From NCBI GenBank assembly GCA_011109175.1, contig RDEW01000025.1, forward strand, positions 279,990-343,989: a stretch of 64,000 nucleotides of DNA, given 5' to 3'. A program made the position numbers and the translations under genes. The first letter of the stretch is position 1; each line of letters starts with the position of its first letter. Shown piece after piece: positions 1-64,000 of the stretch. The notes beneath the pieces are model-generated. The model saw only the letters and a list, made by a program, of their open reading frames with translations. It was not told where the DNA came from and did not search any database. This stretch comes from Dicyema japonicum (taxonomy: Eukaryota > Animalia > Dicyemida).

Positions 1-394
1 TAAACTTGGTTTGCTAAATATTCATCGCTAAGGTTGAATTTTAAAATTTTTTAAGAAACAGATCTCTTACAAATCTTCGACTTACTGATCTCTTATAATT
101 TAGCTAACTTGCATTTAATTGTATTAAACTGCTGTGTTGTTCCGGAAGGTATTTGAATTTAGATGCTTGTTGATGCACACTTCCATTCTTTGCTCAGAAC
201 TTGGGGTTTTTAAGCGAATTAGACATTTAGGGCAATAGAGTGTCACCAGTCTTCCGATAAATAAACAGACAGCTGGTTAATAACAAATTTAGTTAATAAT
301 AGTAATTTAAATTATTCTTATATGATAAATTTTGAAAAAAATTACTGAGTGCAGTTTTTTTATCAAATTTGTGAGTTAAGGACAGTAGGAGTAG

Positions 395-1130
395 ATGATT
401 CAGAGATTACTTGGATAAAGAGCTCGTTGGATAAACTGCTCCAAAAGGGGGTGAACTTGAAGAGGAAATAACACCACATGAAGTACAGGTATCAAGCTCA
501 AAGCTGAAAAATGACAAGAACCCGGAAACCGGAGTCACAAATAAAGGACTAAAGTAGCAAACCAAGGATTCACTTTTGCAATACTATTACCATTTCATTC
601 CAGTCAACTTTCCTCTTTCGTCATCAAATAGATCCCACCTGTGAGACAATGAGTCCTTCTGGCACAACATATTATTTGAAAGGGATCTCCCTACCTCTCT
701 CTGACCAAATCATCTAGTGAAGATTACATTATAAAAAACTATTCCACCAAAGAATGAAGTGATGTCCGCGACGGTAGGTCGTGTGATGAAAATTGAAGAG
801 GGCGGACCTACTTCTCAACCTTCACAGTAAGAGTTCAGAAATTCTATTCCACCAAGATATTATATAATATCAGATGCTGTCCACACCCTTGTAACGTAGT
901 GAATCAGGTTCTGATGGACTGCAAATCTGAGACCATAATGTCGGCAGGCCGACGGGAGGATAAAAAGATGGAATTTTCCAAACAGTTATGTTCATTGTAC
1001 GGTCGTTTTGTCTCTTGTAGCAGCAGACAGAGACGGTCATATTTAGTTAGATCGCATACCAGTTGGTGTTTCTTGTAAGGTTGATCAAGTCCTCTGCAAT
1101 TGAAAGATCCCAGAGTGAACGGAAGAAGTC
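395..1130 (+). mobile_element. Highly degenerate non-LTR retrotransposon RT fragment
   Basis: + frame ELEEEITPHEVQVSSSKLKNDKNPETG resembles the IT.EEV..AIKKLKN.KAPG pre-RT motif; many stops; boundaries approximate. Confidence 0.3.
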
Positions 1131-1429
1131 GGTAAGGAATACGAATAAGACATGGGCTCCATTTACCACATGCAATTCAAAAAAAAGTAGATTAACAATT
1201 CAAAAAATCAATAACAAATTATAAAATTATTCGTAAGCGAATAAAAATAAAATATTTAATTTTTAACTAAAAAAATTATCATATATTGATTTTGTTGCAG
1301 GAAAGTGGCGGTCATATATTAGACAAGAACCAAAATTTTTATTATTTTATTTATTTATTTATTTTTATTTTTATTAATTTATTTACACCGGTTCCTACTA
1401 ATGAAAGGATACCTGTCGATAAAAATTTA

Positions 1430-3110
1430 ACTACAATGACAGACGTACCCAGAGATGCAATAGGTTGATCACGTGCTGTAAAAACACAGAAGGCTGACCT
1501 GGACAGAGAAAAGTTGATGGTCATCAATGTCTATCAATCCATGATCGTTTACTTTATATTTTCACGGTGTAACGATTTCCTTAGGTTTGCAGTGGTAAAA
1601 ACTCATTCACTAATGTAATCAAATCTAGGAACAATTAGAAAAAAAGTAATAAAGAAATCCATTCCTTGACTTCCAGAGACGAAGTATCTCTGTCAAGTGC
1701 AGAAGCAGTCTTGTTTCCACAGACGAAGTATCCAGGTCGATGGCAGAACCTGTACCTTTTCTTCTACTCCGTCACAGACTTGAGAATCTTCGAAGGGATA
1801 CTCTTCTGATCTTGTAACCTCGATACATGAAGGGGAATTTCCTGTTCACGTAACATGACTGATGGATGATCAGATGCAGGGTCAGATATAACAAAGGATT
1901 TAGTAAAAGAATCACTTTATTTTCGGACTTAAATAGAAACAGAAATTTCAAAGACTTTCTTGACATATTGAGACATTCAAGGTGGATAAACTAGGAACAA
2001 TCAAAGCAATTCGAGCTTTCGCTTGTTGCTATAGCAACAATGTTGAAGTGAATATGATCTCTATATGCATAACCAGATTTCTCATCAGAAGCTTATACCG
2101 AAGAGGTACGAACCTTCTAGTTGATAGGAGGGCATATTTATTAGAGTGTAAGTTTCACATGAATTTTATAGAAAAATTATTTATGAAAATCTTTCTGCAA
2201 GGAAAAACTGGTGGGGTGTCATGCACTGATATTGGTTGGTACCCGAATTAACTATGGGGAAATAGCGAGAATAATATCGACTATAGAGGAAAAAATTCCG
2301 AATGGCTAACCATCACTTTGAATTTTACCGAAAAGCTTTTTACTGAAGACTCAAATCAGCAGTAAATGATGACATCCAATTGACCAAGTGAAGTTAATTA
2401 TTCTGGAAATTATTTGTGAACCATTACTGAAAATAAGTTTATTATTGTGCAACGGATGATTAGAGTAGAAATATTTAAGTCCCTCCGTGATTTAATGTAC
2501 AACAAAAACGTTATGAACTGAGAATCTATTCTTGGTGACTGGTTCTATACTGTGATTTCTTATCTTCTCCCTTAACGCAAAAGCAGATTATCTTCCAAGG
2601 ATCTACCACTATACCATGCATGAGAGATAATTTTACTAACCATCAAACTCCAAACGCTAATTAAAGTTTTGGTTAAAATCAATGGCCATGAAACTAATTT
2701 TGAATTAAAAGGCTACAGGTTCTTTAACATGAGACACCGTTTGTATCTTATTGGCTGATGACCCTCTATTTCACCCTTTAAAAATCCAAGAGGCACAATC
2801 TTTCGTTAATACAGAAAATTCTCCGGATATGGATGGAAACGTAAAAGTGACTCCGACAACACAACTGCTTTTTTCCTTCCCTCTTTCACTCATATATGTT
2901 ATCCTTCCTGATCTACACATACTCCAAGGTACTTCCGATACTCAGGGTCTTGATTTGGCCCGTATTAACATAGTCATTTATTCTCTTTATTCTACTCATC
3001 CAAAAAACTATAAATTTTCCAAAATAAGCCTCCATATCGGCAACATTTTGTGCCAAAACTATCTTCCAAATTTAAAGAATGGATTAAGGACAGACTCCTG
3101 TTGAACCAAT
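1430..3110 (+). other. Possible multi-exon gene of unknown identity
   Basis: GC-richer block between AT-rich spacers, with intron-like segments such as GTAAGTTTCACATGAATTTTATAG (about 2141-2164) and short open frames; no family recognised and strand not certain. Confidence 0.2.
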
Positions 3111-4789
3111 CTTCTTTACAAAATCTTTGAAACTTGTTTTTTAACACGTATGAACGACTCTCTTTTCGAAACAATCTCTCTTAACCATGTGAGACAAGTA
3201 CTCCTAATATTAAATTTAAAATTTGTTATCTTTTTGTTTTTGTTCAAATTCTTAATTCCTTTTTCCAATTTATTAAAAATTTAAACAAGAGAATCTCCTA
3301 ATTATCAGGATACGGTCAGTTGCGATTCTTCGTTCAGGCGAATCAATATTCATTAGTCCATCAGTCTGTAATACAATCTCAACCGTTTCCTTATCAGCTT
3401 TTGCGACGTGAGGGTGGTTCATAGCTGTGAGCGGTACTTATTTTGTAAAAATTCTTGAAATTCTGCTTTTAAGACAATTTTTCCATAAGTGTTTTGATTT
3501 TTTTCAATAATTAGAGTCAGTTGAGAATACAAAGGTCAACACGAGAATAAGGATACTTCATGGTTGTCAGTATTTCTTTTAATAAGTGTACGCTCGTACC
3601 AGAGTATCGTCCCGGAGTATCGGTTCCGTCAAATAAGATAAGGATATTAGCTTTAGACTTGCAAAAACTCAGGACTAACTGAGAGTTACCCCCATGTTTC
3701 TAAAAGAATATCGAGTGACTAGTCAGTCTCCAAAGGAAATCGGCCATCAACATAATTTTACTTTCGACTGCATTCCGCGGTCCCTTATAACAAAAGATCT
3801 TTACGGCAGATTTTCATACGGTAAACATTAAACAAAGTCATAATCGAAGTACCCCAAATGAACGATAAATTTTCTCAACCTTCAAAGATCAAACCTGGAC
3901 CTCAGAAAAAATGTCAACTTGTCAAATGATCAATCCGGGTCAGGAAGTGGCCAAGGACAATATAATTTGCTGTCAACTACTCCATTGAGTTATTTCTGAA
4001 AGAGTTCCTATAACTGTTATTCTGGATAGACTTGAAAGTCAAAACCATCCTATAAAGTTAAAATATGGTGGAGACAATACAAATATACTTCTCCCAAATG
4101 TTTACATATCACATGATCCGCATTTTTTTGACAGCCTAGTCACCTCATGTAGGGTGATTCGAATTGAGATCATTCGCATTCGACAGAGGAAAATGGAAAA
4201 GACTAACTATAAATATTGTTTCTTTGAGTGTTGCACATGCAGGGCTATAATAATTATGGCTTTCGTGAAAGTGCCATAATAATAACGTGGAAAAAGTTTT
4301 TCGTTGGTAATGCGTGTGCTCATTGATAATCCGAATATCTATTTGTGAGCGAAAGAACTTTGTTCTTATTTTAAAAAAAAAAAACTTGATCAATCAATTT
4401 GGTATTCGAAAAAAGATGCCATAAGAAATTATTTTCTAAAAAGTGAAGTTAACTAGTGGTTCTCAACATCGCCCAAATTAGCGTTGGAATTTTCACTTTT
4501 TGGAGGTGGAATTCTAAATTTTGGCGTTGGATTTTAATTATTGATTTTTTTTTTTTATAGAAAGAACGAAAGTATTATTGGAAAGTAAAAATAGAATAAA
4601 TTGTTATTTAATGAAATAAAATTAAACAACTAATATTTTTAGAGAGCTACCATAGATTATTAAGAAGCGTAAACTTAATTTCTTAATTCGTAATTACCAA
4701 AGTAGATTCTTATCGTTTGGGTTTATTCTTGAATTATCAAATTAATTTAATATTTATTTATTTTTAAAAATTATTTTATAAGTGTGATT

Positions 4790-5830
4790 CCCTTTTAATG
4801 GAATACTCTGATTGCCTCAAAAGATGTACTGAATTCGTACTTAACGTTTCCCTTGACACCCCTGGATGGATACAGACTCAATTACCGATATCATTGGGTG
4901 TAATCGGTCTTACTACTCCCTGTCAAATTGCTGGCCCGGCGTATTTTGCCTCAAAACTTTAATGCAAAAACCAAGTGGACTCAATTCTTTCAAAGCTTCC
5001 ATCTCGGAAACTGTCCAATGACTTGGTTGAATACATGGACGTGTGGCGGAGTGAAGGGCTTAGCGAGCCGCGTAATCCAGACCAACAATCGTCTCGGATG
5101 ATCCATAGAAGGAATGCTCTGGCATCCAACCTAGTCAGCCGGCTCTCTGGACATCGCCTGGACTGTTTCCAAAATTTGAGGGTGGCGGTTGATGGATCTT
5201 GGCTTGGGGTTTACCCATGTCAAGAAGTTGGTGGATTGTTGGATGATGACTCCCTTCGTACAGCTGTATGTCTACATCTCGGATTGCCTGTTTGCACCAA
5301 ATCGAAGTGCAAATGTGGCTGTCTATCGGACGAAACTGGGTCTCCACCTCCTCTCATGCCGGAGCGGAATTGGCAGATCTTCTCGACATTCGGCAATGAA
5401 CGGCATCATTAAGAGGGCATTAGAATCGGCTGGATTCCGTTGCCGGATCGAACCGACTGGTCTATTTGACAACGGAAGACGCCCTGACGGCATGACCTCC
5501 TTTCCTTTCGAGCGAGAACGAAACCTTGTATGGGATGTGACCTGTGTCTGCTCTTTCGCCCCAAGCAAAAAAAATAATTCACCGGGCAGACCTTCTTCTC
5601 AAGCAGAGGAAATGAAAAATTCTAAGTATTCGGATATCAGCGACAGGTACATTTTCGCACCTGTACTGTTCATTCGGGGAACTTTGGCCCTAAAACGCTG
5701 AAGTTCCTGAATCATCTTGGAAAACTACTATCCGACAAAACTGGTGATCTTCGTGAGACGAGATGTCTCAAGGAGAGGCTCTCGTTGGCTGTTGTCCGTG
5801 GGAATAGCTTATGCATCTCCCAACAGCTGA
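4790..5830 (+). mobile_element. CRE-like non-LTR retrotransposon, 3' part (Zn knuckle + REL endonuclease), frameshifted
   Basis: ORFs 4975-5412 and 5189-5701: LDDDSLRTAVCLHLG..CKCG..GLHLLSC..GRSSRHSAMNGIIKRALESAG..EPTGL..GRRPDG..LVWDVTC..KNSKYSDI, typical of the CRE-clade C-terminus. Confidence 0.75.
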
Positions 5831-5879
5831 ATTATTAAAATTAAAATTAACTATTCTTTTTCCTTATAATAAAATAAAA

Positions 5880-6250
5880 TTATTTTAATATGGCGAACCT
5901 TTAATAAATTAATGCACTATTTGACATGCACTCGTCACATTTTTGTGGTCGACTATTTTGGTATCCGGTGTATCTTTTTTTCTAGGTATTATAATATATT
6001 TTCTTCAAATTATCTATATAATATTTTGGATTATCAAATAGTGTTGAAGGCTGTTGTCAAAGTGTCTAAAAATATATATTTTGGTAACCTACAATATGGA
6101 TTGTTCTCTACTATTTGAATTTTCTTTAATAATTGGTATCAGTCTTCCAGATTTTATGCTTATTTTCAAAAAATTTATATTTTTATCAGATAATTATATA
6201 CCTCCATACAACGACGTGTCTTTGTATATTGGTATCTTCTGACGGATTTT
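5880..6250. repeat. Dispersed repeat, copy 1 (copy 2 at about 24710-25000); probable decayed DNA transposon
   Basis: Shared blocks with copy 2, e.g. ATGGCgAACCT, ttttgtggtcg, caaatagtgt.gaaggctgtt.tcaaa.tgtctaa, ggtaacctacaa..tatggatt.ttctctactatttga. Confidence 0.65.
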
Positions 6251-6954
6251 TATCTACCTTTATTCTTAACTTAAATTTAGAGAGAAAGGATTAATTTTCA
6301 CTCAAACTTGTATCCATTGATTCTGGTCCTTCATCCAACATGTTTTAATGAAAAATTTAGGTAAATTTTACATTTGGACTCTGTACTGTTCATGCCCCAT
6401 GAGACACATAAAAAGGGAAACTATTTGAAATGAATGGCCCCATATTACTAAGTAGTCCAACTGAATATGGATTGTAATGGTCGGTTACTGATCACTTTGC
6501 TTTGTTGTCTCTTCTCTGCTATTATAGGTGAGAGAGTTTCGTTAATCTTAGGCAAATTCCAACACGATAAGATTCCGTATTCGAGAATGTAATATCAATT
6601 TGATAAAGTGGGATTACAAAATCTTGTTTGAACCTGCAATGAAAGTTACAAATCAATTTCCATGACATATTTCATTGCACAAATTGATTGACCTTATGCT
6701 AATTTCCTCAGATGTTGGAGTTTCTAGTCAAACTTGAAGGAGGTTATATATTCTACGTTAGATGTTATTGCACAGCTCTGTATTGTTAAAAATTTCATGG
6801 CAATTCTATAGTAGAGCTTGATTTATAGAATTTTGATGTCAACCCGTTAAAGATTTTAATTTTTGCGAAATATTCAGTTTCTCTTAGCGACTTCTCCATA
6901 TTTTCATTAGAAGAACCATACGAGTGCCGTACTATTCTTATTGTCCCCACTAAA

Positions 6955-7185
6955 GGAGAGGCCCATATTTTGTAATTATAACAAATTTCGAAAATGGAAG
7001 ATTTGGTTGTTAAAAGTTGCTTTAAATACCCTAAACATAAACTCTTCTCTTCGAGCCATCATTGGAAGAACAAGATGAGTGTGTACTTTTCTTTTTGTCC
7101 CCACATAGGAGAGGCCCGTATTTCGTAATTTTATCAAATTTCGAAAATGTGAGACTTGGTTGTTAAAAGTGCCTTGAAAATTTTT
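6955..7185 (+). repeat. Local tandem duplication, period about 153 nt
   Basis: ggagaggccc.tatttt..taatt.ta.caaatttcgaaaatg..aga.ttggttgttaaaagt occurs at about 6955 and about 7108. Confidence 0.75.
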
Positions 7186-7420
7186 TTATGGATTATGTCC
7201 CTTGTAGGTTCCTACAATCCGACAACGGCACAGAGTTCAAGAACGGTCATATCAGAAAATTGTGTCAGGATTACAGAATTATCCAAATCCATGGAAGACC
7301 TAACAATCCCCAGAGTCAAGGGATTGTTGAAAGATTCAACCAGACAATCTCACGGAGTTTATCGAAAATGATAAACGCTTTAAAAAAGATATTTATCAAT
7401 AATTAGTTATGGCTTTCTGA
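7156..7420 (+). mobile_element. DDE integrase (rve) fragment, Ginger/Gypsy-like
   Basis: ORF 7188-7406 FLQSDNGTEFKN..HGRPNNPQSQGIVERFNQTI contains the SDNG.EF and P..PQSQG.VER integrase motifs. Confidence 0.75.
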
Positions 7421-7736
7421 GACCGTCTGTAAAAGTTCTATAGTTATAATGAATTGGTTACTTTGCATCCTTCGCAAGTTGTAAGTCCATAGTGAACCCC
7501 CGATGACCTTTCTCCACAAACCTTACAAGGTGGTTTCTCGTAGCAATCTAAACAATGCCAGATTTGTCAAAATAAATTTTTTATTTACAAAATATATGAT
7601 TGACGCATTTTAGCAGTTTGGAATAAGTTAAATTGATTTTGATAAAAAGAACAAACACATAAATGTTTTGATAAATCAATGTTATTTACTTTAACTAAAT
7701 TATATCTCAAAAATAACGAATAAATTAACTAATTAA

Positions 7737-8400
7737 TTAATTAAGCGTATTTTGATCCAGATTGTTGGTAATCCCTCTTCTTCTCTTAGAAGAAGAGTGT
7801 GCCATAACCTCCCTGTTACTCCGCATCTCCACATCATATTCAGTCAAAATATCTCCGTTAGAGTCCAGTGGGTTGTCTCCACGGCATGCCAGTTCCACAA
7901 GTTGGGAGGTAGCAGAGGCGTACTCTTCATCGTATACCTTCATCCCATGCTTATGTTCAATGAGCATACTTTCGAGCGTTCTCTTCAGTACAACCGATTG
8001 GATGTAAGTCCTCGTTGATTCTTCAATAGATAATTTATCCATATGATTCTTGAAGCATCTTGAGACAACTCCATCCCATGTCAAAACCACTGGAATAATC
8101 TTCACTTGGCATTCATAGAGCAGCGAAAGTTCATTTGCTAGCAAGTCATATTTGTGAAGTTTCTCAACTTCAACTTGCTTTAGTCGATCTTGTGAGGTAA
8201 TCCCCACTTCAATTAACGTTACTTCCTTCCTTATTTTGTCATACACGAAAATATCAGGTTTATTGTATTGGACTTTTGTTTCTGTCAAAATCGACGTGTC
8301 AACTCTAATTTCGACATTTTGATTCGTCAATATTGACTGAACCGAATGTCCTTTCAATTTCCTGCTTCTTTTGATTCCATAAATTCGACTAATTTTTTCT
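7737..8400 (-). mobile_element. R4/NeSL-like non-LTR retrotransposon C-terminus (REL endonuclease)
   Basis: NKPDIFVYDK..VTLIEVGIT..EVEKLHKYDLLANEL..IIPVVLTWDG: PD..D..E..K-Y restriction-like endonuclease motif. Confidence 0.8.
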
Positions 8401-8689
8401 CAACGCTATATGATTCAGAAAGCCTAACAGTAATGAAAACATATTTTCCTACAATTTTGGGAATAGTGGTTTGATTACATTCGACACTCGGAAGTAAGAA
8501 ATCGGCTCGTTTTTAAAGTGAATTTCAAGTTCTCGTCATTAATTCAATTAGTTCTTGCATTTCTTCCAAATTAAACCCGGATGATAACCACCGATTTATC
8601 ATGCGTAAAACCAAACAAAAAATCGTAAAACCAAACTTCTCCCCCAATAAAAAAGCGCCCCAAATACAGAGGGTGCCCAAATACAAGTT

Positions 8690-9350
8690 AGTTAAGTTAA
8701 TGCACATCCGTGTTACCAGTAAACAGTGATTATGGTTTTGCTTGTGCCATGTTTAGTATTCTCGCCGTTAGCCTTCTCCATCCTTTTCGTTGGCGTGCTC
8801 ACTCACTGATTTCGTCCAGATCGTCTGTATCCACCAATCGGCCCCCGATCACAGCATAATCTTCCGCAAGTGTCCTGGGAAGACAGCTTCTAGGACGTCC
8901 TCTGAATGTAGAAAATTCAGCATGTCCGAAAAATTCTTACATGGCGGCATTGTGTTTCTTTACCCATCCATAGAATATGTAGAAAAAGGCGCCGGCGGGC
9001 TTCAAGTACGTTCAGACTTATTGGTCCACAATCAGTCTGTATAATTTATTGTTTGAGATTTTCTTTGGCCAAGAGTATCCAAGTAGTTTTTTAGGCCAGA
9101 AAATCCAAGGAGCCTCTGTGAAATGAGTCGAGTTGTTCCATGTCTTTGATGTTACCCAAGTACCTGCGTTGTACATGAGGACTGGTCGGAAAAATCCATT
9201 ATATAAGCGTAACCACATCTTAGTAGGAATTTGATTCTTTTTCATCAAAATTGATTGTAATTTTTTAAGTGCTAGTGTGGCCAGTATCTTTCGTCTTGTG
9301 ATATCTTGTGAATCGCCAAGTAAAATACAGTAAAATAATTTATCCATTTT
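8690..9350 (-). mobile_element. RTE-like LINE 3' fragment with (TAAC)n-like tail
   Basis: ORF 9018-9347 ..RLYNGFFRPVLMYNAGTW..GYSWPKKISNNKLY; tail TAACTTAACTAACTT on the - strand at about 8686-8700. Confidence 0.65.
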
Positions 9351-9429
9351 TCAATAATATTTTTTAATTTTTTTAATTAAATATCATGTTACAAATAAAA
9401 AGGCGATTTTATTTATTAATTAAAAATAA

Positions 9430-10510
9430 CCCGGTTAAGTGAAGAAGGACCCAGCTTCATACAGACCGGTCGCGTTATTGTGTTCGGTGTCGAAAATTCT
9501 GAAAAGGCTGGTTCTTGCGAAAACCAAAAATTTGTCATTTCAACATGGTTTTAAAGAGGAGAGGTCTACTTCAACCCACATATCTGCATTGACTAACTTT
9601 ATACGATATGGCTTTTCGCACAGGCCGGAACACATGAAGACTGTACTTTGCTCCATAGACATCCACAAGCTTTTGACTCGGTGTCAAGGAGGATTCTTAC
9701 TTGGAAAATTTACCAAACAAAGATCCCTGGAAAGTTCAAAATCTGGCTAGCTAACTTCCTTAGTGGTCGGAGGGAACGCGTCTGCATTGCCAGTCAAGGT
9801 CTATTTCACGACTTCTTCCTAATGGTGTTCCCAAAGATCCCCTTTGTCTCCAGTTTTATTCAACCTATTCATGGTGGACCTCCCCACTCCAGACGCCAAA
9901 AATAATATTATTCTAACTTATGCCGACGACATCGTATTGCGTCACGCGATCAGGACATCCAGATTGCTACTTCGAATTGCAAGAAAACCTGGACCGTCTT
10001 GACGAATGGCTATCGAAGAATCGCCTAACTGCCAGCAGTGAAAAGTCTGTCACAACCCTATTTACTTCAGACAAGAGACTGGGAAGACGGAAGGTCGAAA
10101 AAGCAAACAATGAAGCTATTCCTTTCAGAAAATCCCAAAGGATCCTTGGGGTGACTTTTGACATGCATATGTCATTCTCTCCCCATTTGAAAACGTAATT
10201 ACAAAATGCGAAAAAAAACTAATGTTCTGAGATGCCTCACATGCTTCTGGAATATCAAAAAGCATTCTGTTTTGAGCACTGTATATAAACAGTTCATTGA
10301 ACCATGCATCTCTTATGCATGTGGTATATGGGGACTATTCATCTCTTGGACGAATGTCTTGAAGATCGAGGCTAGTCGGAAAAGAGCCTCCAAAATCACG
10401 GAACGCTGGATTTCTGGAGAGTTCCAGCCACCAATGCCTCTTGAAGTCTTGATACGAATGAACCATGGAACGCGCCGTCATAGTCAAAACTCGTCATGCT
10501 CTTCATAAAA
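9430..10510 (+). mobile_element. Jockey/CR1-type LINE reverse transcriptase, frameshifted
   Basis: DPASYRPVALLCSVSKILKRL, FQHGFK..RST, AFDSV, YADD-like region, ILGVTFD, LSTVYKQFIEPCISYACGIWG across successive frames. Confidence 0.8.
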
Positions 10511-10519
10511 TATTTAATT

Positions 10520-10900
10520 GAATTTTTGTCGCAGAAATTTTTTTCATCAGAAATTGCTTTAAAGGATTGTTCGTGACGTTTCTTAAAACGATCGAGCCAT
10601 CCATTTGAGCCTTTGAAATTTTTTAAATTTATCCAAGTCGCGATAGTTCTGGAAATGTTTTTAATTAAATATCCGGAAACTGAAATCCGGGAAACTGAAT
10701 TTAATTAAATATCCGGAAACTGAATCGAATCTCTTTCTAGTCTCCATTTTTATTCTAGTTACTGTTCCATCCTCACTTTATACATCTTAGATATTCCCTT
10801 TCGGACAGAGTTCTTTCTAAGGCTTCAAATTTTTTGTTCAAGGCACAAAAAAGCTTATTGGTATGGCTTAAAATGGCACACTATAATTTAGAATATAAAA
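10520..10900 (-). mobile_element. pogo/Tigger transposase remnant (CENP-B-type HTH)
   Basis: The - strand encodes FKGSNGWLDRF; reverse-complement similarity to about 56990-57170. Confidence 0.6.
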
Positions 10901-11025
10901 TAAATAAAATTTTTATTTAATAAAATGACGTAATCTTGCAAGTTTAGTGAAATTTGATTTATTATTATGCACGTTAGCAGCAAGAAAGTTGTATTCTTTT
11001 AATTCTGAATTTATGTTAATTCAAT

Positions 11026-11340
11026 TTAATAACCCGGATACATCGAGTAAGAAGTTAAAAGTTAATTAGTTAAGTGTATCCAGTTTCCACTGTTACGGAA
11101 ACAGAGTCCATCAGGAACCAGCATAAAAGGCAAAAGAAGTCCATTACTTGCCGTTGTGGAAACCCCTCCAGTGGAGTGGGGGAGAGCAAATGATCCTCTT
11201 TCGTGCCAGCTTAGAACTGGGAGCCACCTGAGACAGGTGGATCACATGACGCCACTCTAATAGGAAGGAAAAGACATAACAAACACTAAACTTCAATCAA
11301 GTAGCCACGTCACCACATAGCGCCACGTGGCGATTCAAAT
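11026..11340 (-). repeat. SINE-like non-coding repeat, copy 1 (copy 2 at 27508-27800)
   Basis: Colinear similarity with copy 2 over about 300 nt, the same 5' start (TGGCGCyATGTGGTG) and the same 3' end (aactggatacacttaact...ctcg.tgtatccggg). Confidence 0.65.
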
Positions 11341-11456
11341 ATTTTTTAGCATCTGAAAACAAATTTTGTCCAAATATATGGGAATAGCCAATCTATGATT
11401 CAATTCAAAATCTTTATTAAATCAACCAAAATTAAATATTTTAAACCCTAAAAGAT

Positions 11457-12336
11457 CTAGCTTCTTCGATTTCCGTGGTTGATGTAACCGGGGAATGAAC
11501 TGTTTGAATCTTGGATTTTTTGCTGGAAACATTTCGCTATGAAGACGTTAAAGGCCAAAAACACAAAAAAGAGGTAAGAAAGGGCCCAGACGGTAGATAA
11601 CTTGGTGTATAATCCGTTTGTACTCTGTTTATCAGGAAGATAATAAAATTCATAATTTGGTATGGAAGGCAGGTGAGAACAGTCAGTACCCCAATAAAGA
11701 CGACTAAATTATGGAATCGTTGTTTTGTATTTTGTTCTCTGATGGCCAAATGAAAGATCACTGAGGTTGACCAGGGCTTCGGTTTCATTCCGTAGAAGAA
11801 AATGAAGACAATCTGATTTATCATGACAAAATGTGGAGTGTAAATCATGAAGATTGTGAAAATCACTGGATAATGATTCTTTAAAAACTTGAGTCAATGG
11901 TCACGTGGTATTTTATCAACTTGGGTGCGAAGATGACTGCGGATAGTAAATATATGAACAAGAGGACCAGATATCTGGTGGAGTTAGTGATTCTGTAGAA
12001 CGTCTGCTTCTTGTTTGAGACGGTGTGTTCACACAAGGCCGCGACTATTATCCACGGGATCACAGAAAAGAAGTAGTCCAGGATGTCTTTGGATAGCCTC
12101 ATTTGGTATTCCGCCAATTCTTAACTAAACAAGGGATACTACCGATGATATGATGATAAAGTACACTCCACACAAGAAGGTGTAGAGTAGATTCGCTGAG
12201 AGCAGATTAGTGAAAGTGTAGCAGTGTAATAGACCCGGATTTTACAGTAACAGACCAAAGATTTGGTTCCCATGGCAATGTTGAGTAGAATAAGGTAGAA
12301 CTTGATAACCCATAAGATAGAATCCGTGATGATCAT
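11457..12336 (-). CDS. Divergent class-A-like 7TM receptor (peptide-receptor-like), reconstructed across 1-nt frameshifts
   Basis: Seven hydrophobic segments in GPCR order: IITDSILWVIKFYLILLNIAMG; YTFTNLLSANLLYTFL; YFFSVIPWIIVAALCEH; YLVLLFIYLLSAVIFAPKL; VIFTIFMIYTPHFVMINQI; LVVFIGVLTVLTCLPYQI; a TM7-like tail. Frameshifts fall in A or T homopolymers (about 12240 and about 11882). Confidence 0.55.
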
Positions 12337-13629
12337 TACTCTTAATTCTATGAAACGTGAATTATAATATATTCCGTTATTCTAATTAAGATGAGTTATC
12401 ATTACTTAATCGATTCGGCCGGATTATTTACCTGGATGATGCAGCTTTCAGGGAAATCTTAACACGTGGGTAGTCCTCTCTGTTTTGCTGGTTTATTAAA
12501 AATTGATTGCTGTTGTCTCCATGCAACTCCACCTGGATTTTTGCGGATTTATTGTGAACAGCCATAGAATCGTCCTATAATCGACGTGACCTTTTTGAAC
12601 TCTCGGACATGAAAGGCTATCACAACACGTCATGATGACCTTCACTGGAAAGCGCTAGTATGGGGTACCATGTGTACTGACACTTTCGTATCGATATACC
12701 CCACTCTACCGGATTGTTTCCGACAACTGGAAGAACTGGACTTTTTCTTCTATTTCCGGTGGTTCTGGATGGACTTTTGTGACATTGGAAAAACTTTCTG
12801 TCTGTGGACCGTCGGAACTAGAGATATTTAATTAGTTGTGACTCAGATATCTCCCTTCTTGAAGAGATTCCCTCGACCATGGACCCCCGTACTATTGAAG
12901 GCCACCAGCCTTCTGGGCGATTAACTAAAGTAAGGTTGAATATGATTCTGAAGATAAAGTTATATTCGAATATTTTTTTTCATCCCCCTAGTCCAAGTCT
13001 CTTCACTCCCTTAACCAAAATCTCTCTGAAAATCAATATCTTCTTTCTGATAATGCAATCTTTTCGTTTAGTCTATGAGTAGGTCAACAATAAACTCAGA
13101 CTTCCACGTGCTTTTTCTATCCTGACACTGCTCTTCCTAATTCTAAAAGAGTTGACCTCCTTTGCGGGAGGCGGATTCGAGCTTTGGGAATCTGACAAGC
13201 CAGAAATTCAGAATCGGGCCTCGGTGACCTCGCTGAGTCTCCTTGAAGTCAGAGATATGGAGTACATCGTGTCATTTTAGAAACAGATTGTTGTCACTCA
13301 CTCAAGTTATTATATTCTGGTTGGTTCTTACTAGGATTTTGATATTTCTTGTTGACGCATGGACTTGGTCAGGGCTCTACAATCGTAATTCGTATGCCTG
13401 ATAATACCCCTTGATGCTCATCAATTTGATTTATTCTGTCTTTGGAGTTCAAACCAAGTTAATAATAACTCCAACTGGCTATAACTTGAGGGTGATGCGT
13501 GTCCAATATTCTGGAAAAACCATTCAATACTCTCTTCCGTGTTTATTAGCCAAAGTGTTAAGGTAATTTCATAAACGTGAGCCTTACATTAAGTAAAAGT
13601 ATAAATTAATATGTCAAAAATGACAATTC

Positions 13630-13900
13630 TTACCTCACTTTTTCTCCAAGTTGATTTTTTAACAAGGAACGTCCTTAATTTCGAATGTGTCCTTTAAATA
13701 GAGCAACCATAGTAGAACATCTAATGAAGTTTTAGAACATCTTCTTCTTAACGATTGATCTGGTTGGGTTTGTTCCCCAAGCGGCACAACCAAAACTGAT
13801 GGTTGAGTCTATAAATTAGGTATACAGGGGACCTAACGTTGAATCGGTCTATCGCTTGAAACCATTTATTATTATTACCCCAGGATCACGGGGTTAAAAG
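13630..13900 (-). mobile_element. LINE RT C-terminal fragment
   Basis: - frame LYT*FIDSTISFGCAAWGTN matches the LY..YIEP.ISY.C..WG motif of other LINE copies. Confidence 0.45.
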
Positions 13901-14189
13901 GAAAAAGATAAAGTTCCCAACTAAATGCCCACTGACAACATGGTCGAGGTCATTTCTGAGTGGACGATGGCTCTCCAGAAAGGAAATGTAGGTATTTCGT
14001 ATCTAGGACAGTTTTTTAGGTATTTGTTTATGGCTTCAAAGAGAAGGCTGTTAGGCAGAGTAGCTGCACTCACCATCTTCTGTTGTCATCAAATCAAAAG
14101 ATGTTAATTAAATCGGAAAACTATTTATTATGAAAAAAGAATAATTATTTATTTTGATATTTAAAAAAATAAAAATTATTTTATGAATT

Positions 14190-14530
14190 TGGTTAATGCC
14201 AGTCTTGATGAACATTTACAAGCAATACATCGAACCATGCTTCTCGTACACGTGTGCTTCGTGGGGACCTTCATTATCATGGACGAACACTAAGAAGATT
14301 GAGGACGTTCAAAAGAAGGCTTTCAGAATGACGGAGCGGTGGTCTTGTGGGAGACAGAACCGGACCGACTACTTTGGAGGCCCTTGTTAAACAAAACTCC
14401 GGCATGCGGGAAGGTGGCCCTGCAAATACAGTCAGCCGTCCTGTACGAGCTTGTGTGAATACGAGGGAGGAGCACCGGGAAAGAATGAGGATTTTGGCGG
14501 AGCGCATCGGGATCACGTGATAGTTAGTTT
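14190..14530 (+). mobile_element. LINE 3' end with (TTAG)n tail
   Basis: MNIYKQYIEPCFSYTCASWG.., ending ..REEHRERMRILAERIGIT then TAGTTAGTT. Confidence 0.7.
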
Positions 14531-14610
14531 TGGTTTTACCGTGGTCTTGGGTGTTAAATAAAAATAAATCAACTTGTATTGTGATAAATTTTGGTTCATT
14601 CGAAACCTCA

Positions 14611-17600
14611 ATGTTTGGATTGTCAAAAATTTCAAAAAAACAAGTAGAACTGGATAATTATCAGCTAATGAGCGGCAATAAATATTTGAATGCTGATAGT
14701 GTGCCTTTTGCACAGTCAAAATACAGTCGTCTTCATATATAATGCCGACCTTAGTACAAATTTATTGGTTTTGGAGGCAAATCTCATTTTTAGAAGGACG
14801 ACAAGTTCATCTCAGATCTTCTTTTCGAGTTCTTTAGTATTGCTTTGAAGGCGCTGGTCTCCCCCGTTTGTTGTTGGCTTATTTAAGATTGACGAACATT
14901 CCCAAGCTATCCAGCTCTTCCTGATTATCCACGACTCCCAAAGGATAGTATGCAATGTAGTCGTGTTTTTTTACAATTTGGCAGATTCAAAAATTTATGT
15001 TAACCGATAATAACCTGAACGTTTTTGAGCGATCCTTGAGGCTGATCGATGACTTTAGAGAAAATTCCCTACAGGAGTCCCTACAAAATAATTATCTCTA
15101 CTTTGAAGACCTACTCAACGAGGCCCTCTGTCAAGTAAAACTAAATCCAACTACGTCGAAGACTTGTAATAACCATTTTTGACTTGATAGCTGACGGCAA
15201 AATCCCAGATGGTGTGTTCAGTTGGATGAAATGTTCTACCTTCTGACAGAGTCCGAGATCTCGTGTTCTTTCATAACAACAGGCCTAAACGCCCAACTCG
15301 ACATTCGAAATGACTCATTTCTTAGTTACGTCGCCGAGAAGACAGGCGGCTCTGTACTTTATGACCTTGATGTTGTCCATATGGTTTCTTACGGTAGAGT
15401 CATGACAAGCGGTCCCTTGTCGACATCCAGAGATCCCTCCTAGGATTCACATACAAACCCAGGCGAGTGCTCTCTCCAAATATGACAGGTTGGTCCAAAG
15501 TTTATCTCCCAGGTGAGTCAAAGCTATAAGATGAAGACATTTGACATTAATTTGTTCGAATTTATCCTCATTAGAAGCAGAGGGGGATTCAGATTGAACA
15601 GGATTGACAAAATACGAGGTTTGATTAGTTTACTTATGGAAGAGACAGGCGAACTCTTTGTTCATATGAGGTTCATGTATTCTGAGATCATTCACCTGGT
15701 GTTAATAATCCACGTGCACAGTATGACCACTTGGTAGTATTTGTCATCTCATATAGTGTTTATGACGTTGAATATAATATCATCGGTCCCCGGTCTTTGA
15801 CTGACTCATTTCAAATGAACGTCTTTCTTCTCAAAGTCGGCTTTTCGGTTAAAGATCAATTCTAACCTGATTTTGTAGTAACCTCAATCATTTCTAGGAT
15901 CAACAACATCAACGCCATGTTCTCCTTTTCTAGGAAACTAATCAGGGAAACTACTATTCCACCAAGGCGTACATCCAGTATTCCACTTATCGTAATTTTA
16001 GCCCGTCTTGGGACTACATTTTCGACAATTTGGAGACCTTCAGGTAATCTACAGCCTTACTGTAGAATGTACTGCACGAATAACTTTAAATTGTGCGTTC
16101 TGGCTGAAAATAAGAAATTTATTTACATAAGGTTGCTCAATCCTTTGCTACTCGGATTTATTCTAGCAAAATTTCTTTATTAAACTTTTTCCTTGCGAAT
16201 TGTACACAGAAATTGTAATTATCTTTAGAAATGAGACTGTGTTTGCATCATTAATGTCACGTGCTCGGACTCAGCGATTCTGGTCAACCTGTATTTTACG
16301 ATCAACGTGAAACTGCAGATATTTTATCAAGTCTGGGACTTTTTTATTCTAGACCATTGATGATGTGCTTATCTTACTGAGAAACTTTCTCAGAGAAAAT
16401 GCCGCGATTTTAACGGTCAGGTCATTGGATGTCTTGCTTGTTGGGTTAGAATTCCTGAGATATTTTAAGATTGAACAGACACGTGTCTATTAACGACGAA
16501 TACCCACAATCAAACGCACTCATGTCGTACTGTGATTCCTGTGTGAGAATGTACACGTGGAGGTGGAATATTGGAATGAGTATCATAACTCCCTTCAGTC
16601 CTACCATCCTTGAGAAGATAAAGGACATCACTGCCAGGTACATGTATCCATTATTTGCAAGGAAACGGAAGAATTATGACGGATTGACTCTAAACTCTAT
16701 CCAAAGGGAATAACGGGTTGCACATGTTCTCGATAGTTGCCCTCACATTGTCACGTGTAGATTAACGAGGACATTGACCTATTCAAAATGAGCGACAATT
16801 ACGTTACAATTCAGTACTTTTTGTATATTCCTTGTGACGACCTCACAGACCACAACATCATCACAGAGTTGTGGATTGAGCCTAAGTATATCAAGGACAG
16901 TCTATTCGAGGAGGTCATGGACAGTAGGACCGTTGACGAGTATGCCGAATATGTACTACTATGGCTCAGTTGTAGGTCTATAAATGTGATTCTGAGTACT
17001 TCATTGATTTGTTCGCAGTCTACTACTTAATTTCCACCAGTGCCCCGAACATGTGAGGACTTTATTCCAATCAGAAATTGAAATTTCGAATGAAAATCAC
17101 GGGGAAATCACAAATATTCTAAAAAAGAGAACTTCTCTGAATACTAACGTTTGAACTGTAGTTATGGCAGATTGACGATTCTGCTCTTGTGATTTGGAAG
17201 TGCTTTTCGTGCAGACTGGATGAGACAATGCTGTGTATTTGTATTTTGTTAGCATCCTTTGATGATTTGAAGTTGTTTGTTTTTGAGGAAGACAGTGGTG
17301 CTGGATAAGGCCCCGATTTTCGTATTTTACTGTCAATTGGATTTTTTATATCTGAATTTCCTTCAGGGTTTTGGTTATAGTCACGTGCAGCAAACTTGTT
17401 AGGAAGACTCTACTTCTGACGATAAGTCAACTATTCGATAACCAAAAACTGAATTTTTTATGCACGAAATGGTAACCGAGGACTATAGTGTAAGTTCCTC
17501 CAAAATTATGTACTCTCTGAAACATTTCATCCAAAAATAGTCGATGAATACATCAAAGTGTATATTCGCGATATTTTCTCAGTAACATGTGCAGGACTGT

Positions 17601-17919
17601 ATTTAGACCTCTGTAAGTACAGTGTGGTCAGCAACTCTGATATTACTTTTGCCATGCAAGAGTTTTACCACTGTAAGTTTGGAATCAATCTGAGGCAGTT
17701 TCTGCTAACCACGTGTCAGGAGTTTTCGAGAAAGTTTTCTTCGTACAGTTCTCTAGTGATGTACGCATTTTTCAATTATTTACTCGACGACGATTACTTC
17801 AAATCCAATAAGCGGTTGAAGATGTCTTTTATTTCAAGTCAATAAAAGAAAATAACGAATTTTTAGATACCTGCATAACCAAGACTCTGGACAGCTTTAT
17901 TGTTGATTTATTTTGTTAA
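14611..17919 (+). CDS. SZT2: SZT2-like (KICSTOR subunit), multi-exon, N-terminal part of the family
   Basis: Colinear motifs resemble human SZT2 from memory: QRSLLGFTY ~ HRAFLLYSF; INLFEFILIRSRGGFRL ~ ADLVSTVSVRLREGYSV; VYDVEYNIIG ~ VTRVEVTMEG; SWDYIF..RMYCTNNFKLCVLAE ~ YWKPVL..RWLHMHRLVLILE; TIQYFLYIP..IITELWIEPKY ~ VVQYILFPP..LVTEVWVEPQY. Frame-restoring introns at 14768-14793, 14866-14887, 15734-15756 and 16044-16065. Start, end and some junctions are uncertain. Confidence 0.7.
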
Positions 17920-17973
17920 ATGATTAGCCCCACTTTATTTAATAAACAATAAAAAAGTTAATATATTTATTAA

Positions 17974-18330
17974 TCAACAACCTTCCTCGCCTGCCTGTTC
18001 GCCAGCCTCCTCAGGCAGGTTCGATTCTGGTTGCTGAAACAACTCCGAGAGCGCTTTGTCTAATTGAACCCTCTGCCCATATGGCATCTCAGGGCTCTGC
18101 CTCCTATACTCCAGTGTCAGGCTCTCTAGGGTCCGCTTTAACACAGTGGACTGTAGATAGGCCTGGAGCTTCCTATCTACCCCCAACTGCTTCAGATAAC
18201 CCTTGTGGTACTTTGTTGCAATTCCTTCCCACGTCATTACTATAGGAATAACGAGGACCTTGCAACCAAGCATCTGCCCCATCTCGTTTGCAAGAAAGTC
18301 ATACTTCCTTTTTTTCTCCAAAATTTATTT
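17974..18330 (-). mobile_element. R4/NeSL-like REL endonuclease C-terminal fragment
   Basis: EKKRKYDFLANEMG..VIPIVMTWEG..YLQSTVLKRTLES, homologous to 7737-8357. Confidence 0.8.
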
Positions 18331-18419
18331 TGTTAAATAATTTAAATTAAAAATTAATGTTTTATTAATTAGTCTTTATCTTTATTTCTTATTAATTTTG
18401 GTTAAATAATAAGTCTTTG

Positions 18420-19415
18420 ACTGACAGAGCAGCGGAGTGATTGAAAAATGGTTCAGTGGAAAGAACTGACTGTCATCTCTTCAGGAGTGTAGGGATCACA
18501 TGGTAATCTATCTCTGGTCTTTTGGAATAACTCCATTTAAGACAACCATGTTTGAATCAAGACTTGTTGAATATAAAACCTTACTTTCATCAAAGTACAT
18601 CTCATTGACTGTATTTGAGGCTCACAAAATGCCTTATTAAACTAATCCTGCCTCTCATAAAACCTTTAGATTTTTAACTAATCCTTCCTGCCTCACACAC
18701 CGATAATTCATATTAATAACTATTCATCAGTTTAGTCAATCTTTACTAATAACCCCCTGTGCTGTAGATTGTGTAAGAATACCCGTTCGATTTACGCCAA
18801 GGTAATACTTTCAGGTTCTCTTGAGCACAATTGGTTATATGTAAGCATGGGTATTTCTATAAACTTCCAGTTGTACATAACTTTGTTACCAATTGTAGAC
18901 CGTTTAGAAATGAGAGCTAAGCAGTTCCTCTCCCAAACCCACAGCCCAGATCATCCCTGTCACTATCTATGCAATTCCTTTAACAAGAGAAAAATTATTA
19001 TAAGAACGAGTGACCTGTATCGAATGCTATCATCATCTCTTACAGCACCAATGACCGGGGTCGTCTGAAGCTGATACGATTATGTTTCTACGAGAACCTG
19101 AAAGTTCTCCAATAGACCAATCAGAATCTCCACTTCCGCAGGACATCCGGGTAAATTTGGCTCGTCTACGATGTGGACACCACACTCCTCTACCAACGTA
19201 CGTGTGTAAACTGGATGATGTAAAATATGTTCTCCATCCCTTTTGCAAACTCTACGAGTTGACAGCAAACCATTTTTTGAATTTCTTGAATTAGTACAAT
19301 ATTCATCAACAATGACAAGACTGACCTATGGGAGCGACTGCCATTTGTTGCGCCCTACTTAATAGCTGCTGGCCTCATGCAAGTTAGTGATGCCGGGTGT
19401 ACTTAACTAACTAAC
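18420..19415 (+). mobile_element. LINE 3' portion with (TAAC)n tail
   Basis: ..LPIVDRLEMRAKQFL..HPCH.., RVNLARLRCGHH; tail TTAACTAACTAACTT at about 19403-19417. Confidence 0.6.
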
Positions 19416-19439
19416 TTGTTACCAAAATTTCATTTTAAA

Positions 19440-21110
19440 ATCTCATCTTTACTTGAGGATGGATCTCGTGCCTTCCTTATCTTTGGTAACAAAAAATTCA
19501 TTTTTCCCTTTTTACCTCATTCTAGGATCACTTAGTATAGAAAATTCTTCAGGACAGGCACATAAGCTTAGTTTTTTATTAAATAGATTGGAGAAGTGTC
19601 ATTTTTTGACAAATATGTGGTTGGTCCCTTACACTCTGCTTTACTCCATCATCATAATTAACTTCTAATAAACCAATGAGTCTCTACTACCCTCGTGGAA
19701 TTCTTCGCTGTCAAACAAGAGTAAATTTCCTTGATCCCTTAATTTAGCTTTATATACTCCTAAACATCGACTTGGCTGCTACATGAAGCAATCATCTTTT
19801 CCAAAGTTATTTTTATTACCACATTGAATATGATCTTATATTCTATGACTTGGCAGGTGGTTATGAATGTGAAATTACGAGACCATCCAAAATGACTAAT
19901 ATCGGGACAATCTTGGCATTCAAATATTGTATCCAACCCTTTGGAAAGAAGGTCACAGTTTTTCGAATTCACTTGCTGAGGGTTTTGGGAAGACGTTATT
20001 TTACTCGGACTAAGAGTATCAGATTATTTTGTTTATCAAAGACGAACAAATCTGTCGTTTTCATGTAAAGCCTTATTTCGACAGACTCATCCATCTCAGC
20101 GGACCTATATTAATGAGTTTCTCATTCTTTCCCGTTTTTAGACCAAACTCCGACAAAAATGGAAGTGTAGGAATCTTACGACTTCATCACGTCTTACATA
20201 ATCTTCATGCGGCATCTCTTCATATTTGTGTCAAAATGGTCCCTGATTTCTTTCACTTTTTACAATATTACACATTCTAGTTATCTCCGAAGAACAGGGC
20301 CAAACATTTCCCCCGATCTTTGAGAATTGATCCCCTTTAGGATCAAATGAGGGAATGCTGCAAACTAACAATCTTTTATTCCTACCTTTATAAAGCTGTC
20401 TGGTTTATCCATTCCTTAAACGCATAATAGGTAATTTACTCAACCCACGTGACTAATAAGAATCAAGAGAAAAAAAACTATATCAAATAAGTTCAAAAAT
20501 AATATGAACAAAAAATCAAGTAAGATGAACCAAAGAACCAGTGCGGCCCCCATAAAGCTAAAATTCTTGACGGACCATGAGAAGATCTCTCCAAACAGAA
20601 TCGGAGAGACAGACCTGACAATAGCCACAACTACAACCTCCCAATGGAAATAAAAACTGTAGAAATTGTATTGACTCCCAACGCCGTACGAATCCACTGA
20701 ATCAAAAATAATTATGACCCCCGTGAAAGTCGTCTTCGATATCCCGTATATCATATGAACACAAAATAGGCTCAATTAAATGACCACGTGATCAGACAAA
20801 TCCATAAGCCAGTAGTTCAAATGGAAGACAAACGATGAGATGAAGCTCCAACAGTCTAATTTGGTTACTTAAATCGATGCCTTCTAGGCGGACATATTTT
20901 GGAAGATTCGGGGGAAGAAAAGGAGTTGGAATATCAGACAGGGAATTTTGGTGAAGAAAATAAAGTTGCCGATTTGATTATTGTCGAAATTGGCTCCTTC
21001 TGGAAGTACTTGGAGTCACAAAATACCATGAACGAAGCTGCAGGACAAAATATAGGGACAAGCTGTTGAGGCCTGATTTTGCAAAAGAAAATAAAAAATA
21101 GACGACGATA
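19440..21110. other. Unresolved probable coding region (possibly a continuation of the SZT2-like gene on +)
   Basis: Non-TE, GC-richer block with intron-like GT-AG segments on both strands; weak + strand resemblance to mid-SZT2 (DRLIHLSGP, EIKTVEIVLTP). Confidence 0.3.
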
Positions 21111-21134
21111 GATACACGATCACGTGGATTACTT

Positions 21135-21800
21135 AATTTATTAAAATAGGGGTACCATAGAATTCTTGAATATGAGTACTTCAGCCGTTTGTAATCCAAC
21201 TATGGTCCACGTGAGGCCTATATTCGAATAGACACTCAACCTCTTTGCCTTCCTGAAAACGGAAGACAAATCGAACAATGTCCTCACTGTCTCCAAGCAA
21301 GGATCTAAGCATATAGGTCTTTCTCCATTGTTCATCCGATCTTCTTTCCATTCTTCTGATGTCCACTATTTCCGTTTTACCTTCATAAAATCTTCAAAGA
21401 TCACGTAGCGCAGTTTCAAAGTATATGACAAATAGCAAAGGTGAGAGGGAGTCCCCTTGAAGAGTATCCACATTATATAGGAATTCTCTTGTGCAGTTTT
21501 GCAAATTCGAATTCTTAAGTTCGTGTTTGATAGGAGAATTCTTACCATTTTCACAGAGTAAGAGTACGGAAATCCTTCCACCTTCTTCGGTAACAGACCT
21601 CGACAACTGTGTCGAAGGCCCTCGAAGCATATCATTGGAAGCATATCACCATCCGTATTACTGCACAAGCAACGATAAAAGCATAAATTTCTTAGATGTC
21701 TAGCATCAAAGATTTCAGTGAAACTTGTATAAACCGTCTGAGTGTCGAGATGTCTCCAACCCAGATGGGCGTTGGTGTGAGGCCGCCATAAATTCAACAC
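21135..21800 (-). mobile_element. RTE-like LINE RT fragment
   Basis: ..DTLQGDSLSPLLFVIYFETALRDL (QGD.LSP.LF motif), followed by degenerate YADD and YLGS regions. Confidence 0.7.
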
Positions 21801-21839
21801 GCTTGTTTGTTTCCTTCTATAGCCCTAGATAGCGCAAAC

Positions 21840-22620
21840 TCTTTGTGAAACTAGATATCTCAATGTATTCAATTCTCTCAGGCGTGATCACATGCTGAAA
21901 TTCTGCGTTTCTATGACTCCCGAAATAGCAAAATTTTTCCATCCCTTGAACCTCTCTTTTTATACAGTACTATTGACCACGTTATTCAGAAGCTATCTGG
22001 TACCTCAACTATGGAACGAATGGTAAGGACCCCTTGATTATCGACGCTTTGGAAATCGCTATCCCTGCTCTGTTAGACCTCACTAAAACCGCCTTGAGAC
22101 AGCAAGGATAGTCGAGTCTTTTGGTACGGTTCTCTAGGAATTTGGATGAAATCCTTTGTGAGAAAAGCTAAATGAACTTGGAAGGTCTGCTGAATGCAAC
22201 GTCTTCTGAGAATTTGGGATTCTTGCTCAATACCTTCCCCATACGCTCAGTTGGTACTCTGCTTGACAGGAATACAATCATTGTTGTAGTTGCTCCTTGG
22301 CTAGGAATTGACGTCTGATTAGAACATTACTTGAAACATGGATGTCGATCCGGTGCGACGGCTGACAAGAATAGAATACCTCCGCTGCCATGTAGACGGA
22401 GCGCCGGGGAATTCCCTCGTCACGCCATACTAAATTCGACAGTCATGAGAGCTATTGAAGATGCCGGGTTTACTTGCCTTCTGATATTCTTCGGTCTTGA
22501 CAGAAGTGATGGCACGAGGTCGGATGGCGTAATGACCATGCCATATGGTCAAGGGATGTATCTTGCTTGGGATTCAGCGTGCGGACACTTTCGCTAATGG
22601 AAATTTGCTCAAGTCATCAT
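21840..22620 (+). mobile_element. CRE-like retrotransposon 3' remnant
   Basis: RHAILNSTVMRAIEDAG..GLDRSDGTRSDG..PYGQGMYLAWD, homologous to 5189-5701. Confidence 0.6.
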
Positions 22621-22629
22621 TGCGCTCGG

Positions 22630-23480
22630 GTTCCTCAGCGAACACTGCTGAAGATTTGAAAAGGAAAAAGTACCACGGAATCGTGAAACGGTTCGTCTTC
22701 TAGCCGATCTCCGTTTACATGTCTGGGGTTACTATTATAGCTTGTACAACATCGTGGAGACTCTCCCATGTTAGATTCCTCAATGTTTACTTGAAAAGTA
22801 GATTTTTCGAAAGTCATTAGGTCGTCTGCATTTTCGAGTTTCAAGATCTCCATTAATTGCAATAGGGAGAGAGTAGCGAGGACGTCAGCGGTATCCATAA
22901 CTGCCCTGGAAGTAAGCTTCATAACTTCCACTTCTCCTTTGGCTGTGAATTGCATATTCTGTAATGCTTTGTTACAAATCTTTTTTGGAATCGTCATTTT
23001 CATCAGCGAGCGTAACTGATTTCTGGAGTTTATTTTTCCCAATGTGACTGCCCCATTTTCCAGAATTGTAGAGACGCACAGGGAGGACTAAAGCGTTGTA
23101 AAGCCGAATAATAAATGATGACCACTCATCCATCTGGACTGTCTTTTCTTTAGTGCCGTTATTGCTAAAGTTTTCTCCTTTTGAGACTAACTTTCTCACT
23201 CTTCTCGATGTTTCTTCAGCTGACGGGCCTCTTTTTCACTTTTGTTATATCCGTTTATTTCGATATTCATTTTTAGTGATTATTTGTCTAACATTTAGGT
23301 GCACAGTTTAGGATATTTTGTACATCGCCCATCTTTTCGGAAGCATAGTCTATGTCGTCGGCATTGACAAGTTCATGGTCTAATTTTTGACTCAAAATAA
23401 ATTCTTTTTTTGAATGAAAAACCGATCCCTCGAAACGAAAGAGATTATTAATGCTTTCAAGTGATAAACTGGTCATATTA
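22630..23480 (-). mobile_element. RTE-like LINE remnant
   Basis: LVNADDID (YADD-like) and IRLYNALVLPVRLYNSGKWG. Confidence 0.55.
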
Positions 23481-23639
23481 TGTCACGAGCGCTGAGCGTG
23501 ATGACAGATGCCAACATCTGTCATGTTAATTGAAAATTAATAAATACTTAAGTTTTGGAATAATTTGTGCATTTTTATATAAAATCATTATTTTTACTAA
23601 TAGAGATTAATCTTAGATAATAATTATTATTATGAGTAA

Positions 23640-24100
23640 AAGTACTTTTCGACTCTCTGTTGACGTTTTCGAGTCACGTGGATGAAATGCTCGCCAAGGG
23701 TCGGAAATGGAACATTCTGAACGCGATGATAAAGAAGAGCCTTTTCCCCCCGGCCGAATGCATCAGCAAGGTTTATCAACAAGTAATCATACCGACCATT
23801 GAATATACCTGCTCCGCATAAAGGTTTTCAATTCCCTTTTCGAGAGTGGACCGTTTGAACTCCCTCAGGCGGAGAATTATGCACCACACGGACATCCCCA
23901 TTGGCGACCTCGTTTCTGATGAGGCAACGTTGAAAAATGGCCAGGGTTTCCTACGTTCCTACGTTTCTGCAAGGAACCCATTCAAGGAAAAGGTGGCCCA
24001 TGCAGAGGAATTTCGGTCGGTAATAAAAAGTGCAAAAAAACAAAGGCCACTTGCAAAGGGTAGGTTATATTTCCATTACTTAAACCTCATTTAAGTCTCA
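23640..24100 (+). mobile_element. LINE 3' remnant (related copy at about 47230-47480)
   Basis: SKVYQQVIIPTIEYTCSA motif; shares gtttcctacgtttctgcaa..aacccatt..gaaaag with about 47330. Confidence 0.45.
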
Positions 24101-24199
24101 TTCTTTATTTTAAGAAGTAAGAACAGTAATGTTAATTAATTCAAGGAATATCCAAAACATTTAGATAGGTCTTGACTTTTCGGTCTTTTCCTTGTGTGT

Positions 24200-24370
24200 G
24201 AGCCACATAAGGGAATCCAGTTCTGTAGTAAAAAAAGACTGATGACGGCGTCACTCGACAACCCAAAGAATCGTAGATGTGTGGTACCTACAACTGAATG
24301 TACGAGGCGAGATTCGAACCCGGGACCTCCTGATTCGGTCTACCATCTCCTCTACCTAAACTTTGGTTCA
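24200..24370 (-). repeat. tRNA-related SINE-like fragment (B-box)
   Basis: ccgGGTTCGAATCtcgc B-box/T-arm at about 24307-24323; the same motif occurs at about 50042-50058; no full cloverleaf. Confidence 0.35.
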
Positions 24371-24709
24371 TCTTATTGAGATCAAGGTAGTAAAAATCTT
24401 CAAAAATAGATTAAAAATCGAATGAATTGTATAGCTCATACAATGAAATATCAACTCTTGAATTTCTCGTCTATCCGTTATTAATATTTTTTTAATTATT
24501 AGGTAAAAATCACAATGATATTATCAGTTCAGATGGAAGGCTTTCAGGTGATCTCAGCCGCCCTCAGATCAGCCTTGACTTGTCAGATATTTCCCCCCGG
24601 AAACGACGCCTCAACTTTTCCCGATGATTCTTCGTTTTATTGCTATCGTAAGAAACTTAAATTATAGATAAATTTATTAATTAATTTATTGTATTTGTTT
24701 AAAAATTCT

Positions 24710-25000
24710 TTTACAATATGGCAAACCTATTAACACAATAGTACATTATTCGGCGTGTGTTTGCCATGCTTTTGTGGTCGTTTCCTTTGATTTTTCTTAT
24801 CTTTTTCTTCTGTTGTTTTGGAATATATTTTCTTATATAATATATGAATTATTGGATAATCAAATAGTGTAGAAGGCTGTTATCAAAATGTCTAATATAT
24901 ATATATTTCGGTAACCTACAAATATGGATTATTCTCTACTATTTGATTTTATTGCCCAATTTTTTTCTATATTATTTTGAAGATTTTACGAGAAATTATC
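24710..25000. repeat. Dispersed repeat, copy 2 (see 5880-6250)
   Basis: Colinear similarity to 5880-6250. Confidence 0.65.
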
Positions 25001-25195
25001 ATTATTGCTAGAAGAATGCTAATTCAGTAAGTTTCTTTACTTTGATGGATTCAAACTGCAATCTATCCGTAGAATAATTGATGATTCTTTTGCCACTTAT
25101 TTCTGCAACTGTAGTTTCGATCAAAATACAGAGAGCTGAGTAAATCTGAAGAGCGTTGAATGAGTTAATATTATTATAACTGAATTATCATTAAA

Positions 25196-26653
25196 TGTCG
25201 CGAGCCATCCGTGTTACATTTTTACCTTGAAATTTGACACCAATCAACCTTGATATTAATCATCTGAAATTAATCCACTTAACACAATTCACAGCTTGAA
25301 AAATTAAATCACCACTAGGCTGAATAACTGTTGTTTCATTAATATTATTAATGTAATATTTAATTTTATAATTAAGTTATTATTTAATAAAAATTTAATC
25401 AAGTTTAATTTTTTTTTTTTTTATTTTTTTTTTTTAAATCAAAAAATTTATTAACAATAAAATATTATTTATTAACTATGGGGGAGAGCGGCTGCTGACA
25501 TCACGGAGTAAGCGTTTCCAAGTTTAATAAACAAGAAAATACGTGTTGACTATAAAAAATAAACAAATAAATCTATTCAACCCTTAAAATTACAATAGAT
25601 ACTAGATCCCTATGCGGCTTTCAGCCGCTGCTCTTCTTCTGATAGATACTAGATCCCTGGCCTTTGACCGCTGTTCTTTTGATAGACACTAATATAAATA
25701 AACATAAAGAAATTCAATTTTATTACAAAAGTTTAACGAATTACTCTAATTAGGGATTTTAGCACTTTTTTTTCTTGTTCAGAATTTTTAATTCTAACTT
25801 TGTTTTCCGATATTATTTTCTCAACCGTAAAGGGTCCTATTGTAACCAAATTTAAAAAACCTTCATAAAATGAATTCAATTTCATTTTTTTATATTTTGG
25901 ATCGTTATTAAAGTCTTTCGCTACTAAGACCGAATCTCCTATTTCCATTGATCCATTATTTAAATTTCGTTTTCTTTTCATTCTCTGATAATACTGTTCA
26001 TTGTTAATTTCAACATCTAAAATAAAAATGTTTTCTATATACCTTCATTTGATTTTATTTCACAGTCATCCTCATAAAATATATTTGAGATCATGATTTT
26101 CTTCAGACCATCGACTCAAATCTACCATATCCATTTGATAACGCTCTCTTATAGCTTTCGCTTTAATGTTTATAAAAGGAATATGTGCTTTTAGCGGCTG
26201 ACTTTGTGCACACGCCATACATTCAGCACAAACTTTTCGGATGATAGATCTCTTAATAGTAAAAAAATAGTTGTCAGAGTATTCTTTCATTTTGTTTACT
26301 CCATAATGCGTTTTCAAATGTAAATTCAGACTTCATAGTTTCCAAATAATCTTGAGCAATTACAATTTTTTTGTTCCATCATTGGTTATTAGCCTAGAGT
26401 CTTCTAGTTAGAAACATTTTGTCTTATTTAGAAATCGGGACTTCTTCATTCCAGTTAAACTTCCATCAATCTTATTGTTTTCCAAATAAGCAACAATATT
26501 TTTGTACTCTTCAATAGTTAGTACTAAATTTTTAAGTAGCATTTTTGATAAAAACTGCAACATCTGAATATCAAGGTTTATTCGTGTCAAAAAATATAAA
26601 TTCAAGGTCAAAATGTAACACGATTGAATTTGTAACGCGGATGGCGCGCCACA
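25196..26653 (-). mobile_element. Ginger-like integrase DNA transposon with TGT..ACA TIRs, internally deleted
   Basis: Imperfect TIRs TGTCGCGAGCCATCCGTGTTACA (from 25196) and the reverse complement of TGTGGCGCGCCATCCGCGTTACA (ending 26653). Internal frames HYGVNKM..CAECMAC..RERYQMDMVDL (integrase Zn/core) and GDSVLV..GPFTVEK (C-terminal). No TSD match. Confidence 0.7.
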
Positions 26654-27344
26654 TTATATACCACATCATCTTTTAATATTTTTTGGCGACATTAATTCTG
26701 GGATTTAATTTCTGATAATTTTAATTCTATTTGTGTCACAGAACCAATCCAAATAACTTCATCCTTGGAAAAAAGATATGAAAAAATTATCCCTCGCAAT
26801 AGTCTTTAATTTTCGATCCTTTGTACATTGTTTGGCGTGTTGTTTCTGTGTGGTTTTTTCATTCTTGCATCTCACGTTTTTTGTATATTTTTTCAATATG
26901 TATCAATTTGACCGTTAATAAAATGTCTAATATAAATATTGATTATTTCCGTTATTTGATTTTGCTGTACTTAGGTTGTGAGTAAAATTTTGTTGTATAT
27001 ATCAATGTTTTGAGATTTATTTGATTTTTTTGAAAATTTTATAATGTTCAAATCAAGGCTGACTAAATAAACAATTATCTGGATTTGTTTTCTCAACATA
27101 AATTCTTACGTTAGAAATCAAGGCCATTTATACTTTCACTTTTTTTCACATCATCAAACATTTTGGATTTTTTCTCGTTATTGTTTTATAGAGCTCAATG
27201 TATACGAGGATAATTTGGTATTCTACGTTAAATATTAACTTCTTTACAAATTTTAATGTTTTTGAAAATAGTCCGATCCTTTGAGTGGATTAATTCTCAT
27301 TAAAATATTTAATTGTTTTCATTTAATTTTTAGGGACAGATGAT

Positions 27345-27500
27345 ATGCTTTTTAAAACGAAAAAGCAAATGCCTTGGCTTTTGGCTTCAAGTACGTTCAG
27401 ACTTATTTGTCCACAATCAGTCAGTCTGTATAATCTATTGTTTAGTTTTTCTTTGACCAAGAATTTCCAAGGAGTTTTCTTAGTTGGCCTTTTGAAATTT
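27345..27500 (-). mobile_element. Short RTE-like fragment
   Basis: cttcaagtacgttcagactta.t.gtccacaatcagtc..tctgtataat is shared with about 9000-9050. Confidence 0.5.
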
Positions 27501-27507
27501 AATTTAT

Positions 27508-27800
27508 TAACCCCGGATACACCGAGAAAAAAGTAAAAGTAAACAACTAGTTAAGTGTATCCAGTTTCCACTTCTACAGAGTCCATCCGTAATCTCACAT
27601 AAAGGGTAAAAGACGTCCATTACATGCAGTTGTGGAAACCCTATAGTGGAGTAGCAAATGATCCTTTTTCGTGCCGGCCTGCCACTGGGCGTCAACTAGA
27701 CAGGTGGATTACATGACGCCATTCTAATAGGAAGAGTGAGGGGGAACAGACGATCAAACAGATACTTCAATCAATTAGCACCACATGGCGCCAGCGGCTA
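27508..27800 (-). repeat. SINE-like non-coding repeat, copy 2
   Basis: Colinear with 11026-11340. Confidence 0.65.
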
Positions 27801-27899
27801 ATTTAATTGTATCTTTCTTTGATGTCCTCCAAGTATTAACTAAATTTTTAATTTAAAATTATTATTTTTTAAATTAGTTAAAATTAATAATACTAGTGG

Positions 27900-29290
27900 T
27901 GTAATGATGGTTGGTTTTTCCCAGTCTGAAAAAGTCATTCCCATGGACGCGTCCACAGAATATTTAATAAATGGAGTTCGAGAAAGTGTGGATTTGCCTG
28001 TTCATGGCCATTTTAATGCCCAAGTCAATTACAGTAACGGTCCTCAACAGACCAGCTCAACTTTGTGTTCTCTGAATGCTATCTGCGACTCTATTGACTC
28101 TTCTAATCCCGGAGAATGGATCTCATCTCTTTAACTTGTGTCAAAGACCGCCTCAAACGAGTACCTAGAGGAGGGTGGCCATTCATAGCTAATTATTTTA
28201 ATTCTAAATTTGGAAAAAAGAAATCCGTTTATGAGTTGAAGAGACTTGTCTCCTGTCATCAGAGTAATAGTACAATACCTAAAATTGGAATTAAAATGGA
28301 TAAGGCACCTGATAAAGAGTTCACAGATTAACTCTCTCCTGTCTATCATCAAAAAGAAAAGCCTACATTCAATATTATTTGAATCACTTGAGAATGATAC
28401 ATTTGACATAAAATCATCGTCTACATGGATCACAAATGGAAATATTTCTCCCAAGTCTGAAGCGATGTTCTTTCTTTTGCAAGATAGGAATATCTTTTTC
28501 CGGGATCTTGGTCTAAAATGTCCACATTGTAATTCCTCGAAAAAAACTGTCGATCATTTGGCTACGAGGTGTAACAGAATGCTAAACTCAGACTATACAA
28601 GACGACACAATGAAATAGTTAAATGCATTCACATGCATTTAATCTAGAAAATTTGGATTTAAAAAAATCCAAAAAATTGAAGTCACATTCTATTCAAAGC
28701 ATCATCACAAATCAGCATGCCGAGATCCGGAGTTGATCGACCATTCCAACGGAGTCCAAAGTCCAATATAACAAGCCGGACATTTTCTTGTACGATAAGA
28801 AAATGAACCAAATATGGCTAATTGAAATTGGAGTAAACATCAATGGACAATCTCAAGGCTGTTGAAGTTAAAAAACTTCATAAATATGATATTCTGGCAA
28901 GTGAATTAGAAATAATTTACAAAGCCAAAGTAAAAATACTCCCAATTGTTCTTACCTGGGATGGAATTGTCTCCAGGTATTTCAAATCATACATGGACAT
29001 CATTGGAATTACGACCATCACCCGAGTGTACATCCAAACGATTGCGCTGAAGAAGACTTTAGAGAGCATGCTTGTAGAATATAAACACGGATTTGAACAA
29101 ATAACGATGGCGATTAACAATAATTGGGAAATGATGAAGAATCCTCTTACTGGATGCAATTTGGGAAAGAGGCGACGCGACACTGATAAAGAGTTGGATG
29201 ATCCAGAAAATAGGAGGGGAAGCGGAGATACTACCAAGGTCCCGGTAATGTTTGTGGGGGACAGACAGTAGACAGATATTGCACCCAAAA
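27900..29290 (+). mobile_element. R4/NeSL-like element with RT deleted (N-terminal region joined to CCHC + REL)
   Basis: N-terminal ..GGWPFIANYFNSKF.. directly precedes KCPHCNSSKKTVDHLATRC..YTRRHNEIVKCIH, NKPDIF and KLHKYDILASEL; no RT motifs between them. Confidence 0.75.
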
Positions 29291-29299
29291 AATCTTCCA

Positions 29300-30090
29300 G
29301 GATTCATTACACCATATGACATCCCGTAATCGACGCATTTCTGACGTCTTCAATGATTCTTTCCCATATACTTTTTTCTTGTATTGGTGTTCATTTAAGT
29401 AAACTCATGGTCTCAGAAGAAAACTTATTGATGTTTTCTTTTATGGCGGATGTTAGTGACTTCTACTTTACTCTATTGGGAGGTATGTTAATGTACACGG
29501 GGCAAACAAAGTTAACATCCAGTCTTCACGGTCGTCAATGAGACAGTCCTCAATACATGCCGATAAACAATCTGAGGCAGAAATAGGAGATCCTGATAAG
29601 TAATCTTCGAGAATAAGTCAGTTTGATGATCCAAAGGAATGTTGTCGGAGGGCAAATTTTGAGTTAGGAGAGTCGTTCTACCAGGAGAGAGACATGATTG
29701 GCGATGCCTGGATAAGTGGAATCCTAGGGAGCATGCAGCACATTTGATCGACTTTTTCGCAGGTCGAGTCATCTTTTGCAAGTTTTAACATCTTCCTTGT
29801 ATCGATCCACAAAAGGTTCGTTTTCTTGGTTCTCAACACCAAGCACGAACAACTTTACAGCCAACTATTGGGAACCATGCTGCCAATATCGCTCCCAATC
29901 ATCGATAGACCATGGCAGGCGAACTACACTCTGACAATCCTCGGAAGCAATGATTCTGATGTGCACGTCAATGAGGTCATCATCCCAATAACTTGTTTCC
30001 TCAAGGCAAGACGTGGAGCGCGGACACGAAGTACTGTTTTTTTATTTTGGTCTGATTATCCTACAGTGGGAAATTTTATCGATTATTATG
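29300..30090 (-). mobile_element. Probable LINE 5' remnant (PHD-like Zn finger / APE start)
   Basis: SIKCAACSLGFHL resembles the PHD fingers of LINE ORFs; heavily degenerate. Confidence 0.3.
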
Positions 30091-30296
30091 CTTTGGATTA
30101 ATTAGCATTACTGTTCTTCTTATATAAAGTGGGAGATCTGCCTAAGGTGGGTTTAAGTAAGGGAAACATTACCTACTCCTTAAATGTCCCCAGGAGGAGA
30201 CGGTCTAAAGGTCCTTCTTAGGTGGGCATTAGGTTCCTTCTGGGTGTTAGACCACATAAAGCCAAACTAATCGTTAATACAGAATTTATTTATTTA

Positions 30297-32940
30297 GAAC
30301 CCCTGGATCACCGAGAAAAACAGAAAAAACGTCATACAGTTAGGTAATCCCAGTTCCTTAATCAATCAGTCATCCAATGTCTGTGGTCTCCCATTGTTCC
30401 CGCTACCGTACGAAAGAGCATTATCTCATCCCTCTGAAGGAATCCGATTGGGGAAGGAACTTCTTAACCAATCGACTTTCTTCACATGGAAAAGGATAGG
30501 CAAGCGGGTTTCCATCCACCTCACAGACCAGAAGGAATCCGGCCCCACAATTAAGGGTCGTTGCTTCCGTTAATAGGGGGATTGACTGTTGATCCTATAT
30601 GAGGGTATGGTTTTCCGTTTATCGAGTTGAGTCTGTGGACCATAGTCTTGATAGCGGCAACCGTATTGCGCGCCCCCAGGTTAACAAGGCACTTTTCGCG
30701 TTCCTCACTGATACCAGGAGTGTGCACCGTAGGTGAGCATAGGCAACACCATAGCGTTGACGCCTTTGGCACATGCATCATGGCTCAGCTGAAAAGCCCT
30801 CATCGCACCAAACCTTTGCACAGCCCGCCTCTTAACAAGGGCGATGTGCTCTTGGTAGCTACACATAGAGTTGAAAGTCACTCCAAGGTATCTCGTCCGC
30901 CCAGTGACCTCTATAGGTACCCCATAGATGGTCACTCTATGTATTATATTATTAGACCGCTTAGGGCGGTCAAAGATTAATAATCTGATCTTTTCAATCC
31001 TGAGTCTTCTGCTTTCACACCAGAGTATGATTTCATCAACAGCAACTTGTATCCTCCGACACGCCACATCTGGTTCCACGAGTGATCTAGAGTACTATGT
31101 CATCAAAATAGACACCATCTCCGTCCTCACATTGACTGTGTGAGGAGCGTTGAAAAATAAATGTTAAAAAGGTTGGGCTCAACACCGACCCTTGTGGATC
31201 TGCAACCTTTGTGCTTCACATAATTCGTCCGGTCATCTAAGAAGCTGGAAATCCAACTTCTCAGCTCCATGGGAATTCCCGCCTCCATCAGGGCGCATCG
31301 AGACTGTCATGCCAGACCGAGTTGAACGCCCTCTCCACATCAAGAAATAGTGCAACTGTACACTACTCTATTATACTTTGGTCACGGATCTGAGAGCTCA
31401 ATCTCCAAAGGCAATTACGGAATCCCATCTGCAGATCGGATAGAGTGTCTTTTATTATGGATTCCTGGGCTAACCTCTGGTGTTTCAATCTTTCTAGGAT
31501 TTTAGCGATGGCAGGCAACAGGCTAATAGGGCGGTAGCAACCAGGATCTTCAAGGGGTTTTCCTGGTTTCCTTACAAAAACCGGTTCCACCCCGTTTCAA
31601 CACCTAGGAACGTAGTCTAACCTGAGGCTACCGTTTAACATCCTACCATTCCCTTCAGTAGACTTACCGGGGCTTTCTTTAAGAGGGCCATGGGAATCTT
31701 TTCCTGGCCCGGGGCATTGTTCTAGGACTTTTGTATAGCAGCTAGGACCTCTTCCATGGCTATTGCCTGGTAAGCAGCGCTAGAGCCCCCGAAAGCTGCA
31801 CAGTATGCGTCCCTCCGAAAAGATAACATCCTGCATGCACTGACGGGCAGACCTTTCGACAAATTCACTTGGACGAACTATCGAGATAGAACCAAAATTT
31901 ACTGCGAATATCTCCGCGGTCTCGGCAAGGTCCGAGGTTTTAGATCCATTCGATTGCGTGAGGCAGTCAATTGCATATTGACTTAGTTGTTTTAGGTGAA
32001 TCGAGAGACTTTGTGCAGGCCCGTGAGTTCTTTGATATGGCGATAACACCTAGACCTGGTTGTCTGAGAATAATTCTTAATAAGGTTTCTTTTTCGGCTT
32101 ATGGGCACATTGATATCCAGGTGTTTAGAGAATGTTTGAAGCTGATCGCAGGGAATGTTTCATAAGTAGGTTAGGCTGTATATGTGTTCTGGAGAAAGGC
32201 AACTGGTTCCATTTGCATCTTCCGACTCTGATTTACATTGTCAGCCTTTTGAATGGCACACTGATAATTTTTCCGGCTTTGTCTATCGAGTATAGTTGCG
32301 ACGAGAGTCTTTTGGCCAATTCTATGTCAACTAAGTGACCCCAGTCAGACCAATCAACCTTCCTAAAGTTTTTGAATCTTTTCACTTCAGTCTTCAGTGT
32401 CCAGAGTCTTCGAAATCCTCTTAACATGAGAAGAATGGGACTCTGGTAGCTGGAAAAGCCATAATTCACATTCCATGAAGCAAGTCATGTTAAAAAGGGA
32501 ACATAAGGTTAAATCGGGAGATATGCATCCATCAGTGCTCCTTAATTGGGTTCTTGTGTTCAATTTAGGGTCATTCAGGATAATCATATCAACAAGACCA
32601 TTTGCGATGAACTCGTCTGGGCTTTCAGGACTGTGGAGCAAGCCAAACGGGATGTCTTGCATTAAGGTCGCCACAAATTAGAAACTTCTTCAATGATGAG
32701 AGGAGTGGTAGATTGGGGATGTAGTATGTTGGACAGTCCTTGTAAGGAATGTATAAATTGACCAAATTAATCCAAAGAGAAGGGAACAGGTAATCTGCTC
32801 CATAGTATTATTAAGTCTCCACGTGGACCAGGGTTTGTTTCAATGTCGTCACATATGAGAATCTGGGGGAGAAGTTCATAGCTCTTTTTGTTCTTTCAGA
32901 ATGGATGACACCATCCAGGTGACCTACATGACACCACATC
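30297..32940 (-). mobile_element. Most complete LINE in the window: APE + RT + 3' UTR, frameshifted
   Basis: APE ..IILND..TR..ISPDLTL; RT KPGKPLEDPGCYRPISLLPAIAKILERL, RYLGVTFNS, VLPMLTYGA..W; 3' end ..ctcggtgatccagggg at about 30297. Confidence 0.8.
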
Positions 32941-33027
32941 AATCACATGTTAAAAAATCAAAGTTATGAATTAGCATAATGAATTTCTTTAAAGTAACAA
33001 ATTTATTCAAAAAACAAAAAAAATTAT

Positions 33028-33700
33028 TCAAAAATTAGAAGAACGTACTCCCCGAACAACAAAATTACCATCTAGTATTATATTAATATTACTTATAAGA
33101 GAATCATCACTTAAAGTGAATATGATGAAGTTCTTCTTATAAATGCCCATGTGCAGTGAATAATTACTGAGTTGAAAGGTACATCTTTCCAAGGGATTCC
33201 CATCTTTTTTACATGGCCTCATAAAGTTATTCATTTATCGCAATATCGTCGAAGTCTACTTTGTCCCCAGTCCCTGATTTTGCGATAGCCTAACATTACA
33301 TATTCGAACTACCAGAAAAGTCGACCTGTCATACAGGGCCGCCTGTTCGATCGAAAAATCCAACCTGAACTCATCCAGATCCCTCTGAATCTCTTCAATG
33401 TTGGGGATCAGAGTGCTCACACTTGCGACCATGCATCATAAAGAGATGAATCCATTATTGACGTAGGGAAGCATAACACGTCGAAATCCTCGCAGGTATC
33501 AGAGACCAGTGTCTTCCAATGGTCAAAGACTTCCTTTCTCTTTTCATTGGGGATGAGGTCGATCTCTGATCAGTGAGGATTATTATCACAATTTTCTCAC
33601 GTTCAAATATTCCAATGAAATATACCAACCTTTAGCATTTTCTTGAAAGCAAGGGGTAATAATAATAATATTTCGAGAATGCATTGTTTCAGCCCAAAAC
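33028..33700 (-). CDS. RRAGA: RagA/B (Gtr1)-like GTPase; C-terminal G-domain end and roadblock domain recognisable
   Basis: IDLIP..CFPTSIMDSSLYDAWSQVVSTLIPNIEEIQ..ALYDRSTFL ~ human RRAGA [38 protein letters not shown] (from memory). A 23-nt intron at 33290-33312 and two 1-nt frameshifts. The 5' exons are not resolved, and A versus B cannot be distinguished. Confidence 0.75.
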
Positions 33701-34847
33701 TATATTAAAAAAAGGATGAACTAGTTCTAACGTGTCTTTACTTTCCCTTACAATTCATCCCTTCTCATAGTAAAACTAACTCCTAGATGTTGAGGATTTA
33801 TTATCGGAATTCATACCAATTGCTTGTTTCCAAAACATGAGAAAATCATGCATAACAAGATTATCCAATATTATGAAATAATTAAAATCAACATTACGGA
33901 TAATTTCATATTTTCACTAAATTGTCATATTTCAAAATTTGGCGATATTAGCAAAATAATCATAAGTTTTGATTGAACTTTCGAATATAATCATTTGCAT
34001 CTATAAACCTCTCAAAACACAGGCAGAAATGATTTGGGGCAAATTTTCAATATTTGATTTTTTGTCAGTAATGTTTGTCAAATTTTATATATTTGTCACA
34101 ACCCTGATCATTCTTATGATTATTTACATTCTTTTAGAAGAAACCGTACATTGTTGACTTAGTAGTTTATTTTTGTTAATGACAAAATAATTATATGAAC
34201 TCTTTTATTAGTAGAACTCAGCGGGAACTCTAAAGAAAAAAATACGGAACTTGAGAGATAAATGGTCTTCCAGCCTGTCGCAGTCGATCCTTATAGGACC
34301 TTAGTCTCTCTCTTCCAGTTGTGCCATAGAATCTTTGATAGAAAATAAAGTAGGCATAGCAGAGAGATAGAAGGCGCATTTTCATACAATCGTATGAGGG
34401 AAGGACTCAATAACGAGAATTAAGACTCGTTTATCCGGACCTCTTCAATTGAGGCTGATGAGATCTATCAGATGTTTTTTTTTATTTAGAATATTGTGAT
34501 TTCCAATGTCTCCCGAGTCAATTAAAAGGGTGATGAGAAGATATATCCATTTTGAAAAGATGGAGACATTAAGTGTAATAGAGCTAGGCTATAGTGTGAG
34601 TGAAACACATATGAGTAAAAGATATGAGTGAAACACAGCCTTTTAAGTATCACGTGTATCCACATTCGCCATTGTGGGAGCCAATCCATTTGAGTAGAGG
34701 AAAGGATCCATTTTGACTCCCTTATCTACTTGTATGATTCCATATATAGATAATCCACAGAGACACCATCAGCTATATTCCCTCTCAAATTGTAAGCAAA
34801 ACACGCTCGAATAGTCAGAATTCCTTCGTAGAGGCCCGATTATATAA

Positions 34848-35650
34848 AGTAAACCCTCATTAATCCGAACTTCTATAATCCGAAAACTTCAATAAACCGA
34901 ATTTTTTTGATGGGTCAGTAAAATTTTACAAAATTCCATACAAACAGGCTTCAATAAACCGAACCTTCATAATCTGCCACATGGTTAGAAAGAGATTCGA
35001 AATTTCTATTGCATAGAAAAGAAAGATTTTTGAAATAAAAATAAACCTTTATTTTGGAATTTCGATACTTTCAGAAATTTTTAAAAATTGTGAAAAACGG
35101 AAAATTTGTGAAACTTTGATTAACAAGTCAAAACAGTTGGAAACATCAACAACTTAATAATTCACTTGTTGAATGGATAGCATCTTAGTGATTAATTAAA
35201 ATGTTTTATGAAAAATTCTTTTTGGCTGATTGATAATTCTCCATGCCACGTTTTAACGAAATTTTTGAAGAATTGAAATTTTAATCCTTCAAAAAAACAA
35301 AACTGTTTTTCTTCAACCGCTGGACGCAGGCATAATCAAGAACTTTAAGCATAGAAAAAGGTTTATTTTGAATTATATGAAAGTCCTTGATTTGGAAAAT
35401 AATTTTTTTGGAATTTAAGGAAGGCCATCATTATGGTGCAGAGACAGTCAAATGTCTTGATTAATTTGATAGTGAAGATATGCAAGATTCTGTTTTGAAT
35501 GACTACCGAAAATAACTGGAAGAACTTGCTAATGAAGGAGAATAACTCAAACAGAAATTCTCGACGAGAACGAATTCGTCATTTTTAATATTTCACAATT
35601 TTAATTTTACTATTAAAAAACAAAAAAATTAATTTCTCCATACAAAATAT
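34848..35650 (+). mobile_element. pogo/Tigger DDE_1 transposon remnant
   Basis: TIR-like aGTAAACCCTCATTAATCCG start; LIDNSPCH and LQPLDAGIIKNFK motifs. Confidence 0.65.
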
Positions 35651-35690
35651 TACTCTGTGATTTACAAATTCTCCCCTTCCCGTGATCGAG

Positions 35691-36346
35691 TTAAGATTCA
35701 CACAAAAATAACTCAAATAATACTTTAGTGTAAACACCCAATCGTCTTAAAGGCGCCGCAGCAAATAAAGTATGGAAGGCAATATCAAGAGCATCAGCGA
35801 TATTTCTGGGGGGAGAATCATTAATTCTGTAAGTGAGGTGAATATATTTACGCTTAGATAACCTATCCATAACCGAGCTCTGAGAAGGTCCAATACAGAA
35901 TATGCTTTTTATGAATATACTCGCGTTAGCGTCTAATTTGATCATTTTAGCAAAGCCTGATTCAAGACCGAGGATTATGACTTCCTTGAATATAAAAAGT
36001 CAACACCGTCCTTTCTGAGTGACCTAGCATGTACGTCCTAAGCTTGGTCGCAAAATTGGTCAGCGATATGCCGTGTCGATATTCTTCAAATATTGACTTT
36101 TATTTATTATAACGTCAACTTGGCATAATTTTCGGATATGTTGTATAAATCTATAATTTCACGTGCTACTCTCCGGCCATTCCAACAGCGAGAGACGGTG
36201 TGATTTGAAATATTCTACAACAAGGTTGTTCGCCATCAGAAATTATTAAAAAATTACATTGAGGAAGATTATTGTCCATGAACAGTATCAGAGGCAATTA
36301 TGGCAGAATTGGGATACTGAAATGCTATTATTGCATTAGCCGTCAT
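35691..36346 (-). CDS. Divergent proteasome beta-type subunit (non-catalytic, most like beta3)
   Basis: MTANAIIAFQYPNSAIIASD, IFQITPSLAVGMAG, EVIILGL..KMIKLDANAS..FCIG..VMDRL, ALDIAFHTLFAAA follow the Ntn beta-subunit order; short introns or frameshifts are needed. Confidence 0.55.
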
Positions 36347-37286
36347 TTGTAATTATTACTCAATCATTTTTAATTTTGTTTACAGTTTCAAATTTATTTT
36401 AATCAAAAAATAAAATTTAATTTTAATATAAAATTTGTTGTTTAATATTCGCATTTTGATAATTTGATTTTTTTTATTTTTTTTCGGACCAAGATCGTTC
36501 ACAAAAAGACTCACACCCAACATAAAGAAAATGAAATGAAGAGCATTACTTGGTTCTCCTAGTTAGGATAGCTTTTCCTACTTGAATAGAGTGTGTCGTG
36601 TGTGGGATGCTCTATAGCTATATGGCTCTTCGATAAGTGCAGTATTTATTAGTGATTGATTGGGTTGAAGGGAGGAGTCTGGGAAGTACAAGATTGAACC
36701 CGGCTAACATGTTCAAGGGCATAATTGAACATATCCTCATATAACTACCGTCACTGGCTGTGATAAAGTTTAGGTTGATAATTCGATTTTACAGTTAAAG
36801 CGTTCAAGCGTATGACCAAAAGTAAGGTTACTGGTTGAGACGGTTAAATACGAGCCATAAGTATCTGACCTTAACAAAGCGTTCTTGCTGTCATTTAGAC
36901 AGTAAAACAAACGCGGGAGAGATATAATTCTATTGTCAAAACAAACTCGTTACTGACTAAGTAACAGGGAGAAACACGAGTTTGTACCAGATGATGGGGT
37001 TCCTATAACGAGACACCACATGTCTCCTCTTCAAATTATGGACCCTTGCACTAAACAAGACTTAAATTATAATTCTTTGAGCCACTCTACACTGCCCACC
37101 AGATGAAATATATGATTTCATAGCATCACTCGTAAAGAGAGGGAAAAAAAAGCAATTCGATCAAGTATCTAGTGGGAGAGTCGAACACAAGTAGCGATCG
37201 GGTGAATCGAATCCTTGAAGTATTGTTATGAGCACCTTAGGCACTAATGAAATAAAAAAAATATTTATTTATACAAAAATAAAATA

Positions 37287-38362
37287 TCACAAAACTCGAG
37301 AACACATTAAAGTGATGCGAAACCCAGTCGGAATCTCACAAACAGGCAGAATACAATCATTCACTATATTCCAACATTTCAAAGCCCCATCTGACGAACA
37401 GCTCACCAACAAATCATTACCCTCAAAACTCCGAAACAGCAACCCCGTGAATCTGATTTGATGTATACAATTGAACCTTCCAACGTGAGCTGTATGTGTG
37501 GACAGCAACACAGTGTCCATGCATTTATAAACGAACAACTCCCCACAAGAGAGACCAACAACGAGAACAATTATCCTAAAGTAGAATAACCACCAAAACC
37601 AACATCATAATCAACAGCAGTGACAAAATAGGACATCTCGAAGTCTATGGGTTTCGCCAAAACTAGGGATTTTACGACCTTTACCATAAATCATTAAAAT
37701 ACAGATTGGAACACAACGGAATGAGAGTAAACAATTATATAATAATAACACCAGAGACCATGGTTACTAAAACTAACAAATGACGTGATCCCAGCACGCT
37801 AGCAGGGACCTCATCTTGGCCCGATGCTCCTCCCTCGTCCCCACACAAGGACGTATCGGTCGAATGACTGGACCTTCGCAGTCACAAAGGCGTGTTCCGT
37901 GGTTCATTCTTATCAAGGCTTCAAGAGGCATTGGTGGTTTGATTTCTCTAGGAATATAAATATCCTCTTCGTGAAAACCTTCCCATTTTATTTCCGTAGC
38001 TAAAATAAGTAAATATTAAATAAAATAATTTAAATTAATTATAAATAAAAATTAAAATATTAAATAAACATATAAATTAAACCTCCCTTCACCTTTGTGG
38101 TGTGAATTGATTTTCCAGAAGTCAGATTCCAAAGCTTAAGAGCACCAACAAGCGATAGGGATGGCAACAATTTCCCACAGGGGTGGATGGCCATGGAATC
38201 AACGGCGGATCTAAAATGATTACTTTAAACTTGTGTTTTTCATGCTTTTTAAAACAGTTCCAGTTTCTCGTGTTAAAACTGAGTTGAGTTATCTTCAGAA
38301 CAGCTGAATAAATGGGTCGACGACTGAAAGTAGAGGGAAATCACAACAACGTGGAGCGAACA
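37287..38362 (-). CDS. PAK1IP1: PAK1IP1/Mak11-like WD40 protein (5' exons not found)
   Basis: HLFSCSED; NWNCFK..H..AVDSMAIHPCGKLL..LKLWNLTSGK ~ LSIHPSGKLALS..LRTWNLVEGR; AHVGR..LLVSCSSDGALKCWNI..VCEIPTGFRITLM ~ AHENR..IVSASSDGFIKMWKL..LCEINTNARLTCL. A 24-nt intron at 37453-37476 and a larger intron starting at 38082. Confidence 0.75.
37775..37990 (-). mobile_element. LINE 3' fragment inside a PAK1IP1-like intron
   Basis: EIKPPMPLEALIRMNHGTR matches about 10430-10480; it ends gggatcacgtca + TTAG-like tail, as at 14510-14530. Confidence 0.65.
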
Positions 38363-38509
38363 CATACTTAAATTGGAGGAATAATTTTATATTATTTTTT
38401 AAATTTTTATTTTAATAAATTTAAAATATTTTATTTCTTATTTATTAATTAAATTAAAAATTTGTAAAATTTCTTTACTTTAACGTTAAAATCAAATTTT
38501 TTTGTTAAG

Positions 38510-39600
38510 GTGGTAACTATCTAGACTCAGAATTTCGACATTATGGTCTTGGATTTGCTGTCAACCTTGTACACGTGTATGTGCTGTCTCGGATCGTATT
38601 GCAGTCATGCAAAGTTCGGAACAAACCCAATTCTGTATTTCTATCATCAATGTCTATGCTCCGACAGCTACTCGGGTTGATGCCGACCCTGAAGAGCTCG
38701 AAGCGTTCTACTCATGTTTGACTGGGACATATGACTCACTTTCGCCATAATTTCTGACGTTCATTGGTTGTGACTGGAATGCTAGAGTTTGTAAAGTGAG
38801 GAATGGGGAGACTTGTATTGGATCGCATTCTCGGAGCTGCCGAAATTCCTCTGGTGTTTCATTAGTCCAATTATGCGAATCCTACAACTTATTTATTTCG
38901 AATACTGCTATTGATCATCCAGCAAGACAAAACTTGTTAAGTTTGTTAAAGTAAGGACAACAATGGGGACCTGATCAAAATATTCAACCATTCGACTATA
39001 TCTTGTGTAAAAGTGACAAAAACCTTATACGAAACTCGAGATTTTATGATGGCCTCGAACGTCCAGTGACCACAAACTAGCAATCGCTTGATTCTCTTTA
39101 GAGAGTTTATATAAACCTGCAAGACGTGGAAACCCAGAGCTTGAAAGATTTTATATGGAACAAAGATACGCCGAAAAACTCAGAGAGGCGTTGAAGTCCA
39201 CTGAAGAATACCACGGCTTTGATTTTGGGCACTCCTAATAAAAATAGTCACAAATTCTTATCACATGGACTAGGTGGATTCAGAGATGGAAGGTATACCG
39301 CTGACATCGTCTGGACACACAGATGGTCTGGAACTTTACGTCAAAAATACAAGATGTATAGAAATTCTTGGGATCGGCATGTCTCGTGCATTAATTCTGT
39401 CCACTGACGCTCACAAGGGGAGGGAAGACAAGGGCCTTCACCCGTAATTAACAAAGTAGTCATTTTACGCATGGAAATACGTCAAAACTCATCGGTACTT
39501 TACCAATTAAGCGATTCCGGTGTTATGATGGAAGATAACATTTGGGCGACTTGTCTACCAGTTTTTTTCATGCAATTTTCTTCTCACACGCTTTCATAGT
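38510..39600 (+). mobile_element. RTE-like LINE APE endonuclease remnant
   Basis: GLGFAVN..RIAV..SIINVYAPT..EAFYS..DWNARV..RNSSG..NLFISNT; later ILCK..R.SDH-like region. Confidence 0.7.
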
Positions 39601-39654
39601 TTATTTGTGTTAATTGAAATGAAATTATTCCACAGACCGATAATAAAACCAAAT

Positions 39655-40800
39655 TAACTAATCCCGTGACCTTGAAGTGTTCCAGTCGACACCTCGTCTA
39701 GGGACAGTTGATCGAGAAGACAATGACCGGGAAGCTGAGGTTGAAGCCACTACTCACTAGGGAGCGAAATTGTCTCTGTGGAATGACGAGATAGGTCCTT
39801 TAGAATTCTGGCGATTGTCTGCTACTTAGGCAGATCCGAATACGTCTCAAAGGGAAGGAAGGGAAATTCTCAATCAAGTAACCACATGGCACAACGCGGC
39901 CTAATACAATTACTATGTATTTATCTACCCCCGTCTCTTCAAGTAAAAAACAGGTAGATAACAAAAACGTTATAGGCATGAAAGGAATCGCCGATAGATC
40001 TGACAAGTATATTTGGTTCTGTTGAGAACTGATAGGTTAACCCGGACAAGAGAAGAGGTGGTCCGTCTACTGGTCGTCAAGAGAGTACGATGGGAATAGT
40101 GGAGAGGATGATTGTACAATCCAGTACAGATATGAATGTAAATTCAAGTGATGGAGACAACTTAGGAGCGCCAAGTGGACGCGAACTTCTCGCGGTAGGG
40201 AAGCTATACTCTAGAAGTTTGTTTATACGAAGACTTTTAATGGCTTTATTGGATATCCAGTCATGAATTGTATTCAGTCGTGACTGAGAAGGCTCAGTCT
40301 CTGGCATGGTTTGTACAATCCGAATTTGATCACCAAGAGAGGAATAATTCTCCTACAATTACTATATAAACTGTTGTCGCCTAGAAAAGCAGGGGTTCTA
40401 CGTGCTGAATCCAAGAGATACCCCATATTCCCATTATATCTCTTCAAAGATTATGTGAGAATTGCAAAAAATAATTACCTAAATATTTTGGAAGACCATT
40501 TGTTCGCCTCTTTAGTGCCAAACACTGGGACCTTCTTGACGAACAGAATGCGGGTCACTTCTCTCTTATCTAGGTCGCCTTAGAATTCTTATCTGGGTAC
40601 CAAAAACATCCATCGATCTCTGGGAGAGTCCGGTCTTGGAAGTGATGTTTTTGTTACCACCGGTTTCTTTCACTCGAAGGAACCGGAGAAAATGAATAAA
40701 CGTCGGGCATCCTTGGTCCACAATTGGACGATTTAGATAATCGGATCGGTTCAATGATCCAAACGGTCACCAAGGATCAACGCGAAACGTGAAGGATGGA
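39655..40800 (-). mobile_element. Degenerate LINE 3' half with TTAG tail
   Basis: The 3' end GTCACGGGATTAGTTAA on - is colinear with 61540-61665 (+). Confidence 0.5.
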
Positions 40801-41259
40801 GACCATATCTCGATAACAATCTTCTGAGGAAACTAGCAATTCAAACCTATTAAATTATAGATATTGACAAATTATTATTTTGTGAAGTAAAAAGTTACTT
40901 TTTTGAATCCACCAATTAGAAAATTTGACAAGTGGTGGAATAGGTTAATGTACAGTAAGACCTGTAACCATTTTTGAAATTTTCTAAAAAGAACGATTCG
41001 GAAATTTTGAGGATGAGAGAAGAAAATGGACTTTAATCTGATTTCATGATCAATTTAATTTTCTAGACTAAAATATAAATTATGTTCTTCACTAGGGACA
41101 TGTCGTTATCTGGAGACAAGTTCTGGAACGCTGAACAAAGCAAACTCAAAAAGTTAGTTTGGTTACCTTGTTGGCTTTGGAATATTTTTAATTTTAATTT
41201 AATGTCAACATAAAAACAAAGTAAATTAAGCAAAAATAAATTATGGATGGTAAATCAGT

Positions 41260-42175
41260 TCATGGGCAAGAATAAAGAGAAGTCACGTTGGATATAAGTC
41301 GTGAAGTCCAAAAATACCACATTGAAATACACTTAGTTTTACGTCGTTTTTCATTATTTTAAGTCCTTCACTGGTGTACATGGAATAGATTACTTGCTCA
41401 TCGGTTGCAGTCAGATTCATTGCGATCATCTTGTCGAAGAATTTTTCATAGGCATCACAAAATGCTGAAACTGGTTCAATATGACCTGCCAAAGTACCCC
41501 CAGCTACCCAGACTTTTGTTTCTTTGACTATTCTTTCAATCGGATAATCATAGAACTTATAAGCTTGAGTCATTAACACACGTGTCTTTTCCATATATTT
41601 TGAGGCTCTCAGCGAGAACTTGGTTTTACTATAAGAGTATCGAAATAGACCAACATCAACCCAGGCGATGTATGAAAATTTACCATGGAAGAGTTTGATA
41701 GTCCGTCTGATCATGTCGTGTTTGGAATGCATTACAGCACAATAATCAGAATTGACGGCCTCTGGTGATTTTTTACCAAATCCGGGAAGAGTAAATATAT
41801 GCTTTATTTCATTTATTCTGCGGAAGCCAAAGAGTTCTGATCTATTGACGTACAATAATGTAGTGGGAAGATTTCTTCTGATACTTTCCATATGTTTCAG
41901 GATTTTCTTACTGTCCGAGAAGAAGACGAGATGGTTATCAACATGTCTGAATATACGCATCCATTTAATATATTGAAAGGAATTACGGAGTTCAGTTGGT
42001 TTTTGAAATTTTCCAATGTTGTAGTAGCCGCTTACTATTATGAATTTTTCACCTCTTATTTCCCTTCTGCAAATGGCCTAAAATATTCTGATTGGCTTAC
42101 CAATAATGATACAATCTGATAAATTGTTGCCATAAACAATAATAGAATCAGAGTGACTCTGTACCTCATTATCAT
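41260..42175 (-). CDS. HtrL/YibB-family putative glycosyltransferase, paralog 1 (N-terminal signal anchor)
   Basis: Exon 1 42101-42175 (MIMRYRVTLILLLFMATIYQIVSLL); intron 42078-42100 (23 nt); then IVSGYYNIG..Y.KWM..DNHLVFFSD..YCAVMHSK..YIAWVDVG..VAGG..TDEQ. As assembled it stops at 41283; a 1-nt deletion versus paralog 3 hides the homologous stop at 41260. Confidence 0.7.
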
Positions 42176-42519
42176 TACTCAGAGATTTATTTTTTATGTT
42201 GAATATTATTTTATTAATTTTTAATTTATTTAAAAATATTTATTTATTTTTAAATTAATATAAATTGATTTTGGTGCTTTTTGTAGTTAACTTTATTGCC
42301 AAGTATTTATTTGCCAAGTATTGTCTCAAAAAATATATTTATTTACTAAATTCAAATTTAATGAACCCCAACGTTCGAGATTTTCCTTATCGAATTTTTC
42401 TACGCTGCTTTAGTCAAATAAAATTGATATAATAATAAGATTACGGGATTAGTATTAATTTTTAATTTCAAGGTTAAATCGAAGAAATTTCGATTATTCA
42501 TTTGATCACTATTTATACA

Positions 42520-42770
42520 TCATTTTGTAACTAAAGAATACTTTCGGCTTACCTTCCAGTCGATCTCCGTTGGGATATCTGGTGAGCCTGGCCCTAGCAC
42601 AGCAAAGTTTATCAGGGTGATCGATCGGTTTGCAGGACTACGGAAGCGAGAGACTGTAATGACTCGATGGCTCTTCCAGAACATTGGGCTTGCGATCATG
42701 AGTGGCACTCCCATTGCTTTCTCAATGCTTGCTACCCAAAATGGATCACCCGTCTCGAAAATTTGAATTA
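42520..42770 (-). other. Possible orphan exon
   Basis: Open frame FETGDPFWVASIEKAMG..PTEIDWK followed by a 22-nt GTAAGCCGAAAGTATTCTTTAG intron-like segment. Confidence 0.25.
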
Positions 42771-43486
42771 ATTAATTATTGAGTAATTGAATATAAAAAA
42801 AATATAATTAAAAAAAGAGAATTATCGACCTTTTTAGTCACGAAAATACAAAATCCAAATTTAACCGCCATAATATAATTTATATTTTTTGTGAAAGTGA
42901 ATTTTTACCCTCTACTAAGTCGGGATCTACGGGTCCCCAAGTTACACAAGATCATACAAAAGGTTACTAAATCTTTATTAAAATGGTATATAAAATTTAA
43001 AAAAATTTAAAAAAACAAAATTTAAAAGACTTTAATTAACTACTTTTTTAGACTGAAACCCAGCACTCTTACTAGTACCTTAAGAGTCGTAGGTTCCTCA
43101 GGATTTCCCCACTTGCCCAACATCTCTGGTGATACTCATTTGCTATATGATAGTCTTTTGTTACTGGCATAATACTCTTGGCCATAGATACCCAGAGACG
43201 AGATAGTGAGACATGGAGTTCTGGACATTTTTACTATTTTGATGTGGTGACGTGACTTTCAATGTTAATTTCAAATCCAACTTTTATCTTCTCTAAGCTA
43301 TTATTCACGTCACTACAAGAGTGGTAAAAGGCAGAGGCCCACGTGGGTTAGAATCAAACTTATAAAGGCATTTCATGCACATTTTTCTAGATCGGAAGGA
43401 CTGTGACCAATTAACACTCCCCTTCCATCTTCAAAATTCCAAAATACTTTGCTTGATCTTCCAAACGCTTCTGAGGTGTCTTCAGC

Positions 43487-44830
43487 GTGTCCATTCAAAA
43501 TGGCCTCCATCAAAACATCCTCAATTCAAAATGGCCTACAATTAATTTTTTCAGGTTTTGGATAAGTTCATCAATAAACATCACGAGATTTTAGCGAAAC
43601 GACATATTAGGTAAAAAATCATCTTTTTTAAATCTTATAAAAATTGATTTTACCAAGGTCCTCGACATCTTTAGGTAAAAATCATTTTTTAAATCTTATA
43701 AAAATTGATTTTACCAAGGTCCTCGACATCTTTAGGTAAAAAATCATCTTTTTTAAATCTTATAAAAATTGATTTTACCAAGGTCCTCGACATCTTTAGG
43801 TAAAAAATCATCTTTTTTAAATCTTATAAAAATTGATTTTACCAAGGTCCTCGACATCTTTAGGTAAAAAATCATCTTTTTAAATCTTATAAAAATTGAT
43901 TTTACCAAGGTCCTCGACATCTTTAGGTAAAAAATCATCTTTTTTAAATCTTATAAAAATTGATTTTAACGGGTCCTATGGGTAAGTGGAACATTTTACC
44001 AAGGTCCATATCTCAATTGGAGGCTGGCACAACGTTTTTAGAAGTACATTTGACACTAAACAAGACGCCAAGAAATTTTGTTGAGAAATTGATAAAAGAA
44101 GAAAGCATAATGATAAAATTCTTAAGATTACGAAATGGAGAAAAATTAAAGAAAAACTAAATATATCGCTTTATTTGAGAATACATTGAGATTTGTTTAA
44201 GAACAAATGTTACTTAACTTGGATCCGATAGAATATATATTCAATTTAGTTATATATTCATTTTCTATTTTTCCTTTTGAAAATAAATCTTTCATTTTAA
44301 ATTTAAATAAAAATATTTAATAAAATAAATGTTTACCTAAAGATGTCGAGGACATTGGTAAATTGTTCCACTTACCCATAGGACCTGTTAAAATCAATTT
44401 TTATAAGATTTCAAAAAGATGACTTTTTCACCTAAAGATGTCGAGGACCTTGCAAAATGTTCCACTTACCCATAGGACCCGTTAAAATCAATTTTTATAA
44501 GATTTCAAAAAGATGACTTTTTCACCTAAAGATGTCGAGGACCTTGGTAAATTGTTCCAGTTACCCATAGAACCTGTTAAAATCAATTTTTATAAGATTT
44601 CAAAAAGATGACTTTTTTTCCTAAAGATGTCGAGGACCTTGGAAAAATCAATTTTTATAAGATATAAAAAGATGACTCTTTTACCTAAAGATGTCGAGGA
44701 CCTTGGTAAAATATCTCGTGATGTCTATTGATGAACGTATCAAAACCTGAGAAATTTTATTGGAGGCCATTTTGAATGGAGGCCGTTTTGAATGGAGGCA
44801 TTTTGAAAGAGGCCATTTTGAATGGGAACC
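43487..44830. mobile_element. Foldback/MULE-like non-autonomous element with long modular inverted arms
   Basis: Direct repeat GTCTTCAGC at 43478-43486 and 44831-44839. Inverted termini CCATTCAAAATGGCC / GGCCATTTTGAATGG. The left arm has six starts of a 61-64-nt unit (43608-43960); the right arm has inverted units spaced 95, 94, 95 and 64 nt (44336-44710). AT-rich spacer between the arms. Confidence 0.85.
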
Positions 44831-45639
44831 GTCTTCAGCGAACATTGATGAAAGCGAAACTTCCCTGTCACAAAAACTTTATGCCCCCTGTTGTGTCTCC
44901 GTTACAGTCACAATACGCTTTTACGGAGAAACAAATTTATAAATTAGTTTTGTCTTTAAATTTTTCACGGTCAACTCATATCACCATTGTGGGACGTCCT
45001 CCAGGGAAAAGAGATCCTCTATGTATGCAGCCTTTGCCACTGAAGTCTCCTTGGACGGATATATAACTGACGTCTTTAGAAATTGAAGAAGACGAAGAGG
45101 AATTGTGGAAGATCTTAGACTAGGTAGGTAGACTTTTGGAATAGAATGAACGAGCAATCACGGCACGAGCAACAGCAGTAACCAACGTACTTTCTGTTCT
45201 CACATTATCCAGACAAGCTCAAGGAAACAACTCAGAAATGTACGAATATTATTATTTCTAGATTAGTTTTCAATATATTTTGATTCTATTGGATTATGTT
45301 TGCTTATTTTTGTATTTAAAATCATTCACTTTACACCCCGACGAGGAAAACACTGAATTTGATTAAAAGACAAGAATTCAGACTAAAATTATTTTTTAGA
45401 AAATTATAACCAAAATTAATTTAAAAAATATACAGTTCTGATTAATCCATAAAATAATAAATTTACAAAAAAATTATGCTCACAATTACATCATTTTAAG
45501 GACATGAATAATAAGTAGTCACTGGATAAAAAAACGTGAAGTCCAAAAAACCACAATGCTGTTTATTATTTACGAAAATGGGAACGTTGATCTGGCAAAA
45601 TCTTAGGATTGGTTAACCAGTGGAAATAATAGCCCGAGA

Positions 45640-46090
45640 TCGGAGACATGTATTCTTTGCTTCATGACATGATTTTTTGACACCAATGATTCTCTGTAAT
45701 CATTGCAAGAAGGCTAAGATATCAGTGGATCATTTGGCTACATGTTGTACCAGAATGCTTAATAGTGATTATGTGAGGTGGTATCACAATAAACCAGACA
45801 TTTTCGTGTATGACAAAATGAAGAATGAGATTGTGGTTATTCAAGTCGGAACCACCTCACAAGAAGCACTCAAGACTACAGAGATAGAAAAGCTACACTA
45901 GTATGACTTGTTCGCTTGAGAATTGAGCACAGTATATGATGCTTCGATGCGAATCATCGACAGGATTATCTCCACGTGCTATAGTAATCATTCGAAATCT
46001 TTGTCGATTGATGTGCCAATAAGAGCTTTATTCAATCGGTGATGTTAAACAAATCATTAGAAAGTATGATTGTCGAGAACTAACATGGCC
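45640..46090 (+). mobile_element. R4/NeSL-like CCHC + REL fragment
   Basis: CNHCKKAKISVDHLATCC..YVR..NKPDIFVYDK..EIEKLH*YDL. Confidence 0.75.
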
Positions 46091-46214
46091 ACTCAATTAC
46101 ATTACTAATTTAAATAAAAACTGAAATTAATTATGAAAAAATAAATTATTTTTATTTATTAACATGGCAACAATCTTTGGTAAGCCGAGCACAAACAATC
46201 ACAACTAAATCAGT

Positions 46215-47133
46215 TTATGGGCACGAATAATTAGAAGTTACGTTGGATAAAAGTAGATGAAGTCCAAAAATACCACATTTAAAGACACTTAGTTTTATTT
46301 GTTTTTCATTATTTTAAGTCCTTCACTGGTGTACATTGCGTAGAGAAATTGTTCATCAGTTGCCATCAGATTCATTAAGACCATCTTGTTAAAGAATTTT
46401 TCATATGCATCACAAAATACTGAAACTAGGTCAATATGACCTACCAAGGTACCTCCACCTATCCAGACTTTAGATTCTTTGATAATTTTTTCAACCGGCA
46501 AGTCATAGAACTTGTAAGCTTGAGTCATTAACAAACGTGTCTTATCCATGTATTCCGAGGCCCTCAAAGAGAACTTGGTTTTACTATAAGAGTATCGAAA
46601 TAGACCAACATCAACCCAGGTGATGTATGAAAAATTACCATGGAAGAGTTTGATAGTCCGTCTGATCATGTCGTGTTTGGAATGCATAATAGCACAATAA
46701 TCAGGATTGATGGCCTCTGGTGAATTCATAGCAAATCCAGGAAAAGTAAATATATGTTTTATTTCATTTATTCTGCGGAAGCCAAACAATTCTGATCTAT
46801 TGACGTGCATTAATGTAGTGGGAAGATTTCTTCTGATACTTTCCATGTGTTTCAGGATTTTCTTACTGTCCGAGAAAAAAACAAGATGGTTATCAACATG
46901 TCTGAATATGCGCATCCATTTAATATATTGAGAAGGTTTACGGACAAAATTATCTGGTTTTTTGAATGTTCCAATATCGTAATAGCCGCTTACTAGAATG
47001 AATTTTTCACCCTTTACTTCTCTTCTGCTAACAGCCTAAAATATTTTGATTGCGTTACCGCTAATGATAAAATCTGATAAATTGTTGCTGGAAATAGTAA
47101 TAGAATGAGAGTCACTCTGTATCTTATTATCAT
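46215..47133 (-). CDS. HtrL/YibB-family putative glycosyltransferase, paralog 2
   Basis: Exon 1 47059-47133; 23-nt intron 47036-47058 at the same position; same motifs. A 1-nt deletion in an A-run gives a stop at 46295; shifting frame restores ..KLSVFKCGIFGLH..YSCP* ending at 46215. Confidence 0.7.
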
Positions 47134-47599
47134 TAACGAGAAAATGAATTTTATTGGGTTTGAATAAATATTAATTTAAAAAATATTTATTTATTCTAAT
47201 TTAAAATAAATTACTTTTTGTAGTTCAAGAGATTAACTAATATTTATTAAACGACAACAGATGATGGTGAGGGCAGTCAGTCTGCCTAACAGTCCTTCTA
47301 GCCATGACCAGTTACTTTAAAAACTGTTGGTTTCCTACGTTTCTGCAATGATTTAGGAAACCCATTGAGAGAAAAGGGTGTCCCAATAAGAGATATTCTG
47401 ATCTTCTCTAGAAGGGCTCCCCGATATAATTCCTCTGCAGACACAAAAGAACGGACTTCAGAGGGCGGCTGGCTCGCTGACGGAAAAAATAAGTGTTCGG
47501 GTGCTATTAAAGGCTGAAATCGCCTGATTATTCAATAAGGTCCGCCACGTAATTTTGAAATGATAAATAAATTCACTAAATTCAAATTAACCCACGTTA

Positions 47600-47990
47600 G
47601 GATTTACCTGCTTGAATTTGTAAAAAATCGAACTTTGGTCATAAAAATTTTTAAAAGACACGAATTGAATAAAGTCACTAGTCCGTTAATTAAGAGGCCA
47701 GGATTGCGTGTGAACGACCCTCTGTCTAATCCAAAGTCCTTCCTCAGGGTTCGTTTCTGTTAGAAGCGAAAGGTGTCCGTCATTTTTCAATGACCCCGAA
47801 ATTCTCCGTAGCAATAGGCAAGAAATGGTAGTTTTCTTTGAGTGACTTGTATTTCCTTGACTCTTCGTTGTCTGCCGAGTCTCCAGGTGAGTGTGTGGCC
47901 TTCAGTTATTTCAGAAAAGGTTTCAACGCATTCCACCTGTCCTCTTCCCACCGCCTCTGTCAAGCCTAGGGGTTCTAGATTAATAGAATT
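47600..47990 (-). mobile_element. CRE-like 3' remnant
   Basis: ADNEESRKYKSLKENYHFLPIATENFG matches the CRE C-terminal K..KY..L...Y.F.PIA.E motif. Confidence 0.55.
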
Positions 47991-47999
47991 GTTATAAAA

Positions 48000-50600
48000 A
48001 ATTAAATCACCTATTTTTTTATTTGGCTGAATAATAGTTCATGGATTTGAACCAACTCCCCCATTTTCCAATGTAATATCAGACACTAGACCCAATAAGG
48101 ATGCCTCATCCCTCGACGTTCAAGATTGAACTCTTTAAAGTGGGGGAAGAAGCTGAACTGCTTGAAATTCCCGCTGCACTTATAAAGTAAAATGACTTGG
48201 TTCAGGGGTCCCACAATTACGTTACCCTTCCCAGTCAAGGCTGCCAAGTTAGTGAATTCTGTCGACGAAAAACATAAATCGAGCAAATCAAGTGCCCCCT
48301 CTACCAAAAGGTACTACTAGGGCTTGTGGCAATAAGAAGATCGAAAAGCAATGTCCTTGTTTCTGACAGAATACCTTTATCTAGAAGGTGCATTAAAGTC
48401 CAGTGAACCTCAAAGTAAAGTAATATAACGACACCCTCACGTTGGGTTATGTTCTCAGGCTCTGGAATGAGGTGAAACTGGTTTTTGTAAAAAAACAACG
48501 AGTTCCCCAGGGTCTGTTCAAAATTTTCTTGTCATTTCCTGGCCCGGCCAAAATGAAGACTAAATTAGCTGTGTATCCTGATATCGTATTCTATGCTCAT
48601 TCACGGAGTCCAAGAAGCATCCTTCGATAGATATTCAAGAAGAATCCTATCACAATACGTTCCGGAAATTTTCACCTCTGTGGCAAATTAGAGTTTTGGC
48701 TCTCCCGTCTGCAGCTCGGGCATTATCTCCGGATTAGGACCACCAATGGCACTAAAAAACTTAGGGTATTATTCGACTCTATCAGCTGGACACCTGAAGG
48801 CAGCCGGCCTCCTATGCGTTACTGAGGTTGGGGGTTACTAACTAAGACACAAACTTAATATTTTTTGTATAGATATGTCATCCAAAATATAATTTTTTTT
48901 AATATTTAAAAAATTAACTATTTCAAACACTTCGTTATTTCCAGTCACTTTCAAGTGATCACTAACTTTTGTTAGATACAAAAAAATTTTATTTTTAAAC
49001 ACTTTAAGAAAAATTTCTCAACTTCAAGATCCGAGCTGTCCAAGTACGGGCAACAAAGGGAATGATGAAGAGTGTCTTTAGCATTGCTGAGGATATTTCT
49101 GGAGAAAAGCAGATTTCGTTGATAGCGCTTGAGAAAAGTCGTCCTTCAAAAATTCAATGTTAATGTTCTTGCATTTAAAAAACAATATGATATGTCAACG
49201 ATGTTTGGGGACAAATGTGAAGTGTCTTTCAAGTTTTGTTGCCTGAAGATCACTGGTCACTGCTTTAGGGTGATTTGTTCTAGGACATCTGAGGTGGATA
49301 GAAGCACTTTGTCGTAACAAGAGGACCTTAGCGAACTACTAATTCCCGAACATAATTTTCCTGTTTACTTCTGAAGCAAAAAAGGCAGATCCAGACACTT
49401 TGAGTGGCATCCCAATTCGCCTTGGAGATTTGACCTCGAAAGACAAAAAGTGGTGGACAGTCGCTTTGATCTTGGAAGCCAAAGTCGGATAATTTTATAA
49501 GGCACTCGTCAATATTAGATAGGTCAGGCATTCGTAAAAAATAGAGCTTGTTCATTGGGGAAGGTTTCCGTAGGATGACCAACTACAGAGTGATTCGAAT
49601 CCTTTCGAGTCAACTTGTCCTCAGTCAATGGGGTAATTTTGTAGACTTTTCTCAAGGCTAAACTGATGGCCCACACCTACAATATTGAACATTACAGACC
49701 AATGAGGTAATTTATCTACCCCCAGTCGCTTCAGAAAGGCAACTACATAAAGCAGACGCTCCCATAGATCAATCAGGTATATTTGGTGGGTCGTATAAAA
49801 TTGAAAACGGGCCAACGGGAAAGAAGAGGTCCTTAGGTCGTCCATAAAGTAAAAGTGCACATCGACAAAGCCGAGTGTGTGATTCTGTTTAAATAGTCCT
49901 GTAAATCTGCATGACGACCGTAGATTTTATGGGACTCCACTGGAGAAAACCTATGGCAGTTGAATTATCGAAACACTTGTTTGAAGAAGGTGTCTCTCGT
50001 GAATCCCAGAAGAGTGGAACCCTCAACCGGAGTGGACAGCAGCGAGATTCGAACCCGGAACCATCTGGATCACTGAGATGCTTAGGATTGTATGTAGAGT
50101 CTGTTACTGGAAATTGGTCTTTGACAGCATCACATATTTGATCCCAAAGTGAGATGTTCCACAGTAATCAAGGAACTCATCCCCATTACGTGTATACCAT
50201 CATTATATACACTTGAGGAACACTGGAATTGGTCTTCTCCCTAAGATTCAGACTGGAACAGACATAGGTCGATAAATTTCAGAGGATTATGCAAGGAGGT
50301 AGTCTTGTAGTCTCAATTTGAACATTGTCCGTAATTGGCAGAGTTTATTCACGAAACTTCAAAATCACCAAGAAGGTGTCCAAGCCAACGAATTAAGTGA
50401 TCCTTATAGTAATTCACAGTCTTCTAGAATTTCTGCAAAAAAACTCAATCGTAGTGTCCTTCTTTAGTCCTGCAAATGGGCTTTCTGGTTCTTTACAGAA
50501 AAGACGGGTATACTGGTACCTCTGTAACAAATTCAAAATCCAGAGATGTTTGCTCCACATGCTTAGTCTATCAGATCGGTTTAGTGCTTCGAGATGAAGG
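48000..50600. mobile_element. Cluster of highly decayed retroelement remnants
   Basis: Scattered motifs (VPQG-like, TAAC-like tail at about 48836, B-box repeat at about 50050); no intact ORF; boundaries unclear. Confidence 0.3.
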
Positions 50601-50757
50601 AAAGTTTGCGAACACGTGTGCTAGAGTAATCGTAGAAAAGCGAGAAAGTCCCAACGAAGAGTCTGAATTTTTCAAATATAAAAAATATTTAATAATAATA
50701 AAATAATCTAATTTACGTAAAAAACGAAAAGTTTATTATGTTCATAATTAAATCATT

Positions 50758-51674
50758 TTATGGACACGAATCATAAGTAGTCACGTCGGATAAAAGTACG
50801 TGAAGTCCAAAAATACCACATTGAAATACACTCAGTTTTACGTCGTTTTTCATTATTCTGAGTCCTTCACTGGTGTACATTGCGTAGAGTACTTGCTCAT
50901 CAGTGGCCATCAGGTTCATTGAGATCATCTTGTTAAAGAATTTTTCATAGGCATCGCAAAACGCTAAAATTGGATCAATATGACCCGCTAAAGTACCGCC
51001 AGCTACCCAGACTTTTGTTTTTTTGACTATTCTTTCAATCGGATAATCATAGAACTTATAAGCTTGAGTCAGTAACACACGTGTCTTGTCCATATACTCT
51101 GAGGTTCTCAGCGAGAACTTGGTTATACTATAAGAGTATCGAAATAGACCAACATCAACCCAGGCGATGTATGAAAATTTATCATGGAAGAGTTTGATAG
51201 CCCGTCTGATCATGTCGTGTTTGGAATTCACGACAGCACAATAATCAGAATTGGCGGCCTCTGGTGATTTTTTACCAAATCCGGGAAGAGAAAATATCTG
51301 CTTTATTTCATTTATTCTGCGGAAGCCAACCAGTTCTGATCTATTGACGTGCAATAATGTAGTGGGAAGATTTTTTCTGATACTTTCCATATGTTTCAGG
51401 ATTTTCTCATCGTCAGAGAAAAAAACGAGGTGGTTATCAATCTTTCGAAAATGACACATCCAGGCAAAATAGCTAGAAGGTTTTCGAAGACCAGTTGGTT
51501 TAGTGAATTCCCCGATATTATAGTAGCCGCTCACTAATATGAATTTCTCTCCCTTTATTTCCCTTCTGTTTACAGCCTAGAATGTTATTATTGGCTCACC
51601 GAGAATGATATAATCTGATAAATTATTATAAGAAAGAGTAACAAAATCAGAATGACTCTGTACTTCATTATCAT
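50758..51674 (-). CDS. HtrL/YibB-family putative glycosyltransferase, paralog 3 (intact, 297 aa)
   Basis: Exon 1 51600-51674 (MIMKYRVILILLLFLIIIYQIISFS); intron 51577-51599 (23 nt); exon 2 50758-51576 is open to TAA. Confidence 0.78.
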
Positions 51675-51779
51675 TACAAAAAATTGTATTTATTATTTAT
51701 TTATTTATTATTTTTTTTAAATATTTATTTATTTAATAAATTAAGTTTTCCGGTTTGTTTAATAGCTTTGTCAAAATGT

Positions 51780-53050
51780 TTTCCCATTAACTTTATCTCA
51801 CATTCAGATGTCAGTGAGGGTTTGAAGAGGATGAATTCTTCCCTCTCATGTGGACCTGATTCTATCCCTGGTATCTTACTAAAACACCTGGATCTATAGC
51901 AATTAATGCAATCACAGTGATTTTCAACTATTCAATAAACATGAATACAATTTCAACTATCTGGAAACTGTCCTATATATTCCCAATCCTTAAGCCTGGG
52001 AAGCCTAAGGACAATCCTGTATCATTTCGACCAATTTCTTTACTATGCACTCAAAATTATTGGAAAAACTGATTCTTAATCTTACCACCTCACTGCCCTC
52101 AATCAATTTATCCCTGAAGGCTTTAACACAAATCCTTGCCACCTCAAACAGTCGTTTGCTCGATCGATTTACAAAAGGCCTTCGACTCTGTCTCCAGGAA
52201 AATCCTAACCCGGAAATTGTTTGGCCTCTTCGTCTCCCCCAATATAAAACTCTGGCTTGCTAACTTCATCAATGTAAGAAGGGCCCGGGTATACATGGAT
52301 GTGACAAGATTACTACCCGATGATGTTCTACAAGGTTCCCCTTTATCACCCACCTTATTTAACTTACACATGTCCGATCTACCAAAACCCGATGATAAAG
52401 ACGATTTCCTCCTTTCATATGCTGATGACCTACTAATCGGATCCCGCGATCAAGATCTCCTAATGGCTTCAGAAAGACTACGAGAATTCCTTCACGAGAT
52501 TCAAATTTAGCTAAATACCTTTCACAAGAGACTGAAAATCTTGGGGATCACCTTCGACACACATGTGTTTTCATCTCATGTCGACTGCATCTCTGGAAGC
52601 TGCTCAAGAAAGCTAGGGATAATCAAATCTATTTTCGGTGGCATTAAAACCCCTTTCCCAGCTTTAAAATGATTATTCAAACAATTCATTAGGGTCAGCT
52701 ATACCTGGCCTATGGGGAATCAATCTGTCCTGGACGAACAAGCAAAAAATCCACGACATTCACTCCTCAACAGCCACAACTATTAGTAATCTTGGAAAAC
52801 TAGAAAAACTGATCCCTTCATCACTAGAGGACCTTATCCGACAAAATGGAAAGGGACTTGCTACCCTGTGCAGACATAACTCTCTTATGAGAAGAGTGTA
52901 CATCACCCCTCTCCAATTCCTATTCCCCAAACAACCCTCCCACAGAGAAGTTGCGTTGGATCCCAGAAGGTGCACGAGGAGAAGATGAGAAATCTGATTG
53001 AAGCCTTCGAGATCACCATGTCTCTTCCATGTAGCAAGTTGAATTTTTTG
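51780..53050 (+). mobile_element. Jockey/CR1-type LINE RT, frameshifted
   Basis: SCGPDSIP, IFPILKPGKP..SFRPISLL, CSIDLQKAFDSVSR, VLQGSPLSPTLFNLHMSDLP, SYADDLLI, ILGITFD. Confidence 0.82.
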
Positions 53051-53429
53051 AAACTATATCCAAACGTCTCATAGTTCGGATGATTGTTGAAAGTGACACG
53101 TTTTTCTTGTTTACATCGGAAAAAGCATTTTGTAAAGTGTTAACTTGAATGATGCGTCCTCTTCAATTTTTGTCTCAAAAAGGAGACATCAGATGATTAG
53201 CATTTTGACAAAGTTATTAGACAAATCTGAAAACCCGGGAATAATAATTCATTTTTTTGTTAAGTCGGTGAGGTGGGTCTTCAACAGAATGTTTGGAAAA
53301 CACGGAATTAATGGACCAGACTTTCATTTTTTGTGTTGCACGTGCTTTATCACGTCCTATGGCATGTCGTATAATATAATGAATAATATTCGACCTTTCC
53401 CCCTAGGAGTGGTAATGTTTCCACTACTC

Positions 53430-53690
53430 ATCTCAGCTTGGGTCCATTCATTCCCTTGACAAATTCCTGGAAGATCGAAGCTAGGCAAAAAAGACTTCTA
53501 AAATTACGAACGATGGACTTGTGGAAAGTTCTTTTTCCAGTGCTTCTAGAATTTTTATTCGTAGAACCTGCTGTTGCGACTACAAGTATCCAGTTATACG
53601 GGCATTGTGGATCGAGGGAGGAACATTGGGCCAAGTTGAAGTCTCTGTTAGATCGTGCTGGGACATCCAAGGTGTCCTTAATTTTTTGCT
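53430..53690 (+). mobile_element. LINE 3' fragment
   Basis: ..LYGHCGSREEHWAKLKSLLDRAG matches the C-termini at about 14450-14520 and about 37800. Confidence 0.5.
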
Positions 53691-53805
53691 ATTTTGCTTG
53701 CGTATGAGTCCCTGTAAGTCAAGGACCAACCCAAACCCAGATTTGATTCCTAAAGGGCACTTATACACCGTTAAATTAATGCACAATGACTGCAATCAAT
53801 AATCT

Positions 53806-54090
53806 ACTAAATAATCCACACTATAATTTAGCAACAATATATTGACACGTGGTTTGATCATTAATAATGATATTTTTCCACATAATCTGAACTATAAAAA
53901 TGCTATATTGACACGTGGTCTATTATCACAACTGACCTTCCACTAAATAATCCTCACTATAAGGAATTAACAATATATTGGCACGTGGTCTACCTATTAA
54001 TTATGTTTGGTATGTTGTCGATCACATACGGTGTTTCTCTACATAATCAAATATAAAAATTGCGATATTGACACGTGTTCTGTCATTATT
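53806..54090 (+). promoter_or_regulatory. Higher-order tandem repeat (AB)2 carrying four CACGTG E-boxes upstream of the RING gene
   Basis: ATATTGrCACGTG with CACGTG at 53846, 53912, 53982 and 54072; alternating flanks ctaaataatcc.cactataa / cataatc..a.tataaaaa.tgc. The repeat is direct observation; the regulatory role is inference. Confidence 0.6.
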
Positions 54091-54561
54091 CACAGTGCCC
54101 ATAAAAGCCCGACTAAATCGGTTTATCCTCCTGATGAATATTGACAGCTAGTCGATTTGGCTAAAACTAATCCAAGTATAGGGTTACTAATGAACTACGC
54201 ATATTTGGAAATAAATAGGGGCTATTACGCATTTAAAATCATCTGGGGGATTCTGTTCAAAGAACGTAATATGCAGCATAAGGATAGTTTTCGAGAGCAA
54301 CACACTTTAAATCGGCAGTTTACGTGGAATTAGAAAATAATACATTATCACGTCGATTAATTAGTGCGAGTTCAATAAATCATTTATTACGCATAATTGG
54401 GAAGTTTGCTAGGAAATGAATCTAAATCGCAGAAATTCTAAATCTTCAGAAAATCTCGTATCATTTTGCTTTAGTGATATTTAGTCAAAGTACGAGTTTT
54501 ATCCCACGTGTCCACAATATTCCGATGTGATCAACCAGGAAGTGAGCTCCAACTACATTTT

Positions 54562-54877
54562 ATGAATCCTGCCGTGGCAGAACCTCGATGTATCAAGTAT
54601 GGCTAACATTACTGATTATTTTACACGTGCCACTGCTTATCAGGGTCTTATTTATCTTAGATGTCTGAAACTGTTCGATAGCCGTTCTCGGATACCGAAA
54701 AAGCAGCATTCCTGTGGGCACCGAATCTGTCGCCGTTGTATTTCCCTGATTTTGAGCGCCTCCAGTGACATGTGGCTCCTATGTTGTCCTTACTGCTATG
54801 GAAAAACAAAATTGGAGCTGATCAATCGGATTGATTCGCTGGAGACTGATTTATCCGCAATAATTTCTAATAAATAA
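54562..54877 (+). CDS. Small RING-finger protein or exon(s)
   Basis: Splicing 54597-54660 (GT..AG, 64 nt) gives MNPAVAEPRCIKCLKLFDSRSRIPKKQHSCGHRICRRC..CPYC, a complete RING-HC-like ligand set. Confidence 0.75.
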
Positions 54878-54935
54878 AAATATTTTAATCGTGTTAATTT
54901 TTATTAATTTAATAAATAATTTTTTGATTTGAATT

Positions 54936-56663
54936 TTGGCTGTTATGTAATATTGTAGTATGTAGTATTTGGATACAAACCTTCAGTCCCACATCATCAA
55001 TCACTGTCAAAAGATGTTTAACAGTTTCTCCCTCTCACCAATTGGCAAATATTTAGTCACTTGCGAAGTTATTAGTCTCACTGTTAGTCCTATCATAAGC
55101 CGCTTGTGAGAATATGGGACTTCAAATTGACGAGTTTTCTGGTCACCGAGCCCTCTCCTCCGTTGTAAGTAGTTATATTTTAGCCCAGTCGTTTTCAGCG
55201 GACAGTGAGACCTTTGTTTCTGTAGGTACTGTACATGACATGAACATATTTCAGTACAACATATAGAGATGGACTCGATGTACTAACAAAATAGCTGCCT
55301 CCGTTGACTCTAAGTCATAATTAGGTGTCAGGTGTATATTCAGTAAGGATGGGATGAATGTGGTCACTGCCGGGGTGAGACATGTCAAGTTCTGTATAAA
55401 AGATGTAGTATTATTGCTTATTGGCAGGATATCAGGTCAGGTGGCTGTTCTAACTGGCACATCCCCAACATTGAGAAAACTAAAGATCCACAACTTTGTG
55501 ATGCCGTGTCTTGTCGCATCCACACCCAATGTCGCATTTTCTGTAAACTTATGGAATTTTGTGTGAATCCGTACAGTCGACCTTAACGCAGTGATCCTCT
55601 ATTAGTTCATTCAAAGTGTTTGTCAAGTCTCTGTGTCAGCCATGTTTAGTGGGGGTGACAGTTCTCTCAATGACTGTGATGAGTCAAATATATGTGGTGG
55701 AATTCCAATGATAGTATTGCTAATATTCAGTAATGTAAATTGTATGGGGATTGCCTCTCGTGGAGCGTACCTCTACTTCTTATCGTTGTGATTCCTTGTA
55801 GGCACTCGTTTTAGATGTCCTTGTGTTGGCAGCAACCACTCTGTTCTCTCAGTGGGAGACTCATGTGGTTTTATGACTAAAAATATTTGATTTGTCACCA
55901 AAAGGTCCCATTTGGGACACAAAGGCTGACAATGCTGAAGTAATGAAAATGGAGTTGTGCCTTACTTGGCTTTTAAGTAGTCATACATTGTAGGGGACTG
56001 TGAAATGCTAATATTGGCCGCAGTTTCCAGGGATAGATTTGAATGTATATTGGACGTTCTTCCTCTAGTATTGACATGGGGGATGATAATATTACGTGCA
56101 CTGTTAGAATTGAAGGTAGTTTAGCCATATTTACGTCATCGAATGGTCATATTGTGAGATTTGACCAAATTACTGAGACTATATTGTGGACTAGTGCTAC
56201 TGCTTATAGAGACATGATGCTGTCTTCCTATTCATTTTTGATATCCTCTACCCAATCTGCAGGACTATTCCTATGGCGTCTCCCATTGCAATGTGACATT
56301 GGTGGTATATGAGCAGTCTCTTCACAAAGATCTGCTTCATATGACATATATCCAGGACATAAGTATTCAATGGTAGTTTTGTTGCTACAGTACAACCCCG
56401 CCCCAATAAACCCCGGCTTGGGAACCCTCTGTATTCGGAACGATGGTGGTCTGAATATGGTGGACGACATGCGGGTGTGCTGCCATTTGCGAGTTAAAAT
56501 AGAAAAGTTAAATTCCGTATCATCATTTGTCACTTTCATTGTATTACTTATCAGCAAAATTTGTGCTCAAAGATTTAAAAAATGGAAAATACGATTAGCT
56601 TCTTTCAGTTATGAAATTGACAAAAACTGCTCAAAAAACTCACTGATGAAAATACCGCTTTAA
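54936..56663 (+). CDS. WDR62/MAPKBP1-like WD40 protein, multi-exon
   Basis: HIINHCQK..SLSPIGKYLVTCE..PLVRIWD ~ HILNSSRK..AFSPDGKYLVTGE..PAVRVWD; SFSADSETFVSVG.VHDM ~ AFSPSAKYIVSVGYQHDM; FSKDGMNVVTAGVRHVKF ~ FSEDCSYFVTAGNRHIKF; ILAAVSRDR ~ LLASASRDR (from memory). Start and end are uncertain. Confidence 0.7.
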
Positions 56664-56799
56664 TAAAGTCGGAACTACACGAATAGTCGACATATCAAAA
56701 AAGTTAAATTAAAGGGCGGTGATTAAATAATTAATTTTTCTTATTTTTGTTTTTTCATTAATAATAAATAAATTCTTAAAAAATAATAATATCAGAACT

Positions 56800-57900
56800 A
56801 ATATTTCTTGAGAAATTACTACAAAATGCGGCCCTCGAAGCGAAATGGTCCCTGATCTAGGATATATAAAGTCTGGAAAGGAACAGTATCTAGAATACAA
56901 TGATTTTATTCTGCTAACTTTAGTACCGAGTAAGTCATGTATAAAAACTATGAATCAGATCTTTTAGTTTTTGAACTTTTCAGAAACACGAGGCAAGAAT
57001 GGAATTTCAGTTTCCGGATATTTTATTAAAAACATTGCAGAACTATCGGTGCTCTGATAAATTTTTAAAATTTCAAAGGCTCAAATGGATGGCTCGACCG
57101 TTTCAAGAAGCGTCACTATCTTTTAATGCAATTTTTTGAGAATAGAATTCCTGCGACAAAAATTCAGTTAAATTTTACTAAGAGTATTTTGACCAAGTTT
57201 AATATGAAAGATATTTTGTGATGAAACTTGCTTTTTCATCAAAAAGAATAAAAATAAATCATTTGTCACTAGGAAATTGTTTGGTAAAAAATCTGTAAAG
57301 TCCTTCTATGCTGTAGCATTAAAGGTGAACAGCTAAAACCGTTGGTAATTGGAAAGTTTAAATCACCGAGATGCCTTAAAAATACAAGAACTGAGGATTG
57401 TGGAGTACTGAGGATAGTGGATAGGTTATGTACATCCAAGAATGCATGGATGACTGGTGAGATCTTTATTTGGTTACAAAAAATTAATAATGAAATGTTC
57501 TTACAGAATCGACAAATTTTAACTCTTGATAATGCTCGATGTCACATTTGTCAAAGTCATCAATCTTACATTCCTCAAACTTCCAAAAAATACAACAGCC
57601 ATTCCTAAACCCCTTGATATGGGGATTATCAATTCTTTTAAATCTTCACATTCAAATGTCCTCTGTGAAGCAATTTGTATCGACGATGTATGTGAAAATT
57701 ATTAAGGGACTTTGTTAAAGATAATATGCGACAAGTTATCGTATTTGTTGGAGAAGGCTGGAATCGAGTAAATAGGGACACAATAAAAAATTATTGGAAT
57801 AAATAGACGAATTTAGAAATAATGTGCACGAAATTTGTCCAAAAATTCACTCTGAACTTTTGGAGCCTCATATTTCAAGATTAGTGGCCATCCAATTTAG
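56800..57900 (+). mobile_element. pogo/Tigger transposase, degenerate
   Basis: FKGSNGWLDRFKKRH (HTH); DET; KPLVIGKFKSPRCLKN..KNAWMT..LDNA..H; PLD.GII (DDE_1). Confidence 0.78.
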
Positions 57901-58197
57901 TGGAATTGAAAATAACACACAATTATATGTTGGTGTCATGAAATTTAAAATTAGCTTAAAGACACAATAAATATAACGAATAATCTTGAAAATTCATTAT
58001 TTAATGCTTGTCCTTACGCACTTTGAGAATATTATGATTTCAGACTTCAAGAAATTACGGGAAAATACAATATTGGGAGATAATTAGCGATTACTATTTT
58101 AATTAATAAATTGCTTTTTTATTTCAAAATGCTATTTTTTTAACTGATTATATTTTTTATTATAATGAAAGATTAATAATGAAAATTAGGCAATAAT

Positions 58198-58500
58198 TAG
58201 GACGACAGAATGGCGAAGGCGTTACCTTTGATAATCGCCATTTCGAGCCTCTGCCTCAACAGAGTCCCTCCCGTGGCTCGCACCTTTTTGAGGCGAGTTT
58301 GCTTCCAATGCTGTGGAGAAAGGCTTCCGTCTTCGCGCTATAGTTCCAGTTGTCTCTACAGCAATGGGGGCAAAATGGTAGTGGTCTCCAACGGATTCGT
58401 ACTTATGGATATTCTTGACCTCCGCCTAGTCGGCTGCGTCTCCAGGAGAGTGCGTCGCCGTCAGCAATCTGGCTCCTGAGAAGGTGTCCACACACGTTGC
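58198..58500 (-). mobile_element. CRE-like 3' fragment
   Basis: AEVKNIHKY..YHFAPIAVETTG..FLHSIG..LRQRLEMAIIKGNA. Confidence 0.7.
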
Positions 58501-58799
58501 GTCCCAGACAATGCTATTCAATTTAAAAAATTAAAAAATAGTATTGAAAAATGGATAAATTATTTTAATCTGTATTTGGGACAACCTCTGCATTTGGGGC
58601 CTTTTCCATTGTGGCAGGAGTTGAACTGTATATTGTGGAGTAATCTGTCTTCCTCTGGTAGAGATTGTATTTTAGCAAGTACTACAAGTTTGTCCCTATT
58701 ATATTTCAGATTTGGAGAGTTTTCATAAAAGTATGCTTACTGTACTACAGGGTTATTATTATTAGCACTTTCACGAGAGCCATAATATTTATAGCCCTT

Positions 58800-59340
58800 C
58801 TGTACTTATAAGAGAATTAGTTAGCTTGCTCCAAGCTCTTCTGTTCTTAGCTAGGTCCCTCAGTGAGTACAGATCGTCAACAGATCGTCACCAGATCGTT
58901 TTGTAAAACGATCGGGAGGAGTTGTTCTCGGTCTTCCACGAAAGTGTGTTACATTGGAGGAGTAGTAATTTTCCATTGCGATATTCGGGGAGATATCCGG
59001 TCCAACCTCAGGACGTGTCCAAAAAGTCTCCAACGAGAGCTAATGATCTCGTGACTTAAAGGTGTACAGTCACACTTATTGTACAGTCCTTTCCGCGAGA
59101 TCTTGGATGGCCAGGACATTCCAGTTATGTTTCTTTGATGATTCCTGTTAAACGAGTCTAGTCTCTCCAATTCCTCTTTTGAGGTGGCAGGTCCCAGAGT
59201 TGTATAGGAGATTGATTTAATAAAAGTGTCGTATAACATCATCCTTTGTTTTATGTTATTCCTTTCCGTTTTAGCCATAGGTTGTTCAGTCTGTGTAATC
59301 CGCGTTTGCCATGGTTTTTCTCCGTATGATATCTTCACTA
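58800..59340 (-). mobile_element. RTE-like LINE 3' fragment
   Basis: LYDTFIKSISY..W..ELERLDSFNRNHQRNITGMSWPSKISRKGLY..RWRLFGHVLR. Confidence 0.72.
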
Positions 59341-59559
59341 TCTCCTAAAGCCAAGTTTCTTTGTGTCTCCATTTCCCTTCAAATGAGTTATTCATTCGTC
59401 TTATTTCTGTTTTTTTCCAGGGTTATTAGTCAACATAAAAATGTATTAATTCCTTCTATAATATTAGAGATCAAGCATCTTCAGATGTCTCTAGAAAATG
59501 ATAAAATTTGTTATTGACGGTATCACTCAATGTCCTCTCCAAATAGACTAGGGAAAGGC

Positions 59560-59960
59560 AAAAGATGGTATCCCCAATGGAATCAGTCTCTTGCGTCTAT
59601 GATTAGATTCCCAGAGTATAGATTATTTGTATTTAGGATTACTTTTACAGGCATCAGTCAAGGGCGTTCAAATGTTGAATAGGTAGTAATGGCTTGTACG
59701 AGAAGGCTTTTCTGAGAAATCTGAGACTCCAAAGGCCTATATGGATTGGATACCCTCTACAACCAGTACATTGAACCTACAATTGGGTAGGCATGTGCTG
59801 ATTGGGGGACAAACCTCGCCCGATGAACCTGAACAAGATCTAGCGTTCAATCAAAGGCGTCGAAACTACTGAGGAAGTCTTCTTGCAAGGAAATCCTGTC
59901 CAGAAGCTTTGAAGCTATGGTTAATGTGACTGGGGCAAGAAAGAACTTAAAAAACTAAAT
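59560..59960 (+). mobile_element. LINE RT C-terminal remnant
   Basis: YLGLLL..; LYNQYIEPTIG*ACADWG. Confidence 0.5.
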
Positions 59961-60739
59961 TAAAGAACTAAAGAAGAGATTGGTAGAATTCAGAGCAGTC
60001 GACGACACATCAGCAATTAACAAAACACAAACAGTTGGGGGACCAGTCAAAAAAGAAGATTGACAAACTTCAATTTCAGTTATCAAAGAATACAAAAATA
60101 TTAGCAAAGATAAAATTTAGGATTTTGAAAGTCAACGAATGACAACAGTCTAATTTGAAGACACTAAAGTCCGATTCAACAGAATGGCAGAAGAACTAGG
60201 GAAAGTGAAGTTACACCAATAACGAACAAATTAAACATAAATATTAAAGTTTAGTTGACAAGTTGGGAGACAAAAGCAGAATCCTGAATAAAGTCATTCT
60301 ATTAATTTATAAAATATATTACTTTGTTGTACAAAACACGAACCATTAGTGAACATGCGGGACATTCAGCAAATTCTTCACCATCTTGAAGGTCCTCCTG
60401 TCAGTTAAACAAAATAAATACTAAGGATATTTCGAACTTGTCTCCACATGGGCAAGGATACGTAAAAATTTGTGATTCTTTGTCGAATATAAATCCTCAA
60501 TCTTTACTTCCTCGTAAATATACGACATTAACCACAATCACTATAAACGTGAATTATATTTAAATATAATTAATTTAATAAATATATTTGCATTTAAATT
60601 AGATTTATTTTTTACTAATTAAATAATAATTTGTAGAGCTTGCTATCATGTGAGTCATCCTGGACCCCCTGTTATAATTCACACATCAAGTGGATTTGAT
60701 AACCTCGAGGATCCGAAAAAAAATAAATTCTTAAGACTT

Positions 60740-61665
60740 TTTCACATTCTACGGTATCTTCTATCCCTCCGTTGGAGCTTCTATACAATTTGTTCACGCA
60801 ACGAGTATGCTTGTGCTTCATGAATTGCCCTTCTCGCTATCGGGACAGAACAAGAATGAGGCTATAACCTGCAATATATAACTAGGAATCACAGAAATAC
60901 TACTATTCTCTCTGACTTGATTGTCTTGCATCTGTCAGGGGTGTTTGACAGCAGGGGTAAGAAAAAATCTGATGGGATTTTCCATGCTAATGTGGGACAT
61001 GATACGCGTTGTTTCATTCACTGTTTTTTTTAATGACTGCTCATTTTGTCTCTTCAAATACTGACTCTACTGAACGAATTAAACTAAAGAAATACTCAGC
61101 TTTTGGAGATCGTTTCTGTTTCGTCACTCTTGCATTCGAATTCTCTGGAGCGGTTACAAGAATGAACTAAGGAGTCATCAATGAAATCGGGAATGCGATT
61201 GCGGCCCGATTTTCACAGCTTAGGATAGAAGATTAGATTTTCCAACAAAGTTCTGGTCAATTAAAATTTAATAAATTTTTTGAATATTTTTTGGGGTGGA
61301 AATACCTGCCCAGACGTGACACTTGCATTCTCTTCTTCCAATCTAATGATAATAACCTCTCAACCAGAATCAGAACCCTTAAGAGAGAATACGTCCATGC
61401 CCATCAGAAGCAAGGAAAAAGCTACTTAATTGAAGATTTCTCTTCCTTTTTTCTAGTGGCGTCATCGGATCCACCTTACTAGAGAGACCCCCAATGTCTG
61501 GAGGCACTCAAAGGGATCCATTTCTTCATTTCGTAGGGAGAAATTTCTCCCTGCCGACGAGTTCTAGCATCGACCTCATCTCCCCAGACAATGTTCTCAA
61601 GATCAATGTACTAGGATGAGGGTTATACCAAAACCCGTCAATATCACGGGATTAGTTAGTTTGGG
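60740..61665 (+). mobile_element. Degenerate LINE 3' half with (TTAG)n tail
   Basis: Ends ATCACGGGATTAGTTAGTTT at about 61643-61662; colinear with 39655-39800 (-). Confidence 0.45.
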
Positions 61666-61849
61666 TACCACCAAACCTTCCTGCATATTAGCCACTTTGC
61701 TAATAGGTCGACGGTTATAGGAAAGTCTATTGAAGAGAAAATAGTGGTTTTGTCGAACTCTTCTGTTTGGGTGTCTGTCCTCATTGTATTGAAATCTTCT
61801 GGCGGTAACGGAGTGGGTTATGATAAGTAAGCTTTGAAACTGTCTGGGA

Positions 61850-64000
61850 GACATTATCTAGGTCTCCCATATTACCAAGAGAACATTGGAGAATACCAAC
61901 TACTAATAAATCTCTTGTTAATCCCTAAGGCAGATGCCTTTCATCTGAATTCCTCCAACTTGGGGAGACGAGATTGAATCCAGACATCAGTGCATCCGAT
62001 GCTTCCTTATTCCAAAACCTCAGGTTTCTGATGTCTCCCATGTCCCCAGTTCGCCTCTCCTTTCGTCTCAGACTATTTGACAGGAACATGAGGAATCTTA
62101 AACTTCGAAGAGAGCTGATCACCTCATTACAAGAGGACAACCTCGGTCTCTCCTAGGGCTGAAGTGATTAATGTGGATAAGGAAGCAATCGTTATCTGAA
62201 AGATGCTGCACGTGACACACAAATATGTTAGTTATAGCTAGCAAGCCAGCAAATATCACCACGGAGGACAACTTCGCAACATCTGTGGAAAGATTCCTTG
62301 GATTTACGTACGATGCTTCCTGAAGCTCTTAGTGGTGATCTGAGATCGATAAAAATGGGCTCAAGATGAAGGATCTTGGTGATCTGAGAAGTCGACTTCA
62401 AATAGAAGGATGGTGGAAGCGATTAGTGAACATGATTATCCAAGCGTGAGAGTTGCCCTCATGATCCAATATTTTGGAAAAGTCATTGGGTCACTTTGAG
62501 TTCACTCTTCCGTGTTTTTACAAGTCGATTAATCCCGGACTCCCTTGCTTGGTCTTCCAATGTATCAATTGTAGAATGGTAGAGATTCTGCCTATAAAGG
62601 AACTTCGACAAGGATCTCCCTCTTTACGACCGATCGAAATCAAAACTGTAGGGAAAGTCCTACTCTGATTGAGTTTGGTAGCAACGATTCTAAAACCCTG
62701 ATCTCAGGAGGTCCAGCCCCTAGGTTTTTCTTGTTTCAAGGACCTGCGTTTCGAAGAGCCCGCATGAAATTGGGGGATCTTGGTCAAATCAATTGCATTC
62801 GTAGCAAAATCTCACTAAAGTTTTAATTATCCTCCCCTCTCTAATTCAGTTGTGAGGGATGGTTTTTCTCCGCAGAAAACAAATCATGGGAGAAGACAGG
62901 GAGTGGCTATTAAGCTAGCACTCAAATGAGTCCTGAGGAGAATTCGAACGGAGAGAAGGCGAAAGTTATAAAACCTAGTAGAGAAGTAATGGAGGAACAG
63001 ACACTGTCTTCCGTAAAGAACGAATTCTGACCATTTATGTCCAGCTACTGAGGTAATCATGAAAGGAAAAAGATCTTGTTGAGGAGTCCAAGTAAATATA
63101 TTACTGGAAATCACCGTTCTCTCATTAGAGGTGTTAACTTCCAACTTATCCTCTCTCCTTATCGGAGTCAATCGTTCCTTCTCTTCTCCCATTCAAGTCG
63201 GAAGTAGAGATGAACCAAAAGCTAAAAACTGTCTAATCCTTTCCACTCTTTCCTTCTATTCCTAAAGGGGTCATTAGATCCACCTAATTCAGGAGTCCTG
63301 GTTTCTGATGATCCTGAGTCCATTAATAAGGGGGAAGAAGGTTGATGAGATGAACAAATTAACTGTGCAAGAGCTATTCCATAGTGTACCAGAGCTACGT
63401 CATCAGTCAACAGCTAACCACTAAGCTAACTGGCTAGGGATCTGTGATGGTGACTATACCGTGCTGGCCCACTAATCTTTAAAGTCTTAGATGCGGTAGA
63501 AAGACATCTTGTTGAGCTACATCTTGAAGGTTTACCTAAGGTTTTAAGCAAAGTCTTAAAGTTAACCAAAAATGGTAGTGAAACTTATCTTACGGTCCCT
63601 GTGGTGCTGGAATGGCATTCATTGTTAAAGATGTTGTAATTTGAACACGTAAACTTCACTGGACTAATCATACGAGGTCCCTATTGTATGAGAACGTTCA
63701 CTCCCGGGAACTCTGCGAGGGGTAAGAGGCATTTACAAAATCTCCCTATATTGAAAAACCACGGAAACTACAAGAGGCAGTGTTTGCTTCCTCTCTATGG
63801 TGATCGCCAGGCAGAAAGTTACCTTGAGAGCAACGGTTCGAACTTCCTAATATAGTCAGGGACACTGATCTCTGTTTCAGAAAGTCAGGTGGAGACCATT
63901 GACTTTGTGCAGTCGACGCAAAATGTCCCATACAATGAGCAGACATAGAAAAGTCAAGGAATTTATCTCCGACATCGTTCACTTTTAATAAATGTAAACC
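61850..64000 (+). mobile_element. Degenerate non-LTR RT remnant (clade uncertain)
   Basis: FLIPKP..SPLLS and ELRQGSP motifs in RT order on +; many stops. Confidence 0.35.

Follow-up and report, generated by a model that had tools for sequence, protein, structure and literature searches.

What do three neighbouring, similar genes of Dicyema japonicum encode, are all of them sound, and were they inherited or acquired? The genes lie in the window, the whole stretch of 64,000 nucleotides analysed here. Their host, which a preliminary description made from the DNA alone had rightly taken for a reduced eukaryote, is a dicyemid, a tiny parasite of octopus kidneys. The reading that we consider probable as a whole is that these are three dicyemid HtrL/YibB paralogs, each with a micro-intron, for a putative luminal glycosyltransferase that descended vertically and was duplicated within the lineage.

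The genes form a dispersed-tandem array on the minus strand, with spacings of 4955 and 4544 bp and pairwise identities of 78 to 91% among the three repeat copies (repeat finder), in agreement with the preliminary description of same-strand paralogs about 5 kb apart. A tblastn search of the 64-kb window found no fourth HtrL copy. The DNA around the array is rich in transposons. The features are as follows, with their basis in parentheses.

51675 to 51800, minus strand: copy 3, conserved upstream stretch of ~125 nt (alignment of the three upstream regions; sliding identity is at background beyond)
51600 to 51674, minus strand: copy 3, exon 1, 25 codons, MIMKYR plus a hydrophobic stretch, signal anchor or signal peptide (translation)
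51577 to 51599, minus strand: copy 3, micro-intron, 23 nt, GT..AG, phase 0 (sequence; read-through leads to a stop)
50758 to 51576, minus strand: copy 3, exon 2, 272 codons plus stop, full predicted HtrL_YibB/GT-A domain (Pfam, AF2)
47134 to 47260, minus strand: copy 2, conserved upstream stretch (alignment, sliding identity)
47059 to 47133, minus strand: copy 2, exon 1, 25 codons (translation)
47036 to 47058, minus strand: copy 2, micro-intron, 23 nt, GT..AG (sequence)
46295 to 47035, minus strand: copy 2, exon 2, 246 codons plus a premature stop at 46295 to 46297 (Pfam, alignment)
46215 to 46294, minus strand: copy 2, relic of the ancestral C-terminal coding tail, out of frame (tblastn, alignment)
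42176 to 42300, minus strand: copy 1, conserved upstream stretch (alignment, sliding identity)
42101 to 42175, minus strand: copy 1, exon 1, 25 codons (translation)
42078 to 42100, minus strand: copy 1, micro-intron, 23 nt, GT..AG (sequence)
41283 to 42077, minus strand: copy 1, exon 2, 264 codons plus stop (Pfam, alignment)
41260 to 41282, minus strand: copy 1, remaining ancestral tail, ending with the ancestral stop (41260 to 41262), out of frame (alignment)

The array as first outlined is real, but the left end given for it, 41260, belongs to the ancestral stop of copy 1, and the in-frame stop is at 41283 to 41285. The motifs quoted at that time (SGYYxIG, DNHLVFFSD, WVDVG, AGG/GGG, and TDEQ) and the named variable blocks were all found in the sequences. 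Similarity among the copies ends ~125 nt 5' of the ATG and ~40 nt beyond the ancestral stop, and the upstream stretches have the block AATAAATAAATAT in common; in copy 3, the stretch containing AATAAATAAATAT is a putative core promoter and 5' untranslated region. Within dicyemids, the array would have grown by duplication, at the DNA level, of a ~1.05-kb unit comprising promoter stub, gene, and intron. Along the gene, site patterns among the copies fall into clusters (runs test, p=0.0005), and the copies may have exchanged sequence after duplication.

As judged from alignment, copy 3 is the sole fully intact copy and the sole one with the ancestral C terminus, being colinear to its C-terminal end with P0001, an intronless paralog of dicyemid type. 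Copy 2 carries a GTA-to-TAA stop and a 1-nt deletion and ends 27 codons early, without the last beta-strand (strand 247 to 251) and the tail, a relic of which is recognizable in another frame (71% identity over 28 residues; tblastn); this copy may be on its way to decay. The 1-nt deletion in copy 1, near 41300, puts the last ~12 ancestral codons out of frame, and the loss is limited to a tail predicted to be disordered (residues 260 to 272 of the model, pLDDT under 50).

Each copy has, as previously noted, a 75-nt first exon followed by a 23-nt phase-0 gap after codon 25. In all three the gap begins with GT and ends with AG, reading through it leads to a stop, and its length is constant despite 3 to 7 substitutions. 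Because the intron ends in a TAG in frame with exon 2, the exon-2 frame extends no further upstream, and the conserved SGYY strand is left without an ATG. When spliced, the genes read colinearly with P0001, with 37 residues from KY to SGYY versus 35 in P0001. We infer that the gap is spliced as a spliceosomal micro-intron. The four sequencing runs that contain the stretch have it as DNA contigs, in which no splice joints occur. This intron is ordinary, because the genome is that of a tiny-intron animal in which introns of 22 to 30 nt are the rule. Published intron lengths in dicyemids are 27 bp for the median (PMC6543705) and 38 bp for the mean (PMC6736024), and 23 nt is a typical size for them (PMC6543705, PMC6736024, PMC13644364).

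The three genes belong to the HtrL/YibB family, most likely to its animal branch, as a new member of a known family. Against Pfam PF09612 (HtrL_YibB; cut-off, 24.1 bits), the copies scored 49.5, 36.1, and 33.1 bits, with E values of 5.7e-13 for copy 3 (49.5 bits), 5.8e-8 for copy 2, and 6.8e-9 for copy 1. E. coli HtrL aligned from end to end with a 104-sequence profile (hhalign; 245 columns; probability, 99.1%; E value, 4.6e-19), which bears out the homology first suggested from motifs. The cut-off of the bacterial YibB equivalog was far from reached (54.8 versus 264.9 bits). The bacterial proteins (E. coli b3618, adjoining rfaD/hldD; PF09612, TIGR02192) are homologous over the whole domain, are of similar size (270 to 285 residues), and have in common with the dicyemid proteins the xxTAYFDIG first strand, W-x-D-x-G, the GG strand, and D-Q-x. 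However, E. coli HtrL is just 24% identical, over the first half, and bacterial members lack a membrane segment and lie among LPS-core genes, whereas the dicyemid genes have a targeting exon, an intron, and transposon-rich surroundings.

The protein is predicted to have a GT-A glycosyltransferase fold, as the preliminary description had proposed, the closest solved structures being those of GT6, GT8, GT24, and GT34. The AF2 model of copy 3 (pLDDT, 90.7; pTM, 0.89) best matched a 994-member HtrL cluster that is entirely eukaryotic and mostly molluscan (TM score, 0.89). No sequence-level match to any solved structure was found. The best Foldseek matches were ABO GTA/GTB and alpha-1,3-GalT (E value, ~1e-7; probability, 1.0), and all of the best 50 were GT6 enzymes; the retaining GT-A enzymes of GT6 (BoGT6a, human GTA/GTB, and alpha-1,3-GalT) and GT8/GT24/GT34 (LARGE1, LgtC, UGGT, and XXT1) have the fold of the dicyemid model. 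In VIA-align, where glycosyltransferases made up 9 of the 10 best matches, Z scores were 11.6 for BoGT6a, 11.0 for both LARGE1 and PBCV-1 A64R, 10.8 for GTB, 10.6 for UGGT, 10.2 for XXT1, and 9.4 for LgtC, with 183 to 199 aligned residues across the GT6/GT8/GT24/GT34 chains. These solved enzymes are nevertheless only 7 to 13% identical to the dicyemid protein, with TM scores of merely 0.40 to 0.44. D141, the Asp in WVDVG, is the only invariant column among 104 sequences; it would lie where the central strand ends, the position of DxD or NxN in these enzymes, although the dicyemid motif is D-x-G and differs from the canonical DxD.

Exon 1 encodes the N-terminal hydrophobic anchor or signal segment that had been proposed (translations and hydropathy; in copy 3, the Kyte-Doolittle 17-residue mean is 3.05). 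Its 25 codons would supply a hydrophobic segment, preceded by a short basic tail, that directs the protein into the secretory pathway, and the second exon would supply a linker of ~10 residues followed by one GT-A-fold domain, probably a nucleotide-sugar-dependent glycosyltransferase of the endoplasmic reticulum or Golgi lumen. If it is a glycosyltransferase, its products would be glycans on secreted or surface molecules.

Several other readings of the products deserve weighing. The superfold could serve without glycosyltransferase activity, in a nucleotide-dependent transferase of another kind or in a binding protein that does not catalyse: the motif is D-x-G, cytidylyl- and guanylyltransferases of the same superfold reach Z scores of 8 to 9.7, little below 11.6, and literature searches found neither biochemical data on any HtrL member nor a demonstrated activity for any PF09612 member in any organism. 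We think this unlikely given the dominance of glycosyltransferases among the structural matches, the viral clusters in which the HtrL domain is fused to GT2 and Gly_transf_sug domains, and the location of bacterial members in LPS/LOS sugar clusters (PMC4172580). A somewhat better case, though still the less likely one, can be made for soluble secreted or luminal products with a cleaved signal peptide in place of type II membrane-anchored Golgi enzymes. The n-region is short and basic, the hydrophobic core has ~13 to 18 residues, the stem is merely ~10 residues long, and in copies 2 and 3 small residues (S-x-S/A) occupy -3/-1 just before the exon junction (SLA|A and SFS|A), but in copy 1 position -1 is Leu. 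In the true octopus homolog, the hydrophobic segment has 20 residues and the stem is long, as is typical of type II enzymes, and secretory-pathway GT-A enzymes are mostly of type II. In favour of secretion, C. elegans HTRL-1 has been called secreted (PMC8989417), and a peptide from snail mucus is a weak match to an HtrL protein (PMC11206429). Finally, the array could be decaying, with copies 1 and 2, or all three, being pseudogenes kept alike by gene conversion. The stop, frameshift, and lost strand of copy 2, the tail frameshift of copy 1, and the transposon-rich surroundings fit such decay, but it is rather improbable in view of a dN/dS of 0.30 to 0.34 in every pair (dS, 0.29 to 0.44), ~0.30 even on the copy-2 branch (three-point split of distances), frames otherwise open over 246 to 272 codons, maintained intron length and GT/AG ends, and the confinement of the copy 1 lesion to disordered residues.

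The best sequence match, labelled "Octopus sinensis LOC115232272" (43% identity over 97% of the length), bears on origin. Its contig is dicyemid DNA inside an octopus assembly, because the ThrRS gene there has introns of 22 to 29 nt; these introns, a CACGTG excess, and the presence of three HtrL paralogs led us to reject LOC115232272 as an octopus gene. The dicyemid-type paralogs filed as Octopus sinensis LOC115232272, LOC115232297, and LOC115232105 are the closest relatives of the genes in the window, likewise multi-copy and with the same C-terminal tail and N-terminal anchor. Unlike the copies in the window, they have no intron between anchor and domain, and a deep split (protein distance, ~1.5 substitutions per site) separates the two groups.

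Vertical descent is favoured because the closest relatives that carry a name are animal proteins (from molluscs, a nematode, and a cnidarian), in line with the invertebrate HtrL-like annotations mentioned in the preliminary description; the source would most likely be an animal gene widespread in molluscs and present in cnidarians and nematodes. Among 348 representatives below an E value of 1e-3, most near matches are metagenome or Logan sequences, and the named ones are all animal (Lottia, Octopus, Aplysia, Nucella, Babylonia, Littorina, Lymnaea, Argopecten, Solemya, Soboliphyme, and Exaiptasia). Full-domain identity to the dicyemid proteins is 27 to 35% for Lottia XP_009063932, Octopus bimaculoides XP_014782549, Aplysia XP_005112889, Exaiptasia XP_020913395, and Soboliphyme VDP22445; C. 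elegans HTRL-1 is another animal HtrL-like protein. Like the dicyemid proteins, the animal ones have an N-terminal hydrophobic segment, and the first exon of the Octopus gene encodes the membrane segment alone. However, their stems span 60 to 120 residues, the Octopus gene extends over 18 kb with 12-kb and 5-kb introns versus 0.9 kb with a 23-nt intron for the dicyemid genes, and the dicyemid proteins form a separate long-branched clade (support, 100; maximum likelihood [ML] tree).

A gene taken from the cephalopod host and then expanded, e.g., for copying host glycans, would account for the true octopus homologs P0004 (35% identity; E value, 6.5e-34) and P0010 among the best matches and for the membrane-segment-only first exon of both the octopus and the dicyemid genes. 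The backbone of the family tree is poorly supported, and constraining dicyemids and octopus to one clade costs only 12.6 lnL and is not rejected (AU test, p=0.21). Such a transfer is nonetheless quite improbable: the 43% match is no octopus gene, Lottia scores equal Octopus scores, the intron phase is 0 in the dicyemid and 1 in octopus, and both ML and FastTree place the dicyemid clade outside the mollusc clade with Octopus, adjoining sequences without a species name and the nematode Soboliphyme. Still more remote is transfer straight from bacteria or from a giant virus/phage, followed by intron gain. The family was first described in bacteria, adjoining LPS core genes, many PF09612 Atlas clusters are viral, and intronless dicyemid-type paralogs such as P0001 are known, but E. 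coli HtrL, 24% identical over half the length, is on a very long branch, and the named matches at 27 to 35% identity, all animal, carry N-terminal membrane segments. The horizontal acquisition entertained in the preliminary description is thus not supported, with the best structural cluster being 100% eukaryotic.

An open-frame listing gave similar frames on the minus strand of the window at 41283-41960, 46295-46915, and 50758-51534, each of which ends upstream at an in-frame TAG, with an ATG-started stretch of 75 nt just past it. The repeat finder placed the three copies 4955 and 4544 bp apart, and tblastn within the window identified no copy beyond the three. The sequence reading and both searches thus bear out the preliminary description of three paralogs, each with a 75-nt first exon and a 23-nt gap.

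Gene models of the three HtrL/YibB-like paralogs (open-frame listing and direct reading)
Copy 1, minus strand: exon 1 at 42175-42101, gap at 42100-42078, exon 2 at 42077-41283
Copy 2, minus strand: exon 1 at 47133-47059, gap at 47058-47036, exon 2 at 47035-46295
Copy 3, minus strand: exon 1 at 51674-51600, gap at 51599-51577, exon 2 at 51576-50758

The gaps of copies 1, 2, and 3 (GTAAGCCAATCAGAATATTTTAG, GTAACGCAATCAAAATATTTTAG, and GTGAGCCAATAATAACATTCTAG) are 23 nt long and have GT..AG borders in all three cases; 3 to 7 positions differ among them, and length and borders have been retained across copies diverged by a dS of 0.29-0.44. Reading through the gap leads to a stop, and its length is no multiple of 3. 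The exon-2 frame is shut upstream by the TAG of the gap itself, so that the conserved first strand FILVSGYYNIG, which lies within the Pfam match, has no ATG of its own. The top protein match, P0001 (intronless, filed as Octopus sinensis, and read from L001:9965 in its locus L001), has the same order of parts as the spliced reading, with a KY-to-SGYY distance of 35 residues versus 37; this colinearity was judged from separate exon translations. We infer that the gap is a spliceosomal micro-intron, the case for splicing being indirect but coherent.

The first exons of copies 1, 2, and 3 translate as MIMRYRVTLILLLFMATIYQIVSLL, MIIRYRVTLILLLFPATIYQILSLA, and MIMKYRVILILLLFLIIIYQIISFS, respectively, and in each a basic head is followed by hydrophobic residues (Kyte-Doolittle 17-residue means, 2.05-3.05). 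The N termini MIMKYR, MIMRYR, and MIIRYR precede the hydrophobic stretches, giving the order short basic tail, single hydrophobic segment, and then the domain, which is that of type II (signal-anchor) Golgi enzymes. Copies 2 and 3 have small residues at -3/-1, so that the N-terminal segment may be cleaved. All protein searches, family scans, alignments, trees, and fold predictions were based on exon 2 alone.

The intron is not special: 23 nt is ordinary for this genome and falls within the normal dicyemid micro-intron class. Dicyemid introns average 38 bp (PMC6736024), with a median of 27 bp and two thirds of them shorter than 30 bp (PMC6543705). Myxozoans are the sole animals with matching intron sizes (PMC13644364). 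The origin from a "reduced eukaryote" was correctly recognized in the preliminary description, and the window fits a dicyemid genome in GC content (36.9%; published figure for D. japonicum, 36.7% [PMC6736024]), in its richness in repeats (published, 49% repeats with many LINEs [PMC6736024]), in its micro-introns, and in the number of CACGTG sites, 36 of which were observed versus 7.4 expected from base composition, a fivefold overrepresentation. The gene set of D. japonicum, with ~5,000 genes, is among the smallest of animals (PMC6736024). The three genes are flanked by LINE fragments and a foldback element, and when the remaining long ORFs were scanned against Pfam, nothing apart from a LINE reverse transcriptase was identified.

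The exon-2 products matched the Pfam family PF09612 (HtrL_YibB) with scores of 49.5, 36.1, and 33.1 bits, compared to a gathering threshold of 24.1, and the matches span profile positions 4-242 of 267. In a profile alignment (hhalign), Escherichia coli HtrL (b3618) aligned to the family profile, built from 104 sequences, over 245 columns (probability, 99.1%; E value, 4.6e-19), and BLASTP against E. coli HtrL gave an E value of 5e-10 across residues 14-143. The proposed HtrL/YibB homology is therefore upheld, with all three copies above the Pfam threshold and colinear over the full length with E. coli HtrL. The cutoffs of the bacterial YibB equivalog models TIGR02192 and NF008462 were missed (54.8 versus 264.9 bits and 29 versus 342 bits, respectively). 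Judged by these scores, the dicyemid proteins are distant members of the family and not bacterial YibB equivalogs. In addition, E. coli htrL adjoins the LPS/LOS core genes rfaD-waaF-waaC, whereas the dicyemid copies are not located among such genes.

The AlphaFold2 model of copy 3 (exon-2 product, 272 codons) had a pLDDT of 90.7 and a pTM of 0.89, with values below 50 only at residues 1-3 and 260-272. When solved structures were searched by sequence with the family profile, only chance-level matches were obtained (E >= 0.8). The best 50 Foldseek matches were all GT6 enzymes, i.e., ABO GTA/GTB and alpha-1,3-galactosyltransferase (E value, ~1e-7; probability, 1.0; TM score, 0.40-0.44). A structure search independent of Foldseek retrieved BoGT6a (Z score, 11.6), LARGE1 (11.0), PBCV-1 A64R (11.0), GTB (10.8), UGGT (10.6), XXT1 (10.2), GnT-I (9.4), and LgtC (9.4), followed by nucleotidyltransferases (Z score, 8-9.7); the GT-A matches aligned over 184-199 residues. 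The confident model, the Foldseek probability of 1.0 to GT6, and the Z scores of up to 11.6 agree with the GT-A fold suggested earlier, and the copy 3 domain is predicted to be a single Rossmann-like alpha/beta/alpha domain of this type, whose nearest neighbors are mostly retaining families.

In the family alignment, D141 of the W-V-D-V-G motif is the sole invariant column, and W139, G143, R146, G193, and D226 are near-invariant. D141 directly follows the strand 136-140 and, as placed in the model, would sit at the DxD position of GT-A enzymes; its motif is D-V-G (family consensus, D-I-G), i.e., D-x-G versus DxD. In viral clusters, the HtrL domain is fused to other glycosyltransferase domains, and bacterial HtrL members are found in an LPS/LOS gene context (PMC4172580). 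The predicted fold, this bacterial context, and the viral domain fusions point to a putative sugar-transfer function. We found no biochemical characterization of any HtrL family member in the literature. The family itself is known, and the dicyemid genes are added members of a family with no known activity in any organism.

Although its gene set is so small, D. japonicum has kept and multiplied this putative glycosyltransferase family, and the dicyemid HtrL genes are reasonable candidates for a role in making the glycans that the parasite carries on its surface or secretes where it meets its host. The compact 270-residue enzyme would also be a handy entry point to HtrL function in bacteria, giant viruses, and animals.

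P0001 (43% identity; E value, 2e-75) is filed as LOC115232272 of Octopus sinensis; its contig, VCDQ01003981.1, is 373 kb long. The D. japonicum material used for genome sequencing came from this octopus species as its host (PMC6736024). The 20 kb around P0001 do not resemble octopus DNA, in which the true O. bimaculoides homolog has introns of ~12 kb and ~5 kb. On the opposite strand near P0001 lies a threonyl-tRNA synthetase (ThrRS) gene, the pieces of which match the TGS, tRNA_SAD, and class II core domains in that order. Between the pieces are gaps with GT..AG borders, measuring 22 nt (L001:6126-6105), 29 nt (5959-5931), 22 nt (5786-5765), and 25 nt (5617-5593), with two more of ~25 nt downstream. 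In 20 kb around P0001, CACGTG was observed 16 times versus 2.9 expected. Two further "Octopus sinensis" proteins, one on VCDQ01003981.1 and the other on the 483-kb contig VCDQ01001777.1, are 82-85% identical to P0001, and a search with a profile built from the nearest clade returned only such "octopus"-labeled dicyemid paralogs. VCDQ01001777.1 and the window also share a 126-nt repeat with 90% identity (window positions 4160-4285).

Loci and proteins filed as Octopus sinensis
L001, locus of P0001: GCA_006345805.1, VCDQ01003981.1, 63425-84297
L009, further locus: VCDQ01003981.1, 332570-353403
L008, further locus: VCDQ01001777.1, 365683-386561
HtrL paralogs lacking introns, with octopus annotation: LOC115232272, LOC115232297, and LOC115232105

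The best reading of the two contigs is that the octopus assembly includes dicyemid DNA, from D. japonicum or another dicyemid species. In the public Octopus sinensis data, at least two large contigs, together with three RefSeq proteins located on them, appear to be dicyemid. Taken at face value, P0001 would give a false story of gene transfer between host and parasite; with the contigs read as dicyemid DNA, the 43% match is a dicyemid paralog and no argument for transfer from the host.

An exhaustive representative search yielded 348 proteins with E values of <= 1e-3, 203 of them with E values of <= 1e-10, and the named near matches were animals in every case. These included the molluscs Lottia gigantea, Octopus sinensis, O. 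bimaculoides, Aplysia, Nucella, Babylonia, Littorina, Lymnaea, Argopecten, and Solemya (the homologs of the two octopuses being on chromosome-scale records), as well as the nematode Soboliphyme and the anemone Exaiptasia. Exact look-ups of the window's ORF and of the octopus homolog P0004 gave no record in the contig collection. The HtrL domain is also present in corals (PMC6214176), and Caenorhabditis elegans has HTRL-1 (PMC8989417). The paper naming HTRL-1 confined the domain beyond nematodes to bacteria (PMC8989417); contrary to this, in our searches the members from molluscs, cnidarians, and dicyemids and from giant-virus and phage clusters ran into the hundreds. The best structural match of the copy 3 model among Atlas clusters (TM score, 0.89) had 994 members, 100% of them eukaryotic and mostly mollusc HtrL.

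In phylogenetic trees, the three copies and P0001 formed a long-branched clade with a support of 100. Both FastTree (149 rows) and the full maximum likelihood (ML) analysis (LG+G4; 49 rows, including E. coli HtrL) placed this dicyemid clade beside Soboliphyme and sequences without a species name, and not within the mollusc group to which Octopus belongs; the backbone of the tree was weakly supported. We consider it highly probable that the genes descended vertically within animals and then expanded in dicyemids. The preliminary description also offered horizontal acquisition followed by intron gain, which is unsupported, as the named near relatives are all animal and the tempting octopus match is a contamination artifact. 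A direct transfer from bacteria or viruses into dicyemids is very improbable.

Capture from the host is also improbable. According to this reading, dicyemids would have obtained HtrL from a cephalopod and then multiplied and streamlined it by removing the stem and shrinking or losing introns, with gene conversion keeping the copies diverse; if true, the parasite living in the octopus kidney could coat its surface with glycans that are variable or resemble those of the host. A clade of dicyemid and octopus sequences is not favored by the tree, but it is compatible with the data: when the free and constrained trees were each fully searched under LG+G4, the constraint was 12.6 lnL units worse and was not rejected by the AU test (P = 0.21). 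The true O. bimaculoides homolog (within CM046604.1, 39220649-39244852) has 360 codons over 18.2 kb, with introns of ~12 kb and ~5 kb. Its first exon (28 codons plus 1 nt) consists wholly of the membrane segment and is followed by the 12-kb phase-1 intron, an architecture like that of the dicyemid genes. However, the octopus intron is in phase 1 and the protein has a long stem, whereas the dicyemid introns are in phase 0. A common intron position with Octopus was considered as proof of shared descent and was rejected because of the different phases and the unalignable stems.

The three copies are in different states. The ancestral C terminus is retained only in copy 3, which is colinear with P0001. 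Copy 1 lacks 1 nt near 41300, so that its last ~12 codons, disordered in the model, are out of frame; the left boundary in the preliminary description was the ancestral stop of this copy (41260-41262). Copy 2 carries a GTA>TAA change and a 1-nt deletion, leaving it 27 codons short and without the strand 247-251, and its old tail is recognizable out of frame at 46215-46294. Pairwise dN/dS between the copies is 0.30-0.34, and a three-point distance split gave ~0.30 on the copy 2 branch also, so the lesions are either recent or tolerated.

The copies resemble one another from ~125 nt upstream of the ATG to ~40 nt past the ancestral stop, and the upstream stretches of all three have the block AATAAATAAATAT in common. 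The 4-kb spacers are mutually unrelated and transposon bearing. Because the intron was kept, the copies arose from DNA duplication and not from retroposition. The copy that differs from the other two switches in blocks, copies 1 and 2 agreeing at ~42010-41940 and copies 1 and 3 at ~41800-41500. A runs test on site patterns along the gene gave P = 0.0005. This block pattern fits gene conversion or recombination among the copies and accounts for the earlier remark that differences cluster in short segments.

Word depth was summed over 46200-51750 in contigs of four runs from one 2019 study. The runs are DNA, as genes and spacers alike are covered, with no joints. The most conserved HtrL segments exceeded the spacers in summed depth by a factor of up to ~14 (6626 versus ~450-490 in run X2), a depth that is not a copy number; the excess is a hint that the genome has many more paralog segments of nearly identical sequence. 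Summed contig depth in the DNA runs was ~5-14 times that of neighboring spacers at 46572-46757 and 51036-51407.

Direct repeats of ~64 nt and ~94 nt (families D4, D6, and D7 of the repeat finder) form arrays in the spacer that separates copies 1 and 2 (43478-44839). A LINE fragment on the plus strand (51800-52510; RVT_1 E value of 5.6e-16 for 52136-52510) is oriented head-to-head with copy 3 and starts just past the conserved upstream stretch. P0001 likewise has a LINE-like ORF immediately upstream (L001:8900-9877).
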